DNA from: Octopus vulgaris
Taxonomy: Eukaryota
Direction of reading: 5' to 3'
DNA length: 64,000 nucleotides
Assembly: GCA_951406725.2 (NCBI GenBank)
Contig: OX597815.1
Coordinates: 44,516,001 to 44,580,000 of the forward strand
Made by a program: the position numbers and the translations under genes. The notes under the pieces are model-generated. The model was not told the DNA's origin. It saw only the letters and a list, made by a program, of their open reading frames with translations, and ran no database searches. Of this stretch, positions 1-64,000 are shown in pieces. How positions within the stretch are numbered: position 1 is the first letter of the stretch; the number at the start of each line of letters is the position of its first letter.

Positions 1-344
1 AGAGTTGGCTGACAACATTTTATATTCAGCTTTTAACTTTATTAGCGATTCAACCAATTACTTTTCCTGAAGTTCGGTTGTTTCGGCAATCCTCTGCGAT
101 ACATCATGGTCAATGTGCATCAAGAAATTAATAAAATTTTGTGACGCTCTGCAGGCCAATATACTTTATTGCATATAGTTTACTTTACTCATGATGCGAT
201 GATGAGTACGAGTCACAAGAGTTTCTATGCATTCAGCGTCTCAGCTAGTTTCTTATAAGCGACTACTAAAAACGTAAAGATAAATTGTATGCACACATGA
301 ATATGTATACGAGCCCGCCCCAAAAATATGTTTACATGCATGTG

Positions 345-552
<208 letters not shown>

Positions 553-1002
553 TCGTGATTAATAACTGAAATCAAAGTATATGAAACTGAATCAAAAGAC
601 ACGGTGACTTAACATGAATAAATATGTAATTAAATAGAGCATGAATAATCGCAAAAGTAATTGCTCCTTTTTTATATATCAAATGTGTGTGTGTATGTGT
701 GTGTGAGTGTTTGTGTATGTGTGTGAGAGTATCTGACTGTGTGTGTGTATGTGTGCGTCTTTGCACGTATGCATATATTTACATTTGAAAGAATGTACGT
801 CATTAAATAACTATAGTGGCTAGTTAAGGATCTAAGAAACACTCTGTCCGACTGTAATTGTAAAATTTAATTAAAAGAAAGCTTAACAAAGTCTGATTTG
901 ACAGTTAGGGACTTGAGTTGGAGTAGAGAATAGAATGCCTTATGGTATAAGCTCTTACTCTGAGTTCGAAACCAACTTAGGTATCCTTTGATTTTTAACT
1001 AT

Positions 1003-1033
<31 letters not shown>

Positions 1034-3452
1034 TATATATATATATCCATGGCTTAAGTGCGAGAAACAGCACAGTGTTGAACTAAATCTCCCTATTATA
1101 ATATTGAGCTTCTTACTTCAGATTCAGAGATTAAATGCGTCAAGAGATGATAATACTAGTACTATTACCGGTTATATACTGATTCGCTCGACTATACACT
1201 TCCATTTATAAGAGTCGCTTGTAACAAGTAAACATTTATAGCTAAATTTCATTGAATAAATAATCTTCAACATATTTTACTGTTTAGCATATTCGCGCGC
1301 GCCTCATTTCTCTCAATAACAATTTTTTAATATCCAACAAGGTCTGTATGTTTTTTTTTTTTACTTTAAACTACGCAGGATAAAGATAGTGGAAAACAAG
1401 TGCAAACTACTAGTTTCTAACCTAACATATTCTCCAGAACACATGTTGGATCTTTCATACAAAAATGTAGAACCAATAATTGATTTATTTTATTTTATGT
1501 TACAATTTATAATTAACAACGTTGTTACTTACAGGGTTCCAAAGAGCTAATCACTGGTCCACCACATTTTTTATGTACTGTTATAAATTGGCGCGTATGT
1601 AAACATGGAGGCATACACAACTAAACGCACCGAATAAATATGAATATATTCATAAACACCCAGTTTCTGAAAAAAGAAACATGTGTGAAAAATTAGCTGC
1701 AAAAAATATTAGCAGCCAAATGCGTTTTCTAATACTGTGAAATATTGCTACAAGAAGAATATTAACTGGTAATTATGAAGTTTATATTAGATATTGTAGT
1801 CTCAAAGGATAATTTTGTATTTGAACTTACAATAAAGAAATGAGTTAAATAGGCCCAAAGTGCAAATATATGGCGGAAATAATTAGTTATTAAATATCTC
1901 TACTGTAAGAAGAAAAATAGCGTGTATAAAAATATAAAACAATTGTTCTTGCTATCAGCCAGTTCAGTTCTGACGTATTCTGAGACATATTTATTATATG
2001 GTAATTTTACTCTTGCGAAGACGCGTGGCCTAGTGCTGCACTGCGACCGGCGGAGCGAGGAAGCGCCTTGTGACCAGCGCGTATAGGAACACATGATACT
2101 CTGATCGATGCAGTGATACAGTAAATTTTATTCTTGGAATATACATTCACCCAAGAATATTTTTGTCGAGCCTTGCTCACCATTAAAACAGATACTTAAT
2201 TCAACCATGCAGCAGGCAACCTTATCGAAGTGTTGGGGTTTTCTATCCCACTTGCCTTCTATGTGTCTATAAAACGTAGCCCTTAAGGTCCAAAACTACT
2301 TTGCTGAAGGTAGAAACCACAGATTTACATCGCTATACGAAGCTGTAGTATTCTAAACATGATTAATATTTTGTTGTTTCTCTGTTGTAAAGTCGACTTC
2401 ATCTACGTGGAACTCCATTTTAATTGCTCTTAGCGCTATTGAGTAATGAACTATATAGGAATTAAAGCATAAATGAGCTGAGAAAAATAGCGTAGCATGT
2501 CAGTGGTATGATTTGGGACAACAAAGACGAACAAAGAATTTATTTAATACTATTCAAGATATATTCGTAATTTTATTGAAGTTGCCTTCGCTTCGAGAGA
2601 ACTTGACTAATTTCTGGTGACAATTGCGACTTAGAATTTTTTTTTAAAAGGGTGGGCGCGGGGATAACTGCCTGGTGGAAACTGCGTCTTCGAATAAAAA
2701 GGGGAAATAATCTCAAGTGTTCGCCGGAGTTAACATACTTTTAAGAAAAGATTTTTCTGCAGAGCGGCAAACCTGAATCAAGGATAGCCAAATATTTACC
2801 GTTGGACATCTTTTATGTTAACCACTCACGTTCTTCGACCGTTTGGATTATGTGGTTGGCAGAAGGTAAGCATTGCACTATAGAAATTTAGTGGTAACCT
2901 TGTGCGATGATAACCTAGGAGATACTTTGTGCATCGATGAAGACGAACTGAGAAGATGCTTCTGGAAGAAATTCATGTCGGAGATTCGATGATTATAAAC
3001 AATTTCGATTATGGGCATGTTTCAACTCTCCTTGTTCTGGTGATGCTACTTGTGTGTGTGTGCGCGCGCGTGTGTCTGCGTATGTGTGTGTGTGTGTGTG
3101 TCTGTGTCTGTGTGTGCGTGTGTGTTTGTCAATTTGGGACAATCTCTACAGCATGTCAGAACCAACAGCCTGATTTTCATTAGATGAGCGAAGAGCACGA
3201 AACTGTTCTATACACATTAGTTCAGTATCCAAACATTGTTAACTTGTACAGCTATGTCGAGATTCCTACCAACCAGTACAAGACTTTATCTTTCGGTCAG
3301 CTGTGTCTATCAACAACACAGGGGCCGAATGTTTCGTGTGTATGTTCTAATGTATCTATAAATGCATATACAAACACACATATACACACACGCATACAGA
3401 CAAACACATATATATATACATATATATATACATATATATGCATATTTATACA

Positions 3453-3504
<52 letters not shown>

Positions 3505-3578
3505 CATGTATATGTATACATATACACACATATATATATATACATACACATACATACATATACATATATATATATATA

Positions 3579-3978
3579 AATAATCAAAATAAGCAACAAG
3601 TATGACTCCGGTAATTTGGTACGATCGTTTCGTACTACATCATTTTATTAAATGTTGTAAGTACTACAACAGTTTTAAAATGCTGAGTACTCATCAGCCA
3701 ATTATAGAGGTTTTCCATTAATACAAACAATTTTCATATCAAGTGGCAACATAATAGAGTAGGTAGATATATAGACAAAGATGTAGGTTTAAATTTTAAG
3801 AACATTTCAGGTAGTAAAGCTCATCAACTGACTGGCTAAGATTCGGTTGCTCCAGACTACTGTAAGATTCTGAGAAGGAAGAATATGTAGAAAGAGACAA
3901 TAAAGAATTTTCTAATTGTAGAAATGGGGTAAGGGGATTTCAGAGCTCCATATATGGAATTTAAGTAGAAGACAGCAT
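3579..3978 (-). mobile_element. Short non-coding HHR-bearing element (Penelope pLTR-like) embedded in TA-rich microsatellite
   Basis: Unique ~400 bp flanked on both sides by TA-rich tracts; homologous to 42835-43135 (+) and 56199-56621; contains an HHR. Confidence 0.7.
3616..3701 (-). ncRNA. Type I hammerhead ribozyme, canonical core
   Basis: Minus strand: ttgg-CTGATGA-gtac...(extended stem II catttta/taaaatg, tgttgta/tacaaca)...gtac-GAAAC-gatc-GTA^ccaa. Stems I and II pair; stem III is the palindrome ACGATCGT. Confidence 0.88.
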
Positions 3979-4009
3979 ATATATAAATATGTATGTATGT
4001 ATATATGTA

Positions 4010-4075
<66 letters not shown>

Positions 4076-4599
4076 GGTCTGGCTTTATTTCGGGCGCGCG
4101 TCTGGGCGTGTGCTTGTGGGCCTGTAGTTTCGCATGCGCCCGCACCACGATAGTCTTTCCATCTGTCCTTCAGCTGCGAAGTGTGTCCTTGCATGCATGT
4201 ATATGCACGCATGTGGGCATGTGTATGTGTGTGTGTGTGTGTGTGTATATGCAAACATATAAACACACATTTGTACACACACGCACATACATGCATTCAC
4301 TCCCACGCACGTACACAGACACATTTACATATATATACAATACACGCACACATACACACGTACAAACACCCACTAATTCACATACACACAGCCTCATATA
4401 CATACGCACACTCGCACACAATCATACATACGTATATATACACACACACACGCACGGAGAAGCACACACGCACACATACACTAAGTCTAAGCACAGTTAC
4501 TCGCCATACACACAAAAAAACGCACACGTACACACACACATACTACAACAAAGCACACACACACGATACATATACACGCACACACACATACCTCCCTGT

Positions 4600-5060
4600 T
4601 TCTGACCTGCCTTTTCTGACTTGCTAGGGTACCCCCACCCACTCCTTAATTCCCTACTGCCTGCTACCAGCCATCGTCCACCATTCCACTAATGCTTGCT
4701 AGTAGCCCACGTCCACCAGACACACACATACACACACACGCACACACTCACACACACACCCTTGTCATCTCGCACACCTTTTTTACCATTCATTCTTTGA
4801 TTCAGCTCTTTTGTTTTTAAAAAACACTTTTCCTTCCTTTTGACCACTTCCGTCCTTTTAGTATGTGACCTCGTGTAGACTACCTGCTATTTTTTCCCCT
4901 CTGTCCTCCCGTCTCGGGATGTTTCTTTCTCCTATGTTTCCGACGAAGAGCTCCGCTCGAAACGTCAAACCCTCCTTCTTCCCTTCTTTCCTGAGCGTCC
5001 AATAATACTTTATTTGTTCCACATCCTTGCGTTGTTGTTTTTTTGTTTTCATGTTTGGAT

Positions 5061-5065
<5 letters not shown>
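4600..5065 (+). mobile_element. Penelope-like element 3' end/pLTR (non-coding), ending at (TA)n
   Basis: Pyrimidine/CA-rich stretch resembling 30850-31490 (downstream of the GIY-YIG fragment), then a minimal HHR, then (TA)n. 5' boundary approximate. Confidence 0.55.
4936..4970 (+). ncRNA. Minimal hammerhead ribozyme (variant core CCGACGA)
   Basis: gttt-CCGACGAA-gagc-tcc-gctc-GAAACGTC^aaac. Stem I gttt/aaac, stem II gagc/gctc, palindromic ACGT stem III as in PLE minimal HHRs. Confidence 0.75.
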
Positions 5066-5139
<74 letters not shown>

Positions 5140-5142
<3 letters not shown>

Positions 5143-5323
5143 ACGAAAAAAAACAAAAGACGAAGACAGGTGGTGTACAAAACAAACAGATGTATTAGTA
5201 TAACGCTCAGGAATAGAAAAAGTCTTTTACGTTTCGAGCCTACGCTCTTCTACAGAAAGGGACACAGAAAAAACAAGGAGAGAAAAATGTGTGTAGTGGC
5301 TGACGATCTATCATGGCAACTAG
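5140..5323 (-). mobile_element. Penelope-like pLTR fragment between (GA)n and (TA)n
   Basis: Its minus-strand start (gccatgatagatcgtcagccactacac...ttctctccttgttt) matches 31422-31472, the 3' region of the GIY-YIG element; carries a minimal HHR. Confidence 0.7.
5224..5259 (-). ncRNA. Minimal hammerhead ribozyme (variant core CTGTAGA)
   Basis: Minus: cttt-CTGTAGAA-gagc-gtag-gctc-GAAACGTA^aaag; same topology as 4936-4970. Confidence 0.7.
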
Positions 5324-5395
<72 letters not shown>

Positions 5396-5399
<4 letters not shown>

Positions 5400-5515
5400 A
5401 ATGTAGAACGATGAAAATGAGCGCTCAATACCGCATTGGTGGATATAATTTTATTTGTGAATTAAGGCTACCATTGGTTTCATGTTAGGAAAAGTAGGAA
5501 AATACCCTTTTGCCT
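5396..5515 (-). repeat. Terminal fragment of second Penelope-like family
   Basis: Clear similarity to 25571-25690 (taaatgtNgaacgatgaaaatgag...gtgaattaaggctac...gtaggaaaa); abuts (TA)n. Confidence 0.65.
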
Positions 5516-6396
5516 TATATATATTGGAACTATACAAATAAATAAAATCTGATAAGTGCCAACACACGAAACTCTCGGCCGCTGAGGAGTCACTCTGTTG
5601 CTTCTGCTAAACATTGAAAAAATGTACATATACTAATATTTTGAGTTGTATTTCTCCTGTTTGCATCACCATACCTATATATACATAAAACATGCTTCTT
5701 TCAGTTTCCGACCTCCAAATCTGCACACAAGTCCCGAACTCGGAACCGAGTGGTTGAGTAGCAAACCGTTTACTACAAAGTCCTGTCTGCTTGTATATAC
5801 TGCTGCATTTCAGAGATACAAATATATGTCGAATGCGAATTTGTGGCGGAAATTTGACAGAAAAAAATCTTGATATCTTCCTAAGTAAGGGATTTAGCTA
5901 AAAAGTTAAACAAAAACAAAAGCTATTAGCAAATTAGACATGAATAAACGAAATAAAAGTACACTGCCTTGAAGTTAAATGCACTAATTGTCCCTGTGTT
6001 TGGTGATGTTAGTCAGAAATAACCAAAGGAAAAAAATGTGTGTGTGTATGTGTGTATCTGTGTCTGTGTATGTGTGTGAGTGTATGTGTCTGTCTGTGTG
6101 TATGAGAGAGAGAGAGAGACAGAGAGACAGTGAGGGAGAGACAGAGAGGGAAATAGTAAAGGAAACTCTGTTTATATATACATGCATACACACGCACACA
6201 CACACATATATATATATAATATATTTATGAGTGTATGCATTTATGCATGTATAAATGTATGTATGTATATGTGTGTATGTATATAAGCAAACAGACACAC
6301 ATGTATAGATATATATATATATTTACGCATATATATATGCACATGCATGCACATACATATGTATATTTATATATATTTAATATGTATATATATATG

Positions 6397-6444
<48 letters not shown>

Positions 6445-6624
6445 AAGAGAGTGAGAGACCTTTTTAAATGTATGCGTGTGTTCAAATATACCTATAAATG
6501 TATGTACACACACACACACGCAAACACACAATCACACACACACACATATGGGACAAGTATATAAATAAATCAATTTAAATATATTGAGGGGGAAACAGAG
6601 TGTGAAAGAATGGTGGAGATAAGA

Positions 6625-6657
<33 letters not shown>

Positions 6658-7942
6658 AATTCAAATATATATGGTTAAAGAAAAAAAAATGAAAAATGGT
6701 AAGCGGGGTGGTGTTAGCAAACCTAATTGACCTTAAGTGCTCAACCAGCTGGGAATTTGAACTGAAATTAAATCCTTAAAATTGAAATATACTTATGGCT
6801 TGATGAACAACCATAAAATTTGCAAAACTAAATTCGGTTGAGGTGGTTGTGGTGGAGGTGCGGTTACACCGAGTGTTTGAAAAACGGAGGGAGGGTATTT
6901 TAGCAGCGTTGTTTAATTTTCTGTGTATTTTAATTTTAATTTCAAATTTAATTTATAGCCATTGTTGATTGTATTAACAGTTGTAAGGAAAAAAAATAAT
7001 CATAATTGAATTTGAAAGAGAGATGGAATGTCAATGTGAGACGTTAAAAATTTATAAGAACGAATCAAAGCTTTCGATCCGGTTTTCGTTTTGGTAGAAA
7101 GTAATTTAAAGTAGAATTGGTTTTACCATAGAAATGCTGTGTTACAGTTGCAATTTGTTGTTTGTATGCTTTTTGTAACTATACTTTTTTTCTTTTTTTT
7201 TCTTTCTGCAAAATGTGACCTATAAACTCCAACTCAACATATAGCATAACGCTGATTAGCTCTCTGATATTGCTGAAATGGTAAAACTATATAAAAGTAG
7301 ATATTTCAATACTCAGAGAAATAAGGTCTTGGTAGTCGGCAACTAAAATAAATGCAAAGGTTGTGGGTATTTAGTTTCACTCATTTAAATCGTTCAAGTA
7401 TCTAATTTCTGACATTGCCGATAACATACGTACTAGAAATATACCTGGCTGGAAGCAAACAACTGAAATCCTAACCGTTCAATAATTCACTTTATATCAA
7501 ATTAAGACACAAAAGCTAAACTGGTTCCACGGCGGATTAGAAGCTTAATTGTTTCCAATTATTCGTCTTATATTTCAATGCTAAATCTCACAGGGGGTCC
7601 TCTACTTTCTTCCTAAGTTTAATTTGTAGATCATAAAAGAAGTATAATTTAGTTAATAAGTATAATTCCATTACTGAGATCGAGAGCCAAGCCTAAGTAC
7701 GAAAGGACAATTTGCTGAGAGGCCGGCAGTTCCTATGTTTCGATCCAATTCGTATTGTTTCATTTGTATCCAGGACCAAGGTACATATCTTCATTCAGCT
7801 TTGATTAAAATGAGGAAAAGGTGGGGTATTATATCTTACAATGGTTTGCTATGTTGAGTTTTATTCTCTCCTGTAGAAAAATCTACCACACAAGGTTCGA
7901 TAGGAGAAACAAGAACGAAAATAGACATTGGAGAATATAACC

Positions 7943-8030
<88 letters not shown>

Positions 8031-8050
8031 GTCTATCAATCTACCTATCT
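7943..8050. repeat. (ATCT)n microsatellite
   Basis: Directly visible. Confidence 0.95.
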
Positions 8051-8074
8051 ACACGCGCGCACACACACACATAT

Positions 8075-8395
8075 AGGCGCAGGTTCCAAGCACATGCTTC
8101 CGAGTTAAGGTCCACTGTTGCACCTTGGGCAAGTGTTTTCCACTATAGCACCGGGCCTACTACAGTTTGGATAGATTTGGTAGACGTATATATATATATA
8201 TATATATATATAATAGATATCAATGTATATGTGTATATGTGTTTGCCTCCAGCCCCACTCCTTGACAACCACTGTTGGTTTGTTTGCGTTCCGTCAACTT
8301 AGCAGTTCTGCAAAATGAACCGATAGAATAAGTACCAGGCTTAGAGAGAAAATAGGTGCTAGGGCCGATTTTTTCGATTAGAGCCCTTCAAATTG
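8075..8395 (+). mobile_element. Decayed SINE family B
   Basis: ccttgggcaagtgttttccactatagc...ccgatagaataagtacc matches 59671-60068. Confidence 0.75.
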
Positions 8396-8965
8396 ATGTA
8401 TGTGTTCGCGCGCGCGCTTGTGCGTGTGTGTCTTTCTGTCTGTGTATGTGTGTGTATGTATTTGTATTTATATGTGTGCGTGTAGGTTCCCACGCTATGC
8501 ATGCTTTTTTCCACCCGAAGTGTGTATTATATATTTTTTCTTTTCTTCTTTCAGTCATTAGGCTGCGGCTATTCTGGGCCACAGTATAATATTTCTACTA
8601 AGTGTAGACTGGTACTTATGTTATTATGTTATCGATAGCTATTCGTCGAATAGCAAACACGCAGTGCATAAAGGGACACAACATCGGTTCTTAACAACCG
8701 ATTCAACACAAACACCAACACACATACACGTGTACGCATACACATATATCCAGGCGTGGCACATAGGTGCAGGCGTGATTATAGGCGCTGGCACAGGTGT
8801 GTGGTTAAGAAGCGTGCTTCTAAAACCATGTTGTCTCTAATTAAGTCCAACTGCGCGGCACATTTGGCAATTGTCTTCTACTATAACCCTGAGCCGACCA
8901 AAACCTTATGAGTGAATTTGGAAGAAGGAAACTGAAATAAGCTCGTTGTATGCATATACGTGAGA

Positions 8966-9022
<57 letters not shown>

Positions 9023-9330
9023 CGTGTGTGTGTGTGTGTGTGTGCGGCAGCTCAGCACCAAGTAGTGATTAGGAATAAATGATGTTCGTGAGATATTTTA
9101 ACTTCCAAAGGCAAATTCACCGCAGTCACCTTGCAGAAAACACCATATCTGTTCAGTGCTTACTCCATCGGATTTCCAGACACAGCGTTACTGGCTCTTT
9201 AGCCTTCCTCAATGGAAAATGCCGAGGAGTGATAACACTGGGTAAATTCAAAGCCGTAGTTTTAACTCAAACACAGTCAACAACAGTGACTGAGTCGCGG
9301 TATACGACTGCCTGGTAGGGATAAGTAAAG

Positions 9331-9581
9331 GGCGGCGAGCTGGCAAAAGGGCGGCGAGCTGGCAGAATCGTTAGCACGCCGGGCGAAATGCGTAGCCGTA
9401 TTTCGTCTGCCGTTACATTCTGAGTTCAAATTCCGCCGAGGTTGACTTTGCCTTTCATCCTTTCGGGGTCGATAAATTAAGTACCAGTTACGCACTGGGG
9501 GTCGATGTAATCGACTTAATCCGTTTGTCTGTCCTTGTTTGTCCCCTCTATGTTTAGCCCCTTGTGGGTAGTAAAGAAATA
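9331..9581 (+). mobile_element. SINE family A (tRNA head plus Meta/MESC-like central domain), full length, duplicated 5' end
   Basis: A-box-like ggcgagctggcagaatcgttag, B-box gagttcaaattcc, domain gcctttcatcctttcggggtcgataaattaagtaccag; more than 15 copies in the window. Confidence 0.9.
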
Positions 9582-9981
9582 AGAGATAAGTGTAACAGCA
9601 TCAACGCGAAGCAGTGATTGGAATTAAACAAACTTTACGTTAGATTAAATACGTTTGTGACATATTTTAACTTCTAAAGGCAAGTTCACTGCAGTTATCG
9701 AGGAGAAAAATTCTCTCTAATGGTAAAGGGAGCAAAAACATCATATCTGCCCAGAGTTTCTTCCGATCGGATTCCCAGATGCGACGCTTTTGGCGCTGAT
9801 GCTGTTTTTATCCTAACCGGGCAATCTAATACCGTAATTCAATCACTATTGTTGACTGTATTTTAATTAAAGTTACGGTTTTGAATCTGTCCAGAGTTAC
9901 CTTTCTTTGGTGTTTCCCACTGAGGAAGGCTAAAGAAGGCTTGCTTACAATTCTGCCAGCACGCCGCTTTTACTCTAGCAG

Positions 9982-10362
9982 TGGAATGGAAGCACTCCGT
10001 CGGTTACGACGATGAGGGTTCCGGTTGATCCGAATCAACGGAACAGCCTGCTCGTGAAATTAACGTGTAAGTGGCTGAGCACTCCACAGACACGTGCACC
10101 CTTAACGTAGTTCTCAGGGATATTCAGCGTGACACAGAGAGTGACAAGGTCGGCCCCTTGAAATACAGGTACAACAGAAACAGGAAGTAAGAGTGGAGTG
10201 AGAGAAAGTTGAGGCGAAAGAGTACAACAGGGGTCGCCCACCCCCCTGCCGGAGCCTCGTGGAGCTTTAGGTGTTTTCGCTCAATAAACACACACAACGC
10301 CCGGTCTGGGAATCGAAACCGCGATCCTCCGACCGCGAGTCCGCTGCCCTAACCACTGGGTC
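9982..10362 (-). mobile_element. tRNA-derived SINE, probable Ceph-domain type with RTE-like tail
   Basis: Minus strand starts cagtggttagggcagcggactcgcggtcggaggatcgcggtttcgattccc (A/B boxes). Domain assignment is from recall only. Confidence 0.75.
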
Positions 10363-10379
10363 AACAGCAATAATGATAA

Positions 10380-10590
10380 CGTATTGACTGGTATCTCGTT
10401 CTTGGTCTACCTCAAGATCTCCTACCAGTTGGCTCAGCTTAAGGAATCCTCTTATGTTCTCTTCCTGCAACATTCTAATCACATGTCCATAGCACCAGAG
10501 AGGTTCCCTGATTTCCGAGCTATGCACCCTGTCGAGCAACGTTACTCCAGAGATCCTTCGGAGGCACCTCGTTTCGGCCGTTTTTATTCA
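10380..10590 (-). mobile_element. RTE-clade LINE 3' fragment (pseudogene)
   Basis: DRVHSSEIREPLWCYGHVIRM followed by a frameshifted GRPR motif, typical of the RTE ORF C-terminus. Confidence 0.7.
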
Positions 10591-12001
10591 TAATAATAAC
10601 TCTTTCAATTATTAACCAATATTCGACGAGATGGTTAGATAATACTAGAGTCCAGATTGATCCCGCTTCGCAATCCAGCTAGAAAATCTATTGACAGTTG
10701 CCTCTGATAGGACCTTATTGGGGATGTACCTGAGAATTCCACCTTCACGATCCTCCCAGGAATATTGAGTGGCGATGGATGGATGGATGGATATTGATTA
10801 AGAAGTAGAAAATCTGAATTCTTTTAAATTTTGTTTTCATATCGCTTGCCTTCTGCAGCAATTGGGAAAAGAATGAACAACGAAATATCTCGTTTATTCT
10901 TTACTCTTACTCCAGTCAAAATCGCCCCTTTCCACTCTAATTTCAAACTTGCCAAGATTAATTACACTTCGATCGAATCGAATAACTATACTCATCTTTT
11001 CAAAAATATTAGTCCTTCGTGTTGCTCATGAGTAATATTGAACACAATATTTCCTTACGTATGATATTTCATTAAAACATTTTCTGAGATTCTACACTAA
11101 ACCGCTTTTATTAGTATTTCATCCACATGATCAATTGTATGTAGTAAAGAATAAAAGCATATATGTTAACATTTAATAAAAAGTACATTAGTTCTAAGCT
11201 CTGCTCTAAACGCTGGTAATTGCCCTAGTATTTACGATGTTTAATACATCATCCACATAAGCGGGGTAATTTGTAAGTATATATGAACTCACAGTACTCA
11301 GTAAAGTATATATAAATATACGAGTAGGTCATCTACTGAAATGTAAAACTCCCAATAAAATCCAATAATACAAATTCCGCCCTTATTATTGGAATCAACT
11401 AAAAGTTATTCTGTATGTATTCTTGTAAGTACATTGATTCCAGATATGCTTTCATAAGTTTAACTATATACCAACCCACTTCTTTTGATATTTAGTATAT
11501 CATGCCCTGTTTTGGACTCTTAAATTCTTGATGGGATTGTATAGGTGTAGTGGTAACATACGGCATATCTTGGGCACTTTTAGTCTTAGCAGAATCCATC
11601 TGTCTCCAGCCTATTTCTTCCCAAAATGGGATTAAAGGTTAAGATGACCTCAGTTGGATTTGAACTCAGGGTTTAGAAAACCAGAATGAATACTGCAAAG
11701 CAATATAATGCACTCTCTACCGACTCTGCCAATCGGTACATCACGAGAGTTCACGGATATATCTATCTCTTGCTAATAAAACACCTGCTGCCTGACTCAC
11801 ATTTGCCAAGTGGAAGGCCATACATACTATAAAACTTTACATGGTTCTACTGTGATGAACGGCTTTATATTGCTTCGCATTTATTTAGTTTTTATGTTGC
11901 TGATTATTTTCACTCAACGCTGCTTCTCCACAACTGTGCATCAAAGTATGTAAACTTCTTAATAACTTAAAAGGTATGAAGTTTGTCGTAAACGACAATC
12001 A

Positions 12002-12537
12002 TCTATAATAATAAACGCGAAATTCTGTCTGTCCGTCCGGGACCCCTGTATCTCAGTCTACATTTATTCTACATAGACATATTCTTTTCTACTCTAGGCA
12101 CAATGCCCGAAATGTTTGGGGGAGAGGGCCAGTCGATTAGATAGACCCCAGTACACAACTGGTACTTAATTTATCGACCCCGAAAGGATGAAAGGTAAAG
12201 TCGGCCTCGGCGTAATTTGAACTCGTCTACATAGACATATTATACCTTCTTGGAACCAGGATAATCCCGGGACTGAAAATCTGCCCTTCATTTGGTTCTT
12301 GAACATCCAGCATTGGGAACAGGTCTGGATGAGGTTTTGCTATATGCTGACAGTTAAAAATTCAAATTTTAAAAGAACTCCCAAAATTTGTGAACTTACA
12401 AGTTTTTCCTTAAAACTGAATTTAAAGTAAGGGAACCAATAAATGCTTTATTATTATTAATCCTTGGGTGGCAGGCCCAATTAGCTCCACGTAGGAGCTA
12501 GCTTAGAAGTTCGCACGGAGTGCGGCTTTTAAGCTAG
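12002..12537 (+). mobile_element. Non-autonomous Helitron with nested SINE
   Basis: A|TCtataataataa 5' end; 3' hairpin cgcacggagtgcg followed by CTAG|T. Confidence 0.75.
12084..12225 (-). mobile_element. 5'-truncated SINE family A with 16-bp TSD
   Basis: TSD tctacatagacatatt at 12068-12083 and 12226-12241. Confidence 0.88.
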
Positions 12538-12586
12538 TCTTTAATAACGTTGAGATTTATTTCATACACGTATTGATTACTAAGAA

Positions 12587-12785
12587 GGCGGTGAGGTGGC
12601 AGAACCGTTAATGCGTCGGACACAATGCTTAGCAACATTTCGTTCGATTTTACACCCTGAGTTCAAATTTTGCAGAGGTCGACTTCGCCTTTTTGTCTTT
12701 TCGAGATCGATTAAATAAGTAATACCCAAGTACTGAAGTCAATGTAAACGACAACCCCATTCCCTAAAATTTCAATCCTTTCCAC
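12587..12785 (+). mobile_element. Decayed SINE family A
   Basis: ggcggtgaggtggcagaaccgttaa...gagttcaaatt...gtcgacttcgcct. Confidence 0.8.
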
Positions 12786-13139
12786 ATGTAAGGAAATACG
12801 TCTTTCACAGAACTTCAGGCGTCGTACTGACACAGTCGTTAAAGCGTCGGCTATCATCCCTTGCACTATTTGCTTTGACAATCTGCGTGCTGAGTTCGAA
12901 TACTGCTGAGTTCGAATACTGCTGAGGTCTGCTTTGCATTCCATCTTCACAGTTTCGTCAATCCACCAATGAATTTGACGGAGACTTAGGAACGTAGGAC
13001 TGGAACAGAGAATAAATACCTTAAAGTATTTGTTCCAGCTCTTTATAGCAAGCATACCCACTCAGGTAAGAAGTCCGCTTTGCAGGCATGTGGTTTCGGG
13101 TTCGATCCCACTGCACAGCACCTTGGACAAATGTCTTCT

Positions 13140-13960
13140 TGTCCATTGAGTTTAACGTCAAAATGAACAGAAGTACAGAGAGATTATCTCTCTGGAATAT
13201 TCCCTTTGAAATATTTATGGTATTGGAGATGATCATTCCACTCTCGTTTCTAAGTGTGAGGATTTTAGCCCAGGTCTTTGTGAGCCTCTCAATGGCAGCA
13301 ATTAAGGTAGCAAGCACTTTTGCCAAATGGAGATATTTTAGCAACCTTCATTGAGGAATAGAGTCAAATGCTTTCCTATAATCAAGCCATATTCTTGTAA
13401 GGCTCCCACGATGTTATTTATTTTTTTTTTACCTCAGACAGTACAGCTTAAATTTTCAGTAGTTGCTCGGCACATCCTCACTCTTCTTTCCACCGGCCTG
13501 TTCATCAGTCACTATTTTGATGGCTTCACAATGATCACGGAGGAACTGGTTTAGGCAGCTTGTGTACAGTTTATACATAATATTTAAGCAAGCAATGGAC
13601 CTGTAGTTTTCAGGCAGCTCGGTGGTTTCACTCTCGACCAATTTCATATGTCAATCTGACCTTTCATAGTACTTTTGAATACACTTATTAGTGGTTTCCT
13701 GTAAAATGTCAGCCCATTACGCCAGTGTCCAACTATTAGGCTCCTTCCAGGTGCCTTTCCATTATGCAGTTTGCCTACAACTATGGTCAAAATTTCCGGA
13801 TCAGTTGCATACGTTTTGCTATTGTTGTTGGTACAGCATTTAGCCACAATGCATTGAGGTTGAGATTCCTCTTTCCGTTCGAGATTTTCAACCAGAATGA
13901 TTCAAGATCTTCTTAAGAGGGGGCTTTCTTAACGATAATATTTTCGTTCCTCATCTTTCT
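13140..13960 (-). pseudogene. R4/Dong-clade non-LTR reverse transcriptase fragment
   Basis: Frameshifted motifs KLHNGKAPG, NYRSIACLNIMYKLYTSCL, EQAGGK, KGIFQRDNLSVLLF (the GIFQGDSLSPLLF motif). Confidence 0.85.
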
Positions 13961-13967
13961 GTATGTA

Positions 13968-14464
13968 CCGTAAATTCTCGAGTATAATCCGCATTTTTTC
14001 CCCAAAATTTAAAGGTCAAAATCCCTAGTGCGTATTATATACAAGGTTAAAAATGAAAATTATTTTCTAAGCAATGTCCGAGTCTCTATTTGCTGTCCGG
14101 TAATGTTTATTCAGATGCATTTTGTGATGTCGGGTGCGAAAATGTCTGAAAGCAATGAAGTCATAAAAGAATCATCCATAACTTGCAGTAAGCAACGTTT
14201 ATTAAGCGTTTTAACTGTTATTTCTTTATTTTCTGCAAACAAGCACAAAAAAGCTACACGTTTGCATTATGTTATATATACAATAATAATAAAGGACGTT
14301 ACCGTATACATTTTTACAAACCAAGGACGTTATATAGACCTCCTTGACTCAAGTTAGAGAAGGGGTGCATATTATACACAAGGTTTAGGTTTTTCAAAGA
14401 TACAGCCCCCTAAAAATCCCCTGCGTATTATACTCAAAGGCGGACTATACTCGAGGATTTACGG
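13968..14464. mobile_element. pogo/Tc2-like MITE
   Basis: TA|ccgtaaattctcgagtataatccgc ... gcggactatactcgaggatttacgg|TA; subterminal gcgtattatatac repeats. Confidence 0.85.
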
Positions 14465-15116
14465 TATGTATGTATGTATGTATGTATGTATGCATGTATG
14501 TATGTATGTATGTACGATATATGCATGACTGCAACGGTGATTTTCGGCTCCAGCTCGCAAAAATTTGTAAAAGAAAACCATTTCCGAATCTTCTGACCAG
14601 ATTTCAGCATTTTCAAAACTGAACCATTAACAGCAACTATTTATAAAACAAATATTTATAAAGCCATTAGAAAGCAAAAATGTACATGACATGTGTGTTA
14701 TCAATCACTATAAATAACATTCACAAGGTTTAGCATATTAAATATGCTGATAATATCACCACAGTCCTCTACTGCTACATCTAAGAAGTGTCACTCAGTA
14801 AAGACAGTCATTATTGAACAGAAGAATTAGTGCAAAGCTTCCTGAGAAGTACAGTCAACCGGAAATTTGATATTTATATTTACATATAAATTAAAGACTA
14901 AGATTTAAATACAAATGCTATAGGTCATTAATGTTTACAATGTCTTACATCATTTATGTGTATATATATATGTGTGTGTGTGTGCATGCGTGTGTATATA
15001 TATATATAAACAGAGAGAGTGAGAAAGATAATTGATACATATAAATATGTAAGTACATATATAAATACACATACACACACAGATATATATATATTTATAT
15101 ATATATATATTGAGAG

Positions 15117-15168
15117 ATAGAGAGAGAGACAGACAGACAGACAGAGAGAGAGAGACAGAGACAGAGAC

Positions 15169-15232
<64 letters not shown>
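15117..15232. repeat. (GA)/(GACA)/(GATA)n microsatellite
   Basis: Directly visible. Confidence 0.95.
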
Positions 15233-15233
<1 letters not shown>

Positions 15234-16057
15234 CAGTATATTCGGAAAAATGCATATGTATACACGCGTATGTGTATGTGTGTGTGTCTGTATTTGTGTG
15301 TCCCTGTATATGCGCGGGCGCATTCACTTACAATTTAATTTTAGCTGCTACCACATAAACATTTACCACTCCATAGTAGACAGTAATTTCACACACAAAT
15401 ACATGCTAGCACACTCACATACACACATATACAAATACACACGCATACAAACACGCACAGATAGATACACATACACACGTGTATTTCAGCATATATTTGT
15501 GCATACATTATTGCATCTGTATATGGATTTGTAACTGCGTTTTGCTTGTAGATATACATATAAACACATATATGTATGTGGTTTTACTTGTGAAAACATA
15601 GCAATTGCAATTTAAATCAGTCACAAACTAAAAAAAAACTCGTTCTTATCTGAAATGACTTAGTCACTTTGTATTCATTTTGTCTTTTCTAATACACACT
15701 GTGCAATAAAACAAACATAATATGCAAATCAGTCTAGCCATTTCATGCTTAAATAGCAGTTCTATAAATCTTTCTTTGTTGGCAGAAGAGTGAAGAGCAT
15801 CTATTCTTTAGATAGTAGTCAACCAGCCATAAAGCATGTGACTGCGTGTAAAGAAATTAAGAACTTTGCTTCCCAACTCCATGGTTCCGAGGGTCTTCAT
15901 TATAGCATTAACCCCAACCAAAACTTTGAGAATGAATTTGGAAGACGAAAATCGAAAGTAGCCTGTTTACATACATACATACATACATACAGACACACGC
16001 ACACACGTATGCACACACACATATGTTTATGCATGTGTGTGTGGCTAACTATGCCGC

Positions 16058-16059
<2 letters not shown>

Positions 16060-16095
<36 letters not shown>

Positions 16096-16096
16096 C

Positions 16097-16160
<64 letters not shown>
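16060..16160. repeat. (TGA)n-(TAA)n microsatellite
   Basis: Directly visible. Confidence 0.95.
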
Positions 16161-16162
<2 letters not shown>

Positions 16163-16520
16163 GTAAATAAAATGGCAACTGTTTCGGTGCGTGACTTTAT
16201 AGAAAATGGTTAGCATTCAGTGTGGCTGGACTGAGAAAGACGTCCAACCTTGGTTGTGAATGCCTCGATATTATGTGTTAAATGAAGACTGAAATGTTAC
16301 ACCCACCAAGCATTATACTTAACTCGTAAAGAGAACCAGAATCCAAAGCTAAGGACAACTGAAAGACGAGCATTTCCAGACAGAACCTAATTTTTATTCC
16401 CGTCTGTTAAGTAAACTAAGGCAATATAGAATAAGTATTTAATAATTATTTCTTTCTAGAAATACAAAGAAGGCCAACTGCAGGTTTGGACTCATAACTC
16501 ATTGTTCATTGGTCATAATC

Positions 16521-16784
16521 CAAGGATGGGCAACTTTTTCTCAACTGGGTGCCGCATCGTTCTATTTCCAAGTGGGAGAGGGCCGCATGATAAAACACAT
16601 ATGCATGAAATATTACTTTACCCATTTACACTGAATTTTTGCAGTTCTTCTTAATTTTATTTGCCTTACTATGAAATTTTATTTGTCTTAGTATGAAATT
16701 TGTAACCTAGAAAGTCGTCAAGGACCGCAAAGCAACATGTCGAGGGCCGTATACGGCTCGCAGACCGCAGATTGCTTATGCATG
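16521..16784. mobile_element. hAT (Charlie-like) MITE, decayed
   Basis: caaggatgggcaac ... attgcttatgcatg termini; ggccgca subterminal motifs; TSD not preserved. Confidence 0.6.
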
Positions 16785-16822
16785 CTCTAACTTTTACTCG
16801 GTCATGAACTTCTTATATAATA

Positions 16823-17236
16823 ATCTCTATATCTATAAACGGCAAAATGTCCGTGTATCTGTGTGTCTGTGTGTCCTTTATACAAATCCACAGTTTTTCA
16901 GTTTTTCACGTAAAAGGCTCGCATTTTCTATGGGCTTTCAAAACTGTCTGAGGGTAGGCGTGAAGATCTTTTCATTTCCCCAGTCACCCCAGAAAGCCAT
17001 TAAAAATATCGATAAACCGACCCCTTATGCCTAACAGTTGAATGCGCATTTTTGTGTTTTGCGAAGACGCGTTATCATGTGTTTTGGCTTTCAAACGTGT
17101 ACGCTTCTTTGATTTGAGAAATGCAGGGAATAATTAACGAGTTAGACCAAGTGAATGACAAGAGAGCGGGGTTTTCATGAAAGACCAAATATGCTTGACT
17201 AGCACTAGATCCGGCAACGCCGGGTCATAGCGCTTG
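16823..17236 (+). mobile_element. Non-autonomous Helitron
   Basis: A|TCtctatatctataaacggc 5' end with (ctgtgtgt) repeats; 3' hairpin ccggcaacgccgg then CTTG|T (CTAG-like). 5' end is related to 62408-62510. Confidence 0.7.
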
Positions 17237-17790
17237 TAATCTGTTACAATACATCGTACTTATCTCTATATTTATGGTAATTCCTTTAAATACTGGTTGA
17301 TTTGCAGTGTATGTAAAAAGTCGGAGAAAACGCTAAATATTTACTTTCGTTTATGTTTTGATTTCCAATTCAACCCTTATTCACTTTGCTTTTCCTCTTT
17401 CCAGGGTCGAAAAAATAAGTACCATTCAAGAACTATACCAACCCACAGAATGAGAGACCTTGTGCTTACCTTAGATATCAACGCAACTGCCAGGCATAAA
17501 GTTGTTACATAACAACTAAAAGGTTGCTGTACAATAAAATTCGTATTTATTCAATACTTTGAACAATTCATGGACAAACTGCTGCCCGTGGAACTTTCTG
17601 AATGGCACGCCAACGAAAAATTACTATTTTTGCTTTAGTAAGGCTGTTCGCCTCATGATGAGTTATGTCACAGGCAGCCCAATTCTCGAAAAAAATTATT
17701 TTAGTCAACCTCGGAAGCACGAGAAGAAAATTTAACTTCAAGAAGTTTTGCTCGCCCCCCCCCCCCTATCGTGCTGACGTAACTAATTAT

Positions 17791-17923
17791 TTTCTACTCT
17801 AGGCACAAAGTCCGACATTTTGTGGGAGGGCGGCCAGTCGATTAGATCGACCCCAGAACGCAACTGGTACTTAATTTATGGACCCCGAAAGGATAAAAGG
17901 CAAAGTCAACCTCGGCAGAAGGG
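17791..17923 (-). mobile_element. 5'-truncated SINE family A with 15-bp TSD
   Basis: TSD gacgtaactaattat at 17776-17790 and 17924-17938. Confidence 0.88.
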
Positions 17924-18049
17924 GACGTAACTAATTATCACAAAGCATTTGACACGGAGCTGTACTGATCCGGGTTACAATACTGATTTTATTCTATAAT
18001 TTATAAATGTTCAGACTACGTTGTTTAGTCATATTAGGGGTGGCATTAT

Positions 18050-18218
<169 letters not shown>

Positions 18219-19249
18219 GACAACAGTTACCGGAGGAAGTTGTAGCAATGCTGTTTTCAGAAACAGCTGTAAAGTAGTCATCTATAATTTCAAAATCATG
18301 TGGTTTCCCTTCTGAAGTTTGACAGTAATTTCAGCCAATCAAATCAATCACTGATAAGTAAATACTATTATCTACTATTTATGTCTAGTTTATTTTAATT
18401 ATACGTGGTATGATCCCTGTAATTAACTGTTATAGGAAAAAAATCTCTTCTATTAAAGTTAAGCTGAGTAACTTACATGAAAGATTAAAGAATGTAAACA
18501 GAGCATACACATGTATTTAGTTTTTATGCACAGTATAAAGTTCTTAAAATTTCCAGTCGTTGACAGTCACGTATAATGCTATTTCATTCTTCTTTTGAAT
18601 CATCAGCTTGACATAACTTGAGACAAATAATTAAGCTAAATTCAACATTCAACGAAACTAGACATTCCTTTTAAAAAGAAAATAGTTTCTGATTTAAAAA
18701 GCATAATTGATTTTTTTCCCTCTGAGATCGTTAATTGTTCAGTAATGAGAGAGAGAGAGAAAGAGCGATAGAGATAGACAGATAGATAGGTAGGTAGGTA
18801 GGTAGAGAGAGAAAGAGAGAGAGAGAGGAATTTCTTACATGCAGCTTAATATTTCTAGGACAAGCCTGCCTTGCATAAATGCTCTTTATGTAGCTACAGT
18901 CAACGTTGTCTTTACCAACAAGATTCACAAGCCCATATTAGTATAATCTTTCCTGATATTATAGTTTCTATCAACTTACCACTCCTCTCTTCTGTTAATT
19001 ATTGAATTTCTCGTATTTGTTAGTAATAGGTCGCAAAATTTCTTTACAGAGACGTAAAATCTCAGACCGTGCGGGAAAGGATCAGTGAATGATATCGATC
19101 TTAGCAGGTGCTTGGTACTTTATTTTATCGACCAGGAAGGATGAGAGCAAAGTTGATCCCGAACGTAAAAAGTCTGGACTAAAAACCGGACAAACAGCTC
19201 CACCACCTGTCACTTGAATTGATCCATTACATGAATGGGTATTTATCTA

Positions 19250-19322
19250 TTCATCCATCCATCCATCCATCCATCCATCCATCCATCCATCCATCCATCC
19301 ATCCATCCATCCATCCATCCAT
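19250..19322. repeat. (ATCC)n microsatellite
   Basis: Directly visible. Confidence 0.95.
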
Positions 19323-19457
19323 ACACCTACTTTTTCAGTTAATTTATTCATTTTACTTATATATTTTACATTTATAAATGTCTATAGTTAACAGGGAAGA
19401 TGCTATCAGAATTACTAGAATGCCGGATAAAATGTCTGGTTGTATTTTGTTATGAAA

Positions 19458-19745
19458 GTGCATGACCTGGTGGTTAGGGTGTTGCACTCGATCAATAGCA
19501 CGTGATGATTTCGATTCCTAGAACGGGCGGTGCATTGTGTTCTTGAGTAAAACACTTCATTTCACGTCGCTCTGCGATCATTTCAACATCTGAGGTGTGT
19601 CACACTTGTGCAGCTGTACAGGTAATATCGATTTGATGGGGGAAATGGACTTATGTGAACATCAAACATTTGATCGTTATAAGCAAATCATCAGTGTTCG
19701 GTAAGACATGGTAGAGCCCACACCCGTCGTCTGACGGTGGGAGAG
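19458..19745 (+). mobile_element. Decayed tRNA-derived SINE (head shared with the V-domain family)
   Basis: tggtggttagggtgttgcactc...ttcgattcc...tgtgttcttgagtaaaacacttcatttcacg. Confidence 0.7.
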
Positions 19746-19788
19746 CTCATAGTTTTTTTCATATTATATTTTAATTTTACAGTATAAA

Positions 19789-20001
19789 GGCGGCGAGCTG
19801 GCAGAATCGTTAGCACGCCGGTATTTCGGCTGCCGTTACGTTCTGAGTTCAAATTCCGCCCGAGGTCGACTTTGCCTTTCATTCTTTCGGGGTCGATAAA
19901 TTAAGTACCAGTTACGCACTGGGGTCGATGTAATCGACTTAAGCCCTTTGTTTGTCCTTGTTTGTCCCCTCTGTGTTTAGACCCCTGGGCAATAAAGAAA
20001 T
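19789..20001 (+). mobile_element. SINE family A
   Basis: Near-identical to 9350-9581 with a small internal deletion. Confidence 0.9.
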
Positions 20002-21154
20002 ATATATTTTATTTTTACAATATGAGGTCACATTACCCCGGATCAACATTATCGCATTCTCCTGCAGTCGATAAGTCCCAGTTTAAAACTAAAGTAACAT
20101 TGTCAGAAATTTGAGTCGCTGTGCCCTTGCCAAAGTAAAAATGTAAAAATATTGCGTTATTGTTTTAAAATTTTGCAACAGAGAGCGAGAGAGATTAGAT
20201 TAGATCGACTCTGTACTTGACTGATACTTTATTTATCGAGCCCAGAAGGACGAAAAGCAAAGTTGTCCTCCGCGTGAATTGAACTTAGGATGCAGAGAAC
20301 TGAAACCAATGTTGTATGGAATTCTATCAGACGCTTTAACGACTGTTCTTATTCGATGACATTTTAGTTAATTACCATATATGAAATATTATATAACGAG
20401 GCGTGCTAAGATCGCTATGGTGTGAATCGACTGTGTTTATTTGGAGAGAGAGCAATACACATATCTTATTTAGAGACGGCTTGACTTTAACTCTCACCAA
20501 CCAGACAAAAACAGGCGGGCTCCGAGTGATGACGTCAAGTCTGCTTTCTTGGAATAAACATAGTTACTGTTCGAAATGCTAACGCGTATACGAGGAAAAT
20601 AATACTCCCTATGTTTTGTAATATATTTCACATAAGGGAGAGATAAGATCTTCGTTGATTATTAAAATTTAGTCCGAAAATGATGACGATAGTAGTTTCG
20701 CTGCGAAAGACGGTTCTGAAATTTTTGCTTAACAACTTGCACAAATGATTTGTTTATAATAATCAACTGCATGCGCGACACATTAATTAGCTCGCTCCCG
20801 CCAACAAATCGACGTTGCCTGAACAGATACACAGTATACCATACGTAAGGTGTCGAAGTGATTGCAGAGCAGCATGAAAGGAAATGTTTTGCTCCAGAAC
20901 ACAACTCACTATCCAGTTGTCCAGAAACTAAAATCACAATCTTGCGATCGTTTGTGCAACACCCTAACCATTAGGCCATACGTCCTCGACTGTCCACAAG
21001 TAAAAACCTTATATGAGAGTAGCTAACAATAATGAATATTTAATATATCTTTATATTTAGAAAGCATTTATTATACAATTTTTGGTATGGTGTAGAGATA
21101 GCTCATAACTAACTGTTATTGTAGACGAGATAAAAATAAATATATTCTTTTCTT

Positions 21155-21355
21155 CTTTTCTCTGTTTCAGTAATTTGACTGCGGCCATACTGGAACACAG
21201 CCTTTAGTCGAACAAATCGGCCCCAAGATCTATTCTTTGTAAACCTAGTACTTATTCTGTCGGTCTCTTTTGCCGAACCGCTAAGTTACGGGGACATAAA
21301 CACACCAACATCGGTAGTAAAGTGATAGTAGGGAGGGGTGGAACAAACACCCCCC

Positions 21356-21408
<53 letters not shown>

Positions 21409-21565
21409 GGCGGGTTTCTTTCAGTTTCTGTCTACCAAATTCACTCACAAGGCTTTGGTCGGCCCGAGGCTATAGCAGAAGACACTTGCCCAAGATGCCA
21501 CGCAGTGGGACTGAACCCGGAAACATGTGGTTGGGAAGCAGGCTTCTTACCACACAGCCACGCCT
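21155..21565 (-). mobile_element. SINE family B, full length
   Basis: Reverse complement of 59671-60068 with an internal (CA)(TA)n tract. Confidence 0.9.
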
Positions 21566-21644
21566 ACAAATTTTAAAATGATATTTTTGATTTTCGATAT
21601 TGGTGTAATATTGTTATTGCTACTCATGTTGGTATTGTTTAGAC

Positions 21645-21986
21645 TAGGCATGGGCGTCCTTTTCCTAGAAACGAGTGATGATATATGTAGATAATGAAAA
21701 GGTAAAGACCCCCCCCTTCGGTTATAGATGACCCTGGGATTGCACCTAGAAAGTTACCCTCCGATGTACAAGTCCGGATAAGGTTGTTTATCGAAGACCA
21801 GCAGTCGCCCATGCATTACAGCCTCCCGTCTCCACACCACCGATGTTATCCAAGGGAAAGGCAAGACGTCGCAACTCATTTCTACAGCCGAGTGAACTAG
21901 AGCAACGTGAAATAAAGTGCCTTACTCAAGAACACAACACAGAGCCCAGTCCATGGTTGTGAAGCCGACACTCAAACCACTGAGTA

Positions 21987-22057
<71 letters not shown>

Positions 22058-22287
22058 TACTGAGTGACTGTGAACTAGGAACTACAGAAACAAAGATCAT
22101 ACGTGTGGAATGCTTAATATGACGTTATTTGCTCAGATACATAAATACTAAGGTTGACAAACCAACGACGGCCACAAGAGACGTAGTTTATTATCAAGCA
22201 GATGCACTACTAAAAGAAATTCAAGACAATTTTTGGTTAGGTCTTATTGTTCAGAAAGTTCCTTGGACCGCAGTTTGTCTATAACTT
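21645..22287. mobile_element. hAT MITE with 8-bp TSD, expanded by nested insertions
   Basis: TSD gtttagac at 21637-21644 and 22288-22295; both ends match the 143-bp MITE at 39701-39843. Confidence 0.75.
21702..21985 (-). mobile_element. tRNA-derived SINE with Deu/Nin-like domain
   Basis: Shares gtgttcttgagtaaggcactttatttcacgttgctc with the other SINE heads; body ggtgtggaga...gcatgggcgactgctgg...caaccttatccggacttgt. Domain call from recall. Confidence 0.65.
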
Positions 22288-22632
22288 GTTTAGACTCCGG
22301 TTAATCCTGACTGAGCAGGTATTTCATAAGAGATGTTTCAGTAATGACTAGAAGCTTATTCATAAATAACGTGAATTTGAAACTACACTAATATGCCCAC
22401 TCCGTTTTCAACGCAGTAAAATGGAAGTAGAAGGTCATTTGACTTCTATTTCTCTCGCATCGCATGACCACGTAAAGGATCCCTCGTAATACCAGATGCG
22501 AGGTTTTTTTGTCTTCATGTCTCATTTTACAAAATAGATCTTAGCGGGAATTTAGGGGTAAACCGCTGGACATACCATAACTCGTTCCAGTGTTGGTTTA
22601 TATAATTTTTGATATGCGTAAAACTTGTTATA

Positions 22633-22800
22633 CGAGGGCTACTGAAAAGTTCGTTCCTGGCTTTCGGTAAAAGAAAATACAGCAGAATCAGTTAATTGTG
22701 ACTTTATTCAACGTATTCTCCTCTCATATTCACACGCTTATTGCAGCGGTCCTTCGATTTTTCTAAGCCCTATAAAAAAGCTCGGAAATTTGAGCCTCCT
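22633..22800. mobile_element. Mariner end fragment
   Basis: TA|cgagggctactgaaaagttc resembles a mariner TIR; no partner end found. Confidence 0.5.
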
Positions 22801-23102
22801 CCAACGAGACCTTTTGTGACACTCTTAAAACTAGGTAGTTTCATTACCCCTTGTATTTTCTATGCAGTTGCAGTTAATCATTTTCTCTTGATTTCTTTCC
22901 GTATGTTTGTAAATGTGCATAATCATCCCAATATCGATTGCATCGAAAGCAGTTACTAAGCCACCCTTTTTTTATTATTTTTTCTGGTATATGGCGAAAT
23001 AAATTAATATTTCGCAAACCATGGGTGATCACGAGTTTTTCGTAGATGTGTGTACGCGTACTTGTGTCTGAGAGTTTGTGCGTGTGTGCGCGCGCGTGTA
23101 TG

Positions 23103-23156
<54 letters not shown>

Positions 23157-23982
23157 AACATACATACATACATACATACATGTTTACATACAGGTATGGA
23201 TAAATAACAGGCACAGAGTTAATAAATAAAACACAAAGAACTATTTTAATACATTAGAGAAGGAACGATAAAAAAATGAAAGATAAGAGAATACAAAGGA
23301 TAAAGAAATAAGAATAAATGATTTTTAAAAAAAGCAAACAGAAGATATATTGATAGAAAAGACACAGAATATAAAAAAAATATATGCAATGGGATACCAA
23401 AAATAAAGAGAAAATAACAGGAAGAAAGTGGTAGGAGGTGAATGCAAATAAGACACAGCAAGGAATTAAGAAAAAGAATTTAATGGCGTATGTAATGACG
23501 AATGTAATGTTGAAAACTCCTTTTGATGTATGTACGTATATGACTGTCAGCGCGAAAAATGACAAAATGGGAGTAAAACAGTAGATTGATTGTATAAGGG
23601 AAGTTATTGTAATTGAAAGGCAACTTGTGAGAATTCTATATGTAATTAATAACCTGAACAAATTTTACAATTTTCATTTATATAGGCGTTTATCTATATC
23701 GACACACCTACTGTAACCATAAACAAAATAGCATAAATATTACTAAAATACTACACATCTATCACATACTTATTGTGTTATGCTATAGGTAGATATTCTT
23801 TATCTTCTTTGTTACGGTTGTTCTTGTTTTATCGCTTCCGTTTCACTTGCTTTCATATGTTTCTTTGATTTTAATGTTTTCACATGAAGGTTCTAAAATA
23901 AAGTAGTAAAATTGCCATATAAATTTTGGTTATGTAGGTGTGCATATATAAACATGTACATACGTACGTCTCTCAATATATA

Positions 23983-25566
23983 CAGTATCTCCCTGAAGTA
24001 TGTATACCCCTAAAAACTTTCAGTAAGATTGCCGAATGATGTCGAAAGCGATCAAACGAAATTTATACTGACTAAAATATAGTATAAAAGCAAAGATTAT
24101 ACAAATTTGGAACAAAAAACAACAAACATTTTCAAAAATATGAATGAAATATTAATTTTTGAAACGTTACAAAAATATGTGCAGCCTAAAGAAAATTTGC
24201 TATATTCGATATTTTATTCACATTTTTCAGATATTGCTGATAATTTCAATTCTAATAAATTATTTCTTCTGGTATTTTTGCACCGGTCATTGTTATTGCA
24301 TCTGTAGGAATTCTGATTTGTGTACTGTGGTGAAAATCTTGTTCATTGTGATTAAAATGGCACCAAAAGGAAATGAATTGTCTAAAGATTTGAAGAAAAT
24401 TATTTTTAAATTGCACAAGAATGGTTTAGAACACAAGTTAATTAGCAGATGAATACGTATTAGCGTAAACACAGTTTCCAAAGCAATTCAGAAGTACAAA
24501 GCTGCTGGATGGCTAAGGAATAGACATTGTCCAGGTCATCCTTCTGTTTTAACTGCGGCTGATATTCGCCACATCCAACGTTGCGTGATGGACCTCATGT
24601 GTCGTACCGCTTCATCTTTGGCCCAAGAAGTGTCTTCTGTTAGTGGAAAGAGTGTATCCGCCCAAACAGCTCGCCGAAGTTTGAACCAGTATGCTCTTCA
24701 TGGACGCATTCCCAGTAGGAAACTTCTCCTCACTACTAGGCATAAGTCAAGTCATCTTTCTTTTACCAAAACCTATGTAAGTAAGGGGAAGGAGTTTTGG
24801 AATAAAATTATTTTTTCTGACGATACTAAAATCAACTTGTTTGGTTCAGATGGTATTAAACAAGTAGTGAAGATAACAGGGACAAATGCACCGCGCCTAC
24901 TGTGAAAAACGGCAGCGGAAGTGTTATGTTTTGGGGATACATGAGTGTGGGAGGACTCACATTTATTGAGAGAACAATGGATTCAAGCTTTTATTGTGGC
25001 ATGTTGCAGAAAACAATGCTGAAAAGCAGCAAGCAACTAGGAAGACATTCCAAGTTTCAACATGTTAATGACCCTAATCACACTTCAAAGATGACGACTA
25101 ACTTTTTATCAGATGTCACATGATTTAAACCCAATAGAACATCTGTGGGGTGTTTTGAAAAGGAAGATTGATGAGAAAAACCCACGCAATGTAATACAGT
25201 TGAAATACATCATTCAGGATGAATAGAGGTAGATTTCATTGGTTATATGTGGAAATTTAGTCGAATCTATGCCCAGAAGACTTAATGCAATTATTGAAAG
25301 CAAGGGCAGCCACAGCAAGTATTGAATATAGCAAATAATCATTTAGTGTGTACATATTTTTGTATCGATTGAAAATTAATATTTCGTTCATATCTTTCAA
25401 AATATTTTTATGTTTTGTGTTCCAAATTTGTATAATGTTTGCATGTATAATGTTTGCATGTATATTTTATTCAGTATAAATTTCATTTGATTTCCTTTGA
25501 TATTATCAGAGTAATGGCAATTTTACTGAAATTATTCAAGGGTGTACATACTTCTGTGAGATACTG
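23983..25566 (+). mobile_element. Tc1-like transposon, full length, long (~200 bp) IR/DR-type TIRs
   Basis: TA|cagtatctc...agtatgtatacccc and gggtgtacatactt...gagatactg|TA; extended inverted similarity (ttatacaaatttggaaca / tgttccaaatttgtataa). Confidence 0.93.
24357..25325 (+). pseudogene. Tc1 DD34E transposase pseudogene
   Basis: MAPKGNELSKDLKKII; WNKIIFSDDTKINLFGSDG; KNGSGSVMFWG; FQHVNDPNHTS; DLNPIEHLWGVLKRK; LVESMPRRL; several stops and frameshifts. Confidence 0.93.
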
Positions 25567-25570
25567 TATA

Positions 25571-26295
25571 TACGTAAATGTCGAACGATGAAAATGAGTG
25601 CTCAACACCGCATTGGAGGTTATAATTGTTTTATTTGTGAATTAAGGCTACTATTAGTTTCAAGTTAAAAAAATGTAGGAAAACATCGTAGTGTCTTAAC
25701 AATTTTTCTAGCCAATTACATGGAGAAAGGTGTTCGCCTTCATTTTGGAAAACACAGCCTCGTTTAGTTCACGGAGATTCTCGAGAATTCACACGAAGAA
25801 AACAATGAATCAAGGAGCGTTACTCTTCGGTGGCATCTTTCGGATGATTGTCTGCCTTGAATTTAACTTTTGGGTCAATTTGTTTCGTTCAGGAAATGGG
25901 CTATGCTGGTCGTATTATCGTTGCAGATGGTGACTCTTCTTTGAAGTATTTGAGTGTAAAGTATTGCTTGGGTATGCAGACAGAGTAGGTTTGATCCCTA
26001 ATGTTTAGGATGTTATCTGTTGATTGTATAATGTTTAATTTTTCAGTAGTACAGAGTTCACATTTGGTACCGCGTCCTCTATACTTTTTGGCTTTAGCAA
26101 TAATTGTCCATACTAACTGGGATTTGCTTTATTCACCTTCTTTCAATGTCCATATCATATGCCAGATGTTGTGTATACCTTTTCTTGAACGTATTGCCAG
26201 TCATTCCGATATACGTCTTTGCTACACCGTTGTGATCTGTGATCTTGGCCATGTATACGAATTTTTTTCTCGAGACAGTTCTTGGTTTTATATGT
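25571..26295 (-). mobile_element. Penelope-like element 3' fragment: GIY-YIG endonuclease remnant plus pLTR
   Basis: Minus translation FVYMAKITDHNGVAKTYIGMTGNTFKKRYTQH ... WTIIAKAKKYRGRGTKCELCTTEKLNII...LNIRDQ (not in the ORF track); bounded by TA repeats. Confidence 0.88.
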
Positions 26296-26347
26296 AGAAA
26301 GATGAGATTATATATATATATATATATATAATCTCATATTTCTACAT

Positions 26348-26722
26348 GTTTCAGTCATTAGACTGCGGCCATGCTGGGACATCACCTTAGCCGAATGAAT
26401 CAACCCCAATACCTATTTTTTTTAGCCTGGTACTTATTCGCATGATCTCTGTTACCAAACCGCTTGGTCACGGGGACGCAAACACACTGATATCGGTTGT
26501 TAAACGGTGGTGAGTGTACAAACACAGACACAAAGACACACACTCACATAGATATGTATGTATACGACGAGTGTATTTCAGTTTCCGTCTACCAAATCAA
26601 ATCACAAGGCTTTATCGACAAGAAGCTTATAGTGGAAGAAACTTACCCAAAGCACCACGCAGTGGAACTAAATCTGGAACCACGTGGTTGGGAAGCAAGT
26701 GTCTTATCATACAGCTACGCCA
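26348..26722 (-). mobile_element. SINE family B, decayed
   Basis: Similarity to 59671-60068. Confidence 0.85.
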
Positions 26723-27029
26723 TATATGTGTATACATACATATAATGATAACAATAATAATAATATGTACTTACATACATAAGCACATTCATACATACTT
26801 ACATACTTACATACATAAATAATCATAGATCCACACACCAACATGCAGATACGTACAAGTGTGTGCTTTTATTTATGCGTGCATACACACATATCCTATG
26901 TATGAGCATATGTTCTGATATTAAATAGAGAACGCACTCAGCACTCAAGAACTCAAGCAACCCGACTATATATATGTTTATCTGTGAGTATGTGTGTGTG
27001 TATGCATTCACATGTACACACACACATGC

Positions 27030-27209
<180 letters not shown>

Positions 27210-27416
27210 TACAAAATTAGAGAATGGAGAAACATACTTAAATCAATAAAGCATCAACTATCTGATATACAATCCATACTTTAATACACCATTACATAGG
27301 AGTAAAGGCAATATATAAAATGAAATGAGATATACAGTAATAGTAAAAGTAAAGTAAAAAAAAAGATAAAGAGATATAAGTAAAAATTACAACTACAATA
27401 TGCAAATAAATCAAAA

Positions 27417-27524
27417 CTGACAGCTGTTTCGGCAGTGAGGACAGTCATACCTCATTTAACCTATAAGCCATAAAGGCAGGTATAAATGAGGCATTAACAA
27501 AGATGCCCCACGGCCTCTTCAGAG
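27417..27524 (-). ncRNA. Hammerhead ribozyme (mirror copy in left arm)
   Basis: Reverse complement of 28538-28645. Confidence 0.75.
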
Positions 27525-27867
27525 AATTAAATTAAATTTGTTATAATAGTGAAAAAATATTATATAATCATATACATATAAATATAAAAATATAAAAAAG
27601 TAAAATATAAAAACTTATACATCATAATGCTACACTTGTATAATATAATACATATTTGTACAAAAAGGAAGGTAACCAGAACAAAATAAAACAAAATATA
27701 TAACAGTGTATATATAATATTAATAAGTACCGATATCATACATATTTAGCTAATAGTTTTTTTTATAAAAAAAGGGGCTAACACATATGGAGATGAAAAA
27801 TAATAATAATTAAATCCGTGGTACAGTTCATAAAATTCTAAAGCTATAAAAGTTAATAAAAATTACT

Positions 27868-27904
<37 letters not shown>

Positions 27905-28158
27905 GTAATAATAATAAAAATAATAAAAATAGATACAGTTAAGTTATCACCAAGTCCATCCTTCCAAGATCGAAATAACTATGAGTTAAGAAATGCTGAC
28001 CACTAGGTAAAGAAAATTTAGATTTGCCAATCGAATTAATCTAAATTTTCTTTACCTAGTGGTCAGCATTTCTTAACTCATAGTTATTTCGATCTTGGAA
28101 GGATGGACTTGGTGATAACTTAACTGTATCTATTTTTATTATTTTTTATTATTATTAC

Positions 28159-28195
<37 letters not shown>

Positions 28196-28537
28196 AGTAA
28201 TTTTTATTAACTTTTATAGCTTTAGAATTTTATGAACTGTACCACGGATTTAATTATTATTATTTTTCATCTCCATATGTGTTAGCCCCTTTTTTTATAA
28301 AAAAAACTATTAGCTAAATATGTATGATATCGGTACTTATTAATATTATATATACACTGTTATATATTTTGTTTTATTTTGTTCTGGTTACCTTCCTTTT
28401 TGTACAAATATGTATTATATTATACAAGTGTAGCATTATGATGTATAAGTTTTTATATTTTACTTTTTTATATTTTTATATTTATATGTATATGATTATA
28501 TAATATTTTTCACTATTATAACAAATTTAATTTAATT

Positions 28538-28645
28538 CTCTGAAGAGGCCGTGGGGCATCTTTGTTAATGCCTCATTTATACCTGCCTTTATGGCTTATA
28601 GGTTAAATGAGGTATGACTGTCCTCACTGCCGAAACAGCTGTCAG
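28538..28645 (+). ncRNA. Type I hammerhead ribozyme with long branched stem II
   Basis: ct-CTGAAGA-ggccgtgggg...(cctcattta/taaatgagg)...cctcactgcc-GAAAC-agct-GTC^ag; palindromic stem III ACAGCTGT; stem I short. Confidence 0.78.
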
Positions 28646-29030
28646 TTTTGATTTATTTGCATATTGTAGTTGTAATTTTTTACTTATATCTCTTTATCTT
28701 TTTACTTTTACTTTTACTTTTACTATTACTGTATATCTCATTTCATTTTATATATTGCCTTTATCCTATGTAATGGTGTATTAAAGTATGGATTGAGTAT
28801 CATCGGATAGTTGATGCTTTATTGATTTAAGTATGTTTCTCCATTCTCTAATTTTGTAGTATTAATTTACGGTAATATTATTACCCTTACCCATTTAATA
28901 CAATAGATGAACTGATTGCTTGACAATTTCTAACATCTTTGTATTATTTTTGTTGGGTACCTATCTAGCAGTATATTGGATATATATATCCCATGGTGGG
29001 TTGAATTTTCAACCCTATCTCATTTTATAA

Positions 29031-29103
<73 letters not shown>

Positions 29104-29651
29104 TCATACGTATGTGTGTGAGTATCTGAATGTGTGTACGTATGCGATATGTTAGTTAAACTGGAAAAAAAATCAAGGTCTTGATAAGCTTATGTAAACA
29201 AGGATACGGTGTAAACAAATATACACACACATGATATAGTACACTTTGTTATATCGCAATGTATGCGTATGACTATGCATATGCAATGAAAATTATGTAT
29301 GCACACAAACACGCATATATATTAAATACAAATGTATGCATATATATATACAAGCGCATAAATATTAAATACGAATACATACATACACACACGTGCACAC
29401 GCTTGTACGCACATATATTCATACTTTACTACACACCCTCTTACAGATAATTTGAAATGTAAGGTATACCCTTTTTCTCAACAAACATAACATTTTACTC
29501 TGTGAAAAATTAAGTGGGTTGCACTAGTTTTTATCTCTTCGCCAACAGCAAATACGCGATTACGCTTACTTGTTCCAACGTTCATATATATATTCATACA
29601 AACACACATACATACACACACATATGTATAATAATAATGATAATAATAATG

Positions 29652-29714
<63 letters not shown>

Positions 29715-29923
29715 GCTTCAAATTTTGCCACAAGTGTAGTAATTTTCAGGGAGTGGATGAGTCGATTACATCGACTACAGTGTTCAACTGGTACTTATTA
29801 CCTCGAACCCGAAAGGATGAAATGCAATGTCGACCTAGACAGTATTTAAGCTCAGAACGTAGCGACAGGCAACATAACGCTAAGTATTTCGTCCGGCGCG
29901 CTATAGATTCTGCCAGTTCGCCT
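29715..29923 (-). mobile_element. SINE family A next to (AAT)n
   Basis: gattctgccagttcgcc (head, minus) and cccgaaaggatgaaa (central domain, minus). Confidence 0.85.
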
Positions 29924-29929
29924 TAGGAT

Positions 29930-31490
29930 GAGGAGGAAAATACGAAGACAGACATTCACTACTCCACTCTCATCACCTCCATCCACTACAAACACACAGA
30001 CTCACACTCATACCTCAACTTCTCCTCCTCCCACCCTAAACAAACCAAGCTTTCCATCCCCTATTCTCAATTCCTCTGTCTACGCAGGCTCTGCAGTGAC
30101 GACCATGACTTTTGAGATTCAGTCTCAACTCATAGCTCGCCACTTCATCCTACGTGAATATCCTCACCACTATCCACACTGCCCTTGCCAGAGCACGTTC
30201 AGTGGACCGTGTATCTGCTCTTTCCCCGCGAACCCGCCCTACAGTCTCCCGCCTCCCGTTTCCCCTCACCTACTACCCCACCAGCCTACCTTTCCAACGC
30301 ACCATTCTCCGAGCCTTCCGGTGACTCCCGACCGACCCCTCCACTTTGCACATTTTCCATAACTGACCCCTCCTCTCCTTCAAACGAGCCCACAACCTCT
30401 TGGTACACAGCTTCTTCCCTAACCCAACCTCCCAACCCGGCTCGTTCCTCTGCTTCCGCCCACGCTGCCGCACTTCCCTTACCTCTCCAACACCACTCTC
30501 CTCACTGGCACCCATCATCGACCCTATCACATCACCGATTCCTTCACCAGCACTTCTCCTGCTCTCTCTGCTCTTCTCTATACATCGGGCAAACGGGATG
30601 CCGCTTGGCTAACCGGTTCACGGAACACCTCTGAGACATCCAACTCGGCAATGACACCCCGATCTCGCGCCATTTCCGCTCTACCGGTCACTCTTTGCAG
30701 CACCTGTCCGTATTCGGATTGTCCTTGCACAGGTGCCATCCGGACTCCCGTTTGCGCCGTCAACAGGGATTAATCTTCTCTCTTCGCTCCTTTATGCCAC
30801 ATGGGCTCAACTCTCCTCCCCCTTCATCTTACCTCCTCCTCTTCACTCTCTCCCCCTCACACCTACTTCTTCCCACCCACCCACCTCTCATCTCTTGATC
30901 CGACTCCTATTTCTTCTCTTCACTCCTACCCGCCTTCTCCTTCCCCCTTCATCGTCTCCCCTCCCTAGTAAGCCCACCCCACCCCTACACATCCCACCCC
31001 GCCTTCCCTATCCTTCAACATCCCACCCATCCCGCCCCATCCCTTACACCCACTCCCATATACCCCAGTTCTACCCCCTCCCTCCGCCTAACCCACACCC
31101 CACCCTTGCTTTCTCCACTCTCGCCTCCCCCACCTCCCAACACCATCACACCACACACCACTACACACATACACCACCATACCACACAACACATCACATC
31201 ATAACATACCACCACGCACACATCAGCACTGACCACTTCCTAGACCCACATTTCACACCTAGACATGCACACACGCACACGTCAAGATCACCAATCCTGT
31301 TTCACATGCACATACAAACTCTATTAAACACACGCACGCGCACCTTAGTTTTGTGATCACCACTACTTTATTATCTCCCCTTCTCCGTAGCTCTCCTGTG
31401 TTACCCTTCTGTCCGGCATTCGCCATGATAGATCGCTAGCCACTATACATTCTTTATTTTCTCTCCTTGTTTCATTCTGCGTTCCTTCGG
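29930..31490 (+). mobile_element. Penelope-like element 3' half with GIY-YIG endonuclease pseudogene (about 30545-30815) and truncated pLTR
   Basis: SCSLCSSLYIGQTGCRLANRFTEHL*DIQLGNDTPISRHFRSTGHSLQHLSVFGL...LRRQQGLIFSLRSFMPHGLN is the typical PLE endonuclease C-terminus; strong C/T strand skew. Confidence 0.9.
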
Positions 31491-31542
31491 ACATGTACTT
31501 GCATAGCATGTGACCTGATCTGAGATCGTGTACTGAAATAAA

Positions 31543-31735
31543 AACAATCGCAGCGTGGAAGGTGCTTATAAGCTATTTAAAAACACACAAAAACCGTTAG
31601 ATTCACGTCAGTAATCAGGTCGCGGTCTCAAAGCGATGAAAATATTTTGGCAAATTAAATTCAAATGTTGAAGTGAATCTAACGGTTTTTGTGTGTTTTT
31701 AAATGGCTTATAAACACCTTCTACACTGCAATGGT

Positions 31736-31736
<1 letters not shown>
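31543..31736. repeat. 64-bp inverted repeat (MITE/fold-back) ending near (TA)n
   Basis: 31543-31606 is the reverse complement of 31673-31736 with a few mismatches. Confidence 0.85.
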
Positions 31737-31771
<35 letters not shown>

Positions 31772-31805
31772 GTATATAAATATATACGTGTGTGCTTGTG
31801 TGTGT

Positions 31806-31843
<38 letters not shown>

Positions 31844-32392
31844 TACACCGATAAACAAAGTGGGATATAATAGATTATCGGCCGGCACATTAAACCAGCT
31901 GACGATTATTTGTAATGTGTGTATGCATTGTGATATGAAAATGCATTTTGTAATTAATTGGAGATGGATTGTGTTTACTGTTATAAATAATTTCATGTAA
32001 TCCTGATTTCATATTTCAGAAATAATATGGCTTAATTTGCGTACGACCTCCCCCGTTTGGCAACACCATAGAGGTCGCACTTCATTTGCTCTCACTTCCA
32101 CTTGCTCCCACTGACTAGAACACAATCACATCACACAAGTTGAGCTGGTTAATTAGAATAAAAAATATTCACACAAACTCTCCTTTGTTTCAGCTTATGA
32201 TAAGTTTCAGCTAACATCTGAAAGCACTATTGTACTGAATACAATGTGTTCAGGATACTTATGTACGAGAACAAATGTTTTATTCAAAGTGTGATTCTAT
32301 AATTCTAAGTAATATTGATAATAAATAAAAAGTGGTATAAAACATTAAATACTATTCTCTGAATGATACACTCACTGTAATTATTATTAATA

Positions 32393-33697
32393 CTAGTGGG
32401 ACCCATGAATATTTCACGGAATTAATAGAAAACCTATTGGGCTATTCCTGAAAACTTTATCCAAAATGTCTGAAAGCGTAGCCTGTGTTGCGTCTGTATA
32501 AAAAAATAGTCGCTCATATGCTAATCATTGAAAAGTGAAGGAAATTGGAATACGATGATTACTTAATGCACTTTATATACTATATGCACAACTTTATAGA
32601 TGCAGCACTCATAAAATATTCACTCTTAATTTTCCATTTTTCTCATAAACAGAAAAAATTACATTTTAAGATTTACACGGTCACAATTTCATATTTAGAA
32701 AACAAAAATTTTATAGTAAAAAAATATTTTATATGTAAAATATAGGAGTCACAATTTCATGGGGGTGAAAATTTAATGCAACATGGCATACTCTGAAAAC
32801 CACATCGTTGGTAACTTATAAGGCAAGGCGATGGGTCAGAACCAATAGACATTTCAATTTGCATACACTTTTCAATCCAACACTTCTTTACACTATGTTC
32901 TTGGTGTAAGTTCTCCCTTTTCTTTTCCCTTGTTTGTCAGTGTTGATACCTCCCACATCAGGTAATTTGCGAGCCCTTGAGAATGTAACATATAACTGAC
33001 CGGTGCTGAATTGAGGTTCAAGCAAGAATAACCCCACGTTGTTAAATGTCTGCCCTTGTGGTTTATTGGTTGTCATTGCAAATGATAAGTGAACGGGAAA
33101 CTGGTTTCTTTCTTAAGTGAAAGGCACATTTGGGATGCGCATACGTTAAGTGACAGGTGATATAAAAAACTAATTCAATTTAAGAAAAAAAAAAAACTGA
33201 CATTTCACCATGCACTCACCATAGCCACCTCCACCACCATCATCGCCAACATCTCTCTCTCTCTCTCTGCCTTTCTTTAATCTCACCATTAGAACATAAC
33301 CCCTCTGCTAAAATTATGTTCCTAACTCGCCCCTGTATCACTACTTCCAACTAACTTTTTTAATCACGTAATGAATATTACGTTCCCGTATCACGCTTCT
33401 CTCTCCTTTTTCTGTCTCTATCTCTCTTTTTCTTTGTCTCTCAATCTTTTTCTTATTCTCTCTTTCAGCCTCGCTCTTCGCCTTATTTTCTTTTTCTCTC
33501 TCTTTTTCCCCTTATTCTCTCTCTTTTCAATTAATCACGCGGAAACGTTACAATTACGTTCTCTGTACCTCGCGTCATGGACGCTTCTCTCACCCTCTTT
33601 TTCTCCCTTCCTCTTTTTGCTTCCTTCTTTTTTCTAATCACGTGAAAGCGTTACCGCTGGACTAAGTAATGTAATGACAAGCAGGATTATTATAAGA
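32393..33697 (-). mobile_element. Internally deleted Helitron with PIF1 helicase C-terminal remnant (32888-33130)
   Basis: Minus: A|TCttataataat 5' end; QFPVHLSFAMTTNKPQGQTF...GQLYVTFSRA; 3' hairpin ccgtgaa/ttcatgg plus CTAG|T. Confidence 0.88.
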
Positions 33698-33712
33698 TTT
33701 TCGTTGGTTTAA

Positions 33713-34110
33713 GGCGGGGAGCTGGCAGAATCGTTAGCACGCTGGGCGAAATGCTTAGCGGTATTTCGTCTGCCGCTACGTTCTGAGTTCAAATTCCGCT
33801 GAGGTCCACTTTGCCTTTCATCCTTTCGGGGTCGATTAAATAAGTACCAGTTACACACTGGGGTCGATATAATCGACTTAATCCGTTTGTCTATCCTTGT
33901 TTGTCCTCTCTGTGTTTAGCTCCTTGTAGGTAGTAAAGAAATAGGTATTTCATCCGTCTTCACGTTCTGAGTTCAAATTCCGCTGAGGTCGACTTTGCCC
34001 TTCATCCTTTCAGGGTTGATAAATTACGTATCAGTTGAGTACTGGGGTCGATGCAATCGACTTCCTCCCTCTCCGAAACTGCTGGTTTTGTGCCAAAATT
34101 CGAAGTCAAT
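33713..34110 (+). mobile_element. SINE family A composite (full unit plus second headless unit)
   Basis: Second B-box and central domain begin right after gtaaagaaata at about 33943. Confidence 0.88.
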
Positions 34111-34294
34111 ATTTTCCGTGGTTGGCTCTGAAACGAGCTCCCCTGCTCGGGGGAATTTTATTGTTTAAATTTTGTTGCTAATTGCTATTGTTATATATTT
34201 TGTACACGAATATTGTGCTTAACCCTACTTGTTCCTCATGTCGTATTGTTCTTATTTCTTTTTCCATGTTTGGCCCTTATGGCTCATAAATAAT

Positions 34295-34346
<52 letters not shown>

Positions 34347-34415
34347 CCTCATCATCATTATCATCATTATTATTATTATTATCCTCATCATCATTATCAT
34401 CATTATTATTATTAT

Positions 34416-34586
34416 TAGTATTATTCAGTAGTTTTATGTTTATAACGCGCTTTCACTTCACTACCGAGTGCAGCTCTGTGTGCCTTGGGTATGTGATGTG
34501 GTTTGTTGTGATGCTCTTATAGTTACTGTATTGAAAGTTTTTTACGTAGGATGTGTGCAGTGCCTAGTATTGCTATTTTCTGTATG

Positions 34587-34636
<50 letters not shown>

Positions 34637-34733
34637 TTCTTAGTCCTGGTGTTTTTGTTATCTATTTGTCTGAATATTTTTTGTCATACCTAATGCACCC
34701 TCTATGGTAGGAATTGTTTCTGTTTTTAGACTC
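34416..34733 (-). mobile_element. R4/Dong 3' fragment in (TAA)n
   Basis: Paralog of 35363-35630; RSLKTETIPTIEGALGM; internal (TA)n expansion. Confidence 0.85.
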
Positions 34734-34749
34734 CTATTATTATTATTAT

Positions 34750-35299
34750 TGAGTGAGAGAGCAGTGCATGCCATCAAAGTGACACTGGGGTAAAATATAC
34801 GAAGCCCAATATACCCATCATGACTACCCGTCTGATAAGGGTACACCAGGCACATGCATCACAACCATATGTGCGCGACATGGTGATCTCATATCAAGAT
34901 AAACAGCACATGACCTTGCAGGTGGGGCCCAGTTAGAATTTTCTTCAGGTTGAGTAGCCCATCCCGTTCAAAAGGTCCCTGAATAAGGGTTGTTTAAGGA
35001 TGTTGAAAGAACCACCCATGTTTCCAGAGGTGAATTATTCAAACCCCAAAGAATCCCTCTCAACACATGGCTGTGATGCTCCCCCACTACTTCTGCTCGT
35101 GATCAGAGATGCACATATCGTCAGGCACTAAGGGACATGCTCAACTGGTTAAGGTCAAACAACTGACAAGCAAATCTGGGGTATTGAGCAGAATATTTGC
35201 TGTAGCCCGTCTTTTATACCAAGACAAAACAATGTACATGATAACACTTCCAATCAGTTAAGATCAGAAGCCATGAGAGCCACTGCCTGGTACTGCATC

Positions 35300-35301
<2 letters not shown>
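34750..35301 (-). mobile_element. Non-coding 552-bp element inserted in (TAA)n
   Basis: Flanked by (ATT)n on both sides; second truncated copy at 43585-43908 is also in (TAA)n. Strand assigned by analogy with the Dong orientation. Confidence 0.8.
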
Positions 35302-35362
<61 letters not shown>

Positions 35363-35365
<3 letters not shown>

Positions 35366-36110
35366 TAGCTTTATTCTTATAGCGTGGTTTCACTTTACTA
35401 CCGAGCGCAGCTCTGTGTGCCTTGGGTATGTGCTGTGGTTTGCTGTGTGCTCTTATGGTTACTGTATTGAAAGTGTTTTGCGTAGGCTGTGTGCAGTGCC
35501 CAGTAGTGCAATTTTCTGTATGTTATATATATTTGTAAGTCCTGATGTTTTTGTTATGTATTTGTCTGAATATGTTTTTATCATACCTAATGTACCTACT
35601 ATGATAGGAATTGTTTCTGTTTTTAGACTCCACATCCTAATTACCTCTATTTCCAGGTCTTTATATTTTGAAAGTTTCTCCATTTCTTTTAGAGAAACGT
35701 TGTCATCTGCTAGTATTGATGCATCATTCAGAAAGCATTTTTCTCTTCATAATTCTGATAACTATATCTGGCCTATTGGCCTTAATTTCTCTATCTGTGT
35801 GTATTGGCATATCGCAGAGTATGGTTGCTTTCTCGTTTTCTGTGACTTTTCTGGCGTGTGCCTATACCATAGTGTTGGCATAGCTTCCTGTGTACGTAGG
35901 TCCCAACTCTGTTGTGTCTGTAAATATATTCCTTCTTAGCCAGGACTGGGCAACCAGAGATAATATGATTTATTGTTTCTTTTCCATCTCCACATATTCT
36001 GCAGTTACTTAAGTTTCTCTTCATTTTATGTTTTTGGTAATGTCTGGTGAGGAGGCTTTGTTCTTGTGCTGCAATTAAAAACCCTTCAGTCCCTGCTTTG
36101 AGTCTTGATC
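35363..36110 (-). pseudogene. R4/Dong non-LTR retrotransposon 3' end: CCHC knuckle plus restriction-like endonuclease
   Basis: CRICGDGKETINHIISGCPVLAKKEYIYRHNRV; KPDIV; EKLSKYKDLEIEVIRMW; IQKIALLGTAHSLRKTL; 3' end joins (TAA)n. Confidence 0.92.
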
Positions 36111-38049
36111 ATTAAGGTAGCGATCTTACTGAATCGTTACCACACCAGAAAAAACAAAAAGGCTTAGCGACATTTAAATTCCGCCAGGATCGACTTTGCC
36201 TATAGCTCTTTCGAGATTGATAAAATAAGTACCAGCTTAGTATCTATCTCGTGAAAGAGCTAAAGAAAGAAATATAAATATTTTCTGAGAGTGAAACAAT
36301 AAGCTCTTCTTCTTTCAATAAAGCAACAGTTTCATGTCAGTAAGTATAGGAATCATGCCACTCCTGGTGATTCAACTTAGCAGCTAACATGGCAGTAACA
36401 CAGAACCACTTGTCTACTTTGGCTGTTTGAGGTATATTGTCTGCTTTTATGTTTACTGAATATTACACTATTTACTGAATTTCATGGCACTATTTGCGAT
36501 AATAACTCGTTACGGGAATACGAGTGATACTAGGCTTCTATTGTAACAAGTTAGCCACAAAATAGTGTCATTGACTTGGAGTGTAGATTTGGTACATATG
36601 TACGTGTGTGAGAGTATGCACGTGATTGCCTTTTACGGTTATATTAAATGAAAGTTATGGGATATTTGTTACCAAAAACGACTCTCGTGCTTAGTAATAA
36701 TGAGAATATAAAATTACTAAAAAATAATAATGTGCGAACAGAATGATTATCCCTATAGAGTTACTGATAGCATAAAAAATTGATACAATATATAATACAT
36801 ATATAACCGAAAATAATATATATATACAGCCTGACACAATATTTCTGAAAATATTGATATCAAATTACTTTATTTTTCAGATTCAGTAAGCATTTTAGAT
36901 TTTTCATGAAACTTGCCAAGAAGTATTAATAGTTGTGACTTTAATCGTAAAATAGCATTTAAAAGTTATGAAGCCAAGGCTACAAACATTGCACGAAAAT
37001 TTTGAGTAATCTTACGGTACTCTTTACAATTCTATTTTCTGCAATGTTTCCATATTTAGAAGAACAGGGCGAAAACTTTCACAACATTTAATATGATGAA
37101 TCGGCTTCAGAAGTTTCAAACTAATAAATTAGTAAAAGAAGATAAAATGAAGATAAAATGGAGATAAAAAAAGTCTGACGCTGAATGATCAACAACAACA
37201 TGAGGTCTGCTACCAAAACATAAATACTTCAACTGAAATAGTAGAACCGAAACATGGAACGTCAATCTTCATCAGTCCGAAAACGGGCATTATTTGAAAA
37301 AAAGCGGGAGCTGGCAGAACTACTGGATCCTCAGGTGAAAAAACCTTATAATAGTTCTTCCGACTCATTTAATTTTTTTTAAAATTCCACTGAGATTAGC
37401 TTTGCCTTTCATCCTCGCATGGTCGATAATACAATCCGAGTTGAGTACTTGGGTCGGTGTAATTGACATAATTCCCCCTCTATCCCTGCTATCTCATCTA
37501 AAATTACTGACCTTGTTCCAAAATTTCATACCATTCTTTGATTGAAGAAATTATCGCTGTTAACTTGCAGTCATATTTTATTGCGTCTGATTTGGAATTT
37601 CAAAGGTAACTCAAAGATTACTCCCAGCTATAATATTCTGAGCTGAAAATCATTGTTGTTGTTGTTATATCTCGAAAAGTGCAAAAACAAACAAAAAATT
37701 CAGGAATTGGTTAATGGTACCTATTAAATTACTTTAACCAATGATATTTGGGCAGCTACAACGATCAATTCTTTATATTCAATGTAAAAGTGCACCATCT
37801 TCACATCATTTTATCTGTTTATTGGTTCCAATCATTTGACTGCTGTCATGTTGGTGCACTATCTCGAATGAAGTCTGCACAATTTCACAAATCAATTTGA
37901 ACAAGAAAGATGATTTGCAAATTGTTTCTTTCGTACTCTTTAACAGAGGTGCATGAATAAGTGACGAATTAAGCCATGTTAACAAATTGTTTCCTTTTAT
38001 TTTCTCTTTCTCCTTCCCTCCTCTCCCTCCCTCTCTCTCTCTCTCTCTC

Positions 38050-38276
38050 TCTTAATTATTTTACTTGTTTCAATGAGTGGACTGCAGGCATGCGTGGGCA
38101 CCATTTTGAAGGGTTTAGTCGATATTGGCCCCGGTTTTTAATTATTAAGCCTGGGACTAATTCTATAGAAACGCTTTACCGAATCGCTATGTTACGAGAG
38201 CGTACACAAATCAACACCGGTTACCAGGCGGCGGAGAGACAAACACAAATGCATACACATATACGCATACACACAC

Positions 38277-38321
<45 letters not shown>

Positions 38322-38461
38322 TATATATATTTCTTTACTACCCACAAGGGGCTAAACACAGAGGGGACAAACAAGGACAGACAAAGGGATTTAGTCGATT
38401 ACATCGACCCAATGCGTTATTGGTACTTAATTTATCGACCCCGAAAGGATGAAAGGCAAAG
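38050..38461 (-). mobile_element. SINE B tail fragment, (TA)n, and SINE A 3' fragment
   Basis: 38330-38461 is the reverse complement of the SINE A tail; 38050-38240 resembles the SINE B tail. Confidence 0.75.
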
Positions 38462-38758
38462 TGTGTGTATGTATGTATGCATGTATGTATGTATGTATGT
38501 TTGTATGTATGTATGTATGTATGTATGTGTGTGTGTGTGTGTGTGTGTATTATATATATATATATATATATATATAATGAAGGGTGAAATTAATTAATTT
38601 GGAATAATTATCAATGGAATAATTATCAATGGAATAATTATATATAATGTCTAAAACCGCAAACATTACGGAAATTTTCATTTAGAAATATACTTATATG
38701 TGTGTGTGTATGTATGTATGTATGTATGTATGTTTGTATGTATGTTTGTATGTTTGTA

Positions 38759-38828
<70 letters not shown>

Positions 38829-39153
38829 GTCTAAAACCGCAAACATTACGGAAATTTTCATTTAGAAATTTTGCGTAAACTGGCGTTGCAAATAGAGTTG
38901 CTACAGAAACAATTGTAACGAATCTTTAAAGATGTGTTAAAAAATATTCTTTATCTTCTTTTCATTATGTGTGTGTGTGTGTGTGTGTGTGTGTTTGTGT
39001 ATGCACGACGTGCTTCCAAACAATTTATTTCTACTAAATACATTCATAAATCACTGGTTGGTCCAGAGTTATATTAGAACCAAGATAAGAATTGCATGAT
39101 TCTCGTGCAAATATGGTAGCCGGAGTGAAGAATTGTTGTTTACAGTCACTATA

Positions 39154-39420
39154 TAATAAAAAAAACAAACAAATGCGCCCTTTTAAAGCCTAGCCAGGTT
39201 CATGGGCCGGTTTCCTGGTTTCTATGGCGCATGTGTTCCCCAGCTGGACGGGACGCCAGTCCGTCACAGCGTTACTCATTTTGGCCAGCTGAGTGGACTG
39301 GAGCAACGTGAAATGAAGTGTTTTGCTGAAGAACACAACGCGTCGCCCGGTCCAGGAATCGAAACCACAATCTTACGATCATGATGCTGACACCCTAAAC
39401 ACTAAGCCACGCGCGTCCAC
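39154..39420 (-). mobile_element. V-domain-like tRNA SINE, full length, 14-bp TSD
   Basis: TSD ttacagtcactata at 39140-39153 and 39421-39434; A/B boxes; ctgtgacggactggcgtcccgtccag V-like motif. Tail also seen at 55562-55615. Confidence 0.88.
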
Positions 39421-39700
39421 TTACAGTCACTATAATGCTTCATATATACACTTCATCTTTCATTGAATGAATCTATATTTGCTCAGCCAGCTGTGGAAAC
39501 TATTAGCACAACTAGTTGACATATTGTCAAGCACTAAATATTCTGCTGTAAATCTGAGCAAGTTGGCAGAATTACAGGAACAGCTGGGTTCAAAGTAACA
39601 CAGATTGATTCAGGATGTGTCTACTTGCTGGAATTCAATATTCTACACGCGGGAAAGAAATACTGAACAGCGAAATGTCCTTGTTATATATGCTATAGAC

Positions 39701-39843
39701 CAGGCATGGGCATCCTTTTCCGAGAGGTGGGCCGCATGAGATATGACTCATCAAGCAAGCTGCACTACTAAAAAATTCAAGATAATTTTTCATTCAGTTG
39801 TGCCAGTCAGAAAGTCCCGGGGGCAGCAGGTTGCCTGTAACTG
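39701..39843. mobile_element. hAT MITE
   Basis: caggcatgggca ... ttgcctgtaactg; imperfect 8-bp TSD ctatagac/ctataaat. Confidence 0.65.
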
Positions 39844-40144
39844 CTATAAATAGTCACTTTCCTATACAAGGTGATTATCAGTTGTCTTCGGCAGAAAAAA
39901 TGTTGTTTAGCTTATATAACCATTCGAAGCAAGCAAGAAGCCTCTTTCTCGTTAATTATCCCGCTAATTCAAACTACGAAATTACCCATATCAAAGGCAA
40001 GTATTTTCTTTGCTGGAATTCTTACCACAGAGCTTTAATTTTTAGATAAGGATAGATTTTCAGCATATTTGGAAAATATGTCTTCGCCTTTTTTTTTTCT
40101 TTTTTGTTAAATACAAGATTCAACAGGAAATTTCAAAGAACATA

Positions 40145-41363
40145 CGAGGGGCGTTCAATAAGTAATGCCCCTGACCCACTTCCCATAGCAGTAGAGCAAC
40201 GACACTTGACACAGTTATTAGTCTTTTCCTACATAGGAACTACCCAGAGTTATGCATTTCTCCCATCGTTTGATACAGCTCTGGGGACCGTTTTTGTAGA
40301 AGACCCCAGTTTGGTCCTCCAACCACGACGTGACTTCAGAAATCAAGGCTGCATCATCTGGGAAACGCTTTCCTTTCAAAATCAACTTCATGGCTGGGAA
40401 GAGGTGAAAATCAGAGGGTGCAAGGGGAGGAGTTCATAGCTGCACGCCTGTGCTTCTGATCTGGCAACACGCGAGTTGTGGACCGGAGCGTTGTCCTGCA
40501 GGAGGGGGATGCCTTTGCTGATCTTGCCCCGCCTCTTGATTTTGATAGCTTCTCTTAATTTCCTCAAAAGTGAAGCATAATAGGCTCCTGTAATTGTGGT
40601 ACCCTTTGCCAGGAAATCTGTCATCACTACTCCGTCCTGGTCCCAGAAGACTGTGAGCATAACCTTGTCAGCGGAGGGCTGCACCCTTGCCTTCTTTGGA
40701 GGAGGTGAGTCACGGTGCTTTCACTGCATTGACTGGGCTTTGGTCTATGGATCATAGTGATGGACCCAGGTTTTATCCTGTGTGATCAGTCTTTTGAAAA
40801 ATTTTGACTCAACTTCTTGGCACATCTCCAAATTCATCCTCGAGCACTCAACGCGTTCTTGCTTCTGGAAAGGTGTGAGCAACCTGGAAATCCATCTGGC
40901 AGACACCTTTTGCATATGCAAATGGTCATGAATGATAGTTTCCACAGACCCGGTACTAATCTTGACCGCATGGGCTATTTGGCGAATAGTTATGCGTTGA
41001 CCTTCCAAAATGGCAGCCTCATCTTGACGGACAGACGTCTCATCAACGGCAGAAGGGGGCGACCAGATCTGGGAGCTGTTTCCACAGAGTTCCGACTATG
41101 TTTGAATTCACAATGCCAGCGTTTTACAAGGTCATATGATAGGGCATCATCACCATAAGTTACTTTCATTTCATCAAAAGTCTCCCGTGGTGTGCGTCCT
41201 TTCAAATACAAAAGCCAGATCACTGCTCGACACTCAACAGGTTCCATTTCACACTTGACTCAGTTCAAACACCTGTAAATCAGAAACCACAATTAGTGCA
41301 AAATTTCAGCTAGATCAAACAACTGCAAGTGGGTCAGGGGCATTACTTATTGAACGCCCCTCG
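40145..41363 (-). mobile_element. Mariner element with perfect 37-bp TIRs and TA TSD
   Basis: TA|cgaggggcgttcaataagtaatgcccctgacccactt at both ends (inverted). Confidence 0.96.
40217..41247 (-). pseudogene. Mariner DD34D transposase pseudogene
   Basis: MEPVECRAVI...APRSGRP; SARWISRLLT; LITQDKTWVHHYDP; KVMLTVFWD; LLQDNAPVH; frameshifts and loss of the YSPDL region. Confidence 0.94.
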
Positions 41364-42361
41364 TATATAGTACAAAAAATAATTGGGTTAATTTGGAAAA
41401 ATGTAGATTCTTGAGAATGGAAAGAGAATTCAGATGAAGATACTTTTATTTCTGAAAGGTGCTAATGTAAATGAAGGTGCATCTCTTAACTTTTTCAAAT
41501 ATATTTGATAAGTTAGCTTCTGATAAACGGAAGAATGGTGAGAAGCAGATATCACAGATGAAGAACCAAAGAATGAATGAAACGGACCAGTAAAATTTTT
41601 CATTTTAGTAAAGGATTTTAAGGATATTTGAATTTACTTTTGCTACCAAGACAGGAAGATCGTGGTGGAGAAATTCAAAAGAAGTTTTTCCGTTTGAGAA
41701 AGTTTTCTTTGAAATGTTGCAGAGCCCGAATTTCCTCTATTGAAACTGAAAGCGTTTTCAGCACAGGAAGTAACATATATGAACATGCAAGAAATCATTT
41801 ATGCTCTAAAAATGGAGGAATTTTTTTAATGATTTTACATTATGAGTAGAGAGTTCTGAAATTTGATTTCAATTTATATATTTTCTTTAAAATGGTTAAG
41901 CTAACAGGAATCGCAACTGGGAAATTCTTAATACTTCTAAGTAAACAAATCTAATCGGAATTTTTATAATTTTTAAATTAATTTCTTTTCAAAAGATTAG
42001 TTAAACACATATCCTCTCAGGAGGGTAGGAGAATATCACTGCTACTTTAATACCCATTTATTGATGGGAAATAAAGACCCGGGGCTGTCCCAAGTAATTT
42101 CCAGTCGTGTAGAGCAGCATGCTCAAGCACTGGGAATAAGGGTTAGATTACACTGAGGGGCTTTAAAAAAATAACGTGTTTTATATGTATTGCAACATGC
42201 TAAATCCGCCATGCTTTCTGAACATTTTGTCAGCCATGGTCCTCATGCTTCAGTATACATGTTATCGATTACGATAAAAGACAACAATAACCGATTATCA
42301 AAACCGATTAATCAACCAATCAAAATACCGATGCCGATTTATCAGCAAAATGGTTGTTAAC

Positions 42362-42518
42362 AGGTGCAGTCCTGTAGTTAGTAGCTTGCTTACCAACCAC
42401 ATGGTTCTGGGTTCAGTCCCACTGTGTGGCCCCTTGGCCAAGTGTCTTCTACTATAGCCACGGGCCGACCAAAGCCTTGTGAGGGGATTTGGTAGACGGA
42501 AACTGAAAGAAGCCCGTC

Positions 42519-42566
<48 letters not shown>

Positions 42567-42795
42567 GTGTGTGTGTGTGTGAATGTGTGTGTGTGAATGT
42601 GTCTATGCTTGTGTGTCTGTGTTTGTTCCCCAACATCGCTTGACAACCGATGCTGGTGTGTTTACATCCCCGTAACTTCGCGGTTGGGCAAAAAGACCGA
42701 TACAATAGGTACTGGGCTTACAAAGAATAAGTCCTGGGGTCGATTTGCTCGACTAAAGGCAGTGCTCCAGCATGGCTGAAGTCCAAATAAAAGAA
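42362..42795 (+). mobile_element. SINE family B, full length
   Basis: Matches 59671-60068; internal (TA)n(TG)n. Confidence 0.9.
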
Positions 42796-42827
<32 letters not shown>

Positions 42828-42942
42828 GTATATACCTCAATGTTCTTAAAACACAAATCAACATATTTGTCTATATATCTACCTTCTCTATAATGTTATC
42901 AATTAATATGAAAATTATGTATTAATGGGAAACCTCTATTAA

Positions 42943-43026
42943 TGGCTGATGATTGCTCAACATTTTAAAACTGTTGTAATATTTACAATATTTAATAAAA
43001 TGATGTAGCGTGAAACGATCGTACCA
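42943..43026 (+). ncRNA. Hammerhead ribozyme, paralog of 3616-3701 (stem II base degenerate)
   Basis: tgg-CTGATGA-ttgct...agcgt-GAAAC-gatc-GTA^cca, within family copy 42835-43135 flanked by TA tracts. Confidence 0.72.
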
Positions 43027-43194
43027 AATGACTGGAGATATTCTTGTTATAATCACCCCATGGATTTATATGGATAACACCATACAAAGTTCTGGTGCAT
43101 CTAACTTAAGTACCATATTCATCTGAATCTAAATTTTGCTGAACTTTATATATATAACGAGGCAAAATGGATTTTTCATTTTAGGTATGGCAAG

Positions 43195-43247
43195 ACCTGC
43201 TGACGAGAATTAAGGCACTAACCAGAATTCGAAATAATGATCCAGGT
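43195..43247 (+). ncRNA. Type I hammerhead ribozyme, separate family
   Basis: acctg-CTGACGA-gaatt-(14-nt loop)-aattc-GAAAT-aatg-ATC^caggt; 5-bp stems I and II; starts ~40 bp after a (TA) run. Confidence 0.85.
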
Positions 43248-43507
43248 ATATCTGTGACCTCACTCTACACCTTTTTAGCTGAGGTAGTATGTTAAATTTT
43301 GCTCGCCTGCCCGATTTCTGTTTGTTGCGTATTTTCAGTGAGATTAGTTGATAAGTTGAAGATTTTCACTCTCCTTTCTAGCAAGATGCTGCTTTGTATA
43401 TCCTCTATTATAATTATGAATTTATTTTATAGCTATTTAATACTAATATTGCTTGCTATCATTAATATTATTGTTGCTGCTATTATCAATTAGTTACATT
43501 TACCACT

Positions 43508-43572
<65 letters not shown>

Positions 43573-43584
43573 TAATAATAATAA

Positions 43585-43908
43585 TCTCCAATCACGAGCA
43601 GAGGTAGTGGGGGAGCATCATAGCCATGTGTTGAGAGGGATTCTTTGGGGATTGAATAATTCACCTCTGGAAACATGGATGGTTCTTTCAACATCCTTAA
43701 ACAACCCTTATTCAGGGACCTTTTGAGCGGGATGAGCTACGCAACCTGAAGAAAATTCTAACTGGGCCCCACCTGCAAGGTCATGTGCTGTTTATCTTTT
43801 TATGAGATCACCATGTCGCGCACATATGGTTGTGATGCATGTGCCTGGTGTACCCTTATCAGACGGGTAGTCATAATGGGTATATTGGGCTGAACTGCTC
43901 TCTCACTC
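43585..43908 (+). mobile_element. Truncated copy of the (TAA)n-associated element
   Basis: Reverse complement of 34750-35110 with one deletion; (TAA)n on both sides. Confidence 0.85.
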
Positions 43909-43944
<36 letters not shown>

Positions 43945-44892
43945 TAATAATAATAATAATAATAACACGTATTGAGAAGAGCATTGTCGATGTGAGAACT
44001 ATTACTACACATGTATTTTAATTTAACTTTATTTCTATAAAAAAAAAATGAACGAACTAGTGAGTTTAGTTTAATGGCCTACCAATGTATACTATGAGTT
44101 TCTTTGCCTTAGGAGTCGGGAAGACACTCGGCAAGAAATGGAAGCAAATTTGAAAGAAGAAGAAAAACCCATAAATAATAATAATAATAATGATAATAAT
44201 AATAATAATATCTTTACGAATATAGGAAGACCATTACTGACAATTGCCCATGCAAAATGCCAGCAATGCCCGTTAACTCACCAGCGGTCGGCTTCACTCG
44301 GGTTCGTGTTCGCGGCTTCCATGCAACTGCGGCGCCCTCCTGCTTGACGGGGCTTCGGACAGTCGCCTCCCCGGCGATTGCACAGACCCTGTTCACCCGT
44401 TGAAATAATCAAGAGACAGACCGGGGCAACATACTCAGTGATAATATGGGCCGCAGGCTTGGCAATGTGAGAGCGCTATGATTTCATGAACAAACAAAGG
44501 ATCACCCAAATGATCACTCCCATCCCTGCATATCTGGTTTTATATCCGTGTGACATTCTGCCAGAGAATGCTTTTAAGAAATTTAAGAGCTACCCCACTC
44601 CCAGTGGTCTTCCAGCACGCTGGGTACCAACCCGGAATTTCTGAGGACCTATGATACTGCTAGAAAGTTGTTAAATCTACACTAGGTTTATCCGACCTTT
44701 TGATTGGTCTTGTTTTTTGTCTTGGGTTTCTAGGCAAGCTTAGTGGGGGCGCCGGTTTAGTTGACCACGATCCAACCATGCAACAGGTTGAACTGGTTTC
44801 CACGTTACCAGACGGACTCGTGAGTGACCACACATGTGAACTTACACTACACACACACGCACACATTTATGTATGTATATAATATATATTCT

Positions 44893-45121
44893 TTTATTCC
44901 TTAATTTGTTTCAGTCATTTGACTGCGACCGTGGTGGAGCACTGCCTTTAGTCGAACAAATCGACCCCAGGACTTATTATTTGTAAGCCTAGTACTTATT
45001 TTATCGGTCCCTTTAGCTGAACCGCTTAGCTACAGGGACGTAAACACACCAGCATCGGTTGTCAAACGATGTTGGGGGACAAACACAGACACACAAACAT
45101 ATACACACACACATATATATA

Positions 45122-45160
<39 letters not shown>

Positions 45161-45189
45161 GTAAATATATATATATATATATGTATATG

Positions 45190-45254
<65 letters not shown>

Positions 45255-45389
45255 GACGAGCTTCTTTCAGTTTCCGTCTACCAAATCCACTCACAAGGCT
45301 TTGCTAGACCCGAGGCAGAAGACACTTGCCTAAAGTGCCACGCAGTGGGACTGAACCTGGAACTATATAGTTGGTAAGTAAGCTACTTT
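44893..45389 (-). mobile_element. SINE family B (3' portion; head displaced to 47670-47712)
   Basis: Stops at aagctactt and resumes at caagctacttaccacacagccactcctgcgcc. Confidence 0.88.
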
Positions 45390-47670
45390 ATTTCAAAAAT
45401 GTTGCCGTAAAGGCATGATACAGTGTAGCTTGCGGGCTGGACAAAGACATTGATGAGGTAAATAATGAAAAGGATGATATTAATGGGAGAAGACAAAAAA
45501 CGCCCGCCGATTTTTTGCTTCTCTAAAACATTATTCTCTTGTTTTTTCACGGAAAAAGACAAAACGAGGTAATGAACCTCTTACTTCAGTTTTACAATTT
45601 CTGGACTAATAGTCCATTTAAGAATTGGGCGTTAAGCCTCTTAAACACAATACCATGCAATAAACATTAAACATTATACAACAAGCATTATAACACTGAG
45701 GCTTTTCAATCTCTAGTCACTATTCCTCCCGACATCGCTTGTGCCAGTATACTCCGCCATTCCCTACGCCTCATTCAAGACCAAGGCGGGATCCGAGCCG
45801 GCGTCGCCCGACCACAAGCGATATTCTTCATTGAGTCCCTGCAGCCTATATCTCACAGACAACGTTATGACCTTCATAGCTGTCTGCGGAGGCCATTCCG
45901 GATCCTGTGTGAAGGTTAAAGGTACTCCCTTATGGTGCTTTCCACCACCCCTCGTACCTCTCCGCCTCTGTAGAAGAAGACCAATAGTTCCTCTTCCTCC
46001 GGGTTCGAGGTAGTCAATTCTACCGTTGGCGGCACAATTTCCTCCAACAGTGTTCCTTTCCCTGCCGGTGGCACAATCCCTACCGCCAAGGTTCGAGGAC
46101 ATTCCGGTGCTATGTCACCGACTGCCGACAATGTACCGCTTCTCTTCCTCTTCCTTCTCTCAACTGAGGGAGGGTGCGCCTCCTCCGTGACCAGGAGATT
46201 CGCCTCCCATCCCTCTTCCCTAGGATCCTTCGGTGAGCATCCATTGTTGCTCACCTTCTTCCTCTTGCGGCCCTTCTTTCAGGAGTCATCCGTCTCCTCG
46301 GCCGCCTTCGTTCCTTCTTCTACAGAGGTCTCAATCAACTGCTCCAGGACTTTACTTTGTTCATGAGGACAGTTTTTCTTTATATGGCCTGGCTCCAGGC
46401 ACCAATGACACCTGGGGAGGCGACCCTAAAAAAATCACCGGGTACCTGCACCCGGCCATTTAAAAAAAAATCTGGCATAACCAGATTCATGGCTGATTGG
46501 GTCCACAGGGTCAAAACAGCTTTTGACCCAACCCAGTCAGCCACAGGAAGGATTTTCACATAGAGGAATCTTCCACTCAGACCCCGACGGATAGTATCGT
46601 CTATCCACTGGAGTTCAATTCCGGGTGGCAAACCACTGACCCAAGCCCTCGTCAATTTTTTCCCACAATAAGTGGGAAGAAACAAAATTTCTTTACCCTC
46701 AACAGGCTGGCTCGCAAAACTGCGAGCGTCCTCTGGGGCGTCCAACAGCAATCACATCGTTGCATATTTGACATCCCTAGAGATATACTTAATGGTTGGC
46801 AGATGTTCCGCCAACTCCTGCTCAATCATCTGCTTGGAGAAGACGGCAATGGTGTCGAGAATCTTTGAATATGTTCTCAACACCACCGTCCTCTCCTCTT
46901 GCTGTCTGAGACAATCTCCCACTCTACAATCTTATCCGTATTTTTGCCATGTTTTAAATTAAAAAGTAAAAAGTCCAAAACAATAGTTCAAAAATTTTTA
47001 AAAGAAAAGAGAGAAATCAAAAGGAAACAAAAGGGAAGAAAAAAAGCAAACAGTTCAATAAAAAGTCACAACAAAAGAAAACAACAGTTCAAAAAAACAC
47101 AGCAAAAAAATCTTCTGGGATCTAGGTACTCCAAGCCCTATGGTACTCCGATTAGAACCTGGACTGCTCCACTTGAAATACAGCTTTCCAATTATTGGTA
47201 AACGTAGTTGTAAAAATACACTCTATTTACAAACAGCGAGCAACTTCTGGTGACAGGATACGTCACCAAACTATACTTCTCATAATGAGAAAAAAATGTT
47301 CACTTCATGTGAATACTTGAAATAAGCTTTCCAATAAATGGTAAATGTTGTTGTAAAAACATACACTATTAAAAAGTGAAGAACTTTTGGTTGAAGGATA
47401 CGCCCCCAAACTGTACTTCTCACAATGAGAAAATAATTTTTCACTTAATGTGAACAATATTGCTGAACTACAAGCAGACCAACATCCTGAATCCAGTAAG
47501 GACTCCATGTTTGTAAAGAATATAACCACAGACAACAACCCCCACTGGATCCAAGAGACAAAAGTCTTACCTTGCAGCAGCTTCTTTTGGCAGGCTAAAC
47601 ACTGCCGGCTATCTACTTCAGTGCACAACACAATGACGCATGCGTACACTGACAACAGAGCCTCATGGGA
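45389..47670 (-). mobile_element. Internally deleted Tx1/L1-like LINE (5'UTR, ORF1 remnant, short 3' end)
   Basis: ORF1-like RTVVLRTYS...LFLPTYCGKKLTRAWVSGLPPGI followed by a basic/acidic low-complexity region; aataaa at 3' end; approximate TSD ggtaaNNaagctactt. No RT visible. Confidence 0.6.
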
Positions 47671-47710
47671 AGTAGGTAATCAAGCTACTTACCACACAGC
47701 CACTCCTGCG

Positions 47711-47748
<38 letters not shown>

Positions 47749-48459
47749 TATATATGTAAAGGTTATCGACATGCTTAACTGAATTTTGCTAAAGTTATGT
47801 AATAAGAGGCGCTTGTATCAGAGTAATACATTAAGTATCTAGTTTTCACACTTTCAGAAAAGAAAACCCCCGAAAACCAGACAAAGTGTCGTCTTAATTC
47901 TAAGTTGTTAGATCTATTGTAAACTGCTAGGACAACTTAAAGCTTCATTGTTATACATATATACTAGTTATACACATATACTAGTGGAGAGATTAAAAAG
48001 GCTTAGTGTTTAAAAAAATAGCCGCATTGTCCTTTCTCCATTGCAAACGTGAACTAGTCAAGTTTTAACGGGGATTGGACTACTCTAAATGCATTTAATG
48101 GACAGTTATCCGAGAACTTAGACTGAATGTATGAAATGATGTTTTGTCTCTTTTTCGGGAGAGGTCTGATTCTTGCCTACTTCTTATCGTTGTATTTATT
48201 TTCATAACATAAGTGTTTTTTCGAGTGACCGAGTTTATTCTTATTTCTGTATAGCGGAATTATTCTCCTAGTATCAACTAAAGCCAAGATATCGAGCAGA
48301 ATTATTTGTTTCTCTAGTTATTTATTCGATTCTATCAGTTTAGTATCTACTAAGTTTCAAAAGTAAGAGATAAGGTGGAGATGGTCAAACAGGCGACAGT
48401 TCGCTAGTATATTCTTAGAAGTGTCATTAATAGGAAGAACAGAAATACTCTTTAAATTT

Positions 48460-48673
48460 TTACTTGTTTCAATCATTAAATTGCGGTCATGCTGGGGCAT
48501 CGCCTCCTCAAAGTAAATTTAGTCGAATGAATCAACCCTGGGACTTGCATTTTGTTAAGGCTGGTATTTATTCTATGGGTCCCTTTTACCAAACCCTTAA
48601 GTTGCGGGGACGTAAGCACACCAACACCAGTTGTCAAGTGGTGGTGGGGGACAAACATACACACACACACACG

Positions 48674-48743
<70 letters not shown>

Positions 48744-48858
48744 CAAGGGGCTTCTTTTCAGTTTCCGTCAACCAAATCCACCCAAAGGTGACAGGCAGTG
48801 GGACTGAACCTAGAACCATGTGGTTGGGAAGCAAGCTTCTTATCACACACTCACGCCT
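48460..48858 (-). mobile_element. SINE family B with internal deletion
   Basis: Similarity to 59671-60068; internal (CA)n(TA)n. Confidence 0.85.
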
Positions 48859-49255
48859 AGAGGAAATCGAGATATAGATAAAATTTGAAAAGACTACGGT
48901 GAGTAAATAAAGGCACAGCAGAAAATATCGGATCGTCACTGGAATTAAGGCTCAGTATTATTAGATTACTTACAACTGAAATTAAATACATTCTTTGTCA
49001 GACAAAAAAGTACATAATCAGTTGTTGACGAGTAAATTGTGGCAGAAACTGGAAGTGACGACACACACACACACACTCACATATATATATATGTATATAT
49101 AAATACACGCACACACGACATTTTTAGTTTCCGTCCACCAAATCCACTCACAAGGCTTTAGTCGACTCGACACTATAGTAGAAGACACTTGCCCAATGTG
49201 CCACAGAATCACGTGGCTAGGAAACAAGCTTCTTACTACGCAGCTACGCCTGCGC

Positions 49256-49295
<40 letters not shown>

Positions 49296-51834
49296 AAGTT
49301 TGGTACAAGTTATAAAAGTATAAATTTTCGCGTTTAGAAATAAAAGACAGAAATTTTGATTTCTTAGGCTAATATAATTTCGGGTTAAACAGAATTGCAT
49401 TTTCTTTGTTCTTTTTTGTTTCTTGAATTTTTGAATTTTTTGTGTGGAATGAAAAAAATTTTTGTGCCGGCCTCCATTGAACCTTGCGCTGACAAAGAAA
49501 CAAATAGGATTTTCAGGAAATGACTAAATGCGTAGATTGGAGATTCTGCTTTGATGGAAGGAGAGTGGTGCAAGCAGACTTAGCCATTGTGTTGCATGTG
49601 TTGACATGTAAGTACATGCGTTTTTGTGTGTCAGAACCCTGCGTGTATTTGTTTGCTTTCGGTGGAATTTAAGATGACATATTTCACATTCCATAAGAAA
49701 TTTTTAGCCTTGTATATTTATTCTATAGAAGAGGAACATTGCCATCCAGTAATAAGTTTGAAATAACGTATCATATTATCAGGGTGTTGGTGGTGGACCG
49801 AGCTTTCTTTAAGTTCCAAGTTTTTTTTATCTATAAAAACATTTTACCTTTTGGAAGTAGTTGTCACGAGAAAAAGGTTTGGGGAAGTCATAATCTAGGT
49901 ATTTTTCCTCTTTTGACATTACAGATTATTTTTCTTCCTTTTCTAATCTTTTTTCTCTTTTATTTTTTTGTTATTTAAGTAACTTAAGTGGTCTCATGTG
50001 AATTTGTCTCGGCGAGAATGTGCCCAAAGAATCTAAACACGCTTGCTTTCAAATGACAACTCTCCTAAGGGAAAACAAGGAATTTTGCGATTTATTTTCT
50101 TCGGTAGAAAATAATATCTTTTCAATTATGGATCTTTGTATGCTTGAATATTACCAATAATTTCGTGAAGAATGTTAAGAATTCACAGAATTAGGGTGAT
50201 ATACATTTCAATCATTATAGCAAAGTGCATGTGAAAGTATTTTCGAAAGAAACCTGAGTTTTGATACAAATTATTTAAATTAAACAAATATTCCTTAAAC
50301 GGATTTTAAACTTGATTCAATTTTTTTTTCTTCTATTTTCCTTGTCGTAGTCTTTTATTTACCATTCTAGAGAAAGGTAGCCAGCTGGCAGAAACGTTAG
50401 CGAGTAGGACAAAAACTCTTTAACCGCATTTCTTTCGGCTCTTTATGTTGTGAGTTCAAAATTCGGCTGAGATCAACTTTACCTGTCAAATACTGAGTAA
50501 ATTTTATCGACTAAACACCTTCACCACAAAATTACTTAGCCACCTCCACATTAATTCTGTAACAGGTAATTCCGCTGATCAAACGACTGAGTCCTCATCA
50601 TCGAAAGACATAGAGCCATCACCATTATAATAAAAAAAAAAGGTGAATGGGGCAAAGTGTAATGCACCGAACAAGATTACTTAGTATAGATTCTCGTATA
50701 TACGTGATACCTTTTTTCATTCGAAGATATTGATATTATTTAACATTTATTGTAGTGCATACATCGCTCATTTTCCCATAAAATACAGCCTAAAACCCAA
50801 CATACTGCTCATCAACTAACCATACAAAATAGATGGTACATTCTTAATAGCAGTCTATAGAAGAGTGAATTTGTTGTTTAACTTTATATTGTAAGCAGCA
50901 AACTTCAATCATTAGTTTTTCAGTCAATAATTGAAATATTGATAACATCTTCATTACAGGAAAATAAATTCTGAATCCCTTATTTACAAGGTAGGAAAGC
51001 AGTTTAAGTATTGTAACCGTGCCATCGTATTGCACCGCACGGAAATAATGCAGACCACTAACTATATACCGTTGATATGAATTTCGCTGTCCTTGATAAG
51101 CTTCTGAACACGGTCTTTCACACCAGAAAATATATTTGATATTCTGTATTTTCCAGCAATGAAGACAGCTCCAAGTTCGAGGCCTACATCGATTATGACA
51201 TGGAAATTTCGTAAAAAAAAATTGTCAGACGGTTTTCAGTACATTCATATACTTTTCTAAAATGGTTTGTCAACGACTTAGCAACGTGTAAATTGATCGC
51301 TATCAGTTGGTATTTATTTCTTTTACATGTACAGTTCGAAAACACGATAAGTTTAGTATAGATAACTCTCTTCTTGGGTTCAAATTATCCTGTCACAAAC
51401 TTTTGAGATTTATTTCAAGAAAACTAGTGTCCTCGATGCTGGGGAAATTGGTAATTAAAATACGAAGGAAATATTGTGTACACGGATAAACGGAGTGTCT
51501 TTTCTTATTTTGCTATTGCATGCGACGAAGTTCGACAAAAGGCGTTGTTACGTGAAATAAAATAAAATAAAATTATAAGAGACACAAGAGTTTATTGACG
51601 TGCATTTAATTAGTGAAATACTCACAAAGAATACGTAAGAATATATATAATTTATTAGATATATGATAGGGAGGAAACTATAAAATTTAGTTTTGACTAT
51701 TTTCCATGGAACTTTCACCCAAGTTTATACAAGTAGTTTTGATAAACACGGCCTGCAACCGATATATGAATGAAGAACTAAGTCAAATTATATATCTTAA
51801 ATGAGGATACCATTTATTAATGCACGAGTATATA

Positions 51835-52082
51835 TTAGGTTGGTGCATAATTATTGCGGCTTTTTTTCAACAAATTTTATTCAACAAAAACAATAACAAC
51901 ATGTAGCAAAAACATCTTTAAATGATTATTCCGGAGCATATTCACCATCTACTTCAATTACTACTTCCCATTTGCTTGGCAGTCGGTCGGAATAATCATT
52001 TAAAGATGTTTTGCTAAATATTGTTATTGTTTTGTTGGATAAAATTCATTGAAAAAAAGCTGCAGTAATTACACCAATCTAA
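51835..52082. mobile_element. Palindromic mariner MITE
   Basis: TA|ttaggttggtgcataattattgcggc ... gctgcagtaattacaccaatctaa|TA; ~95-bp inverted arms; centre encodes LPSKWEVVIEVDGEYAPE* on minus. Confidence 0.88.
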
Positions 52083-52185
52083 TACGACAGCTATGCCACC
52101 TTACGTGCTAAGTTCTTATCCCAGAGAGATGTCTTTCATCTTTCCCTTTCTGATAAAATAAGCACGAGAAATATATACTATAGAA

Positions 52186-52400
52186 GGTGGCGGGTTAGCA
52201 GAATCGTTAGCACATCTTGCACAATGGTTAGCGGTATTTCGTCAATCTTCAAATGTCCTGACTTCAAATTCTGCCGAGGTCGACTTTGCCTTTCGTCCTT
52301 TCGAGGTCGATAAAATAAGTACCAATTGAGTACTGGGGTTGATGTAATCGACTTACTCTCCCCCGAATTTGCTGGCCTCGTACCAAAATTTGAAGCAAAT
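52186..52400 (+). mobile_element. SINE family A, diverged
   Basis: gccgaggtcgactttgcctttcgtcctttcgaggtcgataaaataagtacc. Confidence 0.85.
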
Positions 52401-53465
52401 ATGCTATAATAGATTTAGCTGACTGCTGCACTAAAATGTTGCGGTTAGAAATATGTGTTAAGACGAGGATTAGTTAATAAAAATATTACTAAATACAATT
52501 GTGATCTAATTATATCCCTCCATTCCGGTTTTGAAAATACTGTTGAATAAACCGCGCAAAGTATTTTCCAACCACTTTGACATCATCGTAGCTGGTTTTC
52601 CATTGTCGAGCAAATAAAGAAACACAATCTTCCAAAAGCAGATCCGCAGTGATTGCTTGACCTACTAAAAAGGCCCATTATCGTTGGATAACGAAACCCT
52701 GGAAAGACTATACCCTCAAAAAAAAAAAGAATGAAAGAAAGAAGGAAAAAAGGAAAAGAAAGGAAGAAAAAGACACAGGATGATCATGGCTAGAATAATT
52801 TGTTCATAGTTCTGTTGACCTGGATCTAAGCAACAATAATCTGGCTATGTCTATTTTGTACAAACGATCTATGTTCTACCGAAGGCGCTAACTGCTTACC
52901 GCCGAACCCACTTCCCTAACCCACTCGTTACATTAATCTTTTCCGAACCGTTACTTCTACTGTGTATACATCTCAGCATTTGCACAATTCCTCTCAGCCG
53001 TGATTTCATCTTTAGGGACACCTTCATACAATCAAGTTTTCTTTTCAAAGGCGTTTTGGATGCTTTAAACGTACGTAATTATATCCTTCTATTTAGGAAA
53101 GACTGAAACGGCTATAGACTTTGCCACTCCTCCTCATCCTCCTCCCTCACCACATACACCACAAACGTTGTACATACGTTGTTGTGCATGACACACCTTT
53201 CGCGTCTTTGCTAAACGTCTAATCAGTCCTTTATCCCAGCTCTTATAAATTAAGAAACATAACGCCATAAAAAGTGTAAAGTCACATAAAGAAATATAAC
53301 GCCATTTTAAAATAATTCGGATGACATCTTCCACAATGATAACTTTCCTACAAAATACCCGCACCTAAAATACATATCAATGAAACCTTTATATAACTAT
53401 AATGACAAGAAAACTGAAAGTCGTGCTTCAGCAGACTTGTAGTTGAATCACTCGAATCAGCCTCA

Positions 53466-53544
<79 letters not shown>

Positions 53545-54006
53545 TACAGTGTTAATAAAAACACTATACAGCCTTGGGTTAAATAGAAATATCGATAAAT
53601 TTACGAACGTGTGTATTACTTTATTTATTTACCTTTCCAGTAAACACGTTATTTAGCCTCACTGCATCACAGTAGTCACTGTGGTTAAATCATAGGGCTA
53701 TCGTTTTCTGTGGATACAAGAAGAGATCTCTCTGGCTAGTTTCACTTTTATTAACGTTTTAACTGGAGAAGAAACCACGTATCTACTTTCTTCAAAATAT
53801 GACTAGCATTTCCCCACTGAACACAGTTGTGTAATAATTTCTGTAAATTTATTAATTGAAGTTCTTTCCACTTGCTGGGGTTCTATAAATAGCTTTAAGC
53901 TTAACATATAAATAGTTATAAGATTTAGTATAATACCTGTCAGTAAGAGAAACTGACTGCTGAAGAGACTTTATTTAATACGAGCCGAAACTAATGATTG
54001 ATTTGA

Positions 54007-54409
54007 TTCTCAAGTGAGAAACAAGTGGTTTGGAGACCACGGTGTCTACATTTTCAAAGCGAAATTAAATGTCTTTAGTAAAAGCACATGCTTTTATATT
54101 TACCTTATAATCTAGTTTACGCATCTCACACTGTGAAATGGTTTCTTGATTTGGGAGAGGTGATCATATCGAATAAATGTGGTAGTATCGTAATTGCGTT
54201 TCCTGTACCATTGCACTGCAATGCCCAGATCCGAAATATAGCAATATTTTGCTTTGAAAGGAGATAGAGAGACAGACAGACAGACAGACAAACAGAGAGA
54301 GAAGTAGAGAGAGAAGAGAGATTGATCAGCAGAAACGAATGCGGTGGCGATAAGAGGGATATAGGAAACACTGTTATGTTAAACGGCTTAATGCTTAATT
54401 TCAAGAGAT

Positions 54410-54451
<42 letters not shown>

Positions 54452-55494
54452 CAGACAGACAGATTTCTTACTGGAAGGAACGTGTACCGATAAGAGCCAA
54501 GAATAGGGAACACCACAAACATATAACCATACGTACACACATATTTCGTACGAGAAAAGCAGTAGCAATGAAACTGGGGGTATCATAGGTAGGGAGATTT
54601 GTTAATATTGATGGAAATGACGTAAAGTGTTTTGTTTTATCATTAAATTGTTTTGAAGTCATTGAAGGCGCCGAGCTGGCAGAGTCGTTAGCACGCCGGG
54701 CGAAATGATTAGCAGCATTTCGTCAGCCGCTACGTTTTGAGTTCAAATTCCGCCGAGGCCAACTTTGCCTTTCATCCTTTTGGGGTCGATAAAACAAGTA
54801 CCAGTGAAACACTGGGGTCGATGTAATCGACTATTCCCCTCCCCTAAATTTCAGGCCTTATACCTTTTGTAGAAAGGATTATTAAATTGCTTTCAAAAAT
54901 AACCAATCACTCAGGAAATCCCTTTTAGTGAAATGAATTGCCGTCAGCTAAATCGAACCTTTTACATCTAGACACCTTTCTATGAATATAACGCTCTATT
55001 TGTGAATCGAAATCGAATATTATTCATAAGATAATTGACTAGTAAGCCACAGAAGGAAATCGGAGATACAATGTAGTAGGAATGCAACATGTATATGTGT
55101 TTCGAATTTTTGTACAAAGTCCAGTAACTTCGGGGAAAACGTAAGTTGATTACATCGACCCCAGTGCTCAACTGGCATTTATTATGAAAGACAAAGTCGA
55201 CTCCGGCGGTATTTGAATTCAGAACGTAAAGTTGAAAAAAACGTCGCTAAGTAATTTGTCTGACGCGGTAGTAATTCTGCCAGCTCATAATATTTATATT
55301 ATTCGTAAGACCCTTTAACTAGCTTCAGCTTGAAAGTTGCGGTCATGCTGGGGTTTCTCAAGTGAGAAACATGTGGTTTGAGACCACGGCGTCTATATTT
55401 TCAAAGCGAAATTAAATATGTCTTCAGTAAAAGCACATGCTCTTATATTTACCTTATAATCTAATTTACGCATTTCACACTGTGAAATGGTTTC
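54007..55494. repeat. Pair of ~140-bp direct repeats (54007-54145, 55355-55494)
   Basis: ttctcaagtgagaaac...cacactgtgaaatggtttc present twice with scattered substitutions. Confidence 0.9.
54667..54882 (+). mobile_element. SINE family A (alternative tail)
   Basis: Full head and central domain; an opposite-strand decayed copy lies at about 55100-55286. Confidence 0.9.
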
Positions 55495-55619
55495 CAGTAG
55501 TCATTATACGTACATTTCTGATAGGGTTACTCAATTAGTCTATTGGTCAATTGAGAGAAACCGCCATAGAAACCGGGAAACTGGCCCATGAGCCTGGCTA
55601 GGTTTGAAAAGGGCGACGA

Positions 55620-55687
<68 letters not shown>

Positions 55688-55707
55688 TATATATATATAT
55701 ATTTATA

Positions 55708-55771
<64 letters not shown>

Positions 55772-55780
<9 letters not shown>

Positions 55781-56182
55781 TCTAAGTCTCTCTAAAGGAG
55801 ACTACGGCAGATATTAACAGTTATCGCCAAGCTAATATGGCAGTCCATAAATATGGGACTAAAGCTGCCGTTGATTAACTCCAAGAGGCCATTTCCTCTG
55901 GCTAGCTATATGACACACGAAACTGTGTCCATTATAACCTTTGAACAGGGGAGACCAGCCGCTTCCCCTTGCTGGTCAGGCATCTGCAAACATGTTTCAG
56001 GGTATTCGCCCTTTATCAATGCAGAGTAGCCAAATCCAGCAGGCGTCAATGTTGACCGTCTGTTCGAAGGATTATTTACCTAATTTCAGTGGAATACATC
56101 CACCGGTTTTCAAAAATAGAAATATTATTATTTCTAAGTCTCTCTAAAGGAGACTACGACAGCGGTACTGGATATTAACAGT
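55772..56182 (-). mobile_element. Retrozyme-like element: 352-bp unit with terminal direct repeat and HHR
   Basis: attattatttctaagtctctctaaaggagactacg...gatattaacagt at 55772-55821 and again at 56124-56182; lies between (ATT)n and (TA)n; no credible ORF. Confidence 0.75.
55984..56024 (-). ncRNA. Type I hammerhead ribozyme, U3-A8 covariant core
   Basis: Minus: ctgca-TTGATAA-aggg-cgaata-ccct-GAAAC-at-GTT^tgcag; stem III palindrome ACATGT. Confidence 0.82.
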
Positions 56183-56198
56183 AATATATATATATATA

Positions 56199-56621
56199 AT
56201 TTAGATTCAAATGAATATGGTACTTAAGTTGAGGCACCAGAATTTAGTATGGTATTATCAATACAATTTCAAAATAAGGCGATTAAAATGAAAATAAGCT
56301 ACAAGGATATCCAGAAGTAATGGAGTACGATCGTTTCATGCGACTCGATTTAATTAAACAATGCAATCATTTCATTGCAACAACATTGATGTTGTTGGTA
56401 AAACATGTTCTTTGTCTATCTCCTTATCCTCTTGAAGATTTTGGATAAAATTATACTAATGTGTCCTTCTAATTTAATTAAATTCTATGTCTTTGTGCAG
56501 CTGAAGATTGCTCTACATTTTAAATTGATGTAATGAAATGATTGCATTGTTCAATTAAATGGAGTCGCAAGAAACGATCGTACTGCATTACCTCTGAATA
56601 TTCTTGTTGCTTATTCTGATT
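56199..56621. mobile_element. Fold-back HHR element in (TA)n (family of 3579-3978)
   Basis: About 56290-56378 is a diverged reverse complement of 56529-56620; (TA)n on both sides. Confidence 0.78.
56496..56587 (+). ncRNA. Type I hammerhead ribozyme
   Basis: tgcag-CTGAAGA-ttgc...gcaa-GAAAC-gatc-GTA^ctgca. Confidence 0.85.
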
Positions 56622-56774
56622 ATATATATATATATATATATATGACGGTCTTCTTTAATTTTCCGTCTACGAAATCCACTCACTAAGCTTTGGTTTACTT
56701 GTCCTGTTTTCCGCTTTTTTATCGTTGTTTACGTATTTAACTCGTGTGTATGTGTATGTATGTATGAATGTATG

Positions 56775-56823
<49 letters not shown>

Positions 56824-56825
56824 AT

Positions 56826-56901
<76 letters not shown>

Positions 56902-57317
56902 ACCACAAAGACATCTATCTCTACACATCACTCGACTTTCTTATTACCTCTTTATCAAAAAATAAAATTAAAAAAACGTCAGAAATCAACACATGAAACA
57001 CGATCTACATTTCCACCTTGTTCTTAAAATGAGAGCGGGTTGTCAAGAGGTATTATGAGAAAGTGAATGGGTCATTAAGTCAGTCACGGTCTTCTTCGTT
57101 TATTCAGTTAGTATTGGTAATTTACGTGCTAGTGGCGGTGTTAGTGGTTGTGGTGGTTGCAGTGATGGTGTTGGTGGGGAGGGGGGTTGTGCCAGTGCTG
57201 GTGGTGGGGAAGACCAGGACAATGCCACAATAAACAATAGGTTCTCTCACAATATCGACTGTGTAGTTATTCGAAAATTGTGTGTGTGTATATGCGTGTG
57301 TATATGGGTGCACATAT

Positions 57318-57530
57318 GCGTATATGTGGTAAGTAGCTTGTTTACCAATCATATGGTTCTGGGTTCTGTCCTACTGCGTAGCACCTTGGGCAAGTGTCTC
57401 CTACTATAGCCTCGGGCCGACGAAAGGCTTGTGAGTGAATTTGGTAGACGGAAATTGAAAGAAGCCTGTCCTATATATGTATATATATATGTGTATGTGT
57501 GTGTGCATATTTGTGTGTCTGTGTTTGTCG
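57318..57530 (+). mobile_element. SINE family B 5' half
   Basis: Matches 59671-59880. Confidence 0.85.
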
Positions 57531-58559
57531 TTGAGTAAATTGTCATTTATTTGATATATATATATATATTTATTTATTTATTTATTTATCTATCATAACA
57601 AACCTATCGGAAAATCGTTCTTATACATTATGATGTCATTTTTATTCTGTATCAGATAAAACAAGTTCTGTGTTGAGTATTTGTTTATAATTATGTTGAT
57701 GCCTATTTTTATCATTTTCACCGAGAAATAAGTCCTGAAGTTTATAGTCTACATTTTATAAAATATTTATCGTTGAGTTTCTCTTGGGTTTACAAAAATA
57801 GTTTTATTTTAGCATTTTTTAAAGGACATTAGCCAAGTCATAGTTCGCGCGACGAAAATTTTGACACTAAATTACAAATAATGAATGTTTAAGTCAAGTT
57901 AACAGTCTTTGTGAGTTTTTGACAGGGTAATATGTGCCATTCACGTTGCAATCTTTAAAAAAGTCTTTTTTCGACAATCCTATTGCAGTAATTCCAATTT
58001 CCCCCACTCTACTCTGTCTTACCCTTTCTCTCCCTCTCTCTCCCCTTTCTCTCCTCCTCTTTCTCGTTGTTGTCTGCAGTTTCAATAAAAGTGTATTTGT
58101 GTCGGATTTGCAAATGAAAATACTTTATTTTACTAGTCCAGAACGCGTATATAGAATTTATTCTAAATTTGTAACACAATTCTTTATTACCTTCATTAAT
58201 TTTTTTCTAAAGGGATAAAATAGTGCTTCTATGAGATTCTCTAGCAGATACATGTTCATCGAATCGAGGGAAAGAGAAAGGAAGTGTAGAAAAATCAAAA
58301 TAAAATAATACTTTCATAAGTACTGCGTCAACTGGACAGAGGGTATTTTCACAGGAAGAGGGAGTACTGCAACCCCGATATTTTCACGATCTGTCCACTT
58401 AAAATGTTATCCCACAAGAGCAGCTGATCCACGAAATTACACATAGCGGACATGACTGTGGCGAGTATTCACTAAAATAACAGGCTTATAAATGAAAAGT
58501 TTATTTGATTTGTAGAGCGTTAATAAAATAATTTTACGTATATCATCATGGATGCATCT

Positions 58560-58960
58560 CAATGTATCACTAGTGATATTTCCAGGGGTCACTAGGCTAT
58601 TTCACTGTCAGACACCCTCATCCAGATGACCTGAGATTGGTGAAGCCACAGCTTGTATCCATTTAGCATTATCTTTGGTAGTACTGTTTCTTCTGGGGCT
58701 CGTACCTTCTGATCCACAGTCTCTTTGAAGCAACCCTTGCTGTTTCCACAGCCAAAGTTGATGGCCTTCCGCCTACTGGCCCCATGTCATGCCAAGCATG
58801 CTGCAGTTCTATAGCGCGACTGGCCTACAAACCCTCGACATCACGTTGCTTGCCATCCCATTTAACAAATTTCTCTCGTGCATGTTTTTTTTGTCCTTAG
58901 TAACTAACTTATCTGAACCCATAACATGGTGCTTCAATTTTACTAGCTCCATGGCACTTC
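58560..58960 (-). mobile_element. HERO-like (RLE non-LTR) 3' fragment
   Basis: Frameshifted minus translation GWQA..CRGFVGQS..MLGMTWASRRKAI..AVETARVASKRLWIRR, resembling HERO C-termini; 3'UTR gggtgtctga...gacccctgg. Confidence 0.65.
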
Positions 58961-59670
58961 CACATAGTTCTCCACATCTAAATGTATATATAAATACAAG
59001 GTTAGCCATACAAAAGAAGGAAAGAGGGGAGAGGGGGAGAAATAAAAAGAACAACTATTTCTATTTAGTCAAAAGCCTCGCACGAGATCACACGCTCATT
59101 AGATCGGAGATTATCCAGGTTTCTATGGCGTTTATTCGTCTGAGTTTGCAATACTCCTGCTTTTACTGTTATACATTTTCAATAGAATAGACTAGAGGAA
59201 TGTAAAATGAAATGGTTCCTTGCATCGGAACTGAAACCAAGATCTTATGAATGTGAGTTCAGTACCCTAACGTCTTGGCCACGTGCCTTCCACAAGACTG
59301 CTCCAATTATAGTTTTTACTCCTCAAGGTTGCTTAAATTATACTTGTCTCTCCTCAGAGCAACTTAAATCATACTTTTCACTATAACATAGAGGAAATGT
59401 CTAAAATCATCGTAACATACATAGATATGTTTCATTAAACATTAGAGTAACGAAACGAAACACACCAGTAATTTAATTTTCTATATAAGGTGTTTCAACA
59501 ATTCGTTTCATAATAGGTGGCTTTTATTATATGATTCTGATTAAGATAGCTTAAATTATATATCATTATCTTTATCTGACATATCGTCGAAAAGTCTGAG
59601 GTTGCAGTGTTGTTTTTAGAAAAGACTCCTTCATACATGCAATGTGTGAAAAAAAAAAAAAAACAATATA

Positions 59671-60068
59671 CGCAGGAGTGGCTGTGTGGTAAGTAGCTTG
59701 CTAACCAACCACATGGTTCCGGGTTCAGTCCCACTGCGTGGCATCTTGGGCAAGTGTCTTCTGATATAGCCCCGGGCCGACCAATTCCTTGTGAGTGGAT
59801 TTGGTAGACGGAAACTGAAAGAAGCCTGTCTTATATAGATATATATGTATGTATGTGTGTTTGTGTGTCTGTGTTTGTCCCCCTAGCATTGCTTGACAAC
59901 CGATGCTGGTGTGTTTATGTCCCCGTCACTTAGCGGTTCGGCAAAAGAGACCGATAGAATAAGTACTGGCTTACAAAGAATAAGTCCCGGGGTCGATTTG
60001 CTCGACTAAAGGTGGTGCTCCAGCATGGCCGCAGTCAAATGACTGAAACAAGTAAAAGAGTAAAGAGT
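59671..60068 (+). mobile_element. SINE family B (tRNA head, CORE-like cttgggcaagtg domain, internal microsatellite, gtaaaaga tail)
   Basis: A box tggctgtgtggtaag, B box gggttcagtccc; about 14 copies or fragments in the window. Confidence 0.92.
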
Positions 60069-62132
60069 ATACTGCAAATCTAGATGAAATGAAATTAAAC
60101 GAAATAACGACTACGGGAGTGAAATCTGCACATTTCACCGTTTTTGCCGCTTGCCAGTGCCACGCATTCTGCTCCCCTCCGTCGAAAAGTTGCTTCGATC
60201 AGTCTGAAGTATGTAGAAGAAGTGAATAAACAATCTACATTCCTAAATAAAATCCAAACATGTAACAGGAGCTACTCTAGATTAAAATATTTATCTATAA
60301 GACATACTTAACTTATGTATATTGTTGAAAATTTGAAACTGCAGTATTACTCACGAAAGAAATCCCTTTATCGACGAAGTGTATTAAAAATACAACGTAT
60401 TTGATAAGCGTCAAATATACTGACGCATGTCACTCGCGCAGTCACTTCCGAAACGATTTCGTTTCGTCTAGTCCTGAAGTATATTTGTTTTTAACACACT
60501 TCGTGAATAAAATGTTAAGGTGTTTTTTTTTTCCGAGACTTTTCACTGATATACATAGGCTGAGTATGTCATATAGATACTGATTTTAATCGGAATCTGT
60601 TTCAATTACATAACTTGAATATTTCATTATATTTAAACAGCCCATGTTTTGTATATTTTTCGTTGTTTTCACAGCTACGTCTATCTTTAGATATAGTGCT
60701 TATGTGACTATGATGGTGCACATACCCCACCAGTGACTGGCATTAGTTAAAATATGTAGTTTTCTAGTTGTGCTTTAAATAGAAACAACCAAAGGAAGAA
60801 TTCTAAAGAGAAATAAGAACCATATACATCATATATAATGTATTTGTGAGTTATTAGTTTTCAAGTCTTGCTTTAAATGTAGGCAAATCGAGAAAGAGTT
60901 AATACTGTGTAGTTTAGTGAAGGGAAAGTGGATGACACTTGAGATAACGCTGTCACTAATTTTCTGATTTAAAATCATTATCTGTCCAAGCTCAACTTCT
61001 TTTCAATAGCTCTCTCCCACTACCACCAACAGCTATTCTTCTCCAACACTTTTTTTTTATCTCCTTCTCCAATTTTATCACTGCATTCTAAAGATGAATG
61101 TTGTTGTTTTTTTTATTTTTCATTTATTTATTTATTGCTGAATATTTTTTAAAAGCCAATCCTAGTTTTGTATACTTATACTTAAATATGAATGTTTGTG
61201 TGTGTTTCACTGAAATGTTTTATAGGTCTAGCATACCAAACACCACGACAAAATGTAAGCAAATACACTACCTATCTTGTGTACAACGCTATGTATACGT
61301 ATATACAACCATATAGTCACATACATATATATATGCGCACGCACATCTCTCTCTATATACTCATATGTTTGTATATGTGTAGGTGTATATATGTATGCAA
61401 GGCTATAGGTGTGAGATGCTGTTGCATGGAGGTAGCGTATCCAAAGGCTGGTGTGAATGTATATGTATATACATATGTATATATACACGTACATATGTAT
61501 TTGTATATACATATGCATGTGTGTGTAAGTATATGTAAGCATATATCATATGAACAATGTGGAGAACAGAAAACGTTAAATGAACGTTGCAGCAAGAATC
61601 GCACCGCGAGTTCCGCTCACAATTGTTAAGTGAAGATCATTGTTACCCACTGTATCGTAAATGAAGTCATAATGAAGGAGGCTTTGCTGGTAATGTGCGA
61701 GTTGGGAACATGGATATCAAGATGGATAATCGATACATAGCTTCCTACAATGCTTGGTTACTTAAAAATACGAAGCACACATCAATAACGAATGGGGACC
61801 ATCTATCGAGGCCGTCATAGATCTTTATAAATACATATTCAAACATGCAGACCATTGTATCATCTCACCAGAAAGAAAACAAGAAGGGATTCATCTTAAT
61901 ATCAATGAAGCAAATCAGCAACTTGAGTTCATAAACTATCATGTCTAGAATAGGTACGGGGGCGGAAATTGGGAAGCGGTGGGGTTTAGATCCATCGACC
62001 TCGTTGCTCAACTGATTTTTACTTTTTCAACCCCGAAAAAAAAAATAAAAGGCAAAGTCGACCTCGGCAGAATTTTAGATCAGGACGTAAAAGGGGAGAA
62101 AATGTGGCTAAGCATTAACTTAGCAGAAATAT

Positions 62133-62404
62133 GGTGGCGAGCTGGCAGAAACATTAGGACGCCGGATGAAATGCTTAACAGTATTTCGTCTGCCGTTACG
62201 TTCCGGGTTCAAATTCCGCCGAGGTCGGCTTTGCCTTTCATTCTTTCGGGGTAGATTAAATAAGTACCAGTTACGCACTGGGGTCGATATAATCGACTTA
62301 ATCCGTTTGTCTGTCCTTGTTTGTCCTCTCTGTGTTTAACCCCTTGTGGGTAGTAAAGAAATAGGTATTTCCTCTGCGTTACATTCTGAGTTCAAATTCC
62401 GCCG
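62133..62404 (+). mobile_element. SINE family A composite (second unit truncated by a Helitron 5' end at ~62408)
   Basis: Same gtaaagaaataggtatttc junction as 33932-33950. Confidence 0.88.
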
Positions 62405-62646
62405 TATATCTCTCTATATAAACGGCAGTTTGTCTGTGCGTGTTTCTGTGTGTCTATTTGCTTGTACCCTCACCCTGACCACGGCTTTCAACCGATTCTG
62501 ATGAAACTATAATATCATAATTCATAACGCAGCGAAAATATATATATAAATTCGACATATCATGTCTATCCATATGTATAACTCTCTAAAAATGCTTTAT
62601 AGTTATATATATATATGTATACATAAATATATATATATATATGTAT

Positions 62647-62723
<77 letters not shown>

Positions 62724-62724
<1 letters not shown>

Positions 62725-63120
62725 TGTTGTGTCTGGGGAGAGTCATTCTCTTTTGGTGCCTTATAATTTAACAAACTCACCGGTAAAATTTCCACTGATT
62801 TCTCTTTTATTTTTCTAAAATTTTCGTTACGTCTTGCAACCTTTTTAATAGTATGCAAGGTATGTAGTGTATTTGCTTACATTTTGTCCTGGTGTTTGGT
62901 ATACAAAACTAGGATTGGCTTTTAATAGTCAAAACTATTGAAAAGGTTGCAAGACGCAACGAAAATTTTAGAAAAATAAAAAAGAAATGTGGAAATTTTA
63001 CCGGTGAGTCTGTTAAATTATAAGGCACCAAAAGAGAATGACTCTCTCCAGACACAACAGAATATGCTTCAACACACGAACTCACATAAAGAATCTTGCA
63101 AGCCAAATCCAGAAACGAAA
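62724..63120. mobile_element. Fold-back element in (TA)n with ~130-bp inverted arms
   Basis: 62724-62852 versus 62934-63060; right arm extends 60 bp to a TA tract. Confidence 0.88.
62935..62971 (+). ncRNA. Candidate minimal hammerhead with U3-A8 core
   Basis: cta-TTGAAAAG-gttgc-aagac-gcaac-GAAAATTT^tag; same spacing as the minimal HHRs at 4936 and 5224. Confidence 0.55.
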
Positions 63121-63164
63121 TATATATATATATACATACATACATATATATATGAATATATATA

Positions 63165-63830
63165 CGAATCATGCAATCAAGACCTATGCATAGCACTCGT
63201 GGAAACTCATCTGACCCTGATATAGAGGATGCAGAAGTACACGTACCAAAATATACCATGCTGCGAACAGGCAGAAGAGAAAGGAGACATGGTGAAGTTG
63301 CTGTATACATCCGTGAAGACCTCAGGTCTTACTGTCATACTCAAATTCAATACCTGACACTCTAATTGTATATATAAGACAACAAAATATAGTCATATAC
63401 AATACATATTGCCCACCGGATGCTCCAAACCACATCGGCAAGTTTGAAGATTGCCTCACAAGAATTAAAGAAATTCTCATGAAACTGGAACACAACGTGA
63501 GCGTATTTCTTATGGGTAATTTCAACTTCTCCAATGTCAAATGGCCCGAAGTCTCATGCTCTCAGGAATGACTCATTGCAAAGAAGTACAGGAGGAACCC
63601 TGCTCAACTTCACCAATGCCCTATTCATGGAGCAAGATGTACTCAGACCAACTAGGGCGAATAACATTTTGGATCTCTATGGACATCGTTCATAATGTGA
63701 AAGTGACACTGACATTAGTCTCGGATCACAACATAATAGAGCTGTCTATGTATGAATCAAAAGTAGCCAGAGACATACAGCCTAAAGGAAGCACCCAAAA
63801 TCTCTCCAATCGGAACTTCCACGGTTAACC
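63165..63830 (+). pseudogene. Apurinic-like endonuclease fragment of a CR1/L2/Jockey-group LINE
   Basis: IALVETHL; YTMLRTGRRERRHGEVAVYIRE; YCPP; LMGNFNF; PTRANNILDL; SDHNII. Confidence 0.88.
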
Positions 63831-63915
63831 AACAACAGCAACAGTTTAAAATGGAACGAAGTAAATTATTCTCTTACACTAGTTACAAAGGTTTATCTTT
63901 TTTCATCTGTATATA

Positions 63916-63918
<3 letters not shown>

Positions 63919-63997
<79 letters not shown>
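63919..63997. repeat. (GT)n microsatellite
   Basis: Directly visible. Confidence 0.95.

Positions 63998-64000
<3 letters not shown>

What the first reader, a model, noticed from the sequence alone, without database searches (positions are those of the whole stretch)
55984..62971. Two unrelated elements carry the compensatory C3-G8 to U3-A8 hammerhead core
Seen: cores TTGATAA (56013-56019, minus) and TTGAAAA (62938-62944) replace CTGANGA, with both positions 3 and 8 changed. Established: positions 3 and 8 form a Watson-Crick pair in the active HHR, and U3-A8 is a tolerated rare variant. Inference: the double change signals selection for catalysis, and standard CUGANGA searches would miss these families. 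The 62935 motif also has an unusual AATT stem III and a UUU cleavage triplet.
Basis: partly seen in the sequence, partly recalled or inferred. Interest (0 to 1): 0.72.

Follow-up and report, generated by a model that had tools for sequence, protein, structure and literature searches.

The report
Variant hammerheads in two octopus-like retroelements
Both motifs belong to large families of jumping elements whose predicted self-cutting RNA has an already published swap of one core base pair, and an older branch of the second family spread with that swap only half made, which likely records how the pair changed.

Summary

Motif A (56025-55983, minus) is a type I hammerhead in a ~360-nt tandem, retrozyme-like repeat. 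U3-A8 stands in 99 of 100 listed of 479 matches; C3-G8 had 0 matches.

Motif B (62935-62971) lies in the 3' repeat of a Neptune/Nematis-type Penelope-like element. U3-A8 stands in 90 of 100 listed of 1,687 matches.

Natural U3-A8 is published (PMC3088659; ~1,300 Schistosoma hits, PMC4209133), and this scan noted U3-A8 retrozymes before on other DNA of this genome.

New here: an older sister subfamily of B spread with a U3·G8 wobble (28 of 45 copies picked blind to the ribozyme). That fits a C-G to U·G to U-A path, but it weakens the claim of selection for catalysis. No B copy starts at the cut site (0 of 30), and core conservation between subfamilies is not significant (p=0.27). Both window copies are damaged. 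Cleavage is untested.

The parts
55771..56182 (-). Element A: one copy (about 1.15 units) of a ~360-nt retrozyme-like repeat with terminal direct repeat, ending in (TAA)n
   Evidence: Direct repeat 55771-55810 / 56123-56162, spacing 352; natural trimer period 362; unit fold z -3.98; 7% from its subfamily majority
55983..56025 (-). Hammerhead A, type I: helix I 56025-56020 with 55988-55983, core U3 56019 to A9 56013 (A8 56014), helix II 56012-56009 with 56002-55999, GAAA 55998-55995, CATG palindrome, predicted cut after 55989; this copy has U17
   Evidence: family states
62724..62852 (-). Element B, inverted 5'-truncated arm; its hammerhead copy has lost G5
   Evidence: 94% identity to the right arm
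62925..63060 (+). Element B, forward arm: 3' repeat (pLTR) of a Penelope-like element
   Evidence: Continuous with RT and GIY-YIG fragments in L061 and with a GIY-YIG fragment in L062
62935..62971 (+). Hammerhead B: 3-bp helix I, core U3 62938 to A9 62944 (A8 62943), extra G 62945, helix II 62946-62950 with 62956-62960, GAAA 62961-62964, AATT palindrome, predicted cut after 62968
   Evidence: family states
63061..63119 (+). Optional ~58-nt tail, present on one arm only (Penelope-like signature)
   Evidence: Present or absent at the same boundary across copies; compare PMC11167929

Best explanation
The two motifs are aged copies of predicted hammerhead ribozymes from two unrelated mobile families, a ~360-nt retrozyme-like repeat (A) and the end repeat of a Penelope-like retrotransposon (B), in both of which U3-A8 is the inherited family state, likely reached in B through a U3·G8 wobble stage. 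Shown: family states, element anatomy, the RT-endonuclease link of B, and a G8 subfamily B' that is more diverged than B. Inferred for A: tandem transcripts would pair two ribozymes through the CAUG palindrome, cut to unit length and probably circularise. A Penelope-type enzyme would then copy the circle or multimer from two fixed start points; U3-A8 keeps the core pair, so A is probably active (about 65%). Inferred for B: the enzyme copies uncut RNA from its 3' end or tail and mostly stops just upstream of the ribozyme. Cleavage there is weak, protein-assisted or dispensable, which let a wobble-core subfamily spread before G8 became A. C-to-U and G-to-A are both transitions, and AT-rich DNA would favour them, so reaching U3-A8 twice needs tolerance rather than strong selection.
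For: A: 98 of 100 listed U3-A8 (207 matches); 99 of 100 (479 matches, loop left free); 0 C3-G8; no variant at or above 3% at positions 3 or 8 in contigs of 4 runs from 3 coded organisms, while loop 2 and position 10.1 vary. Arm 3' ends pile at +177-188 (17) and +227-237 (25) from the cut site, 42 of 62. The CAUG-centred self-duplex is -4.6 kcal/mol. B: RT YVDD, DKG-like and CX4CxxC motifs and GIY-YIG (Pfam E 3e-4 and 8e-3, below cut-off) upstream on the same strand; closest protein named RT-domain by its source. Blind samples: B 21 of 23 U3-A8; B' 28 U3·G8, 7 U3-A8, 5 C3-G8, 5 other of 45; divergence 0.063 against 0.103, p=0.007. B 5' ends: 16 of 30 at -14..+3, 0 of 30 at the cut site. Ribozyme mutants did not affect insertion by an Anolis Penelope-like protein in vitro (PMC11167929).
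Against: No cleavage or RNA data. Polarity G8 to A8 rests on relative age only; no C3-G8 ancestor subfamily was found (13 C3-G8 matches, scattered on a low-resolution tree). C3 is enriched in B (8 of 100 against 9 of 553 background T-to-C, p=0.002) and is unexplained. In one deep-mutagenesis hammerhead only the G3-C8 swap rescued activity (PMC9901934 passages), so U3-A8 may be slow. The enzyme that moves A was not identified: no similarity of A to the B element. 5' ends of A do not cluster at the cut site either.
Confidence: 0.75

Rival explanations
1. Both ribozymes are under firm selection to cut; U3·G8 in B' was tolerated but slower, and A8 was a selected compensatory fix.
For: The pair is Watson-Crick in both major families; position 8 is the only non-loop change in the B motif between subfamilies and it restores pairing; in a full-length B copy the hammerhead shape is the minimum-energy fold (L048); covariation is called compensatory in PMC3088659.
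Against: Conservation not significant (p=0.27); B' amplified with the wobble (110 U3-G8 matches, which include B copies with a single change); AATT self-duplex is unstable (+2.2 kcal/mol) and helix I probability is 0.25 at best; 0 of 30 starts at the cut site.
Confidence: 0.3
2. Both cores are dead relics drifting under AT-biased mutation, carried along because copying does not need cleavage.
For: Both changes are transitions toward A/U; no cut-site footprint in either family; low activity of core mutants in PMC9901934.
Against: In A the 17 core positions are unchanged across subfamilies and the 3-8 pair is fixed in three coded organisms; helices I and II form with probability 0.85-1.0; units are tandem and of retrozyme size.
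Confidence: 0.15
3. Motif B is a chance look-alike inside the terminal inverted repeat of a MITE.
For: It lies in a 130-bp inverted pair next to (TA)n and needs an extra base to fit.
Against: Arms have a fixed 3' end, variable 5' ends and a one-sided tail; the same sequence follows GIY-YIG coding remains in two loci; its oddities match described Penelope hammerheads.
Confidence: 0.03
4. The window copies decayed independently from C3-G8 families.
For: Both window copies carry other private changes.
Against: U3-A8 is the majority in both families; 0 and 13 C3-G8 matches.
Confidence: 0.01

Closest known systems
Metazoan non-LTR retrozymes (mussel 350-390 bp; Cervera and de la Pena 2020, PMC7229834, passages read; bioRxiv 10.64898/2026.07.22.740005, abstract, section 5 and part 1 of 2 of section 11 read)
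   Same: Element A: short tandem unit (362 nt) with a type I hammerhead, palindromic helix III, strongly self-paired monomer, co-occurring with Penelope-like elements.
   Different: Core pair is U3-A8; the term U3-A8 does not occur in the main text of PMC7229834 (supplements not read). Circular RNA and cleavage not shown here.
Minimal and variant hammerheads of Penelope-like elements (Cervera and de la Pena 2014, PMC4209133; parts 1-2 of 4 read)
   Same: Element B: extra base between 9 and 10.1, G10.1-C11.1, 2-nt palindromic helix III, very short helix I as in D. virilis Penelope; U3-A8 as in about 1,300 Schistosoma hits; pairs on opposite strands.
   Different: The extra base is G, the triplet is UUU, and a sister subfamily has U3·G8; no wobble-core subfamily is mentioned in the parts read.
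Neptune/Nematis-type endonuclease-bearing Penelope-like elements (PMC8557442, passages; PMC11167929, parts 1-2 of 4)
   Same: RT, CX2-5CxxC linker, C-terminal GIY-YIG, inverted 5'-truncated copies, optional tail, microsatellite targets.
   Different: Only broken frames were seen; the tail is about 58 nt, longer than the 30-40 bp described; clade not tested by a tree.
Natural U3-A8 hammerheads (Perreault et al. 2011, PMC3088659, passages read)
   Same: Same covariation at core positions 3 and 8, stated to be active in vitro.
   Different: Several scattered examples there; here whole high-copy families.

Membership tests
Type I hammerhead ribozyme (motif A) | Helices I and II around the conserved core with a paired 3-8 position | tested here: met
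   U3-A8 is Watson-Crick
Type I hammerhead ribozyme (motif A) | Helix III, or a palindrome allowing a dimer, and an NUH triplet | tested here: met
   CAUG-centred duplex -4.6 kcal/mol; GUC in 47 of 53 copies, window copy GUU
Type I hammerhead ribozyme (motif B) | Stable helix I and helix III or dimer helix | tested here: inconclusive
   Helix I probability 0.25 in L048, 0.03 in L056, 0 in the window copy; AATT duplex +2.2 kcal/mol
Type I hammerhead ribozyme (both) | Site-specific self-cleavage | not testable with these tools
   No raw RNA reads offered
Metazoan non-LTR retrozyme (element A) | Short tandem unit of about 170-400 nt, one hammerhead per unit | tested here: met
   Natural trimer, period 362; terminal repeats spaced 338-362
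Metazoan non-LTR retrozyme (element A) | Highly self-paired monomer | tested here: met
   z -3.98, 0 of 100 shuffles
Metazoan non-LTR retrozyme (element A) | No protein-coding capacity | tested here: inconclusive
   Stop-free stretches of 133-192 codons overlap the unit on the antisense strand in a few loci; not scanned against families; output was cut
Metazoan non-LTR retrozyme (element A) | Expressed as circular RNA | not testable with these tools
   Only contigs of runs guessed to be RNA
Endonuclease-bearing Penelope-like element (element B) | RT followed by C-terminal GIY-YIG upstream of the repeat | tested here: met
   Frame fragments in L061 and L062; Pfam GIY-YIG E 3e-4 and 8e-3, relative P0001 RVT_1 E 4e-3, all below curated cut-offs
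Endonuclease-bearing Penelope-like element (element B) | Fixed 3' end with optional tail, 5' truncation, inverted partner | tested here: met
Neptune/Nematis clades | CX2-5CxxC linker between RT and endonuclease | tested here: met
   CX4CxxC in L061 and P0001; definition from PMC8557442
Neptune/Nematis clades | Placement in the RT phylogeny | not tested
   No reference sequences on hand

The most novel reading that the evidence does not exclude
This Penelope-like lineage preserves a compensatory change in a ribozyme's catalytic core as a dated series: a whole older subfamily multiplied with the half-way U3·G8 wobble and its younger sister with U3-A8. The wobble stage was not purged, so ribozyme cutting is tunable or dispensable for Penelope-type transposition in a living genome, and the natural variants make this directly testable.
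Probability: 0.4. Interest if true: 0.55.

Novelty: new member of a known kind. Interest (0 to 1): 0.32.

Why it matters
The headline variant is known, so the two copies are ordinary. Two points have value. First, hammerhead counts in this genome that require CUGANGA or rely on Rfam miss at least 479 and 1,687 motifs from these two families alone. Second, the role of hammerheads in Penelope-like elements is an open question; an amplified wobble-core subfamily and the lack of copies starting at the cut site are genomic support for the in vitro result that cleavage is not needed, and they supply a natural allelic series (U3-A8, U3·G8, C3-G8, C3-A8) to assay.

Tried and rejected
MITE reading of B: rejected. 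Independent decay: rejected. Covariation of positions 3 and 8 among B-lineage copies: not found; C3 is 13 of 123 on G8 and 8 of 98 on A8, p=0.65. C3 copies as their own clade: not seen, but the tree has little resolution. The idea that inactive variants are enriched because uncut RNA is the template: rejected, since C3 is as frequent where it would restore C3-G8. A-to-I editing as the source of A8: rejected, because the age order points from G to A. Four versions of the pair in family A (lead from e1-8670037): not seen in this family. RNA evidence: no RNA holder listed; only contigs could be laid. An autonomous partner for A: none found in 1.5-kb flanks or by similarity to the B element. Rfam whole-window scan: only low-complexity matches among the 150 of 193 rows shown. 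Look-ups of earlier notes by sequence: nothing. Literature searches: octopus with hammerhead and Penelope gave 1 listed paper; retrozyme with mollusc terms gave no cephalopod retrozyme paper among 20 listed of 1,553; searches for a wobble intermediate or the C3U/G8A double mutant gave 0. The library lacks most subscription papers. Not held, so not seen: Przybilski and Hammann 2007, Nelson and Uhlenbeck 2008, Martick and Scott 2006, Lunse et al. 2017; the last may already cover such variants. No supplements were read.
Full report
Setting. The window lies in a 2.8-Gb, microsatellite-rich animal genome. The nearest relative of a protein encoded by element B is labelled Octopus vulgaris by its source, so I call the genome octopus-like; that is an inference.

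Observation. Both cores are at the stated coordinates. A descriptor with positions 3 and 8 free found three motifs in the window: A (56019, minus), B (62938) and a canonical C3-G8 motif at 43200. Thirty shuffles gave about 0.43 hits per window in all and 0.07 of U3-A8 type. A folds into the hammerhead shape as its minimum-energy structure (z -3.6). B fits only with an extra G before helix II and has a 3-bp helix I (z -1.9). Rfam gave no hammerhead match at either site. A and B share only chance words.

Element A. The motif sits in 55771-56182, bounded by a 40-nt direct repeat spaced 352 nt. A natural trimer has period 362, and the unit folds strongly (z -3.98). With positions 3 and 8 free, an exact pattern gave 207 matches, of which the 100 listed were 98 U3-A8, 1 A3-A8 and 1 U3·G8. 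A looser pattern gave 479 matches, 99 of the 100 listed U3-A8 and 1 C3-A8. The C3-G8 version gave 0. Contigs of four runs from three coded organisms vary at 3% or more only in loop 2 and position 10.1, not at 3 or 8 (contigs drop rare variants). The window copy is old: 7% from its subfamily majority, GUU instead of GUC (1 of 53 kept from 59 motifs), and an altered loop 2. Arm 3' ends pile at two points about 55 nt apart (17 and 25 of 62; arms touching a locus or reference end were dropped), while 5' ends scatter round the unit and many arms exceed one unit. This matches the two reverse-transcription start sites and tail described for a Penelope-like protein (PMC11167929), acting on a circular or multimeric template. 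That step is inferred, and earlier notes of this scan read similar families the same way.

Element B. The motif is in the forward arm of an inverted pair with a one-sided tail. Across copies the 3' end is fixed and the 5' end varies. In L061 the same sequence follows broken frames with a DKG-like motif, YVDD, a CX4CxxC linker and GIY-YIG, and L062 repeats the endonuclease end. Pfam scores are below cut-off. These features define an endonuclease-bearing Penelope-like element of Neptune/Nematis type (PMC8557442). An exact pattern gave 1,687 matches; the 100 listed were 90 U3-A8, 8 C3-A8, 1 G3-A8 and 1 U3·G8. In the window copy a local hairpin at the 5' junction sequesters the core strand (helix I probability 0), whereas a full-length copy has the hammerhead shape as its minimum-energy fold, with helix I probability 0.25.

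The older subfamily. Searching for G8 forms gave 13 C3-G8 and 110 U3·G8 matches. Many carry a distinct set of downstream markers (subfamily B'). I then took all 77 matches to a B' marker outside the ribozyme. In 32 no helix II was found (truncated or decayed); the other 45 were 28 U3·G8, 7 U3-A8, 5 C3-G8 and 5 other. For B, 23 of 30 copies picked by their 3' end held the motif, 21 of them U3-A8. B' copies are more diverged over the motif (0.103 against 0.063, p=0.007). The minority states in B' are at the level of ordinary decay. Position 8 is the only non-loop difference between the two majorities in the motif. If the canonical pair is the deep ancestor and the older subfamily is nearer to it, the path is C3-G8, U3·G8, U3-A8. 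The order rests on age alone; no C3-G8 subfamily was found.

Is catalysis selected? Not shown. Motif conservation between subfamilies is not significant in B (1 of 32 against 8 of 69, p=0.27), and the counts in A are too small and come from a ribozyme-selected sample. Positions 3 and 8 do not covary among B-lineage copies (p=0.65). Of 30 B copies, 16 start within -14..+3 of the core and none at the cut site (ends inside the A-rich tract are poorly resolved), so most templates kept the site intact. Published data point both ways. U3-A8 is called active and natural (PMC3088659). One full pairwise scan rescued only G3-C8 (PMC9901934). Minimal Penelope hammerheads cut poorly even as dimers (PMC4209133), and cleavage mutants did not affect insertion in vitro (PMC11167929). 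A, with firm helices and a stable dimer palindrome, is the better candidate for an active ribozyme; B is doubtful.

Comparison and verdict. A works like a metazoan non-LTR retrozyme and meets the sequence-level tests; circular RNA and cleavage are untested. B is the end repeat of a Penelope-like element with a hammerhead of a described variant type. U3-A8 in such elements was reported in 2014 with about 1,300 hits, and this scan has several notes on U3-A8 retrozymes and one on a U3-A8 Penelope end in this genome. The amplified U3·G8 subfamily was not found in my searches, but key papers were not available. New members of a known kind; interest 0.32.

Noticed in passing
window 43195-43247 (+): A third type I hammerhead with a canonical C3-G8 core, a long imperfect helix II and an AUC triplet, upstream of a (TAA)n tract; probably another Penelope-type end.
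   Followed up: no
family B, position 3 (e.g. L135-L142): C3 occurs in 8 of 100 listed copies, about five times the T-to-C background (9 of 553, p=0.002), without forming a clear clade; unexplained.
   Followed up: partly
family B 5' ends (L175-L204): 16 of 30 copies begin within -14..+3 of the core, often with a fold-back junction; a transcription start or a reverse-transcription stop just upstream of the ribozyme is possible.
   Followed up: partly
L048:1495-1625: A long-range helix joins the sequence just upstream of hammerhead B to the end of the repeat and could extend helix I.
   Followed up: partly
L061 (G000:C5:2053500-2060500): Divergent inverted pair with a ~2.9-kb broken RT-endonuclease body on one arm; the longest B element seen.
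   Followed up: partly
family A loop 2 (L235-L254): Two loop-2 subfamilies share the fixed U3-A8 core; position 10.1 is A or G at about 12-14% of contig depth.
   Followed up: partly
window 27981-28081: Near-perfect ~100-nt hairpin between (TAA)n and (TAT)n tracts; likely another inverted Penelope-type end.
   Followed up: no
window 54007-54145 and 55355-55494: Direct repeats spaced about 1,348 nt, next to element A; nature unknown.
   Followed up: no
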